Assembly: GCA_030324005.1 (NCBI GenBank)
Contig: JARDVH010000128.1
Location: forward strand, 18,346,545-18,410,544
Length of the DNA stretch: 64,000 nucleotides
Source of the DNA: Negaprion brevirostris
Lineage: Eukaryota
Direction: 5' to 3'
Part shown: positions 1 to 64,000 of the stretch, one piece after another
Position numbering within the stretch: the first letter of the stretch is position 1
Layout: each line of letters begins with the position of its first letter
Made by a program: the position numbers and the translations under genes
Notes under the pieces: model-generated
What the model was told of the DNA's origin: nothing
Database searches by the model: none
The model's input: only the letters and a program-made list of their open reading frames with translations

Positions 1-75
1 CTTTTCTCTCCTTACAGATGCTACCAGACTGCTGAGATTTTCCAGCATTTTCTCTTTTGACTTTAGATTCCAGGG
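1..75 (+). repeat. Penelope-like terminal repeat fragment
   Basis: acagatgct..gactgctgag..tttccagcattttc motif, also seen at about 6915-7090, 26850-26960 and 45270-45370, and at the ends of the Penelope remnant at 36.5-38.2 kb. Confidence 0.55.
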
Positions 76-949
76 CCGAATGGGATTATGCTTATACCCC
101 ATCAGGCCCTGGGGACTTGTCTACCTTAACGTTTCTCAAGATCCAGAATACCATCTCCTTTTTGATCTCAACATGACCCAAACTATCTACAAAAGGCCTT
201 TGACTCAGTTTGGTTTGGAATTATACACACACGTTATATGCCATGCTGTTATTACACACAAATAAATGTTGACATCATTTCTATACAGCAACTTTAAGTT
301 ACAAACTATGGTATGAAAGGGAGAAAGACATTGGTATGTTAATTGAGTGCTCTTTCAAAATTCATTTGGTGGAGGAAGCTGCAGTTAGGACAAATAGTCC
401 TGGAATGTGTGGCATAGACTATTCATTACAAAACTAACATCACAATAATAGTATTGTGCTAGGCTTTGGTCAGGATCTTGCCACACAAATAATGACCAGA
501 AGTGCTCCTTGAGAAAGTGTCACTGCATATTGTAAATCAAGTTGCTGTTCCCAAAATGGTTACTTCCTATTTACTACAAGTATAAAGGATGTCAGAGGGA
601 TGAAAGAGAAGTGAATTTGTTTCGATACCTAATTTGTTACAGAATGGATATGGGGCAGATGTTCAGCGACTCATTATGAAACCAAAAAGGTGCTGGAACA
701 AGGTGCTGGATTGAAATAAAATAATGAATCATTTGTTAATAAATTTCAATATATAAAATCACTACAATGGTCGCTGTTGTTACTCAAACTTCAATTTATA
801 TGGCATCTTCAATGTAAAACATCTTAAGGCATTTTGTGGGAACAGTATAAAACAAAATGACGTTAAGCCATGCAAGAATGGATCAGATGAGGTCAGCTTT
901 GAGGAGTATCTTAAAGAAGGAAATAAAGGTGGAGAGGTTTAGGTTAATA

Positions 950-2865
950 GATAAATGTCCTCGAGCTTGCTCCACTGGTCATGGAGAGGCAGGCATCTCG
1001 GACGAAGGCAAGAGTGCAGTGCACAGATATGAGATTGGCAGGGAGTGAAAACGGTGTTGTCATCTGAAATGGAATTGTCAAGAGTGCCCATTAATTCTCC
1101 AATCACAACGGCACCATGATGCAGCTCCCCATTTTATCACCAGCCCACTAGCATGATAGTTGACTGTGTGATGATTGAATGCACTGACATATTCCTCGCT
1201 TAGATGCAACATCTTCAAGAGGCTCCAGAGAAAGTCCCCTTTAACTACTAAGGAGGACACACAGACAGATGCATCTGCATCACACCCTTTCCAGACCAGT
1301 GTAGATACAAACACATCAGAGGACATTCATTGTTGGCCGAGATGGCATGCCACATTTGCGCAAGGAGCTGGCAGAGGAAGAGAGTACTCCATGCATGGCG
1401 GAGGGATGGATACCAAGGCAATGCTGAGTCTGAGGCAGATGATGAGCTTCTGGAGTCAATGGGATGCCAGATGCTGGATGTCCAGTGGGATGTGTGGGAA
1501 GATCTGCTGGAGACCAAGGGCCGTGTGCTATGGTCTCTGTCACGGAGGAGTCCATGGGGAACATGAGCAATGTGTTTACTCTGAGCATTGAGCATACTGC
1601 CTCCTTCAATGAGACAGTGGTGACTCTCACAGAGGCAGTTTCCAAACAGAATTGGGATTTCAGGGGTTATGCTTGGACCTGCAGCCCTTACATAGACAAT
1701 GTCCTCAGCTGATGGATGACGCATCTAGTCTCCATGCTAAATGCCTGTTGATTAATGGTGAAAAAGGGAGGTTTGAACCTCATACTGGCAGATGAACTGA
1801 ATGTCACCTGGCAGTTTCCTCTCAGGTTACTCCAGAGGGCAGCAGCTTTTCTGCCAGTGACTGCTGCATCTGAAAGGGCCATGACAGTTGAATGTCCAAC
1901 TGTGACACTGCAACTTCTTTCCAAGTAATGTCTGCACACACTCAGCCAGCAAAACAATTGCCAACCACAACAAAGTCAACAGGCTGCTTCCAATGCCACT
2001 GCTGGCAAGAATGGGAAACAAAAACACAGCACCTGTAAACATGACCTACCTTGAGCATAACAGAGGCTTCTCATGGGTGACATTATTTCTGTTCATATTT
2101 CAAAACTCTTTTGATGACCAGAGTATGTGTAATTTTTTTAAAAAAAATATAGGTGGCGATGGCAGGGGCTTTGAACTTTATTGTATAAACTGTGGTTGGA
2201 ATTTGGGTTTCTGGGTTTGCAAATCATAAATGTCTTTTATNNNNNNNNNNNNNNNNNNNNNNNNNNNNNNNNNNNNNNNNNNNNNNNNNNNNNNNNNNNN
2301 NNNNNNNNNNNNNNNNNNNNNNNNNNNNNNNNNNNNNNNNNNNNNNNNNNNNNNNNNNNNNNNNNNNNNNNNNNNNNNNNNNNNNNNNNNNNNNNNNNNN
2401 NNNNNNNNNNNNNNNNNNNNNNNNNNNNNNNNNNNNNNNNNNNNNNNNNNNNNNNNNNNNNNNCCAGAGCCAGAGTGTGCAGAGGACAACGATTATTAGG
2501 GATGCATGCTCTGGAGGATACAGCAGTACTCCCTTGATCAGTCCAGACCTCTGAATGCATCTTTAGCAGGCCAATAGTTCCCTCTATCATCATCCTTGTG
2601 GAGGCATGACTACTTTTATATCTCTCTTCCTCTGTTCTTGGGTGACAGAGTAGGGTCCTGATCCACCTTGTCAAGGGATAGCCCTTGTCACCCAGGAGCC
2701 ATCCTTCCAAAGTAGGAAAAGCAACAAGCAGCCTTGGCATGGCCTGTGTCACAGGATGTACGCATGACATGGGCACAGACTCACAGGATCTACGTCTTGT
2801 GGTCACAAATGATATGCACAGTTATTGAGTGAAACCACTTCCAGTTCATGAAGGCTTTTGACTCA
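950..2865 (-). mobile_element. Decayed PIF/Harbinger DNA transposon (transposase remnant 2464-2860 minus; probable second-ORF remnant about 950-2060 plus)
   Basis: WLLGDKGYPL...EERYKSSHASTRMMIEGTIGLLKM and upstream FMNWKWFHSITVHIICDH match HARBI1/DDE_Tnp_4 motifs; stops and frameshifts present. Left boundary uncertain. Confidence 0.8.
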
Positions 2866-2940
2866 CCTGTAAGTGCCTTCAGAATACAATGAACTAGCTC
2901 TAATCATGAGTACCCACAATTAAGCAATGAACAGAATGCC

Positions 2941-3045
2941 AAAGCAAAACAAAAAGCACGTACACGCACCAAGTGTTTATTTGTAACATTACATGCAAGA
3001 ATCAAGCACTACAGAATTTAAACAGTAGTAACAGTTCAGTACAAA
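2941..3045 (-). terminator. Putative distal polyadenylation signal of TOM1L2
   Basis: AATAAA (minus) at 2976-2981, UGUA motifs upstream at 2990, 3010 and 3040, and a GU/U-rich downstream tract at 2941-2970. Confidence 0.55.
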
Positions 3046-3985
3046 CCACACATTCATACAATTTTTTTACACAATGTGACATAATTCACAAGTCTGTGCA
3101 GAAACACAAATTAGTGAAATACCAGGTTATAGACAAATATATATGAAGTATATTCTCATTATGTGGAAACAAAACCCAAAAAAGCCAAAATGTTTATAAA
3201 TAAATATTAAACTACATTCCTGTGCTGATTGACTAACATACAAGGGTTTAGCTCTTACAGCCTACAAGGTTATGCATTGTTATATGAATGTAATTGAGGT
3301 CACACTGTTAAGCTCCATAATTTTGAGTTGGTTATACGTTTAACAAGCTTTTACAAAGTAATCACTTCTCTGCAGTACCAACCCAACACTGAATTGCAAT
3401 TATAATCATGTATCTTACTTGTAACAAACTAGGTCCTGGATCTAAAGATTGGATTCATTCTTTAATTCATCCCCTTTCCATTTACTAAAAGTAGAAACTC
3501 AAAAACGATATTTAACCTTCTTGATTTTTTTTGACATTGATAGTTTGACACCCCTTGCACATGTCAACCACCGAGACCCCAGACCTTTCTGCATGTACAC
3601 CCTGTACTAGAATAGGTTTTATATGCCAGTCTGAATTAAGCCAGGATTAGAAAGAACATCCTCTTAAAATGGGGAAAATGCACACAAAAATCCATATACA
3701 ATTTTAAGCTGAATCATAAAAATCAGGATTACACACTTGGAGGCAGTGAGTGTGCACTAAGTGCTATGGGAGAAGTTAAGAACAAGAAATAGGAGTGAGA
3801 ATAGACCGTTTGGCCCCCGAAGCCTGCTCTGCCATTCCATAAAATCATGACTGATCTTATAGCGGCCAAAATAATTTTGATACATTGTGGCGAGGAGAGA
3901 GATGCGTCAGCTTTTTAGGGGAAGGGGAAAATGGGATTGGGGAGGTAATTGTACATTGTAGTGTATAGCTACTTCTCATCCTCTT

Positions 3986-4288
3986 CTAAAGTTTGTTTAT
4001 TTATTTGTGTCACAAGAAGGCTTACATTGCAATGAAGTTACTATGAAAATCCCCCAGTCACCACACTCCAACACATGATTAGGTATGTTGAGGAGCAATT
4101 TTAGCATGGCCAATGCCTAACCAGCACGTTTTTCGGACTGTGGGAGAAAACCGGAGCACCTAGAGGAAACCTGCGCAGACATGAGAAGGAAGTGCAGACT
4201 CTGCACAGACAGTGACTCAAGCCGTGAATCGCACCCAAGTCCCTGGTGCTGTGAGGCAGCAGTGCTAAGCACTGCCATCATGCTGTCC
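3986..4288 (-). mobile_element. HE1-like tRNA-derived SINE (V-SINE type)
   Basis: tRNA-like head, tctgcacag...ttggccatgctaaa core and A-rich tail, shared with other copies in the window. Confidence 0.8.
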
Positions 4289-7200
4289 TAATATATCCAA
4301 ACAAGTGAAAGAACATATCAGAACATTAGCTTAGGTACTGTGCATTTATACATTTTTATTCATTAAATATTGCAGCATTTTATATTTGTTACTCTACTTT
4401 TAAAAATCTTAAATTGTTTTACACAGCCTGACAAAGGAAAGTCTGTAGTTGGACAACATTTTGCTCAATAAAAAGTATAATTAGATGTAACATCCAAAGC
4501 CGTTCATCATGTGACAGGAGGGAAAGCGTTGTTCTTAAATCATCTCAGAACCTCATTCTCCCTGGAAATTCTGTACTATCCCTCAAGTACTCTCAATGGA
4601 CCCAGTCAAGTTTAGAACTCCTTTAACATTGCACTGCCCAACTAACCTCAAATTCAGAAAAAACAGCCCCATATCAGCTAACATTTCTAACTGCCTCACC
4701 TAGAATTCAAGTGATGTTATTATTTTACTGGCAGTGGGATAGGGGTGGGTTAACAGTATAGTGAAAAGGTGCTGTTGTGGTCGTGACTATTTTGAAAAAG
4801 GTATCTATATTTCTTTTCCTTATAGCACTCATTTTCAATTCACCCACCTCCTGTCCTACAGTGCTCCTCCTCCCAAAAATCCAATGTGGAACAGGACTTT
4901 TCATTCCAAGCTCATTCACAGGACAACATTCTCCATTGGGCAGCATTTCCAAGGTTGTAAAAGAACAGTAAAAATAATTTCTGATATTGGTGAATGTTTG
5001 TAAGAAAACATGAGTGAACAATTTACAATGTTTATCCCACATTATCTGTTCATTATATTTAAAATATTTTTTAATACCACTTTTTAGTAATAGATATCCA
5101 ATCATTATTTGCAGCATCCATAATCCTTGCATCTTAACAGTATCTGCAAATTTACAATAGATTTAATAATGGATAAAGGATACCAACTCAAAATATGTGT
5201 CTCAACAGGTCAAAACATCTAACCAGTTTTCCAAGCCGAAACACTGGTATAGAAAACTCACCACTGCACACTCATAAGGATCTGTGAAAGTACAATTTCA
5301 TTGTTACAAAATACACACACTTCCGACCCATTCTTTTAACAAGCACATGGTTGAAGTGATTTGCAAATCAGGAGGACTTTTCTGCTACTACGCAAGTGGC
5401 AACACCTAGCAGGTCTACAGTTAAGGAGGCAACGTTAATTGGGGTCATTAATTACTACACCATTTGAGATGATGATCAGATTGGTATTAACAAACACCGC
5501 TGATCAAAAGGATCTTAATGCTAATGTCATTATTACACACCATGCTACTCAACAATGAGAAATATTACATTTCAATACTATTGCTGCTAATTGCATGTAC
5601 ACATTACTTTAATTTTTGTTACATTAACATGTTTGGCAGGTTTATTAAATTACACATTCCTTATACTACCAACACATTGTCTATTTATCAAAGTATCAGA
5701 ATTTCTGTTACTGAAAGTATCTTTTTACAATAAATCCATTGAACTGTACATTAATATTCATATTAACAGATGCTAACCCTTTTGTACACATTTGAACAAA
5801 GTCCCTCCAGGATGGTATAATACTCTTTATCTATACCTGCAGGGCTGTTTTTCCAGTTTTTTCCTTGCTACAATAGTGNNNNNNNNNNNNNNNNNNNNNN
5901 NNNNNNNNNNNNNNNNNNNNNNNNNNNNNNNNNNNNNNNNNNNNNNNNNNAGTTCACAAACCAAGCCAGTTTAATCTATTCCACTAACCTGGAAAGGGGG
6001 AAGCAACAAAGTTTTTAAGTTATCCCTCAGCAAAACCGAGAGATGGAACAAACCTGTAGATAAATAGGAGGTAAGAAACTGCACTGATTAGAACGTGCCC
6101 AAATCCTCAGTTTAATAGATATGGATATTCACACATCACAAAGGGGATTCCTTCTTCTGTTTTATTAGCTTTGACTCCTATTCAAGATGTTAAATCAGGC
6201 ATTAATGGGAATGTACAAACGCGGAGCAAAGTAGATCTATTGGGTCTGGAAAGCAACAAACAAAGCTTCTACCAGCAAAGCCTGTTGAAGTTACTTCGGC
6301 AGTTTAATTGGGAACAGCTCTGGAAAGAAATCTTAAAACTTCCCTTACATATTATAAAAGGTGCTTAATATAAGTAACCACATATCCCACCTTAGAGTTC
6401 GTATTTCTATGGTAAAATAGATCTGAAAACTTAACACAAAGCTAAGTTAACAGCCATAGTGTCTAACAGACCAGTACCCGAAATACTGGTATCTCAGCTG
6501 TGGAAAACAAAATGACCAGTGAGTTGGACATAACTACATTTTGTCAGTCTTACAACAGTTCTTTATGGGTCAGAGCACTGATCGAGAGGAAAAAGAATTT
6601 ATTTTTATTACTAAATTTAGCAATTGTGTTGTGAAAAATAAGATTCACAGATCCATATTCCTTTATAAAAAAGAACATTACTACTACCTAACCATGTATG
6701 ACATACAGATGCTAACCCTAACCATACATAGATACATTTACTTGAATTGTAGTGCAAGCCATACACATATCACAAAACCGTATGTATTTGTGCATCCCTG
6801 GTATTATTTTTGTTTTACTTTATAATGTTAGGTGTTTGAAATATTTTTCCACAGTAGAATATTTAGAGTTTGAGAATATGTAAAAATAATAAACATAACA
6901 ATTGAAATAATTCAAATAAAAACTAAAAAATGCTGGAAAGCTTCAGTTGGACAAGCTACATCTGTAAGAAATAATGTTTTAATGACCTTTCAGCAGAAAT
7001 GTTAACTCTTTCTCTTAACAGATGTTGTCTGATCTGCTGATGAGAGCTTTTACTTTGGATATCAGACAGCTGCTGTTTTCCACGTTGGATTTAAAATTAT
7101 TGAGAGGTTTATGGAGAAGTCAACTTTTCAAAATAACACTGATAAGTTGGGCTTTTAACGTTCCCACAGCTCATCATCTTGATGAAGTATTTAGCAAACC

Positions 7201-8434
7201 TGGCTATAGGCTAAAAATTAGTTACATCACAATAGACGCAGCACTATTTAATGAGAGTAGACCATGGTTTTTCTCTTTACCCACATGCCAGGACAAAAAA
7301 AAATGACAGTGGAATGGGTCAAGTCAGCATTCTACTATGAACAAACAGAATGCAAAAACAGATCTAGCGGATGCAGTTGACATGGAGATATACTTGTAAA
7401 GTTGCACTGTTGAATTATTCATGACATGAATATCATTTACCCACAACTTGAACTACAGAAACACCAAATGTAAAAGCACCAATGGATGTTAAGTGATTTT
7501 CTATACTTAAAACCTGGATGTATTGTGGAGCAGGAGGTGGGTAGGTGTTAAAACAGTTCATAACGCTTTAGATAAAGATTGGAGAATAAAAATTCCGTGG
7601 ATTTTTCAGAAAATACAGATATTCAAAAGGCTGAGGCAATGTTATTCATTAGAAAAAGAATAACAGTAGTTTGGATTTTCATAGCTCTTTCAATGTAGGA
7701 AAACATACATTATTGTGTAATAAGACAAAAAAAGACACCAAGCCAGAGGATAACATATCCAGTCAGGTGACTTAATAGTTTGACAAGTTTCAAGGAGATT
7801 CTTATAGTAGAGAGAAGCAGACAGGCTTAGGAAGAGAATTCCAGAGTTTATGGCTGAGCTGTTTGTAGATCTCAACCACTAATGGAAACATCCAATGTTA
7901 TAAATTGATTCACGTAGGGCACTGCTACCAAGACATGGCTTGGGTTGGGGGGGGGGGGGGGGGGGGNNNNNNNNNNNNNNNNNNNNNNNNNNNNNNNNNN
8001 NNNNNNNNNNNNNNNNNNNNNNNNNNNNNNNNNNNNNNNNNNNNNNNNNNNNNNNNNNNNNNNNNNCTATATCAGCTAATACATTTTCATCTCATTATTT
8101 AATGAAAACAATTCTACCCTGTTGCTTTACAGCTCAAAAAAACTCAGTAGAGGCATTACAAGTTTGGAAAGGATAAAATTTCTAAATGCACTGTAGGTCT
8201 TTTACCCATAGTTCTGAGGGGAACATTAGAAATAAATCATAACAATCCTTAAGTTTTACCAAGTATTACCAATAAGACAAATCTCTAATCACCAGCTTTT
8301 AGCAGCACAGGTATTGTTACTGCTAAAAAATGAAAATGGAAAACTAGCCAGCGTCAGTAGTAAAATGACGTGATGAGTGCTCTGACCTTCCATCTACAGC
8401 ACCTGCAGCTCTAATTACCATGCCAGTCAATTGG

Positions 8435-8595
8435 CAAGATTAGATAAATTTTTGAACAGTAAAGGAATTAAGGGTTATGGTGAGCAGGCGGATAAGTGGA
8501 GCTGCACCCACGAAAAGATCAGCCAGGATATTTTTGAATGGTGGAACAGGCTCAATGGGCCAGATGGCCTAATCCTGCTCATAGTTCTTATGTTC
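8435..8595 (+). mobile_element. CR1-like LINE 3' end fragment
   Basis: Closely similar to 40285-40445 (gatagataaatttttgaatagtaaaggaattaagggttatggtgagc). Confidence 0.7.
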
Positions 8596-8774
8596 TAACT
8601 CATCCAAGGGACAAATGTACAGCTGGAATAGCCAAAGCATTGACCAAAAAAATTCCGGACAAATGGTCTGATTCAAGTACCGAAAGAACAGACTCACCAG
8701 CCTTTCAGAAAGGCAAAAACAGAGAAGGCAAATTTGGAGCACAACTATTGGACAATGACAAGTGCCGGAATCTT

Positions 8775-9073
8775 AGAATCATAGAATCCCTACAGTTTAG
8801 AAGAAAGCCATTTGGCTCACTGAGCCCGCGCCAACAACAATCCCACTCAAGCCGTATCCCTGTAACCCCACATACATACCCCTTGACACTAAGAGACAAC
8901 ATAACTACTCAAACAAACCTGCACATCCTTAGACTTTGGGTGGAAACCAGAGCACCCAGAGGAAACCCATGCAGCCACAGGGAGAACATGCAAGATCACA
9001 CAGTCACCCAAGGCCAGAATTGAACCCCAGCCCCTGGCGCTATGAGGTAACAGTGCTAACCACTGTGCCACCC
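8775..9073 (-). mobile_element. HE1-like SINE
   Basis: gggtggcacagtggttagcactg head (minus) and (gattctat)n LINE-like tail. Confidence 0.85.
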
Positions 9074-10635
9074 TCATTTTATCACCATTCACACCGGCGG
9101 GAATTTTCCATCTTGCTGCAGTGAATGGAGATTTGGCTGGCCACCAAATTCTCCGACCTTGCTAAAGCAGGAGCATGGCGCGAACTGCANNNNNNNNNNN
9201 NNNNNNNNNNNNNNNNNNNNNNNNNNNNNNNNNNNNNNNNNNNNNNNNNNNNNNNNNNNNNNNNNNNNNNNNNNNNNNNNNNNNNNNNNCGAACTGCAGA
9301 TAAGATCGCACCCATGGATACAAGATGGTAATGGTAAAGACAGGGTTTGGAATCAGTTGAAGGGTTTAATGTTTGGAATAGCCTTGCAGATAGGAAAATG
9401 GAGGATGAAACTCTGGAATCATAAATGAGGAGACGATTAAATGCTTCAGCATTAGGGTTTAGATTTCTATGGAAGAATGAACTGGATAGAATAAAAGGCC
9501 TCCGTTAACTTGTATATAACCCAAACTTGCAGGTGAAAAGTACAAAACCTATAATCTGTTTCCTCCCCTACCAACAAACTCAAAGTAAACATCAGGATTT
9601 ACATAGACCTGACTACAGGAGATGGGATTATATCTCAGTGAAGCCTCATTGTGTAGATGGTTATCCTATCTCACAGACAATAGATGTGTTTCTGAGCGGT
9701 TGATGAGTTGTTTCAATAATGGTTCCAGGAAAAACACTGCTCCTAAGTGGGGAAAAATTTCCCAACACCAACAAAGCAGGACTTAACTAAAACAAAATAA
9801 GACTACACACATACACAATTACTTCAGAAATTGTCATTTAACCACTTTGCAAAAGCATGCACAAGTGGATGCTCGTGCAGCAATCATCATCTTCCCTTGG
9901 CTACATCAGGGTTCATCCTGCATTTAATGCACATTTCCAATGCATTTCTAGCTGAAATGCATTGCGTTTTAGTGTTATACATGAAATACAATTAGTATAG
10001 TCCAGCACTAAAATATAGTTTAGAATAAACTTGTGAATTTCTCTAGTATCCCTTATCATACAGAAAACTTATATGATGCTTATTGCATTATATAAGGTGC
10101 TATGTCCGAACAGAACTGAGCTCTGGCCAGAGAAATCAGCTCACTTGGAAATTTAGGTTTTTTTTAAATAAGAAAGTACTTTTGCTGAAATTTTAATAAT
10201 TAACACTTTGTAATAATGCCAGAACAGGTAGTTATTTCAATTCCCTTTGGCAAGATACATGTTAATCAAGAAGTAGGGTCCTTTGAGCTAGTACTGTTCT
10301 CGGAGGTAGTGGCTCTAAACCATTATTTAGTTATGAACTGCAGAGACGTGTTACAAGTCCAATGATACATGTGCACAATACATCATTATGCATTATGTGG
10401 GGAACGCTAAAAGCCAATAGTTTAAAAAAATGTCAGTTTCAAACTGAAGAGTGCACACCAGTTTATGAATTATTTAGTGGGGGGGAGGGGCAGGAAGAGA
10501 ATGAAAGGAAATGCACAAAATGCAAGTGCATCACCAGCCATGTGTTGAGAAGCCACAGCAAACTGTACAGCAGCAACCTGCTCATTAACAGATTAACAGC
10601 ACGCACATACACACACCCAAAATTACACACGTCAG

Positions 10636-10787
10636 TTATAAAGCAAACAGTGTATCCTTGGAACGGTCTGGTTTCTTTACGCTTTCAGCAAGCACTGCCA
10701 AAGGAGTAGAGTTACTGGAGGGAGGGGAAGGTAGATTTGGGACTCTCTCTGCTGCTTTTGCTCTTTCTTCCAAAAATTTATCAAATT
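10636..10787 (-). CDS. TOM1L2: TOM1L2 last coding exon 15: (E)[49 protein letters not shown]
   Basis: poly-T then ccag acceptor; [12 protein letters not shown] and terminal LFAL; TAA at 10636-10638. Confidence 0.97.
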
Positions 10788-11264
10788 CTGGAAAAAAAAA
10801 GTACACATTTAAATTCAATGTAAGATTTAGTGTATTCTTAAAGACAGTTGGGTTTTGTTTTGGTTCAACCTGTAGCCATGCATCAACCCTTGGTGAGAAC
10901 ATGGGCAGCTGACCTGCTCCTATACCACTGCCCCTCGAAGCAGCTGCAAGTGAGCATGGGAGAGTCACCCAGTGAGACTCACTTGTCAGTTTTCCTTCCC
11001 TTTGGAAATGTGTTGACTCTGTTTAGCCTCTTTGCCAATGGCACAGCCAAGCCTATGAACTCACCTCTGTGGAGAATCACCAGAACAGCATGTTGGTGCT
11101 CCAATCTCTCTGCCCTCACTGATTATTTCTAGGGTTTATGAACAGATAATATGATAAGAAATCCTGAACGTACACACTAACACTATATGAGGTTAGCATA
11201 TTAAAAGCTTATCTAAAACATACTGCAAACTACAGTTTATGAAAATACCAGATAAACACCTTAC

Positions 11265-11301
11265 CTTCACTTGTTACTCCTTCTTCTGCATCATCTCCTT
11301 T
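11265..11301 (-). CDS. TOM1L2: TOM1L2 exon 14, 37 nt: KGDDAEEGVTSE(E)
   Basis: tttcag acceptor, gtaag donor, phase 0 to 1; EGVTSEEF motif across the junction. Confidence 0.95.
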
Positions 11302-11734
11302 CTGAAATTAAAAAAAGTCTTTATAACACCTGTGGCTTGCATCTCTACAGCTCAAGCATATCTCACGGATAATAAAATTATTCTATTCATCTTTCCTCAA
11401 CAAAGCTGAAACAGAAGTTACATTTGCTGGAAAAAATCCATAGCAATTTGAGTTATCTTTTTAATATTTCAGAAGATTACCTCCTATTACTCTCACCCTC
11501 TCGATTATTTAGAAAATTCTCTGATTATTTAGAAAATGTGTAACAAAACAATGCAATACCAAGAGATTCAATGCAAGCAGATTCAAGAGATTAGGAGACA
11601 ACACTGAAATGTGTAGCCACTCAAAAGATGAAAGCTGCTGCTTTTGGAAACCAGAGGGTAAATCCAAATGTAATTTATAATCTGTTATTTTCTTCCGCCC
11701 AAAAGGACAAAGCAATGTTGTTGAGAGTACAATT

Positions 11735-12062
11735 GGGAGGCAATGGCCTAGTGGTATTATCGTGAGATTATTAATCCAGAAAGTCAGCTAATGTTCTGGG
11801 CAGATGGTGGAGATTAAATTCAATTTTAAAAAATCTGGAATTAAGAATCTACTGATGATCATGCAACCATTGCTGATTGTTGGAAAAACCCATCTGGTTC
11901 ACTAAAGCCCTTTAGGGAAGGAAATATGGTCTGGCTTACATGTGACTCCAGAGCCACAGCAATGTGGCTGACTTTCAACTGCCCTCCAAGGAGAACTAGG
12001 GATGGGCAATAAGTGCTTGCCAGCCAGCAATGCCCATGTTTCACAAATTAATACACAAAAAA
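11735..12062 (+). mobile_element. Second tRNA-derived SINE family
   Basis: ggcctagtggta head, aaaaacccatctggttcactaa core, gggatgggcaataa tail; further copies at 22285-22533(-), 45612-45977(+) and 55892-56140(+). Confidence 0.75.
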
Positions 12063-12119
12063 AATCTGTACCACAGTCCTGCCCAATCCCCACTGAATAA
12101 GAGCGTGAGGCAAAACTTG

Positions 12120-13690
12120 TGGAGATTGGAGAAATCTGACTCCTGGTATTTCCATGACATGCTTGAAGATTGGAAGGTGGCAAATGTAGTGCCTTTATTT
12201 AAGAAGGGCTGCAGGGAAAAGCCTGAGAACTACAAGCCAGTGAGTTTAAAGTCTGTAGTGGGTAAGTTAGAATCATAGAATCCTAAAGTGCAGAAGGCGG
12301 CCGTTTGGCCTATCAAGTGTGCACCGACAATAATCCCACCCAGGCCCTATCCCCATAACCCCATGTAGCCACCCCCGCTAATTCTTCTAACCTACGCGTC
12401 CCAGGACTAAGGGTCAATTTAGCATAGCCCATGCACATCTTAGGACTGTGGGAGGAAACTGGAGCACCCGGAGGAAACCCAGGGAGAACACGCAAACTCC
12501 ACACAGACAGTAACCTAAGGTGGGAATCGAACCCAAGTTGTTGACGCTGTAATGCAGCAGTGCTATTATGTGCCACTGTGTCGCCCAGTTGTTAGAAGGT
12601 ATTCTGAGAGACAGAATCTCCAGGCATTTGGAGAGGTAAAGACGGATTAGGGACAGTCAGCATGGCTCTGTGAATGGAAAATCATGTCTCACGAATTTGA
12701 CTGAGTTTTTTGAAGGGGTCACCAAGAAGATAGATGAGGGCAGTGCAATCAACATTGTCTACATGGACTTCAGCAAAGCCACTGACAAGGTATTGCATTG
12801 TAGATTATTGCATAAGATTAAATCTCATGGGATCCAGTGTGAGACAGCCAATTGGATACAAGATTGGCTTGACAACAGAAGACAGGGACCAGTGCTGGGT
12901 CCACTGTTATTTGTTATTTATATTAATGATTTGGATGAGAATTTATGGGGCATAGTTAGTAAGTTTGCAGATGACACCAAGATTGGTAGCATAGTGGATA
13001 GTGAAGAAGGTTATCTAGGATCGCAATGGGATCTCGATCAATTGGGCCAGTGGGCCGATGAATGGCAGACGGAGTTTATATAGATGTGAGGTGATGCATT
13101 TTGGTAGATCAAACCAGGGCAGAACTTACTCAGTTAACGATAGGGCGCTGGGGAGAGCTACAGAACAAAGAGGTCTAGGGGTACAGATTCATAGCTCCTT
13201 GAAAGTGGAGTCACAGGTAGACAGGGTGGTGAAGAAGGTATTCGGCATGCTTGGTTTCATTAGTCAGAACACTGAATACAGGAGTTGCGACATCTTGTTT
13301 AAGTTGTACAAGACATTGGTAAGGCCACACTTGGAATACTGATTCCAATTCTGGTCACCCTATCATAAAAAGGATATTACTGAACTAGAAAACGTGCAGA
13401 GAAGATTTACTAGGATGCTACCAGGACTTGACAGTTTGAGTTATAAGGAGAGGCTGGATAAACTGGGGCTTTTTGCCTGGAATGCAGGAGGTGTGGAGTG
13501 ACCATATAAAGGTCTATAAAATAATCAGGGGCATAGTCAAGATAGATAGTCAACATCTTTTCCCAAAGGTGGCGGAGTCTAAATTAGAAGGTATAGGTTT
13601 AAGGTGAGAGGGGAGAGATATAAAAGTGTCCAGGGGGCAATTTTTTCACACAGAGGGTGGTGAGTGTCTGGAGCAAGCTGCCAGAGGTAG
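12120..13690 (+). mobile_element. CR1/HER1-like LINE ORF2 (reverse transcriptase) remnant, interrupted by a SINE
   Basis: DWKVANVVPLFKKG, GKSCLTNLTEFFE, YMDFSKA, GPVLGPLLF, KFADDTK and LYKTLVRPHLEY motifs, with frameshifts. Confidence 0.92.
12268..12586 (-). mobile_element. HE1-like SINE inserted in the CR1 RT
   Basis: Full SINE; the CR1 reading resumes after it (..VVGK / LLEGILRDRI..). Confidence 0.88.
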
Positions 13691-13829
13691 TAGTAGAGGC
13701 GGGTACAATTNNNNNNNNNNNNNNNNNNNNNNNNNNNNNNNNNNNNNNNNNNNNNNNNNNNNNNNNNNNNNNNNNNNNNNNNNNNNNNNNNNNNNNNNNN
13801 NNNNNNNNNNCTTTTGAAAATACACAGAA

Positions 13830-14190
13830 GTGCAGGCAAGATTGGGTTTAGCTGTGAAGTCCCTCACGAAAATGTCTTCCATAATCAAATACTACACTGA
13901 GTGTAACTGTAGTTGCTATGCAGGTAGATGTAGCAGTATGGGACAGCATCCCAAAGGCAGCAAGGAGAGCAATTCAATTAATTTCTTATTGCTGGCATTA
14001 ATTTAGAATGTTGGCCAGAAACCAAAAAATCTTTGCTCTCTTTGATTAGTGCGATAAGATCTTTAACATCTATTTGAACCACCAGAACAGAGAGATAATG
14101 TCTCCATTTAACATCTTATCCATAGGGCAGCATCTCCAACAGTGAAGCACTGCACCAGAGGGTCAGTCTAGATTATAGGTTTAGGATAAC
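13830..14190 (-). mobile_element. Deu-domain SINE (SacSINE1/AmnSINE-related), decayed
   Basis: Reverse complement reads gtgcttcactgttggagatgctgcc...gatgttaaa...gatgttaaagatc...gcacta..aaagagag, resembling the Deu core. Confidence 0.55.
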
Positions 14191-14445
14191 CCGCTTTGTG
14201 AATGATTCTCTTTCCACCTGGGGATTTATCAAGACTCTCCTCAGTAACTCCCGCTCGTACTCATAAGCTTTGCTACCTCTTTCTTGGGGTAACATGGCTG
14301 TGTGTCTGTCATTTCTTAATAATGCCACAGCGAACTTAATCATGTCCAGTCATTTATGAAGACAGGAGGCTGCAGAAACACAAACTTGAGTAGTCCTATG
14401 AAAATGAACAGCATTTCTCAAGAGTATAATGCTATTGTTTGTGTC

Positions 14446-14772
14446 GAATCATAGGACCATAGAATCCCTGCAGTGCAGAAGGAGGCAATTCAGCCCATTG
14501 AGTCTCCACCTACCATAATCCTACCCAGGCCCTATTCCCGTAGCCCTTCATACTTACCTTGCTAATCCCCTTGACACTCGGGTTAATTTAGCATGGCAAA
14601 TCAACCTAACCTGCACGTCTTTGGACTGTGGGAGGAAACTGGGCACCCAGAGGAAATCCACGCAGACAAGTGAGAATGTGCAAACTCCACACAGTCACCT
14701 GAGTCCGGAATTGAACACAGGTCCCTGGCACTGTGAAGCAACAGTGCTAACCACTGTGCCATTGTGCCACCA
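14446..14772 (-). mobile_element. HE1-like SINE
   Basis: Same head, core and tail as the other copies. Confidence 0.85.
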
Positions 14773-15099
14773 CACAACATTCTTGTAGTGGAGAGTAAAG
14801 GTATGGTAGAGATATTGAATAACTACATTGTCTCAGTTTTGACAGAGGTGTAGAAGAGTAGATGGAAGTTATTACTCAGACAAATTATACTAAGGAAGTT
14901 ATTCAAACTTGAAGTAGACAGATCAGTGGTGTCTCATCATCTGCATACAAAAAAACAGCAGAAAAATAAGCTTTGACACAATAAATTTAACTCCAATATA
15001 ATGTCCAATATAATTTATGTATAGAAAATTTACCCTTGCCTACCACAGAAGATCTTTGAATTTTTTGCAACTCTGAAGCCACGTGCAACACATCACCAC

Positions 15100-17300
15100 T
15101 GACCTGGGTGGTGTTTTCTGTCCAGCCCTTTTCAAAATGACCTGAATGTGTTGTTACAACTGAGGAGTCCCCAGTAATGGGGCTGGATGCACCCTTCCTA
15201 GCAGAGCCTGCTCAAGCTCATCAGCCAAAGGACAACCACCAAGGTCATTGTGACCCACCCAGACAGCAAAGCCAGCAGGCTGCTTCCAATACCGTTGTTA
15301 CCAGTGAGGAACATGAGCAGGGGTATGGGGTGGCAGCAGGTGGTGCACACCAAAATGCAGCATATGCAGATCTAACTTTAAGGCACTTTGGCAATAACAG
15401 GGACATGTCATGGTTGACATTATTTGTGTGCATTATTTTGAAATTTATGTTAGGAATGAGAACATTGAATGTTCGTTGTCTGTTCATTTTCTAGCTTTTC
15501 CCAACATCAGGATCTGCCAGGTGAAGGCAGCTCCCTGTAGCAGGTTATCCAGCAACAGAGAGTGCATGTCACACAAAGCCCCAAAGACATTGGTAGGACT
15601 GAAAGATCCCACCATTGGCCAATGGTTGGCTGCCTCTGCTGCCGGAAAACACACTGTGTGATATGGAGCAGGGGTGGGGGGGAGCAAAGAGAATCCTGTC
15701 CAAATGTTTATTTTGCTTTAATGGGCTGAGTTGCCTCAGGGCCAGATGCGGCACAGGCTTGTAACTGTAGAGTGTTTGTGGTGCTGGCATTTTGGGTTGG
15801 GTTATCATTTAATGATTGTTTACAATGGAGGTATTGCCATTGTCATGAGGAAACATCAGTTACTTGAATGCCTAGCCCAAAGTTTGCAGGATCAAAGCAT
15901 CTCTGATGTCCCTGCCTCCCTGAAAGTTCCTGTCACTTGCCTCAATCTCCTCAGCCTGCACCTCCCTGGACACTTCCTCATAAGCCACCTTCTCTGGCCT
16001 GTGGAGTTGCCTCACTTTCCTCAGCCTCCCTTGCCAGAGCCAGATTTTGAAGGGCATAGCATGCCCCGACTATGAGGGAGACTAAGGATACTGTAATGCT
16101 CCTTCGGATCAGTCTAGGCACCGGAAACACATCTCGAGCAGCCTGATGGTCCTTGCCTTGGGGTAGCATCACTCCTGTTGTATCTCTCCTCTGCCTCTTG
16201 GGCTCTTGGGTAACGCAGTGGGTCATGGGACATTTTTATCAAGGGATAACCCTCGTCACCGAACAGCTATCCATCCAGTTGTACAGGAGCCACGAACAGC
16301 CTTGTTACCTCTGAGCTGCCAGATTAATGGACACAAATTTGGAGAATCTATCCTGTGGTTATAGGCGACTCCTTAAGTTAACAAATGCTCCCACTCATCT
16401 GCTGGCTTTTTGATAGCCATATGAGTGCAATCTATTACAACCTGGATGAGGAGGAACCCAGCAATTGCTGCAAAGCGTCAGGTTCTCTTTGCCTGGATGG
16501 TGTCATTTGTCTGGGAGTGGACAAATATCCAGATATGTCTGAACATAACGTCAGCCACCAGCTTGGCACCAATATGTGCCGCTGATTGAAACATGAGACA
16601 CAGGTATTCCATTGAATCCTGAAAACAACTGGATGCGCAGAAGTTAAGGGCCTTCAAAGTTATTGTTGGGGAGTGTCCACCCTCAGCTGGAAGCAATTTC
16701 CAAACCAACCATGCGACATATTGCTGTCACTGTATCCCTAGAGAGGCAGAGCCTCCTGTAGCACTGGATGTCAGATATTTACAGGCAGTTGGACTGTAGA
16801 CTCTAGCCATTGGTTAATGGCATCTTTTATGGACCATACCGCCTTAACCTCCCTGCGAACCCGCACCAAATGAGCCCATGCCTCTGCTCTTAAAGGTCTC
16901 TCCCTGGGATGCTGGCCTTCTCCCCCTCCTGCTCTCTCTTCCTCTTCAGAGGAGGCCCTACCAGCTAAATACATTAGCCCCATTAAATGAGATGCACAAG
17001 AAGCAGTGCATGAGGGAGCACTGTGCTGCATTCCTTACTGAAACCTCCCAGCGAAGATGAGGTCCTAAAATGGAAAAAAGACAGGTGTGAAGCACTACTG
17101 AAATCCACATAAACTCTGGGACAAATCTGTAGACAGACAGCAACAAACACTCAAAGACAGAAAAAAGTGCTTGCCCTCTGGGGCACTTTTATCCCAACCT
17201 TAGATGAGAAAATGATGGACAATGTGTTTGCTGCCTTCATATTTTGGAAGAAGACCATCATCCCAGGCACTAATTATAGGCAGGGATCAGGTAACAGGGT
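15100..17300 (-). mobile_element. Decayed PIF/Harbinger DNA transposon, second copy (transposase remnant about 15870-16800 minus)
   Basis: TLKALNFCASSCFQ..LCLMFQSAAH (N-terminal HARBI1-like), GDEGYPL, ERYNRS and LLEMCFRCLD*SEGALQY; boundaries approximate. Confidence 0.75.
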
Positions 17301-18019
17301 ACATTCATTCACCCTCTCATCCAGAAAATAATTCATAGGTGAAATCTAAATTAATAAGTAAATCAGTGACATCTATGGAATACTAAATTCATGACTTAAA
17401 ACTCATTGGTATGAGAAAATGCAAGTGGAATCCTGCTTTAGAATCGTTATCAGCAGAGGCCTGGAAAGGATCTCTCAGCCACAGGGAGACCTACTGGGGA
17501 AAAGGAGAGGAAACGACTGAATAAAATAAATATATTCTGAAAAAAAATAAGAAGTAGAGAATTTGTTTTGTAGTACAGTTCAACTCAGAACACTCCTGTA
17601 TTCCAGTACTGACTGATATACGTTGAAGTGACAGTGGTGAATCAAATCCAACAGATCAAGTGGCATACAGGGTTCTGAAAGAACTACTTTGGAACAAATA
17701 CGCTGCAATTTTTTTTCAATAATCAGGTAACAAAGAGCAAGACTCTTACCACAGTTAATAACAGCATCAAAGTATCCTGGGAATTCCTGGTTCAGGCTGA
17801 TATACTTCTCAACTCTGGATGTGGCAAAATCAATTTGTGATTTGCTGTACAGCCCTCTCAGCTGCAATCTTCTCTGGTGTGCTGCTTTTCTCATTGGAAT
17901 CAGCAGAATGTATCGAGGCTCTAAGTATGTTTTCTTCAAGCTGAACACTCCCTAGTCAACGGCGGAATTAGAAACAAGTCACAATTTTATTCCTTCTCAT
18001 TCTAAAACACTCAGCTGCC

Positions 18020-18440
18020 TTCTTATCAGGAAAGATTGAGCAGATTGGGCCTGTATCCAGTGGAATTGAGAAGAATGAGAAGCGACCTTATTGAAACATA
18101 TGAGAAAGATCCTGAGAACACTTGACAGGATGACTGCTGAGAAGATTTTTCTGCTTCTGCTTTTGATACAGTTTCAAAATGAAGGGCCTTTCAATTCAGA
18201 ATGGAATGAGAATTGTTTTCTCTCAGAGGATCATCAATGTGTGGAACTTTCCTCCCCAGAGAACAATGGAAACTGAATCATTGAGTATTTCAGTTAGATT
18301 TTGATTGACCTGGGAGTCAGGGAGTAGAGATGCAGACAGAAAAGCTGAGATGTGGCCACGATTATTTAAGCCATGATCTTATTGAATATCAGAGCGGGCT
18401 CAAGGGACCAAATGCTCTACCCCTGCTCTGAATTCTTGTG
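18020..18440 (+). mobile_element. CR1-like LINE 3' fragment
   Basis: LGLYPVELRRMRSDLIETY-like C-terminal motif followed by CR1 3' UTR. Confidence 0.75.
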
Positions 18441-18659
18441 GATAGATTTCTAATTTTAAAAAGTGGAAGAATGGTTCAACTAAGGCAGCTATGTATGGTG
18501 AAGAGCCAAGGCTATGGTGTAGAACGGAAGGTAAGGAGATGTGGTGGAAAAGAGAATACTCATTAGATGCTCCTGATGGGTTTAAGGAAGTATTATAATT
18601 AAAGATTTTATAGTTGGGTACTTAAATAATCACATTTGATCAGGTAGGGCCAACGTAGC

Positions 18660-20000
18660 TTTGTGAGAGGGAATTCATGTTTAACTATTAGAGTTTATTG
18701 ACAAAGTATCATTGAAGGCGGATTAAGGGGAACCAGTAGATGTGGTATCCTTGGGTTCTAAAAGGGTACCTGATTTCCAATAGATATGGATTTAACCTGT
18801 TCAACCTTTCTTCGTAAGATAACACCTTCATCCCAGGGAGCCTTCTCTGAACTACTTCTAAAAAACTATATATATTTTTTAGATCAAAATTGCACACAGT
18901 ACTCCAGATGTGATCTCAACAGGGCACTTAGAGCAGTACACATCTAAGATAAGAACACATAGCGTAACATATCAGCATGGATAAAGGATTGGTTGGTTAA
19001 CAGGAAGCAGAAGGTAGGAACAAATTGGTCTTTTTTGGGTAGGCAAGCTGTAACTAATGGAGTGCTACTGGGATCAAAGCTGGGCCTTACCTATTTACAA
19101 TATCAATGATTCAGATGAAGGGAACAAATATAGGGTAGCTAAGTTTGCCGATGTCGCCAAGGCCTGAATTTTCAGAGCGGCAAGCTCTCGGCACCTACCA
19201 TCTTGAGAATGGGTGGAGAATGCAAATGCTGCTGACTCCAACAGGCTTGTTGACATTTTACGCTCAATTGAACTTTGACTGGCAGCAGGCAGGACCCTCA
19301 TTCAAGGGTGGATGGAAGTCTTGTCTTGAAGAGCTGTCAGCCAATCTAATTCTGGCCAAGAAAGCTAGAAAAATAGGTTGTCAAGAGGAGGTGCAGAGTT
19401 TGCAAAGTGAGTGAACAAAAATTTGGCAGATGGAGTAAAACATGGGTAAATATGAGTGTATCTATCTAGACAGGAAAACTAAAAACGCAGTATGCTATTT
19501 AAATGGAAAAAGATTTCAGAATCAGTGGTACAGAGGGACTTGATACAGGTGACACAGTGGTTAGCACTGTGGGTGGCACAGTGGTTGGCACTGCTGTCTC
19601 ACAGCACCAGGGACCCAGGTTCAATTCTGGCCTTGGGTCACTGTCTGTGTGGAGTTTGCACATTCTCTCCGTGTCTGTGTGGGTTTCCTCCCACAGTCCA
19701 AAGATGTGCAGGTTACACGGATTGGCCATGCTAAATTGACCCAATTGTCAGGGGGATTAGCAGGATAAATATGTGGGGTTATGGGAATAGGACCTGGGTG
19801 GGATTGTGGTCAGTGCAGACTCGATGGGTCTCTTTCTGCACTATAGGGATTCTAGGTGACCTGGTACATGAATCACATAATGTTAGTATTCAGGTACAGC
19901 AAATGACGAAGGAGGAAATTGGAATGTTGGCATTTGTAGCACGAGGAATGCAATAGAAAAATACGGAAGTTTTACAACAACTGTACAGAGTCTTGGTGAG
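18660..20000 (+). mobile_element. Old CR1-like RT remnant with nested insertions
   Basis: GEPVDVV, WLVNRKQKV and AKFAD remnants, broken by an inverted CR1 piece, a MITE-like segment and a SINE. Confidence 0.75.
19548..19854 (+). mobile_element. HE1-like SINE with duplicated 5' head
   Basis: ggtgacacagtggttagcactgt followed by gggtggcacagtggttggcactg; B box ggttcaattc. Confidence 0.85.
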
Positions 20001-20239
20001 ACTGTGGGGGCGATCATAATGGTGCACTCCACCAGCTGATGGGTGGGACAAGCCGGTAAAATCGAGCAAGAGCCAAGAAATCAGGTTCATGCTTAATGTC
20101 TTGCCTCTCGCGACCTTACCAGCACCATATATCTGGCAAGATCAGCCTCATGCCCATTTCCATCGTTAGGCTGAATAAATTATTTAAATTAAATTTCAAT
20201 ACCATTTACATGGCAACAGCAAGCCCAGGACTCAATCGT

Positions 20240-20845
20240 CCAGGCTCACTTGAATACAAGATTTGGGATGTCTTGTTAATGTTCTACAAAACATTGGTAA
20301 GGCCACACTCGGAGTACTGTATACAGTTTTGGTCACCCTATTATAGAAAGGAAACTAGAAAGAGTACAGAAAAGATTTACTAGAATGCTATGGGAATTTG
20401 ATGGATTGAGTTATAAGGAGAAGCTGGATAGACTGGGACTTTTTTCTCTGGAGCGTAGGAGGCTAAGGGGTGATCTTATAGAGGTCTAGAAAATAATGAG
20501 GGGGCACAGATCAGCTAGATAGTCAATATCTTTTCCCAAAGCTAGGGGAATCTAAAACTAGAGGGCATAGGTTTAAGGTGAGAGGGGAGAGCTATAAAAG
20601 TGTCCAGAGGGACAATTCTTTCACATAGAGGGTGGTGAGTGTCTGGAGCAAGCTGCCAGAGGTAGTAGTAGAGGCGGGTACAATTTTGTCTTTTAAAAAG
20701 CATTTGGACAGTTACATGGATAAGATTGGTGAAGGAGGATACGGGCCAAACATGAGCAATTAGGACTAGTGTAATGATAAAAACTGGGCAGCATGGGCAA
20801 TTTGGGACGAAGGGCCTGTTTCCACACTGTAAACCTCTACGACTT
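20240..20845 (+). mobile_element. CR1/HER1-like LINE 3' end
   Basis: FYKTLVRPHSEYCIQFWSPYY; highly similar to 13270-13690. Confidence 0.88.
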
Positions 20846-23684
20846 TAAGGGAGATAAGATCAGAAGTTTGGTTAAATGCTGTATTTTGTTCAGATCTATA
20901 TTGAGAACCTATTTTAAACCAAACTATGCACAAACTATTCCAAATGACTTTTTCACTCCAGGGCAGGTTAAATATTTAAGTGTTTATTTGTGCTCTGTGC
21001 CAGTGGGGTTACAAGCAGCAACATAGGCTATTTCTGTGCCTCATTCATTGGATGGAATTTTACTGACCTGCTGCTACGGGAATTGTAGCAGGCAAGGGGC
21101 AGAAAATGGAAAGGTCTGTTGACCTCGGGCGGGATTTTATGATTTTGGGATGATAAAGCCCCGCCCACTGTCAATCATGAGTCTCTTTTTCACCACACCA
21201 TCCCTCCAAAAATAAATCAATATATCCTTGTTATATTAGAAACTTTTAACAGAATGGAATACCTTGGCAATAGTTTTAGGACATCAGTCTAATTATGTCA
21301 ATGATTAATCACCATCAGTCTATGAACGACTGATGTAATAAGGAGAAAGGTTTTCACTTGGATTTCAGCTTGAAGTGAGTGGTTCTAATATTTTCCTCAT
21401 GCACAGACAATGTCAGATACAATTCATATCACAATTATTGAAATCTAGGGAATACACAGCAACAATATTTGATGTTTTTTTGAATGTCAAACTATATGTC
21501 ATTAAATATGTTCAAAGCTGAGATAGCGATAAGATTGGAATGATTTGTTTAAAAAAAAACCATGAAATGGGGAGAGTGAATTAAATGGAAAAGGAAATTG
21601 GGATGCAAATAAATCAGGGCACCAATGGGAACTAACAAATCAAATCTTGGTACACAAACCTCTGCATTCAATGAAGAAATACAAGAATGAGCAAAGATAT
21701 TCCAGAAACAAAACTGATTCAAAACAAATATAATTTTATCAACTTGAATTCCATCGTTTAGTTCTGCCATTAATTATTTCACACTTGTCTAAGATTGGTG
21801 GACGTATTGCCCTTTTTTGCTCCCTTAATATTTCATGCCAGGCTAAGTAGTTCCTGTGGGCAAGACAGCAGATAGGCTGTCCATTCCCAAGCCACAGTTC
21901 TAGGTCTTCGGCATAATTATAGCTATAATAATTATCACTCGGTCCATTGAGTCTCTGTCAGTGCTTTTAAAAAGCAATTCAATTAACTCCCGCTGTGCTG
22001 CACTTCCTCCATATCCCTGCAATTGCTTCTCTTTCAAGTATTTATCCAACCACCCACATCAGGTAGTGCATTCTGAATCCTGACTACTCGTCACATAAAA
22101 CTGTTTTTTCCTCACATTACCACTGTTCTTTTGCCATTCAATTATCAGCCCTTCAAATATTCCTTTATTTAAACCCATCAGGACTTCAGTAGCTCCATCA
22201 AGTCTCCCTTAGCCTTCCCTGCTCCAAGAACAATGCCAGCTTCTTCAGTCCATCCACATAAATGTCCCTTATTTCATAAATATGAGTCTGAAGTTACATG
22301 TAGGTAAGGACTGCAGATTTCCTTCCCTGAAGGACATTAGTAAAACAAATTGGCTTTTCTGACAATCGACAATGGCTTAATGTTCATCAGTAGATTCTTA
22401 ATTACAGATTTTTAAAAAAAATTGAATTCAAATTGCACCATCTGCCGTGGTGGGATTTAAATCCAGGTCTTCAGAAAATTTGATGAGTTTCCAGGTTAAT
22501 ATTCTAGCAACAATACCATCAAGCCTTCACCTCCCCTTCATCATGGAGTGCATTAGACCTGAACTTGATCCTGTTTTCAATAAACTGGCAAAAGAATGCC
22601 CTTTCTAGGGGTTGATGATTAGGAGTCAGAAGCAGAAGTCCCATCCGATCCCCAACCCTGGGGTGCTAGTCAACACTAGCTCTTGACAGCTCCAACAGTT
22701 AAAATCTGAATCTATTTTCTGATTTTACTACTCCAGTTCTAAAAGTATGCAAGCACAATACACCTCACATCAGATAAAGTCGCTCCAATTAGATTATGCC
22801 AGCACCCTAAGCCTCTTTGGTACAATAATGATCTTTTTGGTACAATAATGATTTGGCAATATATCACCATCTTTAAAAGGACTTTATCTATAAACAGGAC
22901 CTTTATTTAGAAAATAATGAATTTGAAAGTTTGCAGAGTGGTTTGATCTATACAATAAAACCAAGTGGGAACATACAAAGTGCAAAAAAATTGTTCTGGC
23001 ATGCTGTTTTTGTGCTTCAATCACTGTCAAATCTTTCTCTTCCACCAGGTGGTGGAAGTATTTTAAAAACAAAATCAACAAATCTCTTATTTTTGAAACT
23101 TTCAATGCAATGGGTTATAAACATGTTGGCAGCAGTTTTGGAAAATTTATTTAATTATGTCTAAAATTAGTCAAAAACAGTCTGTGAACAGTTCATGCCA
23201 TGAGGAGAAAGAGATTTTCACCTGGATCTTGGTTTGGAACAAAAGTGTTATAATTTCTTTCTCTCTCACAATGACAGCAGATTCAATTTATGTCACAGCA
23301 TGTTTTAATGTCGAGAAGGTACACAGCAAGACTCATGGATGGTTTTTGAATGTCTAATTCTATACAAGCGACTTGTGCATGAGCAAGATATACACACTAA
23401 CAGGCAGAAATTCCAGCAGATGGCTGGATATTCTTTTGCACATCAATANNNNNNNNNNTCAAGATCTCAAGAACAGAATGGAATTCAAACCATAAGTCTA
23501 TGTATTGCACGTTCTAGCATGGTCCAGTTCTTTGTTTAAATACAGGGTTAGGTAGAAGTACCATTCATATGTAATCATTCCTATATAACAATTTGGGGGG
23601 TGGGAGCAGGAACAGAGAGAGAAAAAAAAGTAGTGCTGAGAGAATTTCAAACCAAAGCAAAACAAAAAGCAAAAAGCCCCTCAC

Positions 23685-23741
23685 CACATCAGTGCTGAGC
23701 CATTCTTCAACGTCATCCATGATAGACTGTGCGACAGGAAT
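23685..23741 (-). CDS. TOM1L2: TOM1L2 exon 13, 57 nt: IPVAQSIMDDVEEWLSTDV (myosin VI-binding motif region)
   Basis: tgtag acceptor with long pyrimidine tract, gtgag donor, symmetric phase 0-0. Confidence 0.95.
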
Positions 23742-25274
23742 CTACACAGTGACGGGAAAACCAAACCAGACAAAGTAAACATAACATAAAAAAAGAAACT
23801 TATAACGGGAATGCAAAAATTCAAGATCCACAAAAAAGATAATTCACGGAAATATAAAACAGCAATAATAGAATTCATAATTTAAAAAAAATCAAGATTT
23901 AACAATGAAAATGGGTACATGAACCAACTGAGGGCACAATTGTGGAGAGAAACAAAGATGGCCCTCAATGAGGAATACACTGGAGAAAACACTACATGGC
24001 CACTTCTTTTAAAAAAGTTTTCTTCAAAACAATAAAGAATGGTACATGTATTTTGAAAAGCTACTCTATTTATATGGTTACCATCATATTGGAAACAGCA
24101 CACTGAATGGGAAGTGGGATTGTTTTGTCAACAATCCATGGGGTTTAGCTATGTTGAGGGATATCAAGTGTCCTGCCTCCATTTTGATGGGCTTTGCAGA
24201 GTTGTATCACTGCTTGTATCTTTTTCCAGAACATAGCATTGGTATGTGTTCGTGGCTGCCTGATACTGAGTTGCAGGTGGCATTTGTATTATAATGTTAC
24301 TCAGAGATGCTGTTTTAAGAAAATATGGGTGATACAGCATTTTAGGGTTCACGCAGTGAGCCAGAGAGTGTATGGTATGCACTTTGAGATCCCCATATAG
24401 TGAGTTTTTAATGTGACCCATGATGGTAGGTGAGGCATGATGGCGCAGTAAGGCATTTCCCCATAGAAATGGTGTATTACTGATTTTTAAAAAGCAACAA
24501 ATTAGGAGATTTTCTGACCTTGCCACACTCGGCACAAATCCCGGAGAATAGAGTGCGGGGCTAAAAATTGGCTTTGTGCCCATGCCAAACAGTTTGCAAT
24601 CATTCCAGTCCCCCTCTAATGACACAAACTGGATCAGGGTATGAGACCGATTGGCAGAGTTAAAGTAGCATTTAAATATGCATAGCCTGTTCAACATTGG
24701 ATTCTCTAGGACCTTCCAATCTTTGGGTGTGATGTGAAATGGATGAGAATCACTCCTGGTCTCCATTAGCGGGTGGCCACACTAGGGGGCTTGGAAGCCA
24801 TTGAAGCCCTTGGTGGTCAGGGATACGGCCGGGCAGTACCCATCAGGCAGTGGCCTCTTCATACATTGTCAAATGGGCATTACCAACCTGGCAGTGCTGG
24901 TGTGCTAGGGCAGTGCCAAAGGGCCTGAGGGGGACATGTCAGTGGACCCACTGACAGGGCCCCAGTGCCAGAAATCTATGTCAGGAAGGGGCTGGGGAAA
25001 CATGCTGCCGATGCAGGGTCCAATGTTCGGGGGTGTGTGTGCATGTGTGTGTGATGTGTGTGGTAGTGCCAGCTACTAAATCTCTTATTTCTTCCGCAGC
25101 ACCACCTAATATACATTTTGAAATATTCAGATTTATTTCCTCATATGAAACATTTTTTTAATATTTACAACTTCCATTAAGAAATCCAATGTTCCTCCTA
25201 GTTGTATGGTTTTGTGTTGGGAAGTCACTTTAGCCTGAACTCACCTGCTTACATATCCTGGTCCCCTCCTGTCA

Positions 25275-25665
25275 CAGAACAAAGAACAAAGAACAGCACA
25301 GCACCGGAAATAGGCCCTTCGGCCCTACAAGCCCATGCCGCCATTTTAACACTCAGTGAGTGCCTTATTCAAGTCTTTCTTCTACGTACAACTTTTGTCT
25401 ACCTCTAGTCGACTCCACAATAAGGGGGTGAAAATTTAGGGAATTATATGTGCTCCAGATTAAGGGAGGTCCAATTTATTGACACCAATCAGCCTAAAAG
25501 CATGTTTTTGGGGTATGGGAGGAAACCAGAGTACCTGGAGAAAACCCACGCAAACACGGGGAGAATGTGCAAACTCCCACAGACATTGACCCAAGCCGGA
25601 GATCCGACCCGGGTCCCTGTAACTGCACAGCAAACAGTGATGGTCACTGAGCTGTCATGTTGCCC
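25275..25665 (-). mobile_element. Diverged HE1-like SINE
   Basis: gggaggaaaccagag..aaaacccacgcaaacacggggagaatgtgcaaactcc core and (agaacaa)n tail. Confidence 0.65.
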
Positions 25666-28304
25666 GTCAATTGGTCCAGATCCACTGCATTATGCACCAG
25701 CCAGACACTTGATAGACCAGCAGTGGGCTTTGCCCAGGATCATAGATGCCAGGGATGAAAGTCCACCTGCCAGAAAATGTTGGCCAATCAGAAAGTATTC
25801 GTTCTATTGAACAGCAGTGCCATGGGGAAGGCAATGACTACTGTTGGTATGACACCCACCTGAAGCCCCACTTGATGCCAGATCAAGATGAGTAACAGTA
25901 GGGTGGGGGTCATGGGGGAGGGGTGTGGATGAGGATTGGAAACAAGGGCAGGTCAGTGGCCTGCTTCTTCCTGATGCCAGGTCCCTCAACTATGCACTGA
26001 GTACCTTTGAATGAGGGACTCCCCTCTGGGAGCTGCAGACAAACCTGCCAGGGTTTGCTTGTGCTCCTTGCATGGCAAACTCTCTGTCTGCTGCTGTTTT
26101 TATACCAGTAGCCATTAAGGGATGAGACTTTTAAGTGACCATTAATTGGCCACTTAAGGGTATTAGTTGGCATTGGGGTGGGATGGCCATCCTTGGGCCT
26201 TCCCACCATGGACTGAATTGATAAGGTCCCCACCTGCCACTCTCAACCCAAGAGCCTGGTTGAAGTTAACTAAGTAAGTAAGTTTTGATTTTAATTCACT
26301 CTGCACTTGCTGAGTTAAATAAAGCAGATTATTGACTTGGACCTACCCTCATCTCATTCAGGAGCTATTGCCTTGCTGCATAAAGAACTGTAATTGAAAA
26401 CAAATGGGCAAGACACAATATTCAGTTCAGGTACCAAGAGTTTACCATCCATTTTGTGCTCTGGGTGCAATTGCTGTATGATTTGATATTGTTACTTCAT
26501 ATTCCTTAATAAATTCTACAGACTGACTGGCACCACTAAACCTAAGAAAATATCTAACACAAATCCAAAAATTATAACGCCCTGTCTTTGTTGAGTTAGC
26601 TGATTCCCAGCTGTGACAGCAATTAGATATTGCAATTAACCCGAATGCCTCTGAGAGAGAAGAAATTTGACCAGGGTCCTGCACCTGATAATNNNNNNNN
26701 NNNNNNNNNNNNNNNNNNNNNNNNNNNNNNNNNNNNNNNNNNNNNNNNNNNNNNNNNNNNNNNNNNNNNNNNNNNNNNNNNNNNNNNNNNNNACAGCACC
26801 CCGCCCCCCCCACCTCCATTGTAGTATAATTCTTTGCTAATTTTCTTTGCTCTTAGTTCTGACGAAGGGTCATCTAGATTCAATGTTGGCTCTATTCTCT
26901 CTCCACAGATGTTATCAGACCTGCTGAAATTTTCCAGCGTTGTGTTTTTATTTCAGATTCCATTGAGTGGATTTGTAAACACTGCAAAATCAACCTATGA
27001 AAAGAATATTTTGGTCTTCTTCAATTGGTGGCTTTAGCCAGTCAATGAGTAGTAACACATTTAAATTGGAGAAAACAGTCATAGGTTCTTGCAAGTATGA
27101 CATTCACCCAGCATATATAAAAAAAGGACAAAAGACAGCACCAGATAGAAAATTCAAAAGGCCAGTGAAACAGAAATTGTCACTACAAAAGAGTTAACGT
27201 TTTTGTCTCATGTCTACAGACCACACAAGTTTATAACTTATACGAACACCTTCTGGAGATGGTAACTTTTAACACAGCTGTCACTTTAAACTAACCATGC
27301 ATGAATGTCCCATTGAATGACGATGTACTACCCCATTGGTCAGAGAGTGTATTGCATGCACTCATGATCCTCATTTAGTGAATTTCCAATGTGAGCCATG
27401 TTAGGTGAGGCGCGATGGAAGAGTAAGGCACTTCCTCATTGGGTATCAGACTACCAAGAGTTATGAATTGATTTGCACCCCATCACTCCTCACACCCTTT
27501 CCCTGGCTTCTATTCCGTTTCTTTCCTTAGCTACCTGTTGTAGTTAAGAGTTTTTCACCCAGATCACCAGTGTTTCCCAGCTGGTAAAGTCACTCTGTCC
27601 CATTTTTTGTTCCCTTTCATTTGTGTAGCAATGGAGGAAATTGGGAAACCAGCAGAAGAGGGGATAAGACTTATCCCGGAACTTGGCATGCTGGTTCAGG
27701 GCACCATCCACGTAAACACAAATTGAACCCAGTAGTGAGGAAATAGAAACTGGGAAGTGATCTTTGTTGCCCAAGTCAATGAAATGTCATGCAGGTTATA
27801 GCTAAAAGCTAGAAACAAAAATACATTTTGAATGTTGAATGCATTTGCTCTTATAGCATTAAAGTTGCATTACTTTCTTTGTCTCTCTAATAAGATAGTC
27901 CATGCAAAAGTATTTGCAACAACTTGACATTAAGACTATGCAACATTACAATTTTAGCTTCAAAAGTTTCAGAAAATGGAAGGAAGAATTCTGGTTTTTA
28001 TATATTTAGGTACAATTCAAAAGGCCAGTGAAACAGAAATTGTCACTACAAAAAGTTAACATTTTTGTCCCATGTTTAGATACCACANNNNNNNNNNNNN
28101 NNNNNNNNNTGGCCTATATTAAAGCACATGTCTCAAATTTGTAAGGATTTGATGTATTACTTTATTTATACAACATCTCCTTTCCTTGCCCTTTAATTTT
28201 CTGCTATTTTCAACACAAATGATGGTTGCAGGACATAAAGAAGGGCCACTGGGAGCTTAATGTGAGAATTTAGGCATCAAGTTTTGGCACATTATTCTGC
28301 AATG

Positions 28305-30090
28305 GAACATAACAGGAACAGGAGTAGGCCATGGATCTGCCCTTCCATTTAACAAGATTATGGCTGATCTTCTACCTTAATGCTATTTTCCTGCATGATC
28401 CCTACATTCTTTTAGGTAATTGGTATTTAGAAATCTATAAACTTCTACTTTGAACATATTCAAGGACTGAGCTTCCAGAGCCCTCTGGGGTAGGGAATTC
28501 TAAAGATTCACCATCTTCTGACTGAAGAAATTCCTCTTCACCTCAGTCCTAAATTGCATTTTATTTGTAAACTGTGACCCTGATTCCTCGAACTCCCTCA
28601 TTCAGAGGAAACTTTTTTTCTCTATTCTGCAAAGCTTTGTAGAATTCTGTATGCTTGAATTAGGTCACCTCTCATTTTTCTAAACTCTAGGAGAATATGG
28701 GCCCAGTCTCTTCATAGGACAATTCCATGTCCCAGGGATTAGCCAGGTGAACCTTTGGTGCACTCCTGCCATGTTCAGTATATCCTGCATTGGGTAAGGA
28801 GATTAAAGCTACATAAAATATTTTACATGTGGATTTATCAAGATTCTAAACAACCGCTGCAAGATTTCCTTACTCCTGTTCTCAAATTGCCTTGCAATGA
28901 AGGCTAACAAACCATTTGCCTTCCTAATTGCTTGTTGCACTTGCACGTTAGCTTACAGTGACCCAAGAATAAGAACATCCATGTCCCTTTGGACATCAAC
29001 ACTCTCAACAATCCCTCCCCTATTTAAGGGATGCTCTTCATTTTCCTACCATAAGTAATAATTTCACATTTTCCACATTGTATTCCATTGGCCATGTTCT
29101 TGCTTTTCTAAATCCCTTTGAAGCCTTGAATCAGCAAACTTAGAGACATTACATTTGGCCTTCATATCCAAATCATTATTATAGATTGTGAACATATGGG
29201 CCCAAGTACTACTCCTTGCAGTACCCCACTGATTACAGCCTGCCAATTTGAAAATGACCAATTTATTTCTACTCAGTTTTCTGTCCATTAACCAATCCTT
29301 AATCCATGCCAGTATATTACCTCCAATTTCATGTGTTCCAATTTTGCTTACAAACTACTTCTGTGGGATTTTATGGAAAGCTTTCTGAAAATCCAAATAC
29401 ACCACATCGACTGGTTCTCCCTTATCTATCCTGCTAGTAACACCATTCAAAAGCGCCAACAAGTTTGTGAAACATGGTTTCCCTTTCATAAATCCATGCT
29501 GACTCTGTCCAATCCTACCATTATTTTCGAAGTGCCTAGTTATCACATTCTTTATAATAAGATTCTAACATATCCCCTATTCCAGATGTCAAATTAACAG
29601 GTCCATAGTTTTATGTTTTTTCTCCTTCTTTTCTTAAGTAGGGGAGTAAAATTTGCTACCTTCCAATCCACAGGCACTATTCCAGAATCTGTAGAATTTT
29701 GAAAGATGATCACCAATGCATCTGCTTTCCCTACAGTCACTTCTTTCAATACTCTGGGATATAGATAATTGGGTCAGAGGATTTATCAACTTTCAGTATC
29801 ATTAACTCATCCAGCACTCTTTTTTTTTATACAAAACTAATTTACTTCCGGTCCTCAGTCTCATCAGTTCTTTGGCACCCCAATATTTCTGGTCAATTCT
29901 TGCATCTTCCCCCATGAAGGCAGGCACGAAGTATGGGTTGAGTTCTCTGCCATTTATTTATTATAAATTCTCCATTCTCTGTTTGTAATGGGCTCACATT
30001 CTTTATAACCTTCCCCTTTTTACATACTTATAGCCCATTTTTATGCTCCTTGCTAATTTACTCTCGTATTCCATTTTGATTCTCCTTTGT
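28305..30090 (-). mobile_element. CR1-like LINE ORF2 remnant
   Basis: SQHGFMKGKPCFTNLL..DKGEPVDVVYLDFQKAF and SKFAD; 3' tail near 28310. Confidence 0.9.
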
Positions 30091-31878
30091 TGAGTGATGC
30101 CATGCAAACTATGGCATCATCAACTATCATTTCAGCTGACACCAGCAACTACATAGACCAGAAATAAAATTTGGGAGCGCCTGGTCCCATACAGTGTAGA
30201 TACAGACTGCTGCATTTACCTACTAATACACTATTAACCCTGTTACTGCCTTAAGAGAGGCTCATTAAATTAATTCAAAATTGTGGACTTGAGTGGACCT
30301 GATCCACTTATGCTGGCCCACAGAAGGGCACTTCCAATGATTTCATATACACTTCCACACAAGGCTCTGCCAACACCAATAAATATCCTTTATCTGTAGA
30401 TTCATCAACAAATTCAGCTGGTGTTCACATTGCTGTGCCTATTTTCCTCAGCATAAATCCAACACTGAATGCACAGTTACTTTACACAGACAGCTTTGGA
30501 AACAGAAGCAGTTCATTTACACCAGCAAAATCAAAAATAAGATTTGGTTGTACATCAGGTTCACTGCAATCCCTCCTGTATTAAGGAAATACAAGGTCCT
30601 TGCTTACATGCTGGAACTGGCCCAGATTCTATTTACACAGATGATTATGAAGATTGATCTTTTGGCAAGGAGACAAAAAAAAGTCCAGTTTAAATTATAC
30701 CGTTGAATTGTGAAGCACTCAGATCATTGAATAAGGAGTAGGAAAGAGCTGAGAACTAGAGAAGTTGAGGGTTATTTAATAATGGGTATGAGGGAGGTAA
30801 AATATCTGGGTCATAATCATACAATACAGACTTTAATACAGAGGAGAAGAGAGTTGTTTGCAATCAAATACAATAAAAATAATATTTTTCCTCAAAACTG
30901 AGAAATGTTAATTTGAGACAATGCAAATTATTATTCGTTTGCTTCTAGGACTTAGACAAATCAGCAAGTGCAACACAGTTAATGAATACTATGTTAAAAG
31001 GCATCTTATTAAAATATATTTCAAACTGTATAGTAAAAGACCAATTTATTTGTTACTTGAATCAGAAGAGGAATACTGCAATTACTACACAAAAAAATAA
31101 GGAGACCTGGATGCGCAGCACTACACCACCTCACTCCACCAGAAAAATATACTACATTTTTGTATTTTCTGCTGGCTCATCTGCACTGAACTGTTGATGC
31201 TTATTATGTTTCCAAATACCTAGACAGGTAAGAGCTTCAGTCTGTCAGGCTTTATGGTTTTACATGGAGACAGTTTGGGTAGTTTAACCTAATGCTTAGT
31301 GCATATTGGTGAATAACACATGGCTTTCTACATTTTAGGTACTAATCCTGTCCCTAGAGACCACAAAGATTGCAGGTTTAGGGAGACAGGTGGTGCTAAG
31401 ACACACTGTTGGAGTAAGGTGAAGGATAAGTGACTTGGTAGTTGACCTTTAACCTTGAAATACTTGACATTGACACTGGGTGACAAATTGTAAGCAGTCT
31501 TACACTGAAGTCTTGCAGTCAAGACTGTAAATCTGTACCCTAAAATAGAGAAAACACAGGAAAATGAAATTTCCATTTCCAAAACTTGTGCATTATAGTT
31601 TTCTCTGGGGGTATTGAGTGATTTCCAAGACCAGGACAAATTGTATTTTTCACTGAAGGAGTAGGTATTCGCTGACCTAACTATAGTTGATGTACTGTAC
31701 TTCTCCAGTACAGTGCAAACTTCAGCATAAAATAGATTGAGAATAATACATGTTATACTGTAAGGACACATTCATCTATCTGGTCTTTTACTGTGCAGTG
31801 TTGAATCAGTAAGGGTGTGGTTAGGGAGGGCAGGGGGTATCGCAGGTTGTTTAGCAGATCAACGTGGTGAAAGCTCAC

Positions 31879-31964
31879 CATTCCTTGTGTCATGAGCCAC
31901 TTGTCTATAGGCTCGAGGTCTGGATTGTCAGTTTNNNNNNNNNNGTTTTAATGTTCAGCTGCAT
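31879..31964 (-). CDS. TOM1L2: TOM1L2 candidate alternative exon 12b: MQLNIK(T)-gap-TDNPDLEPIDKWLMTQGM
   Basis: gttgcag acceptor, ATG/gtgag donor, phase 0-0, no stops in the readable parts; spans a 10-N gap. Resembles the DLEPIDSWLITQGM insert I recall from long vertebrate TOM1L2 isoforms (unverified). Confidence 0.8.
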
Positions 31965-32530
31965 CTGCAACAGAGCATTCTCAAAGGCCCAGTAGTCAAA
32001 AAAAGGACAAAGCCAAGAAAGAGAAAGAGAAATCCACATCAGATTACTGTAGAATATTTCCAGCACACCACTACGATTTTTTAGGCAAAAATAAATATTT
32101 GCACAGAAGTAACAACTTTCATCTCGAAGGTAATAAAAGTAATGGATGGTCATGAATGGATTACAAAAGGTTACTTGTTGCCTTGAAGTTAATGAGGTCA
32201 AAAATAAAGAACCTCTTATTTGTCTTAGTAATATTCCCAAACCATCATTTATATAGCATGCCCTGGCAAAATGATTAGTTCAGCAAGATTCTGTGTGAAA
32301 ACTGATTGGAGTAATATACAGATTACATGGTCAAACAGAATAACAAACTCGGACACAAACGTATGCATGTAAGCACCAGAAACAATGCAAATTTGTACAC
32401 TTGAATGGAAGTCCTTTCCATCAATGCGCATTTATTTAACCAAGTAGCATGTACCAAATCGTGCCTGTACATTTCAGCAAAGCAGCTGATATATCTGTGG
32501 TCTAGGATATTAAAAAAGTCATATCTGAAC

Positions 32531-32822
32531 ATGGTGGTTAGCACTGCTGTCCCACAGCACCAGGGATCTGGGTTCGATTCCCGACTTGGGTCACTGTCCG
32601 TGTGGAGTTTGTATGTTCTCCCCGTATCTGCATGGATTTCCTCCAGGTGCTCCGGGTTCCTTCCACAGTTTGAAAGACTTGCTGGTTGGGTGCATTGGCC
32701 ATGCTAAATTGTTCCTCAGTGTACTTGAATAGGTGCCAGACTGTGGCAATTAGGGGATTTTCGTTGCAGTGTTAAAGTAAGTCTACTTGTGACACTAATA
32801 AACAAATTTAAAACTTTAAACT
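32531..32822 (+). mobile_element. HE1-like SINE (alternative A-rich tail variant)
   Basis: ggttcgattccc B box, V-core, and cttgtgacactaataaa tail like the copies at 3986 and 56545. Confidence 0.85.
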
Positions 32823-34614
32823 AAATGGATCTGAATTTTTTTTGTCTGCTGATTAATTTCAAATAATTTTCATTTCTCAGAGCTGTATTATATCTATCAA
32901 GATTGGTAATCTTCTTGAAATGCAAGCCAGTCCTTTTAGACTGATTTGTAAACAGTCTTAAAGTCCAGATGACAATAATAAACTGATATTCTGTGGTTTT
33001 GGAAGACTGTGGCAATTTCTTCAAATGTACACATACGTACAAAAAGTGATTTCCATTTTAGTGTCTGAATGTTTCACTTTGCCTCCTTGGTAAAATAACC
33101 TTTTTTAGCAACTTGAATATAAAAATATGAAAAGAATGAAACTCAGAAGAAAATAACCTCTACAGAGACAAATCATAACACCTGTCCAGACAGATAACTA
33201 TGGTTGCTCCTGCAACAAGTTATACTGGATTGAAGTCAAGTTTAGCTAAAACTACAAACACAATAGTGAGTTAATTTAGTGAAACTCAAACAAAAGGTTG
33301 AGTGTAACAGTTAGTAATGCTGAAATGTAAAGGACCACAGAAAAACAAATTGTGTATAACCCTTAAGGGCCCAAGTAATTATCCAGAAATAAAGCTCAAA
33401 GTTTTTTTTGCAATTTCATACTATTACTCTGGGGATCCCAATCCTACTAAAATAACATATTTCCAGAAATAAACATTCCAAAAGATGGAGAGACTACATC
33501 ATGCATGTTTACTTGTGATATTAGAGCTGGTGCCTGTCAGATTTTAAATTGAAAACTGCTATGTAGACAGAGTGCTGTACAACAGTCAACAGCAGCCTCC
33601 CCTCCCAACAGCATATGATTGACGATAAGTGCTAACAAAAGCAAAGTTTGAATTTGAAGTAACGCTCTATTTCAATATTCAAATCTAAATCTGTCCATTC
33701 AGATAACTGAAATTTCACATGTTAATTAAAACCAAGTAAATCATGGCAAATTACACAATCCTTATTTGTACCCACAGTAGAAATCTATTATGGCTAATAC
33801 AATCCATAAATCAAAGTTAGAGGGAAGTAGGTTTGGAGTGAAAATTTGCTTTTGTGCCCAAGTATAATTTGAAACTCAAAATGTAATTCCAAATTTGATC
33901 ATGGTGGTGGTGGTGGGGAGGAAGAGAGAGAGAGAGAAAGGTTGCAATCTATTTTCACTTTTTTCTCAAAAAATGGCTCAGACCATATTACTTGGGAGGC
34001 AATCATTTTTTTTCCCCCCCCATATTAACTTTTCCTGATTAGATGCCATATCATCTGACAGATAAGCAATCAGATAATCTTGCCACACCCTCTCTGCATA
34101 CTTCTCCAGCCCTATGTTACAGCTCACCATTCCACTTTACGACAAATCCTCATCTTCATTTATTCAAATGGCAGAGCATTTGCTGCATGTCCTGTGATCT
34201 TCCAAAGTCTCTTCATGTTCTCTCATTACATTCAAAAGTTAAGACAGGACTGTGCTTTTAGTCACCTCTAGTCTCCTACTTTCTGCTTAGTGTGCACTAT
34301 TGACATGCAAAGTGCTTTGGTAAATGCAATTTTGTGGAATATTGCTGCTGTTATTATTTTTAAACTGGGAAGTGTGGCTAAGTGAGGACAGAACATTTTA
34401 TTCTTCCTTGCTGTGGAGAAGTTTTTGGGTTGTATTCTGAACTTCTCTGTAATAAAAGTCAAAAACCAGGGAATCATCAATTCAAATCTGGAGTACTGTA
34501 ATCTAAAACCTAATACCTATTTCTCTAGCTATATGAGGTTTAGCCATTGGATGCAGATGTAAACATTATAGAAACTGTCTGCATTTTAGAACTTGATATT
34601 GTGTTGTGTCACTG

Positions 34615-35600
34615 AATACACAAGAACTAGAAGCAAGAGTAGGCTACAGGCCCTTCAAGCCTGCCCTGTCACTCAATACAATCATGGCTGCTCTATACTG
34701 GCTACTTTTCTGGCCATTCCCCCAAAGCCCTCTATTTCTTCATCTATCAAATATTTATCCACCGCCATTTTGAATACTTTTCATGATCCAGCTTCTGGGA
34801 CAGAGAATGTTATGCAAGAGATTCACCAATTGAGAAGAAATTTTTCCACATTTTAGTTTTAAGTGGCCAGCTCTTTATCTTGAAGACACATCCCCTTGTT
34901 TGAGATTCTCCCACTAGTGAAAACAACTCAACATCTATCTTGTCAAGCTCCCCTCAGGATCTTATGTGTTTGAGAGGTGACCTTATTCACTCTTTTAAAC
35001 ACCAAGGAATACAAACCCAGACTGTTTAGTCTCTCTTCGATAGAATAACCCTCTCATTCCAGGAACTATCATGGTGAACCTCCTCTAATGACTGCTTCTA
35101 ACGTTACTGTGTCCTTTTTCAGGCAAGGAAACCAAAATCGTTTTCAGTATTCCAGGTGAAGCTTCACTAACACCCTGTACAAAATCTCCCTCTTTTTAAA
35201 GCCCAACCCCAAGCCAAAATGCCATTTGCCACCTTAATGACTTGTTGAACCTGCTTGCTAGCTTTTTGTGATTCATGCACTAGAACACCTAAATGCCCCT
35301 GTACCTAACTCACATGCAGTCTCTCTCTATTTAGATAATAATCTGTCTTTTGATTCGTCCTACTAAATTATACGACCTCTCAATTCCCCATATTAAACTC
35401 CATTCGCCAGGTTTTTGCCCAGTCACCCAAGCTATTATATCCCACTGCAGGATCACAACATCTTCCTTGCAACATGCCCTTCCACCCACCTTCGTATCAT
35501 TGGCAAATTTAGAAACCTTACATCTGTTCCTTCTTCCAAGTCATTAATGTAAATAATGAACAATTGTGGGCCAAGAACTGATCGCTGTGGTACTCAACAA
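34615..35600 (-). mobile_element. CR1-like LINE 3' remnant
   Basis: KFANDTKVGG-like RT motif at about 35490-35515 and CR1 3' UTR/tail near 34620. Confidence 0.8.
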
Positions 35601-36151
35601 TGGTGAGCTTACATGTCATTTTCCAAACCTTGCATTAATCTCAACCATAACACTGGGTAAGTGTCAAGCAAAGGCATCAATCCAAAAGTATTGAAAACGG
35701 ACATGTACCCTAAGCCGATTTATTTTAGCTACTAGCAATCAATTTCAGGAGAGAAAGCTGGTCACTAGCTCCCTGGTATTTAGCCAAGAACAATACAAGT
35801 ATTTGATTAAAATGCAATGGCTATTAAATATTCCAAAAATTTTTAAACATGAGCATTATACTTGAGCAGATGAATATGATAACATCTAGCGGCATCATTG
35901 GGGCTGTCGTTTAAAATGAAACCGGACCCCAGGCACCTGTGGTAGCACACAGATCTTTTTGAAAATTGAATTCCTTGGCTACATTTTTCATTTCATTTGG
36001 CATAGCAAGCAAACTACGCATCGATGGTTTAAACACTCATCTTTCAACTGAAATACCAAAACAGTTTATCACTGTGAAAGAACAGAAACATTTACATGGA
36101 AGGAAAGGTTTCTTTTAATTCAACGATATCTTAAAAAGTTAAAGCTCTTAC

Positions 36152-36227
36152 CATTGCTGCATTATTTTGTCGAACATCAATGGCAGTTGCCAATCCTCCA
36201 ACTGACTGCAAGTCCTCATAGGTTACA
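36152..36227 (-). CDS. TOM1L2: TOM1L2 exon 12, 76 nt: (N)VTYEDLQSVGGLATAIDVRQNNAAM
   Basis: ttgcag acceptor after an 83-nt intron, gtaag donor, phase 2 to 0. Confidence 0.95.
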
Positions 36228-36310
36228 CTGCAAGCAAGAAATATACAGGAAATTAAAATCCCCATGTATAAATTTCATGCAATTTCATATTCAGACGTGA
36301 GTATACTCAC

Positions 36311-36440
36311 TTTTTGCGCTGATCAGCCAGAGAACTACTTCTGGTCTGTGCAAACATATCAAAGTTAGCCGAATCTCGAGCATCTGGATTGCAGTTGGTC
36401 AATGAGCTCAGGGTACCACTAACATTATCTGTGCCCAGAT
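36311..36440 (-). CDS. TOM1L2: TOM1L2 exon 11, 130 nt: (D)LGTDNVSGTLSSLTNCNPDARDSANFDMFAQTRSSSLADQRK(N)
   Basis: tttcag acceptor, gtgagt donor, phase 1 to 2; FDMFAQTR motif. Confidence 0.96.
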
Positions 36441-36489
36441 CTGAAAAAATAAAATACCTCAATAGTAGTTATACCAATATCAGGGTAAA

Positions 36490-38190
36490 CTATTCCATAC
36501 AGAAACACAAAATACTGTTGGAGGTGAAAATCTGGAATAAAATTAAAAAGTCCAGGAAATACTCAGTGAATCTGTGGAGAGAGAAACAGAGCTAACATTT
36601 CAGGTCAATGACCTTGCATTAAAAACTGGAAAATATTAGCGATATGCCAGATTTAAAGCAAGTATTGTGGTTGGGAAAGTGGAGAGGTCCCTGATAAAGT
36701 GATATACAGGAGAGATTAAATGACAAAATGAAAAGAATGCAAGGCAAAAAGGGGTGATAATTGAACAAAGAAAAAAAATGCGTCTAGAGGAGGCTCAACA
36801 CTTCAACCTCACACCATAGTGGTCTGAGGCCTCTTGCTTCTTCCTTGAATGGAGGCCCAGCCAGCATCCATCCAACTGACTGAACTTTTTCTTCACATTG
36901 AACTATTTCTCTTTCAGTTTCTCCAAATGATAAGGTGTTGCTATGGGAGCTAACATTCTTGTGGGATATTTAAAACATTCTTTTTTTCCAGTCCTACTTG
37001 GGTCTGTCCTTCAGCTTTCACCAGTACGTTGTTCCCTGCTCTCACCCTGAATTGGAAAGTTAATCAACTCTGTCACCATTTCCATACTGCTCTCACCTTC
37101 ACATGGTCTACCTTCCTGACTCTCCCATTCCTGATTTGCTTGTCTCTATTTAATAGAAATGTCTATAGTGGTCATTGGGCGATGGCTTATCAAGGTAAGT
37201 AATTCTGTGGGAAAACAAAATAAGGAACACTTCACACTTTGACAGGGTAAGGGTTGCTGGCATGACCACAGACCAGAGAGGATGCAAGTGAGACTAAAGA
37301 TCAGTGAAGGATGGAGAAAGAGAATGTGTACAAACTGGAACCCACAATCCGAAAGGGGGGACGATTTGTGTCAGGGAGTGATGTGCACTGTATCATTAGG
37401 GTAGAGGAGGCCCAAAAAAGTGCTCTTGAAATATTCCATATATGAAACACTTACATTTATAGTCTGCCTCTTTGAGCCCTCCTCACAACACTTTCCCAGA
37501 GAAACCCAAGAGATGCAACACCTTCCCTTTCCTCCCTTCTCACCATCCAAACACTCCTTTGGGGTGAAACAGCAATTTACTTTCATATTTTTCTATTTAT
37601 GTACTGCATTTCCTGCTCATGACAGCAGTTTCCTCTATACTAGGGAGACGGCTTTGCAAAATACCTGCTTAGTTGCATGGCCTCAAGCTTCCAGTAACTT
37701 GTCATTTGAATTCCCCACCGCTATTCTTGACAGCGGCCTCCTGCATTGTTCCAATTAAGCTCAATGCAAGTTTGAGGAACAGCACATAATCTTTTAATGA
37801 GATGCTTAACAGCCTTCTGGCCTCAAAACTGACTTCAGCAATTTCATGTTGTCTTCTGACCCATCTTGTTTTGCGTTTTCTGGTTTTGATTTTGGGCAGC
37901 AGAGTTGGTAATGATTTCACTTTCCTATTGAACTTCATGGAGACAAATCTTTTCTTCCTACTGTCACCCCCTTTTTGCCTTGCACCATCATTTAATCTCT
38001 CCCATCCTCCACTGTATCACAAGCCTTCCCTTTTGTTCTCTCCTCCCATTCCCCCTTCAATGCCTTTTTACTTGCTTTAAAAGCTTGTCAAATCTTTAAC
38101 TTTTTTCCAGTTCTGATGAAGGGTCACTGATCTGAAACGTTATTTCCAAATTTTATGCAGAGTTAATCAGTAGGTCTGGCAGCATGAAAC
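36490..38190 (+). mobile_element. Decayed Penelope-like retroelement (RT plus GIY-YIG remnants, inverted terminal repeat copy)
   Basis: LNYFSF..GVAMG RT-like piece (about 36895-36950); YCI..C..LYTRET and HCSN*AQCKFEEQHIIF GIY-YIG-like pieces (37560-37820); terminal repeat at 38090-38190 with an inverted copy at 36500-36640. Confidence 0.75.
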
Positions 38191-38321
38191 AATCTTGTTT
38201 TAAAAGGTGCTCAAAATGGCATTTATCAATTAGACAGAAATTCAGATTTTGAATTTAGAATAAAAGAAATGAAGGGAATTTCCTCTAATTGCTGCTAGTA
38301 GCAAGTTTATAAACTTGAGAC

Positions 38322-38760
38322 TTAGCTTCCATGGCTCAACTGGCAGCATTCTCATCCAAGTCACAGGACTGTGGGTTCAAGTGCAACTCCAAAGAGCAGA
38401 AAATTTAGTCTAATATCCCCTATGCATCATTGAGGGAATGCTGTATTGCCAAAAGCAGTGGATGGAATTCTCCAGCCATTCATGCCCTACCGCCACTGCC
38501 AGCAAGAACAGAGAATTTAGCACTCAACCAAATCGCCATTCACTGCAGCACGATAGGAATGAGTGAAGTTGGAGAATCCCACTGTGTGGGATTTTTCTCC
38601 TCCCTCATGGTGTGTTTTGTGGCAGTAGGAAGCGGTGGTGTGGCTCGCTGGCAGCGGAATCTTATGGTTCCCCCCCCTTGTCAACAGGGTGAGATGTTAA
38701 ACCAAGGCTTGTTTGCTCTCTCAGGTGGATATAAAAGATTCCACTGCATATCTTGAAGAA
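38322..38760 (+). mobile_element. Deu-domain SINE interrupted by MITE-like segments (about 38459-38690)
   Basis: tRNA-like head (tggctca..gggttcaag), tgagggaatgctg, then gagatgttaaaccaaggc..ctctcaggtggatataaaagat..gaagaag. Confidence 0.7.
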
Positions 38761-38764
38761 GTCA

Positions 38765-39026
38765 TGATGTGGAGATGCTGGCGTTGGACTGGGGTAAACA
38801 CAGAAAGAAGTCTCACAACACCAGGTTAAAGTCCAACAGGTTTATTTGGTAGTAAATGCCACTAGCTTTCAGGGTTTGCCCCTTCGTCAGGTGAGTGGGA
38901 GTTCTGATCTGTTTGTGATCAGAACTCCAGCTCACCTGACGAAGAGAGAAACCCTGAAAGCTAGTAGCATTTACTACCAAATAAACCTGTTGGACTTTAA
39001 CCTGATGCTGTGAGGTTCTTACTGTG
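38765..39026. mobile_element. Palindromic non-autonomous Penelope-type element with hammerhead-like motifs
   Basis: About 110-bp inverted arms (38801-38909 / 38917-39026) around a short loop; same family as 53364-53700. Confidence 0.8.
38860..38893 (-). ncRNA. Minimal type-I hammerhead ribozyme-like motif
   Basis: CAC-CUGACGA-AGGG(GCAAA)CCCU-GAAA-GC-UA-GUG: intact core, 4-bp stem II, 3-bp stem I, palindromic AGCU in place of stem III. Confidence 0.6.
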
Positions 39027-39309
39027 GAGGGTTGGTTACCAGAGGAAACAGATTTTAGGTAAGTGAAAAAAATATTGGTATAGAATGAGGAAACATAGTG
39101 GGCAGGATTTTCCAGTTCACCCACCTGAGACCAGAAATTCCTGTCCAGGATCAACAGACCCTTAAATGGTCCATCAAATTTTCTGGTTCCTTCATTTACA
39201 ATTCCCACGGTAGGGGGGACTAGACTATTCACTCCATTGTCTCTGCTGCAAGGGTGATGACTTGGAATGTGCTACCTGAAAGGGTAATGGAAGTAAATAC
39301 AGGTAGTAT

Positions 39310-40165
39310 TGAGGAAACGGGGGGGTTGCAGAGGACCTGGACAGGTTAGGCGAGTGGGCAAAAAAGTGGCAGATGGAATACAATGTGGAAAAGGTTTTGC
39401 ACTTTGGAAGGAGGAATGGAGGCATGGACTATTTTCTAAATGGGAAAATGCTTAGGAAATCAGAAGCACTAAAGGACTTGGGAGTCGTTCAAAATTCTGT
39501 TAAAGTTAACGGTGCAGGTTCAGTCGGCAGTTAGGAAGGCAAATGCATTGTTAGCGTTCATGTCAAGAGGGCTAGAATACAAGAGCAGCTCTATGCTTCT
39601 GAGGCTGTATAAGACTCTGGTCAGACCCCATTTGGAGTATTGTGAGACCCATATCTAAGGAAGGATGTGCTGGCCTTGGAAAGAGTCCAGAGGAAGGTCA
39701 CAAGAATGATCCCTGGAATGAAGAGCTTGTCATATGATGAACAGTTGAGGACTCTAGGTCTGTACTCATTGGAGTTTAGAAGGATGAGAAGGGATCTTAT
39801 TGAAACTTACAGGATACTGCGAGGCCTGGATAGAGTGGACGTGGAGAGATGTTTCCACTTGTAGGAGAAACTAGAACCAGAGAGCGCAACCTCAGGTTAA
39901 AGGGATGATCCTTTAAAACAAAATGAGGAGGAATTTCCTCGGCCAGAGAGTGGTGAATCTGTGGAGCTCTTTGCCACAGAAGCTGAGGAGGTCAGGTCAT
40001 TGAGTGTCTTTAAGACAAAGATAAATAGGTTCATGATTAATAAGGGGATCAGGAGTAATGGGAAAAAGGCAGGAGAATATCATATCTGAGAAAAATATCA
40101 GCTATGATTGAATGGAGAAGCAGACTTGATACGCCGAGAGGCCTTTTTCTGTTCATATGTCTTAT
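39310..40165 (+). mobile_element. CR1-like LINE 3' half
   Basis: LYKTLVRPHLEYC, LERVQRKVTRMIPG and LGLYSLEFRRMRRDLIETY; 3' UTR tail. Confidence 0.9.
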
Positions 40166-40194
40166 GGTGTAAATTCAACACTAATTTTCAAACC

Positions 40195-40445
40195 CAAAGT
40201 ATTGTAAATCTGTGAAATCCCCTGCGCAGTGAAGCAGTTGAGGCTANNNNNNNNNNNNNNNNNNNNNCATTGAATGGTTTTAAGGCAAGGATAGATAAAT
40301 TTTTGAATAGTAAAGGAATTAAGGGTTATGGTGAGCAAGCGGGTAAGTGGAGCCAAGTCCATGAAAAGATCAAACATGATCATATTGAATGGCGGAGTCA
40401 GTTCAAGGGGCCAAATGGCCCACTCCTGTTCCAAGCTCTTATGTT
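40195..40445 (+). mobile_element. CR1-like LINE 3' end fragment
   Basis: FKARIDKFL motif and 3' UTR. Confidence 0.75.
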
Positions 40446-41235
40446 TTTATTTAGCCCATTGAGCCTGCACTGACAATAATCCCACCCAGATCTTTTNNNN
40501 NNNNNNNNNNNNNNNNNNNNNNNNNNNNNNNNNNNNNNNNNNNNNNNNNNNNNNNNNNNNNNNNNNNNNNNNNNNNNNNNNNNNNNNNNNNNNNNNGTTT
40601 ATGGACGAAAAGGGATTGGTTTAGATTAGTGGGTCAGTGTTTTTTTTTTAAAAAAACTGGTCGGCGCAACATCATGGGCCGAAGGGCCTGTTCTGCGCTG
40701 TAGTGTTCTATGTTCTATGTTCATTCCCCCAAACCCTAAGCAATGTCATGATATGAATCACTGCTGGTATTCAAAAGTGAAAAGTAGCTATGATGACCAC
40801 ACTGGGGGTGTGGAGGTTCCTGGAGGTTGAGGGATAAGGCTGGGCATTAGGTGGGAAAGAATGCCCCTGATACTTCTGTGGCATGATGATGGTTGGGATG
40901 GGGGCAGGCATTGGAAAAACTTATTTTAAGTGCAAATCGGAATGCCCTATATTGATGGCACCCCATCAGACCCTGCCCCACCTAAATGACAGCATAAATC
41001 ATTTCCCCAGACTTTCTGTGCAGAAAATCTGGCCTGGAAACATGGCTGTGTCCTGGAGAGAAACACACCAATTTTGAGTCATTGCCCGACACTCGACAAA
41101 TTTAGAGAAAAATTCCATCCAATCTCTGACAAAATATTAACAAACTTGAAGTATTCAGTTTAATCTTCAAACTGGCTAGATAGCTGGTCTCTGCTGAGCC
41201 CCTTTAGAGGTGTAGAGGTGTAATAACTGGACAAC

Positions 41236-41522
41236 GGTACAGTGGCATAGTAGTTGGCACTGTTGCCTCTCGGCGCTGAGGACCCAGGTTGGTTCCTGGC
41301 TTGGGTCACTATCTGTGTAGAGTTTGCACATTCTCCCCACACCTGCGTGGGTTTCCTCCCACAGTCCAAAGACATGCAGGTTAGGTGCACTGGCCATGCT
41401 AAGTTGCCCCTTAGTGTCAGAGGGACTAAGTAGAGCAAATGCATGGAGTTATGGGGATAGGGCTTGCTGCGATTATGTTGTGCAGACTCAATGGACCCAA
41501 TGACCTCCTTTTGCACTGTATC
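41236..41522 (+). mobile_element. HE1-like SINE
   Basis: Head, V-core and tail as in the other copies. Confidence 0.82.
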
Positions 41523-42008
41523 ATTGTAATATCCCTGTGTTGGAGAAAAGAAATCAAACCAGGATTGTGACGCTTATCAAATCAGTTTCTTGGATAAAGA
41601 TAAATCAATGTAGTCTTTTCAGGACAATACATTACTTCCAAAGATCATCTACAACACACTGAGCAATAAAAATAGTTTAAAAAGATATTCGCAACACTTT
41701 ACATGGCAGTTAGTAATAAATACAGACGTCCTTGAATTTGTACAGCCTAATCTTATCCGCAGAAATTTGACCAACACGCCAACCACCCATCGCCTTGGAA
41801 AGGCTACGTTAAAAAAAAATGCAGTCAGATGATAATCCAAATAAGGAGTCACCAATCCTGACATCATCAGCTGACAAGTAACTCCACAGCAATTCTTTAT
41901 TTTTGACAACTGTGATCACAGTAATGATTTATTTATCAGGATTTTGAGCAGAAATCAGGGAATTCTGGTTAATCCTATTGAAAGTGAGATAATCAATAGC
42001 TTCCTTAC

Positions 42009-42132
42009 CTAGCCCAGCAAGCTGTGAGGACAGAGTGGGAGCAGTCATATTTCCAACCATCGGGCTCACTACTGCAGGGGAACCTGGGCCCAAGTCTATT
42101 AGATTATCTGTGTCTGTAACTTCATTCAATAC
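42009..42132 (-). CDS. TOM1L2: TOM1L2 exon 10, 124 nt: [41 protein letters not shown](D)
   Basis: cattag acceptor, gtaag donor; clathrin-box-like LIDL. Confidence 0.97.
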
Positions 42133-42512
42133 CTAATGAATGAGAGAGAAGTGAACAGAGTGTGTGATGTTTCAAAAACTTCCGTTCGTCAAAATCTGTA
42201 GATTTTTCAGATTAAAATGGGCATTTCTCATTAAGGTCACCCTTTTCACATTTTGGTAAAAAGAGCTCCAAAACCTTTTAACCTAATAGCCTCAGAAATT
42301 TACACAGGCATTAAATTTCTTGATAGTGGCAAGTGGGTAGAGCAACAGGGTGAAATTGAAGACATCTAACAAAGGGAATAAATATGTCTTAAAATTAATT
42401 CCCTGTGGTTGCTGAAACACAAACATATTTAGAAGAAATATGATGTTTACATAACCATGATTCACTCGATGACTTTGTCAGATTTTTAACAAAACGCATA
42501 GTCATTACTTAC

Positions 42513-42561
42513 ACCATCCTCTGCTTCCTGACTTCCACGCCCTGATCTATATCGTTCAAAT
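42513..42561 (-). CDS. TOM1L2: TOM1L2 exon 9, 49 nt: (R)FERYRSGRGSQEAEDG
   Basis: gtgcag acceptor, gtaagt donor, phase 2 to 0. Confidence 0.95.
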
Positions 42562-42884
42562 CTGCACAGAAGAAATGACAAATCAGGAAAAGCCATATGG
42601 TTATACATTAGCTGTCAACTTTAATGGCTCCAGCACGTCCCGATGTGGTGCGGAGGTGTGACCAAAACAAAAAATCCAAATTCTTCTGCTTGGTTAGTTA
42701 CTGTTGGAGTTTTCAGTTTGCAGTGGCATTTCTTACATTCTTGCCTTACAAAACATCAAACCAAGTACAGGAACAGAGCCACTTAGGCTACAAAACAAAT
42801 GTTACATTTTTTTCCCCAACATATTACTCTACTCTGCCGCTCTCAATTTGGTTATGTTCCCAAGTACCCTCTTTGAATAGGTGA

Positions 42885-43752
42885 GATTTTGAACCCCTGG
42901 CTTTCCAGAGTTGCATCAAATTACCGAGGGAGAGTTGAAAAGTGTGATTCATGCCAGCTTAATCAAGTGGTGTAATATTTTTTCAGAGCCCTTCACTGGC
43001 GGAGTCATCCAGATCACACCCAGGAAAATTGAGGAGCTGATTTTAACATATTTGCATCTAATTATCAGGCACTCATGGGATTTTCACAGCTCGTGGAACA
43101 AGGCACAGAGTAACTTCACTCTGGTGTCATTTACAACAGCTCTAAGTGTGAACCAGCACACTGGAGGATTTTGGAGGTGAGTGCTCAAGAGGACATCACC
43201 CTACATGGTGCTCAAGGCTTTGGGAGCACCAGAGGAGACATGAGGCGTGCAGATAAATATTACTTGGGACTGAGGTGGGGTAAGTTTAGGTATACAATCT
43301 TGGGAGGGGAGGGGCAGGTCTCTTGCAACCTTCTACTCATCTTGGAGTGTCTCCTGCCTCAAAGGGGTCCTGTAGCTGTCATGCAGACAATGTTTAGGGA
43401 GCAAGAGTAGGACAATTCCACTTCTGCTCCACATGCATTCAGCAGTCTTGTGCACGGTGCCTCAGGAAATTATGGTACTGGCTTTCTGGCAGCCATCACT
43501 TCTCATGGCTCTGCAACAAACGCTGGGGCAGTGTCTAAATGGAATTCCCCACTAATCGTACAGTTGATGTTCCTCTTGGGCAAGCGAATCAATGGGAGGG
43601 TGCTATTAGTACATTGTGAAACCTGTTCTGAACAAAACAGTCAATTTAAATGGAAGATTCCATGTCAAAACCTGAGTCAGCAGGATCTGCATCATTTTTC
43701 AGTCCAAAACTGGCACTTTGACAAACTCCAGGAAGATTCTGCCAATGTTCCC
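42885..43752. mobile_element. Decayed MITE-like DNA element (Harbinger-type ends)
   Basis: GC-richer block with atttgcat motif, ending in gaagattctgcc; similar blocks at 24500-25090, 25670-26240, 57020-57510 and 61360-61910. Confidence 0.4.
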
Positions 43753-43914
43753 TAAAAGAAATGTAACCTGAAATCCTCTTGCAGGCTTTTGGCTGATTTG
43801 AATTATTTATAGACTCAAACTGAGTAATTAACTTACCAGTGCATGGCGTTTTTTGGAGAAGGTAATAGGGGATTAAGGGAAGGCATTTGATACAGTACCA
43901 CACAACTTACCTGA

Positions 43915-45062
43915 GAGAAAAGTTATAACCCATAGAATAAAAGAGACAATAGCAACATGGATACAGAATTGGTTGATTAACAGTAAACAGCAAGTTATGA
44001 TTAATGGATATTCTTCCTGCTGGAGTAAGATTCGTAGTGGAGATTCCTAGGGGTCAGTATTAGGACACTTACTTTATTCATAATCTAGATCATGGTATAT
44101 GGGAGACAATTTCATGTTTATAGATGATGTAAGATTTGGAAGCATAGTAAACTATGAGGACAGCATAAAACTTCTAAAAGGATACAGGCAAGTTGGATGA
44201 GTAGGCATATGGATGGCAGAAGATTTTCAATGCAAAAAAGGAGGCGATTAATTTTGGTGGGAAGAACATTGAGATGGTATAATATAAAGAGTACAACTAC
44301 ATGTGCATAAGTCATTGAAGGGGGCACAACTGGTGGAGAGTGCAGTTAACAAAGAGTACAATAGGCTAGACTTTATTAAGAGGGGCACAGAGTAAAAGAG
44401 CAAGGAGATTATGCAGAACACTACAGCACAAACAGGCCCTGCGGCCCACAAGTTGCGTTGATCACATCTATACCTACTAAGCCATACACCTATCTATAAC
44501 CCCCAATCCCATTAGATCCCATATACTCATCCAGAAGTCTTTTAAAAGACCCCAGCAAGTTTGCNNNNNNNNNNNNNNNNNNNNNNNNNNNNNNNNNNNN
44601 NNNNNNNNNNNNNNNNNNNNNNNNNNNNNNNNNNNNNNNNNNNNNNNNNNNNNNNNNNNNNNNNCCCCTCAGTCTGGACATTTCTCTTCTCCACCACCCG
44701 TCTAACCTCCCTCTCATACTGTCTACAGTCCTTCCCTACCCAGGAGCTAACCTCCTCGGTCTCAGTCTCCTCATCTCTGTTTCCTCCCCCCAACCTTTCT
44801 AGTTTAACTTGTATAATACACCAGATAGAACTCAGCTAGAGTATTGGTGCCATACTATAGGGAGGATGTGAACACACCGGAGGGAGAGCCAAAAAAGTTT
44901 ACTAAAAAAATGGTTCTTAGGATGAGAAACGTCAGTTATGAAGATAGATTGGAGAAGTTGGACGGTTCTCGGAGAGCAGAAAGCAAAGAGGAGATTTGAT
45001 AGAGGTGTGCAAAATCATGAGAGGACTAGACTGAGTAAAAAGGGAGAAACTGTTCCCACTGA
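43915..45062 (+). mobile_element. Old CR1-like RT remnant with an inserted inverted fragment and an N-gap
   Basis: WIQNWL..KQQV, SGDS*GSVLG and FIDDV remnants. Confidence 0.7.
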
Positions 45063-45611
45063 AAGATTTTTGCAGTTATTTGTTCAGAAAGTTAGGCACA
45101 GTGCAAAATCCTACAACAAAACTTGTGAATATTTGCATTTAGTGCATATAGCATGAATTATTGTCCAACCACCATACATTGCATTTAAAATATGAAGCCA
45201 GGAAAATACAGATTTCCAAACAGACTGAAGCAACAAACCACTGGCCCTGGTGATAACTAATATGGCTTTTGAAGTTCTGATGAAAAGTCATTAACATGTT
45301 AACTGTTCCTTTCTCCAGGGATGTTGTCAGACCTGCTGAATATTTCCATTTTCCATTTTTATTTCTACATCCAAACTTTTTACACAGGAACAGAGTTCTC
45401 AACATCAAATCAAACGGAGAATGATTTGGAACCACAATTCTAACACAACTGAAGGGCATTTAGTCCAATCTTTGTTGGAGCAATCAAAAATTAATCCTAA
45501 CGCTCTGCTATTTCCCCACAGGCTTGTAATGTCCTTCATTCAAATATTTATCCACCGTCTCTTAAAGGATGCAATAGTCTCTGCCTGAACAATATCCTAT
45601 CACAGTGCATC

Positions 45612-45977
45612 AGGGAGGCAGCGGCGGCATAGTGGTGTTATCATTAGACTAATAATCCAGAGACCCAGGGTAATGTTCTGGAGACCTGGGTTCAAATCCC
45701 ACCATGGCAGATGGTAAAATTTGAATTCAATTTTAAAAAAATCTGGAATTAGAAGTCTAATGATGATCTGAAATCATTGCTGATTGTCATAAAAACCCAT
45801 TTGGTTCACTAATGTCTTTTAGGGAAGCAAATCTGTTACCCTCACCTGGTCAGGCATACATGTGATGCCAGATCCACACCAAAACAGTTGCTCTTAACTG
45901 CCCTCTAAAATGGGCAGTTTAGGGATGGGCAATAAATGATGGTCCAGACAGTGATGCCCACATCCCGTGAACAAAAA
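45612..45977 (+). mobile_element. Second tRNA-SINE family, most complete copy
   Basis: A box ggcatagtgg, B box ggttcaaatcc, shared core and tail. Confidence 0.8.
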
Positions 45978-46339
45978 CACACCATTTCTACTAAACTCTC
46001 ATTTTCTTAGTGAGTATAGCCCTTTATCAGTAACTCTTCAACCAGAAGAAATAATATTTTCTTATTCACTATACAGAAATCCTTCAATCATTTAAGAAGC
46101 TCCTGAATCCTCTTTTGTTCTTCTCTACTCATTGAATTAGAAGAGAAACTGTAACTGGCTTAAAACAATAAAATTTGACAGCTCTGGCTACAAACCATTA
46201 TCCTCTTTGCATGGCAGAACTAGCCAAAGACACTTAGAAACTATGATTGTCAAACACAACATACATTTTACTTTAATGCTAAACCTGTCACAGGTGAGGA
46301 AAATCATTTCCACAAAGCAGTAACAAGCTAATCACTCAC

Positions 46340-46473
46340 CTCTCATACCGAAGAAAGACATTATTAAGATCATCATTTACATGTAGAAGTTCCTCTGTGA
46401 TCTCTTCATTGGTTACATTGGAGAGAAGTTCTACAACTCGTTGCTGCATTGCTCGGCATGTACGGTTTAATTC
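46340..46473 (-). CDS. TOM1L2: TOM1L2 exon 8 (GAT), 134 nt: [44 protein letters not shown](R)
   Basis: AAG-type acceptor (aaacaag), gtgag donor, phase 0 to 2. Confidence 0.97.
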
Positions 46474-47329
46474 CTTGTTTAAAGAGCACAGGACATATTA
46501 ACCAGTGCTACAGCACTAAAAGCACAATTAAACAGAATTATCTAGAAAGATTTTTGGTGAATGAAGAGCAATAACAGATTTGAAAATAGCGTTTCTTTTT
46601 GTTCTGTCAGTATATCACACTGTCCCAGGTTGGATAATGCACAGGCCAAACACCTAAAATACTTAGCTTCAGGCCAAATGTGTATTTCATGTATTTCTCA
46701 CATCAGTCACATATGCTTCCAAGCTAGCCTGTCAATTTAGTGACATAATGCTCAGAGGTCAAAACTACCTCAGACTCCATTTTTGTGGGTTCCCAACACC
46801 TGGCAGTGCAGACAAAATTCACCCTAACCAGATAAACATTTGAAAAAGATGAATGGAAGTAATATTGGCAAAAGGTTAGGCAATAGAATTAGAATAGATA
46901 GTTCTGGTTTACAAATGAGCATCAGTATAAGTGATAGACCCAATAGTTTCCTTCTGTGTTTTACTTTCTATGACTTTCAGTGGGATCTTGCTTCAGATCT
47001 CAAAGAAAGAATGGTTCACAAATGTATTCAAAACATCCACCCTTCAAAAAAACAATAACCTCATGTCATTTATTCCAATGGTATGTTTCCAAACTATCTG
47101 AAAAATGTGACAAACTCCTGAATGAGCCACAAAGTTGCCTATAGATTGTACAACAAAGTTGTCTTACTGGAGAACTTATAAATATTGCTAACTTTTGAAA
47201 TTTTTGCCATCTAAAATTTAGAAATTTTACTTTCAAGATTAACATGACATGGGTCCCTGTTTTACTGAGGCGTGGTACCACATGGTGTGTTACTAAGGTT
47301 AAAACGCAACTTAAGTTCAGTATTCTCAC

Positions 47330-47446
47330 CTGCAGCAACTCAAAGTCGGATTGATTTTCCTGCCCGGGGATCGTTTCAGTCAACATCTCTGACATCACTT
47401 TTGCATTTCCACGGACAACGTCCAGCTCACTGCGCAACCTGGCAAG
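47330..47446 (-). CDS. TOM1L2: TOM1L2 exon 7 (GAT), 117 nt: [39 protein letters not shown]
   Basis: ggcag acceptor, gtgag donor; GAT domain start. Confidence 0.97.
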
Positions 47447-47985
47447 CTGCCATACAAAAGGCTCAACTTAAAATAAAGGGTAAACCCTTAGATTAGCCAA
47501 CATAGAATATTGCAAGCACAGAAAAAGACTCAATCTCATACTGAAAAACCAGAAGATGGTTGTCTCATCTACTGTACCATCTCAGTCATAATCCATTTAT
47601 CGGATACTGCATAGTCACAAACATAATTGGTCCAGCGTCATATCTATGTCTGCTACAAATGTGAGCAGGAAAACATGATTTGAAGTGTGCGACCAAAACA
47701 AATTCCTCTACTGCCATCCCATGAGGGGTTAAAATAATCATAAGTATGTGCTGCCTACTGGTGCTCAAGGCAAAATGTGCGATAAATTAACTGGCAAAAT
47801 AGTATCTTCTTTGCACCAAATTTGAAATAGTAAATACTCTGCCATTCTTATTTTCTGTGGTTGGGGAGCTTGGAGTCCTACAAACGTTTGGCAATGATTC
47901 AAATTTACAATTCTCATCCTAATTTGCAAATCCTTCCATGACCTTGTACCTTCACTGTATTATCTCCTCCAACCCATTCAACCTT

Positions 47986-48211
47986 CATAGAATCCCTACA
48001 ATGCAGAAGAAAGCCATTCGGCCTATTGAGTCTGCACCAACCACAATCCCACCCAGGCCCTATCCTCATAACCCCATGCATTTGGAGCACCCGGAGGAAA
48101 TCCATGCAGACACAGGGAGAATGTGCAGAGTCTGCACAGACAGTGACCAAAGCCGGAATCAAACCCAAATCCCTGGCGCTGTGAGGCAGCAGTGCTAACC
48201 ACTGTGCCGCC
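47986..48211 (-). mobile_element. HE1-like SINE, internally deleted
   Basis: Head and tail present, central segment missing. Confidence 0.8.
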
Positions 48212-48469
48212 TCTTCTTGAAATATGTGCATTCCTAATTCTAGCCTCTTGAACAACTGCTCCACCACTAGTGCTTTCAGCTGCCCAGGCTGCAAGAGTGA
48301 TATTCCCTCTGTAATTTATCTGCCTCTCTTTTCCCCATTAAACAGTCCTAAAAACCCATATCTTTGAAAAAGCTTTCAGCCATCTGCTCCAATATTGCCT
48401 TATTTAGCAGTGCATCAAATTTTGATTTATAATGCTGCGAAGCACCATGAGACATTTTATATATTATAT

Positions 48470-49655
48470 TAACTTGGACAGTGGATTGATTAATGGTCAG
48501 GAATTACACAGAAGGGATCAATGGGGTATGTGCAAGTTGGCAGGCTTTGAATGGGGGAGCTCCACAACAATCAGGTGTTGGGTCCTCAGCAATTTACAAT
48601 TCTTTATGAAGAAACCAAAAATAGTGTATCCATGTTTACTGACAACACAAAGCTAGGTGGGAATATGAGCTGCAAGGAGGATGCAAAGTTGTAGATAGCT
48701 TAAGTGAATGGGCAACAAGAAAGCAGATAGAATAGCAAAGCAGAATTCTTTCAAAAAGGCATGAAACATGTAGCTATTCATATTCAAAGATATTTGTACA
48801 AGAAACACAAAAGATTAGCATTAAGGTACAGCAAGTCTTTATGCCTTGTAAGGGGACTAGAGTGCATCAACAAGAAAGTCTTGCTGTGTCGTAAAGGGTT
48901 TTGGTGAAATCATAGCTGGCACAGTGTGCAGTTTTGGTCACCGTATCTAAAAGGAGGTTATACTTATCTTGGAGGCAGTGCACTGGAGGTTCACTGAATT
49001 TGTTCTTGGGAGGGTTGTTTAATGATGGGAGGCTGAGTAAATTAGATACATGGGAACATCACTAGCTGGAAGTTCCCCTCCAAGGCACTCACCATCCTGA
49101 CTTAGATCTATATTGCTATTCCTTCATTGTTGCTGGGTCAAAATCCTGGGAATCCCTCCCCAACAGTACTGAGAGTGCACCAATAGCACATGACTGCAGC
49201 GGTTCAATTTGGGATGAGCCAGCAAAGCCCACATCCCTGAATGAATCAAAAAACAAAATTGATCTATGCTTTCTGGAGTTTAGAAGGATGACAGGTGAAT
49301 TCATGGAAACAAAATGATTCTGAAGGGGCTTGACAGGGTGGACATTGGGTGATTTCCCCTGGCTGGGGAACCCAGAATATGAGGGCATAGTCTCAAGACA
49401 AGAAGGCAATCATTCAGGATGGAGATGGAGATGGTTGTGAAGCTTTGGAATTCTCAACGCAGAGAATTGCAGAACTCTATCATTAATGGTATTCAAAGCC
49501 AAGACAGATTTTTGACCTCTCAGGGCATCCAGGGATATGGGGGGTGGGTGAGAAAGTGCAAGTGCAGTAGATCAGCCATGATTATAGTGAATGGTGGATA
49601 GGCTCAAGGTTTAACCATATGTTCTACTCAGGATCTTATTTCATATGTTCTTAAA
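48470..49655 (+). mobile_element. Old CR1-like LINE 3' half, with another LINE 3' fragment inserted at about 49045-49255
   Basis: FTDNTKLGG and CVQFWSP-like remnants; the CR1 reading resumes at about 49260. Confidence 0.7.
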
Positions 49656-49687
49656 AGGTGTTATATAAATACAAGTTGCTTTTTCAC

Positions 49688-49840
49688 CTGTTCAACATTT
49701 GCAGTGATTGGACCAGTTGGAAGGCCTTGAGGAACTGAATAGGCAGTTAGTGTGGACGGTGCAGATGGAAAGCTGTTTGCGTTTTTCTGCAGGGATGGAG
49801 GCATTGACTTGTTCATTGCAGGATCCACCTCAGGAATACA
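49688..49840 (-). CDS. TOM1L2: TOM1L2 exon 6 (linker), 153 nt: CIPEVDPAMNKSMPPSLQKNANSFPSAPSTLTAYSVPQGLPTGPITANVEQ
   Basis: ttgcag acceptor, gtgaa donor; PEVDPA and GPITAN-EQ ends match the family. Confidence 0.94.
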
Positions 49841-50947
49841 CTGCAATCGAAAATAATTTATAACCACATATATTCTGTGAAAAATGGAAACAATGTTGAA
49901 ATTCCAATAGTCTTTATTTTCAGAGGGGTTCAAAATGAATGCTAATAAACACTTACCAACCTCTGACAAAGCAATGATTCACTGACTCATCCAGCTTTAT
50001 CACAGTATGATCGGTGTAGGCTTGGAGGGCCTTTTCCTTTTAATTTAATTTAAATTTAATTTAATTTCCTGTGCTGTAATTTTCTGTGTTCTTTAGTACA
50101 TTTTCAAAATGAGTGTTTTTTAAAATTGTTTCAAAGACAAACTTTAAAAATGTAGTATCAAATCTACAAAAAGATTCTAAACAAGCACAAAATAGAGCAG
50201 TTACAGCAATGTTGACATAAATTGAAAAGAGAGGAGTCCCTGGGCAAATGTGGAGGTGCACAGAAACTCCCTTAAACAGAGATAAAATGAGATTCTACCG
50301 CTACATCCAGAGTGCACATAAATAACATCAGTTATGGTATTCAGAGATGTCAAACACCCAAGACTTTTCCCCACTTGAAGTGGAGTGCAACAATTGCAAT
50401 GCAACAGTATTTCTTTTTTTAAGAGCACAACTTGAAATTTAGTAACCAATCTAGGAGCAGACCCTCTTCACTCTAAAAGATAATCATTGACTCGAACTTT
50501 TTCCACACAAACCAAAATTGTAGTTCTATGGAGTAATTCTACACGCAGATTTTGAAAGTATCAATGTGGAGATAACTGGGGAACAGTTAGATCCATGAAA
50601 TAAAACATTGAATTTTCTTAAATAAATATTTAAATCAGCACCATACAAGGCAGTCATTACAATATTGACATGCATATAGGCTGCAAAGGAGTTAAATCCC
50701 TCTCCCATAAAAAAGGCAGCTTGTGCAATTTCAATGACCAATGCTCCCATTAAGACAGTGGAAAGGAGTTGATAGAAAATATGTTTATTTCAATGTTTTG
50801 TGTAATTTGCAAGCCATAATTAACCTATAAATTAACCCAAAAGCTGCATGCTCAACTTCCAACAACTGATTTTATTTGTGTTTAACAAAATGCAGTCTAT
50901 GTGCAAGTTAATACTGCATATACACATTGGCATATGTTAACGCTTAC

Positions 50948-51082
50948 TCTCCCTGGTGTGTGTATTGGAGACAGTGCATCCAGATCTGCCATTGGGAACT
51001 CCATCCCTTTTCGCTTCAATTCTTCATAAATATGAACTACTCCAGTCAGATCTGGACTACTCCTGAAAGCATCAGCCCAAGC
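50948..51082 (-). CDS. TOM1L2: TOM1L2 exon 5, 135 nt: [45 protein letters not shown]
   Basis: cctag acceptor, gtaag donor; read by hand, not in the ORF track. Confidence 0.97.
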
Positions 51083-52329
51083 CTAGGAGTAAAAACACCA
51101 ATAACATGTATCAAAATCTTTCCAACATACAGGAAAGATTAATAATTGTCATGACACATTTTCTATTATGACCTAAATTTCTGCTCCTGGGAATTTCAGG
51201 CTTTGTTCAAAGAGCACAACATTAAGACCAGGCCCTGTACTCCACTGTTAATGAGCTGTAGGCAATGTATCCAGTTTTGCATCTAAATTTCCTGTGACTG
51301 CAACCTTGGGGCACAAAAATGCATTGTTGTCTCAAGCAGTTGATGGTTAGCCCTGCACTGGGACCAGCACTAGTCTGGGGACAGCATAGCACTGCACATT
51401 TTGAGTATGTCTTGTCTGTTTGGCAACCGGGAAGGCAATTGAAGGGACGGAGTTGCCAAAAGGAAAAATAAAATCAGACAGCTTTGGCTTTCTGGCCATG
51501 ATAGTAGAGTACAATATCGCACTATATTGCATATTTGCTCACTAAGACACCAAGAAAACACTATCAAAAGTTTGCAAATGGTTAATGGAATGCCATTTTT
51601 ACCTCTATTATTACCCATTTGGTACTTACTAAAGAGCAGTCAAATTACAAGTTAAAAAGCGGTGAGATTTGAGGACAGGTTCAGGGTCATAAAAGCAGTG
51701 AGATTTCCAAGGAGAGTGGGGCCATTACACAGTCTCTGGGTCCAGAATCCATGTTTGGAAATAAAAGAAAACGTGAGATGTGACATCACAGGGAAGCAGG
51801 TAAATGTGGCTGGTAAGCATTTCCCATTCATCTTACCTAAACAAAGGAATTTAAATCCAGGGAGTAGAACATAACCTTTAAATAATAAGTATATACACAC
51901 AGACAAGACTTGAGGCATCAATTAAAAACACAATGAAATATTTAGTTAATTAAAACACAATAAAGATTGCAAGGCAGGTGTTTTGCGGTGTGATCCCAGG
52001 CAAATACATCTGCAGTAAATATCTGCAGCTTGGGTAGTGTTGACTCTGATTTACTGAGCTAGAGGCCAAGCTGCAGACACTACGATGCATCAGGAAAAGT
52101 AACTTGAATATTTTGTTCCAAACAGCAATTAGACTCCTTAGACTAGGGTCATCGGATTTGGTCCATGTGAAGGAACACAAGACTGTGATGGCAGGAGAGN
52201 NNNNNNNNNTAGGAGCCAGTCCTTGCACTTGTCCAAGTGGTTCAAAGTTCTTGTAGCTTTTATGGATGACAGAATGGGCTGCAGGGTGGATAAGCAAAGT
52301 CACCATGGTATAGAAAGCCATTCAAGCAG

Positions 52330-52830
52330 GGGGAGTAAATAGGAATGTCATGGTCGTATAGTCAGGGGAATAGAGACAGCTCTTTGTAGCCAGAGAATCC
52401 AGAAATCTATGTTGCCTGCCCAATGCTAAATCTTGTGACATCTGCTCAAGACTGGAGAGGAACTTGGTGGGTGGGGGGGATCCAATTGTTGTAGTCTATA
52501 ACAGGACCACCAACACAGATAGAACAAGGAAAGATGTTTTGCAGAGGAAGTGTGAACAGGTAGGCATGAAATTTAAAAACTGAGCCTTAACAGGTAATAA
52601 TTCTGGTTTTTTACCTGAACCACAAATAAATTGGCATAGGGTAAATAATATTAGAGAGATCAATGTGTTGTTCAAAAGGTTGGTGTGGGAGAAATAGGTT
52701 TTGATTCATGTGGCACCCGTAGTGGGGCAAACAGAATCTGTACCATTGGCATGGTATTCATCTGAATCACGCTGGGACTAGTTTTCTGGACAGTGCTACA
52801 ACTCAAGTGGTAGGCAGGGTTTTTAAAGTA
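52330..52830 (+). mobile_element. CR1 ORF1 SGNH esterase-like remnant
   Basis: IVRGI..LCCLPNAK..DICSRLERNL..DPIVVV..T.N and HGIHLNHAGTS motifs, frameshifted. Confidence 0.7.
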
Positions 52831-53349
52831 AATATTGTGGGCAAAGGATTATGTGAAGAAAGATGAGGGGACGATTCTCTGAAAAATTAAAAAAAAAGGG
52901 CACAAGGGCTCTTGGGATTCACCCAGCCCAACCCGCCGGCCCTGATCAAGTGGTAACCCGATAAATATTCAAATCTGCTCATTTGAACGTCATCAGCAGG
53001 TTTGACAGGCCATTTACCAGCCTTCTGCTACCACCAATCCCTCAAAAGCATCCTCCCTTCAACTACTCAAATCACAAGTCACACAGTGCACACGCAACAA
53101 TGTGCTGTCCTTTACCACTGACATACTGGCCTGATGCCTTGGGCTCCTGAGAAAGCTCAAGGGGGTAGGTCCAGTGGCCTTTTACCCCTCTGCTTCTGAA
53201 AGGCTGCAGAGAAAGAGTCCTTCAAGCATTCTGAGGGTTGGGTAAGCTCAGGCTGGGGGCAAGGGGTTGACCTCGTCACTCCACCAGGATGGAGGTATTA
53301 TAGTTGGACTGCACTTTGTAGCCCTAGCAAACCTGAAGATCACCTCTGG

Positions 53350-53712
53350 CATGATGATTTCTGTAAAAAGTCTGACAAACACCAGCTTTCAGTCCAACCA
53401 ATTTATTTGATAGTAAATTCACTAGCTTTCGGGTTAGCCCCTTCGTCAGGTGAATGGAGAGTTNNNNNNNNNNNNNNNNNNNNNNNNNNNNNNNNNNNNN
53501 NNNNNNNNNNNNNNNNNNNNNNNNNNNNNNNNNNNNNNNNNNNNNNNNNNNNNNNNNNNNNNNACTCTCCATTCACCTGACAAAGGGGCTAACCCGAAAG
53601 CTAGTGAATTTACTATCAAATAAATCGGTTGGACTGAAACCTGGTGTTGTCAGACCTTTTACTGTGTTTACCCCAGTCCAACGCCAGCATATCCACATCA
53701 TGATGATTTCTG
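53350..53712. mobile_element. Palindromic Penelope-type element, second copy, with flanking direct repeat
   Basis: Inverted arms around an N-gap; catgatgatttctg at both 53350-53363 and 53699-53712. Confidence 0.82.
53417..53455 (-). ncRNA. Minimal type-I hammerhead ribozyme-like motif
   Basis: AUUCAC-CUGACGA-A-GGG(GCUAA)CCC-GAAA-GC-UA-GUGAAU: 6-bp stem I and intact core. Confidence 0.6.
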
Positions 53713-54559
53713 GCAGCCCTATGATCATTTACATTCCTGCTGAAGTGGCCGGGTCATTTTAATTTCCATGTCCCCACCCTCACTGTGGTCACCTGGCAGC
53801 ACTCCGTGCACTTAAATCATTGCAGCACTCTATTCTGCAGCAGAGATTTTCCTTTCTCCTTGTCAGAATCTGCAAGTGTGAGCAGATCCTTTTGAAGTCT
53901 TCTGATAGAATAGAGATATCAATTTCACCAGACCCAATGTATGCACACAGCTTTGAGTTGAAGTTTGTGAGGCTGCCTTGCAAGTTGAATTCTTTGAAAC
54001 CCTCTCCATTCCAATGGAACCCTTGGATCTCAGTTTCAATGTGCAGTGCTTTGAAAAATGTTGCATTGACAGCTCAATGGATTTCTATCATCCTCTAGCT
54101 ACCTGTGTTTATGTTTATTTCCCTCCATATTTGGTGAATCTCAAGTACCTCATTGATCCTGACCAAGATGTTGACAGTCTAAGCCTGTGATTTCTTCAAA
54201 ATCACTGTGGCTTGCAAAAAGAGGGAGTGAAATCATCAGCCTTTCCCACATAGCCTGAGCCCACCCAATCCCCCAGGATCCCCGAAGGGCCCTTCCTCTG
54301 CAGCCTGTCAGCAGCAGATGAGCAAATGGCCACTGACCGACCTCCTTGAGCTCCGTCAGGACCCAAAGCACCAGGCCAGGATTTCAGTGCACTGTTGGCC
54401 AAGGCGCTGGACTGAAGAGGGCTGTGTACAGAATCTGAGGGGGAAGAGGGCCTGAGTGGTTTGAGGGTGGAGGGAAAGAGAGAGGCTTCTTCTTCTTCTC
54501 ACTGACGGGTTAGTGGTGCCGGCCAGCCAGCCAAAGCAGCCCCCCCCGGGACTGTAACA

Positions 54560-55270
54560 CCTCTATTCAAGAAATGAAAGAGATAAAAAGCAGGAAATTA
54601 TTTGCCAGCTAGCCTAATATCTGTGCAGGGAAAATGCTAGAATCTATTACTAAGGATGTACTAGTAGGACATTTTTTTTAAAAAAAATCACAATATATTC
54701 AGATGGAGTCAACACGGTTTTGTGAAAGGAGAATTGTGTTTGACTCATTTATTGGAATTCTTCAAGGATGTGACATGCAATGTGGATAAAGGGGAACTAT
54801 GACTTCTTATTGTCTCAGGATATGGGAGCAGGCCACTCAGGACTGAAACGAGAAGAAATTTCTTCATTTAATGAGTGAATTTGTGGAAGTCTCTACCAAA
54901 GAAAGCTATGGAGGCCAAGTCACTGAATATACTTAAGGAGGAAATATATAGATTTCTAGTCACTAAAGGTGCCAAGGGGAATGGGGAAAGAGTTGGAGTA
55001 TGGCACCGAGATAGTAAATAAATGGATGACCTTCACCATAGTGCTAGACGACCATGGACTGCTCTCCCTTTGTGGTGATTAAACCTGAGGATCACTACAC
55101 CTCAGGCGAGGGGCAAGGTTGAAAAGCAGGCCCTCATGAATAACTTCAGCCGGTATACGAATTGAACCTTTGCTGCTGTCATCACTCTGTGGCCAACTGA
55201 ACTAACCAAAGCCCTTGTGGTGGAGGATCAGCCATGATCATATTGAATGGCAGAGCAGGCNNNNNNNNNN
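54560..55270 (+). mobile_element. CR1-like LINE fragments (internally deleted), with a SINE inserted
   Basis: VTPLFKK and SQHGFVKG..CLTHLLEFF..DKGE, then a jump to the 3' end. Confidence 0.75.
55025..55207 (-). mobile_element. Third tRNA-derived SINE family (unclassified)
   Basis: ggttagttcagttgg A box and ggttcaattc B box on the minus strand. Confidence 0.6.
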
Positions 55271-55430
55271 TATGTTTCTAGTAAAAAATCACGATTTCTT
55301 ATAAGAAAGTTGCGTACCTTATACCAAATATAATATCTTGAATGTGAAGGCTGTTTTCAAAATGTTTATATGAATTGTTATTTACAAAATGGAGAAACAA
55401 ATGTATTTTTAAAATTGTAAAAACAGTTAC

Positions 55431-55580
55431 CTGTATCAATCCAAGGACTTTATCTTGTACAATAGCTGGTGGATTATTCTTGGGCAAGACAATTTTTACC
55501 AATACACCATCAACAAAATCACGGTTGGCTACGAGGACATGGAAACGATGACCACAGTTCTTAACACATGTCTCCAAAAT
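55431..55580 (-). CDS. TOM1L2: TOM1L2 exon 4 (VHS), 150 nt: [50 protein letters not shown]
   Basis: attag acceptor, gtaac donor; [12 protein letters not shown] hallmark. Confidence 0.97.
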
Positions 55581-56544
55581 CTAATTATGAAAGTGAAATA
55601 AAATTATTTGTTGAATGTGGACATTCCTTGCAACAGGTTAATCTGAGACAGCAAGAATGTGATAGAACATTATTTTCTGTCCTTCCCCTATAAACGTAGT
55701 AGGACCTTATTTCTTTTTAAAATACTCCAAGCTCCTCTTTGAAATCACTGATGGTAGAATTAACTATTAGTTTTGTTAGTTTTGTAACACCACTCTTAAG
55801 CAACATGTCAAAACCCTGACAAATTAATTACATAAGCAACTTCTCATTAATTGGGTTTAAGGATGTTACAACTGAAGGCTGTTAAATCGCAGAGGAGATG
55901 GCGGTATAGTGCTAAGATCACTGGACTAGAAACAAGAGGTCCAGGAAACATGGGTTCAAATTCCACCATGGTAGCTTTTAATTCAATTTTTTTATAAAAG
56001 CCCATCTGATCCTTTAGGGCATACTTACTCGGTCTTGACTTGTAACTCCAGGCCCACAAATGGCCTAGCAAGCTGCTCAGTTCAAGGTCAGTCAGAGATG
56101 GGCAACAAATGCTGGGATGATCCCACAGCCCACGAAGGAATAGGAATACAATTGTGGCAAATACCGCAAGAGCTTGGATTCTTAAAGCCCGGACTCTCAC
56201 ATTTAATCTTTAAAAGACTAAAGTCAGAGTTCTAGGAATCCCAAGCATGCAAAATAGTCACTCTATCTTTGGCCACAGTAGTAAAGTGAAGAGGGTACTC
56301 AACAGAATGCATACCTCCACCACACTGTGTTAACTCACCATTATTACAATTACATAGTTCTTTCTCAAGGCATTTCCCTGTTGCCTGATGCTCTAATACT
56401 AATGCTACAAAAAATATTCTTTATTGAGAGTATTACCTGAAGAGGCTACAGGCGAATCATATCCAACAACTGCTCTGAATTCTCCACTCATACTTTGACA
56501 GCTGTGACAAATAGCACCACAAACACTGAGATAATCCTTCATAG

Positions 56545-56780
56545 GGTGGCATGGACAACACAGGCTAGCACTGCTGTCTCTCAGCACTAGTATCCCATGT
56601 TCAATCCCAGCTTCCCAAAATCTGCAAGTTCCTTCCATGTCAGTGTGGCTTTCCTCTGGGTGCTCCAGTTTCCTCTCACAATCTAAGAGATGTGCTGGTT
56701 AGGTGCATTGGCCATGCTAAGTTCTCCCAGACACCAGTGACTAGGTGTTTTTCAGAGTAATTGTGACATTAGTAAATAAA
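56545..56780 (+). mobile_element. HE1-like SINE, decayed
   Basis: gggtggcatgg..agcactgctgtctctcagc head and gtgcattggccatgctaa core. Confidence 0.75.
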
Positions 56781-58197
56781 AAACACACTTTGGNNNNNNN
56801 NNNNNNNNNNNNNNNNNNNNNNNNNNNNNNNNNNNNNNNNNNNNNNNNNNNNNNNNNNNNNNNNNNNNNNNNNNNNNNNNNNNNNNNNNNNNNGAAAAAA
56901 TAATTTGCCCAATGGATCCTTTAAAAAATTCCAGAATTTAGATGTCTATCTTCTCCAAAAACTAATCAGGTTTTTTTGCACCAGATTTTGTTGAAATCTA
57001 TCCATTAGTTTGAGAACTATAGGAGGCAATTTTCCACAAGAGACTGGCATCAGCAAGCCAAGTGGGGCATTGCGCATGCACAGATCAGTCAGTAAGCAGA
57101 TAGGCGCACACGCACATCCCCATCCCCAACTGCTGACAACCCGGTCACTGGCCTCCCAATGTCATCCCCGACCCCCCTTCCCGATCACTGCCACGCAATG
57201 TCATCCGACAGCCATCCACCCCCCAACAGGGTCTCAATGGCCTGTGGTGCCATCAGCAAGATGCTTATGCCTGGTCTCTGTTGACAGGTGCGAACCTCTC
57301 CTAGTGGAGTGGGAGACATTAGTGAGCCCAGATGATACCGTCCCAGGGTCACTAATGACATGGAAATTGAGATTTCCATATTGTAATTAGCCTTGCGTGG
57401 TTTCCAGCTGGATGCCGTTCATGACTCCCCTACAGCTACCCCCACTGACATTTCACAGCCCTCTGAGCTACTCGAACAGTGCAGCAGGCCGGGAAAATCA
57501 CATCCATACTGTTTACAAACAGACGAACGGGAAAAAAATTACCGCAATTTGACTTCACTGGTGGAGGTAATTCTCCAAACAAGTACTGACTCATACGCCA
57601 TCCAAAAACACCTTTGTTCAACAAAGTTCAACATTACAAAGGGCTATGTGGGAAAAACAGTAGCTGCTGATACAGAGTTGGAGGGGAGACAGAATGGCTG
57701 ACTAGCACTGTAGTGTACTTATATTATTTAAGTGCAGGTGCCACCTGCATAAGTAGAAAATATTTCCCATNNNNNNNNNNNNNNNNNNNNNNNNNNNNNN
57801 NNNNNNNNNNNNNNNNNNNNNNNNNNNNNNNNNNNNNNNNNNNNNNNNNNNNNNNNNNNNNNNNNNNNNNTTGTGGAATTGCGAGTGGATTGGACAAAGC
57901 ATGACCACTCATCCATCATTAAAGTGACACACCATATACCAATGCAGGTAGATGTTAAAGATCTTAGGGTTCCACTCAATGTAATGCAGGGAGTTTTCAT
58001 AGTGCTTTTGCCATCAATTGTTTTTCAATTAGTAACACCAAAAGCTCATTTACTGGTCATACAAGAATTTTAAACAAATTAACTGGTGTGTTTGTCTACA
58101 TGACAAAAACAACAGCTTTTCCAAAAGTACCTGACAAATACTTGAAGGCATTTCTCAGATGTGAAATAAAATAGCTCCTTTTCCCCCCCCCACTCAC

Positions 58198-58276
58198 CGT
58201 TAAAGCAAGCATCACTTCCCGGTAGTTTTTGTTTCCACTCAGTCTTTTTTTGAGAGCTCTGATTGCATCCTTTGGC
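58198..58276 (-). CDS. TOM1L2: TOM1L2 exon 3 (VHS), 79 nt: [26 protein letters not shown]
   Basis: tgtag acceptor, gtgag donor, phase 2 to 0; lies within ORF 58096..58365. Confidence 0.97.
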
Positions 58277-58989
58277 CTACAAAAGGGAAGATTTTTGTCT
58301 TTTAGAAAAAAGTTAGTCAGTTCATTGAAGCAGGGTGTAGACAGCAATTTTAATAACAGAAGCAACTGATAAAAATAAAAATTATGGCTATCACTTCAAC
58401 TCACCCTATCCTTGAAACAAAGAAGTTTTATGTGCCTATGCAGCAATGACCTCATGTGGCAGATAACAGATACTACAGGAGTGAGTGACTTAGGTGACAG
58501 CAAAATCCATAGTTTTATAGTTGAACTGTTTGATAATTGAAACAAATCTTTGCACATTGTGATTATTTTATATCATTAAACTAGTTTAACGATACATTTG
58601 TGTCAGTTTTAAAATCTTGAACATGCCTTATAAATAATTGTCTGAAATAAATGTAATGAAAAGCAAAAAGCCTTGGATTCTAATAGTCACCCAACTTTTA
58701 CCTTGAAATATCACAACTGTACTTTCAAGGACAGTGTTAAGAAATCATGATAAAATGAAAAGCACAGAAGTCCAGTCATTGGAAATGTGTTCTGGTGGCT
58801 GTATATTTAAAAAAAAAGATTTTAATGGCAAGTTGGCTGGTCGGTGAAACTAGTGCTTTGATACGTTGACAATCCTAGCCATACAGTGAACCAACTTGCC
58901 TTAGGCAAACATTTGTTTAAAAGGAGGTTAAATGGTCAAAGGTGTTAGTAAAGTTGTTAGAAGTTCAAACAAAGTGAATTCACGAAAGA

Positions 58990-61070
58990 TACATAAGAAC
59001 ATAAGAACTAGGAGCACGAGTAGGCCATCTGGCCCCTTGGACCTCCTCCGCCATTCAATATCATGGCTGATCTTTTCATGGACTCAGCGCCACTTACCCA
59101 TCCACTCACCATAATCCTTAATTTCTTTACTGTTCAAAAATTTATCTATCCTTGCCTTAAAAACATTCAATGAGGCAGTCTCAACTGCTTCACTGGGCAC
59201 AGAATTCCACAGGTTCACAACCCTTTGTGTGAAGAAGTTCCTCTTAACTCAGTCCTAAATCTGCTTCCCCTTATTTTGAGGCTATGCCCCCTAGTTCTAG
59301 CTTCACTTGCCAGTGGAAACAACTTCCGTGCTTTCTATCGTATCTATTCCCTTCATAATCTTACATAATTTCTATAATATCTCCCCTCATTCTTCTGAAT
59401 TCTGAGTATAGTGCCAGTCTACTCAGTCTCGCCTTGTAAGCCAACCCTCAACTCCAGAATCAACCTAGTAAATCTCCTCTGCACCCCCTCCAGTGCCAGT
59501 ATATCCTTTCTCAAGTAAGGAGACAAAAACAGGTGTGACCTCACCAGCACCTTATACAGCTGCACATAACCTTGCTGTTTTTAAAACTCCATCTCTCTAG
59601 CAATGAAGGACAAAATTTCATTTGCCTTCTTAATTACCTGCTGCACTTGCAAACCAACTCCTTGTGATTCTTGCACAAGGACACCAAGGACTCTCTGCAC
59701 AGCAGCATGCTGCATTTTTTTTACCATTTAAATAATAATCCATTTTGCAGTTATTCCTACCAAAATGGAGGACCTCACATTTACCAACATTGCATTCCAT
59801 CTGCCAGACCCTCACCCACTCATGTAGATTATCTATACCTCTTTGCAGATTTTCACATCCTCTGCACACTTTGTTACGCCACTCATCTTAGAGTCATCTG
59901 CGAACCTTGACACACTATACATGGTCCCCAACTCNNNNNNNNNNNNNNNNNNNNNNNNNNNNNNNNNNNNNNNNNNNNNNNNNNNNNNNNNNNNNNNNNN
60001 NNNNNNNNNNNNNNNNNNNNNNNNNNNNNNNNNNACCCAGGTCCCTCTGCACAGCAGCATGCTGCAATTTTTTACCATTTAAATAATAGTCCATTTTGCT
60101 GTTATTCCTACAAAAATGGATGACCTCACACTTAACAACATTGTACTCCATCTGTCAGACCCTCGCCCACTCACTTAGATTATCTATATCCCTTTGCAGG
60201 CTTTCAGTGTCCTCTGCACACTTTTCTCTGCTAACCATTTTAGTAACATCTGCGAATTTTGACACACTACACTTGGTCCCCAATTCCAAATCAGCTATGC
60301 AAATCGTAAACAATTGTGGTCCCAACACTGATCCCTGAGGCACTCTACTAGTCACTGATCGCCAACCAGAAAAGCCCCCATTTACCCCCACTCTTTGCTG
60401 ACCGTTAGTTAAGCAATCCTCTATCAATGCTAATACATTACCCGTAACCCCATGCACCTTTATCTGATGTAGCAGTCTTTGGTGCGGCACCTTGTCAAAT
60501 ACCTTTTGGAAACCCAGATATACCACATCCACAGGTTCCCCATCGTCCACTTCACATGTAATGTTCTCAAAGAATTCCACCAAATTAGTCAAACATGACC
60601 TTCCATTCATGAGACAATGCTGCGTCTTACCAATGGGACAACTTATGTCCAGATATCTCGTTATTTCTTCCTCGATGATAGATTCAAACATTTTCCCTAC
60701 TACAGAAGCCTATAGTTACCTGCCTTTTGTCTACCTCCTTTTTTAAGCAGCAGCGTCACATTTGCATTTTTCCAATCTGCAAGAACCACTCCAGAGTCCA
60801 GCAAATTTTGGTAAATTACAGCTAGTGCATTTGCTATTTCTTCCACCATCTCTTTTAATACCCTGGGATGCATTTCATCAGGACCAGGAGACTAGTCTAC
60901 CTTCAGTCCCATTAACTTGCCCAACACTATCTCTTTTGTGATAATGATAGTTTCTAGGTCCTCATCAGCCATAGCATTCCTGTCATCAATTTTTGGCATG
61001 ATATTTGTATCTTCCATTGTGAAGACCGACAAATTACCGGTTCAACGCAGCCATTTTCTCATTTCCAGTG
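58990..61070 (-). mobile_element. CR1-like LINE ORF2 and 3' UTR, relatively well preserved
   Basis: ORF 60155..60691: GRSCLTNLVEFFE..DVVYLGFQKVFDKVPH..PQGSVLGPQLF..KFADVTK; (cataagaa)n tail at 58992. Confidence 0.93.
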
Positions 61071-61359
61071 ATTACATCCCCGTACTTAAGAGCAAGTTCT
61101 GAGAAGGTTAGTTCAGATAAGGGAAGATCAAAAGGGAAAACCAGTATATCAGGGGCACGTTCATCTTTCCAAAGCTAGCTGTTCTGAGAATTTGGCCCAC
61201 AGCAGGAAGCTGCGCTTGGAGAATAGCCTGTTTGAGAAAATAGTTGTTCTATCCTGAGAGATGCAAGTGTCTGGTTTTGCATATAGTTTTAAAAGTTTGA
61301 GGTTTACCTGTGAAGTTATAAAAATAGGGATTTGGAACAAGGTAAATTTAAAGATCCTG

Positions 61360-61912
61360 GAGGTAATTCTCCCAGCCACTGCACTGCTTGAGTAGTGCAG
61401 TGGGCCAAGAAACATCTGCAGGGGCTGTTTTGTGGTTTACCCGCTGGGCGTAACAGCCTCTGTACGTCTCTGGGATCAGGTTTTCCAGCGCAGAGCTGAT
61501 GACGCTGTATCAGAGCTGATTTCAATATGGAAATCATGATTTCCATCTGATTAGCGAGACTGGGACTGTATTCTCCAGGCTGACCAGTGCCAAGAAGGCA
61601 GGGAATTCTGCTGCCACTCTGCATTGGGATTGCTGGCAGAGGGAGGAAAGAGGGCAATCGGGGCGCCAGCAATGCAGAGCCATATGCCGATCTCCGTGCT
61701 GACAAATTGGCACTGGCGCAGTGGCCCACTCAGCACTATGCTGCTGGCCTCTCGGGCGAGAATAGGTCCTGCCCACAAATTTTCAGAGTGAATCACGCTA
61801 AGGCATTCTGTGATGCGCAGAATACTGGAGATTCATTCTGGAAATCACGCTGAAAAATGCAGCGGGGTTTACTCCCATTTTCCCACCTGTTGGGAACTTA
61901 AGAATCCTGGCA
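61360..61912. mobile_element. CpG-containing MITE-like element
   Basis: GC/CpG-rich block with imperfect terminal motifs (aattctcc ... agaatcctggc). Confidence 0.45.
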
Positions 61913-62879
61913 ACTGTGTATAGCAATTGTTGCAGTTAAGTTTATTTCTAATTGGCTTCGTTGTGTTTTATTGTTTANNNNNNNNNNNNNNNNNNNNNNN
62001 NNNNNNNNNNNNNNNNNNNNNNNNNNNNNNNNNNNNNNNNNNNNNNNNNNNNNNNNNNNNNNNNNNNNNNNNNNNNNGGTTTACTCCCATTTTCCCACAT
62101 GTTGGGAACTTAAGAATCCTGGCAACTGTGTATAGCAATTGTTGCAGTTAAGTGTATTTCTAATTGGCTTCGTTGTGTTTTATTGTTTAATAAACATTTT
62201 TGTTTTAAAAATTTATCTCGCATGCCTGGGACATACTTCACTAGTCTCGACATCCTACACTGGTCTTCACATTTTTCCTCATGTTACACCAAACTGTAAA
62301 ATACAGTTGAGTAGGCATTTTCAAGTTTCCCTTCTAGGATTTGGATTACCCTAGTGTTTAACATCAGCTGTGTTCTTAATAACAGGAGGAGCCTTTTAGA
62401 AATTTTTTTATAATTCTTGATTTGAATAACATTTACAACTTTTTTTTGTGTCTAAGGTTTATTTGCACAAGGGTAATGTTCCAGTACTTTATTTACCCAG
62501 TTGAAATTTTTTATGCGTGAGCCTGAATACGGGCTCCAAAATGGGGAAATTTCTAAATGTGTTAAATTCAAGAAATTGAAAAGAAGCCAGTCCCTGGGTC
62601 TCCATGCTGCTGGTGGAACCCAGTCCACCAATAGACGATGAAATAAAAGACAGAATAATGAATGGAGTTGTTCTCTGCTATTGGTTATAATTTGGTTTCC
62701 CTACCTGGAAAGAACTTAACAGTGATCAGGATAATTAGAAATAGTTTTGAGCAATTATAACAACAGATTTGCATTCTTTGGCCTTGTTATGAGAACCTCT
62801 TCTCCCTGATCTTCTGATTTGTGGGCCCCCCTCTCCTCCTCTTTGACCCTCCAACCTGCAATCTCTCCTGATACATGGA

Positions 62880-63430
62880 CAAGGAACATGAGTAAGCCAT
62901 TAGCTCCTGGAGCCTGCTCTGCCATTTAATAGATCATGGCTGCTCTGATAGTAATCCCAAATCTGCATCCTGTCCATTACCCCTTGCTTATCAAGAATCT
63001 ATCCACATCTGCCTTCAAAATATTTAAGGACGCTGCTTCCACCATTTTTCAGGAAAAGAACACAACAATTCATAGTGTTCTGAGACAAAATATTTTCCCT
63101 TATCTGTTTTAAATGGGCTGTTATATTTCTAAACAGTGACTCCCGGTTTTAGATTATCTCGCAAGAAGAAACATCTTCCCTACAACAACTGTCATGACCT
63201 CGCAGGATCTTGTACGTTTCAATCAAGTTGCCCCTTAATCTTCTAAATTCAAGTGGGTAGAAGCCTAGCCTGTCCAACCTTAAGACTGCCCATCCATTTG
63301 GCAAGCCTTCTCTGAACTGCTTCCAATGTATTTGCATCCCTACATAGAAACTAGAAGCAGGCCATTTGGACTTACTTAAAATAAAAGGTGACCAATACTG
63401 TGTACAGTACTCCAAATATAGTCTCCCCAA
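62880..63430 (-). mobile_element. CR1-like LINE 3' fragment
   Basis: LEYCTQYWSP and LGFYPLEFRRLRGNLIETYKIL. Confidence 0.85.
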
Positions 63431-63810
63431 CTTTCCCTTCCTCTGCATCCTGCGGCCTCTACCACCACCTCCCCAACCCACAACCATCTCTACCCATGCA
63501 TTTCTACCCCCGCTGCCCCAACCACTGGCCTCTCCACATGTAATTAATTTTCCATTCAACATGAAAGATTAAAGCTACTTTTCTCAATACAGAACATGCA
63601 AACAATGTGAAATAATGGAACACGCGTGGTAGCACCTCTGACTCTATCAGGGATTTGAAAAGATGATAAAGATCACACCAGTTAATAAATGATCCCACTT
63701 AGGTACTGCATTGTATATTCCTTCTGCCAAGTTACTCACATACAAGATTTTACTTTCTCTGCTTTATACACAAAAGAATCAAAGTTTTACTGCAACCGTT
63801 TAATTCTTAC

Positions 63811-63895
63811 CCTTCTTCAGTCTCATTAATAATATCACAGATTTCCATATTTAGAGTCCAGTCTTCTGTCTGTAGGGATCCATCTGTGGCTCGTT
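63811..63895 (-). CDS. TOM1L2: TOM1L2 exon 2 (VHS), 85 nt: (E)[27 protein letters not shown](G)
   Basis: aacag acceptor, gtaag donor, phase 1 to 2; VHS domain sequence. Confidence 0.97.
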
Positions 63896-64000
63896 CTGTT
63901 AACAAAGAATAACAAAACACAGGAAGTGCATGTTACACATGGAATAAGACCAAATATCCGAAATTTTGTTTGTCTTAAAGTTGTCTGTGCTCAAAAAAAA

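What the first reader, a model, noticed from the sequence alone, without database searches (positions are those of the whole stretch)
31879..31964. Hidden cassette exon, split by an assembly gap, that adds a second myosin-VI-binding-like motif
Seen: good splice sites and phase 0-0. The 5' part reads MQLNIK(T) and the 3' part TDNPDLEPIDKWLMTQGM. The span is 86 nt with a 10-N placeholder, so an 11-nt true gap gives 87 nt in frame; annotation pipelines would likely miss it. Known: TOM1/TOM1L2 bind myosin VI through an I-E-x-W-L motif (exon 13 here, DDVEEWL). Inference: EPIDKWL is a tandem paralogous motif, possibly from an ancient exon duplication, that tunes MYO6 binding. I recall a similar insert in long tetrapod isoforms, which would date it to the jawed-vertebrate ancestor (unverified). 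A second CAG 6 nt downstream offers an in-frame alternative acceptor.
Basis: partly seen in the sequence, partly recalled or inferred. Interest (0 to 1): 0.7.

Follow-up and report, generated by a model that had tools for sequence, protein, structure and literature searches.

The report
Duplicated BBSome-handle exon in TOM1L2
This optional exon of the shark TOM1L2 gene is real, is kept from lampreys to humans, and carries a likely second copy of a short motif that probably grips the BBSome (the complex that clears receptors from cilia) rather than myosin VI, so splicing would set how many such grips the protein has.

Summary
(1) The gap is not 11 nt. Contigs from 3 of 4 runs laid leave out 14 letters (10 N plus 4 duplicated bases), so the exon is 72 nt, or 66 nt from the second CAG. 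(2) I-E-x-W-L is not the myosin VI site. Hu 2019 found no binding to that fragment, and Shinde 2022 mapped the motif as the BBSome-binding motif. The exon is already in RefSeq TOM1L2 models from lamprey, sharks, fishes, reptiles, birds and human. The inferred mouse orthologue is included at about 14-43% in retina, and the neighbouring exon 13 is also skipped. Not found in the papers searched: the TOM1 paralogue of this genome has a matching 66-nt exon-like stretch in the same intron, and the four named invertebrates carry one motif. A profile of single-copy motifs scores the cassette as high as exon 13. So the motif exon likely duplicated in the vertebrate stem, giving isoforms with 0, 1 or 2 W-L motifs. 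That the second copy binds the BBSome is untested (about 50%).

The parts
31879..31964 (-). TOM1L2 cassette exon (12b), phase 0-0; true length 72 nt (24 codons) once the gap artefact is discounted
   Evidence: splice sites in sequence; 14 letters left out in contigs of 3 of 4 runs; both halves adjacent in P0172
31959..31961 (-). second CAG acceptor; exon from 31958 = 66 nt (22 codons)
   Evidence: sequence; 22-aa form in most other shark, ray and bird models; use in this species not shown
31931..31944 (.). assembly artefact: 10-N placeholder plus 4 duplicated bases (a negative gap)
31894..31914 (-). E-P-I-D-K-W-L: second W-L motif, likely paralogue of the exon-13 BBSome-binding motif
   Evidence: profile of 41 single-copy motifs scores it 16.8 against 15.9 for exon 13 and 0.8 for the next window in the catshark orthologue P0121; function untested
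36152..36227 (-). TOM1L2 exon 12 (76 nt), upstream neighbour
23685..23741 (-). TOM1L2 exon 13 (57 nt, phase 0-0), with D-D-V-E-E-W-L, orthologous to the human E-V-W-L-R BBSome-binding motif; itself skipped in some isoforms
   Evidence: Shinde passages; mouse inclusion 0.68-0.78
11265..11301 (-). TOM1L2 exon 14 (37 nt): acidic linker and start of the true myosin VI-binding segment
   Evidence: PDB 6J56 Tom1 peptide aligns to P0011 478-503, starting at G-V-T-S-E
10636..10787 (-). coding part of the last exon: the E-F-D-K-F-L helix that binds myosin VI, present whichever W-L exon is used

Best explanation
This is a conserved in-frame cassette exon of TOM1L2 (72 or 66 nt) that likely arose by tandem duplication of the W-L motif exon in the vertebrate stem, and it likely adds a second BBSome-binding motif rather than a myosin VI site. 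Shown: the exon, its length, its presence in annotated proteins from lamprey to human, and a matching exon-like stretch in the TOM1 paralogue. From published data: the exon-13 motif binds the BBSome and not MYO6; both exons are partly skipped in mouse retina (orthology of the mouse exon inferred from exon sizes). Inferred: the duplication (about 0.8). Also inferred: the cassette peptide binds the BBSome (about 0.5), so that skipping both, including one, or including both would give TOM1L2 with 0, 1 or 2 BBSome handles while the MYO6 helix stays constant, tuning retrieval of ubiquitinated receptors from cilia.
For: LENGTH. CONSERVATION: human X1 (P0292), bats, rodents, elephant, armadillo, birds, turtles, lizards, gar, sturgeon, bichir, teleosts and chimaera; lamprey isoforms with and without a 19-aa version. 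Of 75 distinct cassette peptides, E(-5) is kept in 72, P(-4) in 74, T(+3) in 70 and G(+5) in 75; D, W, L and Q were required by my search pattern and do not count. EXPRESSION OF THE MOUSE ORTHOLOGUE: a 63-nt Tom1l2 exon between 76-nt and 60-nt exons has inclusion 0.17-0.29 in wild-type retina (PMC4991804 suppl. file 3) and 0.22-0.43 in PMC9509328 Supplementary Data 14. The 60-nt exon 13 has inclusion 0.68-0.78. All four combinations occur among 277 of 331 stored proteins that carry the downstream anchor: both 173, exon 13 only 65, neither 33, cassette only 6 (set enriched for the cassette; many are predicted models). DUPLICATION: adjacent exons, both phase 0-0, W-L 5 and 4 codons before the donor. 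The single-copy profile ranks the two motifs first and second in 5 of 6 proteins; 10 of 50000 free shuffles and 33 of 50000 with W-L fixed reach the shark score. Among 62 cluster representatives with the MYO6 anchor, 45 have one motif, 15 none and 2 have two (newt TOM1, lamprey TOM1L2). Amphioxus, sea star, sea urchin and brachiopod records have one. TOM1 locus G000:C177:3532374-3532309 (-): 66 nt, AG/GT, open frame, ending I-D-N-W-M-L-N-Q-G-M; DNA match score 53 against a maximum of 39 in 500 shuffles. FUNCTION OF THE MOTIF CLASS: Shinde section 8 proposes W-L as the common BBSome-binding core.
Against: No binding test or complex prediction was done. The cassette differs from the tested motif: proline at -4, a hydrophobic residue after W-L (I/M against R/S), and an invariant Q-G tail, so specificity may have diverged. 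The TOM1 copies read W-M, and in newt TOM1 the single-copy profile did not rank the cassette in its top 4; the lamprey cassette scored only 3.2. Direct cassette-versus-exon-13 similarity is weak: 2274 of 100000 shuffles, 7593 of 100000 with W-L fixed, and no DNA-level similarity (389 of 2000 shuffles). The single-copy profile was built from sequences picked by a pattern of my own. Invertebrate records are mostly one isoform each, so a skipped second exon there is not excluded. No photoreceptor enrichment (FDR 0.46) and no change in the Musashi-paper comparison (P 0.60). No junction read from this shark. The TOM1 stretch has a weak pyrimidine tract and no expression evidence here.
Confidence: 0.5

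Rival explanations
1. The exon is a real duplicate, but its motif has specialised for another partner, for example an ESCRT Bro1-domain protein (ALIX, HD-PTP, BROX). Both W-L motifs fit a hydrophobic-x-x-hydrophobic-x-x-W helix pattern like the CHMP4 tail (pattern recalled, from no call).
For: The cassette-specific P(-4) and T-Q-G are kept from sharks to human. The ancestral motif reads D/E-F/L-D/E-E-M-E-x-W-L. [quoted passage not shown] TOM1 proteins act in ESCRT-0 sorting (PMC13386808 passages).
Against: The only partner shown experimentally for this motif class in the papers I read is the BBSome. The listing showed no paper on a direct TOM1-Bro1 contact (titles and abstract starts only). 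Hydrophobic moments are modest, 0.22-0.40.
Confidence: 0.25
2. The exon is a weak or decoy copy, or a 22-residue spacer that changes access to the exon-13 motif, without binding by itself.
For: The N-terminal half of the exon varies freely in sequence and length (19-29 aa). Inclusion is minor, about 14-43% in mouse retina. TOM1 copies have drifted to W-M.
Against: The C-terminal 12 residues are nearly invariant across jawed vertebrates and recognisable in lamprey, which a mere spacer does not need. Six models put the cassette in place of exon 13.
Confidence: 0.2
3. One reading: the exon adds a second myosin VI-binding motif that tunes MYO6 binding.
For: An earlier report, cited as ref. 45 in PMC6673701, implicated IEXWL (I did not see that report). 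The exon lies about 35 residues upstream of the MYO6 helix.
Against: Tom1 392-437 gave no ITC binding and W423 did not shift in NMR; the site is 437-463, Kd 0.67 uM. The 6J56 peptide aligns to P0011 478-503, downstream of both W-L motifs at 445 and 465. Mutating or deleting the motif left MYO6 binding intact.
Confidence: 0.05

Closest known systems
TOM1L2 RefSeq long isoforms (e.g. Scyliorhinus torazame X1 XP_072337164.1; human isoform X1, P0292)
   Same: Same exon, same position between exons 12 and 13, same E-P-I-D-x-W-L-x-T-Q-G-M core.
   Different: Here the exon is broken by a negative assembly gap. The acceptor varies by lineage: 24 aa in catsharks, 22 aa in most others, 21 aa in rodents, 29 aa in the human model. 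No function is given in the records.
BBSome-binding motif of TOM1L2/TOM1 (E-V-W-L-R; Shinde et al., bioRxiv 10.1101/2022.09.23.509287)
   Same: W-L core preceded by acidic and hydrophobic residues in the same register, in the neighbouring exon.
   Different: The cassette has Pro at -4, I/M after W-L and a Q-G tail, and was not tested. By residue numbering the mapped construct lacks the cassette (inferred: W390 of about 456 against 67 residues from W to the end in P0292).
Tom1 myosin VI-binding motif (residues 437-463, PDB 6J56; Hu et al., PMC6673701)
   Same: Same disordered tail, a few dozen residues away.
   Different: Different sequence and different exons (14 and last); the cassette is not part of it.
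Tandem exon duplication giving alternative copies of a short linear motif (general knowledge, recalled)
   Same: Adjacent symmetric exons of like size, each skippable.
   Different: The two exons here are not strictly mutually exclusive: the both-included form is common in annotation.

Membership tests
TOM1L2 cassette exon (orthologue of the RefSeq long-isoform insert) | lies between exon 12 and exon 13 of TOM1L2, not TOM1 | tested here: met
   window VHS exon 100% to shark TOM1L2; the paralogue on C177 is 80%; exon order
TOM1L2 cassette exon (orthologue of the RefSeq long-isoform insert) | length a multiple of 3, no stop, AG/GT ends | tested here: met
   72 or 66 nt after 14 letters are left out
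TOM1L2 cassette exon (orthologue of the RefSeq long-isoform insert) | spliced into mRNA in this species | tested here: inconclusive
   no joint in the contigs laid, and no run on record as RNA; the mouse orthologue has inclusion counts
Myosin VI-binding motif of TOM1 proteins | sequence matches the Tom1 437-463 helix of 6J56 | tested here: not met
   the 6J56 peptide maps to P0011 478-503, downstream of both W-L motifs
Myosin VI-binding motif of TOM1 proteins | binds the MYO6 C-terminal cargo-binding domain | not testable with these tools
   published tests of the parent IEXWL motif are negative
BBSome-binding motif (BBM) of TOM1L2/TOM1 | W-L dipeptide with upstream acidic-hydrophobic residues in register | tested here: met
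   profile score 16.8 against 15.9 for exon 13; 33 of 50000 shuffles with W-L fixed; weaker against exon 13 alone
BBSome-binding motif (BBM) of TOM1L2/TOM1 | small or basic residue after W-L (R in human TOM1L2, S in TOM1) | tested here: not met
   I in 53 and M in 22 of 75 cassette peptides (my pattern allowed only M, I or L here); whether this position is defining is open, since exon 13 itself has S, R, G or C
BBSome-binding motif (BBM) of TOM1L2/TOM1 | captures purified BBSome; W-L mutation abolishes capture | not testable with these tools
   needs a pull-down; the receiving subunit is not named in the passages read
Duplicate of exon 13 | same phase, adjacent, motif homology above chance | tested here: met
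   phase 0-0, 57 against 66/72 nt
Duplicate of exon 13 | DNA-level similarity between the two exons | tested here: not met
   389 of 2000 shuffles reach the score; loss is expected for so old an event, so this does not exclude it
Bro1-domain-binding helix (CHMP4-like) | binds the Bro1 hydrophobic patch | not tested
   pattern resemblance recalled only; no partner sequence was on hand

The most novel reading that the evidence does not exclude
Vertebrates duplicated the single BBSome-binding exon of the ancestral TOM1 gene before TOM1 and TOM1L2 split and before lampreys diverged. Independent skipping of the two exons yields TOM1L2 with zero, one or two BBSome handles on a constant myosin VI helix: a splice-coded dial that sends ubiquitinated ciliary receptors either to BBSome retrieval or to MYO6-dependent routes such as ectocytosis, tissue by tissue.
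Probability: 0.3. Interest if true: 0.7.

Novelty: new member of a known kind. Interest (0 to 1): 0.42.

Why it matters
TOM1L2 is the adaptor that links ubiquitinated receptors to the BBSome for exit from cilia. Shinde et al. leave open whether competition between BBSome and MYO6 decides retrieval versus ectocytosis. Natural isoforms with 0, 1 or 2 BBSome motifs would make that question testable without artificial mutants, and could bear on tissue differences in Bardet-Biedl syndrome. The exon itself is already annotated, so the value lies in the reinterpretation and the dating. It is also a clean example of a 10-N placeholder hiding a 4-base overlap that frameshifts a real exon.

Tried and rejected
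11-nt gap fill: rejected. MYO6 motif: rejected. One X7 contig begins at the donor (31879), but this is a single run and is not counted. Photoreceptor-specific or Musashi-regulated exon: no support (FDR 0.46; P 0.60; no TOM1L2 or TOM1 entry in the files of PMC9303857 that were searched, files 13-18 not searched). Splicing-factor motifs: no RBFOX or QKI site within 300 nt on either side. My first pattern scan of the TOM1 intron missed the paralogous exon because it reads W-M; the profile scan found it. The lamprey shuffle test did not finish (script error). No structure or complex was predicted: the peptide is short, and no full BBSome, MYO6 or Bro1 sequence was on hand. Literature: searches listed no paper on this exon or on TOM1L2 splice forms and the BBSome (titles and abstract starts; passages of the papers named in the report). 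Subscription papers are mostly absent; Tumbarello 2012 and the Dev Cell version of Shinde were not held. Supplements of PMC10987577 and of the bioRxiv papers could not be read, and PMC4991804 file 11 was not searched; they may hold tissue data on the exon. Earlier scan findings: none.

Full report
1. The observation. The window holds most of a shark TOM1L2 gene on the minus strand. One VHS exon is 100% identical to Mustelus, Heterodontus and Scyliorhinus TOM1L2 proteins, and the genome has paralogous exons on C177 (80%) and C137 (44%). The candidate exon at 31964-31879 has an AG acceptor, a GTGAG donor, a second CAG 6 nt inside and a 10-N gap at 31935-31944. It lies 4187 nt below exon 12 and 8137 nt above exon 13.

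2. The gap. The two sides of the gap share four bases. Of four runs laid on 31560-32480, three have contigs that leave out 14 letters at 31931. X2, which has the same organism label as the best holder, spans the whole stretch with no other difference; X7 and X15 are relatives. X1 has no piece across the place. The exon is therefore 72 nt, or 66 nt from the second CAG, not 87 nt. The two translated halves are adjacent in the Mustelus model P0172. No joint was seen and no holder is on record as RNA, so splicing in this species is not shown.

3. Conservation. Of 114 exon-13-bearing proteins carry the insert directly upstream. Catshark models use the 24-aa form. White, basking, carpet and saw sharks, rays, chimaera, gar, bichir, turtles and most birds use 22 aa; rodents 21; the human X1 model 29. 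Lamprey has isoforms with and without a 19-aa version. Among 75 distinct cassette peptides, E(-5) is kept in 72, P(-4) in 74, T(+3) in 70 and G(+5) in 75. D, W, L and Q were demanded by my pattern and prove nothing. The exon is thus already annotated; only this assembly breaks it.

4. Expression elsewhere. In PMC4991804 (rows of supplementary file 3 only), a 63-nt Tom1l2 exon lies between a 76-nt and a 60-nt exon, followed by a 37-nt exon. These sizes match shark exons 12 (76 nt) and 14 (37 nt), the 20-codon mammalian exon 13 and the 21-aa rodent insert, so I infer orthology; I did not see the mouse sequence. Inclusion is 0.17-0.29 in wild-type retina and 0.14-0.16 in Aipl1-/- retina (FDR 0.46). 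Exon 13 inclusion is 0.68-0.78. PMC9509328 (one supplementary row) gives 0.22-0.43 with no difference between its two groups. Both exons are therefore optional. Stored proteins show all four combinations: 173, 65, 33 and 6 of 277 (enriched set, many predicted models).

5. What the motif binds. Hu et al. (PMC6673701, part 2 of 8 of the text and one passage) report that Tom1 392-437, which holds IEXWL, does not bind the MYO6 cargo domain, and that the site is 437-463. The crystallised peptide aligns to P0011 478-503, downstream of both W-L motifs. Shinde et al. (bioRxiv 10.1101/2022.09.23.509287, section 8 and passages; supplementary figures not seen) map E-V-W-L-R of TOM1L2 as the BBSome-binding motif, separable from the MYO6 site and required for GPCR exit from cilia, and suggest W-L as the shared core. 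Passages of PMC13520375, bioRxiv 10.1101/2025.07.29.667331 and the review PMC13386808 support the TOM1L2-BBSome or MYO6 roles; none of the passages seen mentions this exon.

6. Origin. A cassette profile scanned over the TOM1 locus ranked first a stretch in the same intron (score 6.7, only slightly above background). On inspection it is 66 nt, AG/GT, open and phase 0-0, shares its last nine bases with the window exon, and has a similar donor flank (G000:C177:3532374-3532309; DNA score 53 against at most 39 in 500 shuffles). Newt TOM1 has annotated isoforms with and without a 21-aa insert there. Of 62 cluster representatives with the MYO6 anchor, 45 have one motif, 15 none and 2 two; only 8 of them were named, among them amphioxus, sea star, sea urchin and brachiopod with one each. 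In the brachiopod the single motif segment is missing from one of three isoforms. A profile of 41 single-copy motifs scores the catshark cassette 16.8, exon 13 15.9 and the next window 0.8; 10 of 50000 free and 33 of 50000 W-L-fixed shuffles reach it (human: 41 and 372). Against this: direct comparison with exon 13 is weak, DNA similarity is nil, the lamprey cassette scores 3.2 and the newt TOM1 cassette is not in the top 4, and invertebrate records are mostly single isoforms. The likeliest history is an old skippable motif exon, duplicated in the vertebrate stem before the TOM1/TOM1L2 split, tightly kept in TOM1L2 and drifting to W-M in TOM1.

7. Mechanism. Best reading (0.5): the cassette is a second BBSome handle. 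In the cassette-only form its W-L sits 5 residues before the acidic linker, against 4 for exon 13, so it could substitute; with both exons it could raise avidity; with neither, TOM1L2 would keep ubiquitin and MYO6 binding but lose BBSome coupling. All of this is inferred. Rivals: another partner such as a Bro1-domain protein (0.25; pattern recalled), spacer or decoy (0.2), MYO6 site (0.05).

8. Novelty and verdict. The exon is known to annotation and appears unremarked in splicing tables. Eight literature searches listed nothing on its function or origin, with the library's gaps and unread supplements as caveats. It is a likely new copy of a known motif made by a known process. Interest 0.42; about 0.7 if a splice-coded BBSome dial is shown.

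Noticed in passing
G000:C177:3532309-3532374 (-), in L002: Exon-like paralogue of the cassette in the TOM1 gene of the same genome (66 nt, W-M instead of W-L); expression untested.
   Followed up: yes
window 31878-31750 (-): Two Mustelus models (P0002, P0172) read through the cassette's donor to a stop in the intron, ending the protein before exon 13 and the MYO6 helix; the window's read-through frame stays open for 41 codons. May be a prediction from retained intron.
   Followed up: partly
L005:5226-5602 (G000:C97, about 74995725-74996101): A 377-nt copy, 83% identical, of the TOM1L2 last exon and start of its 3' UTR, without an AG acceptor in front; looks like a truncated retrocopy.
   Followed up: partly
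P0340, P0498 (Lingula): In a brachiopod the single W-L motif segment (18 aa) is absent from one of three isoforms, suggesting that skipping of this motif is older than vertebrates.
   Followed up: partly
window 36152-36154 (-): The last codon of exon 12 reads Met here, where the related shark models have Val.
   Followed up: no
window 60354-60175 (-), 32535-32720 and many other introns: Reverse-transcriptase-like fragment and many copies of a short interspersed repeat shared with L005 (class judged by eye).
   Followed up: no
window 23449-23458, 52200-52209, 55261-55270: Three further 10-N placeholders, which may likewise stand for small or negative gaps.
   Followed up: no
P0484, P0488, P0494, P0495 (lamprey): Lamprey ATPAF2 proteins cluster with TOM1L2 through long fused models (P0491, P0497), which points to neighbouring genes.
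   Followed up: no
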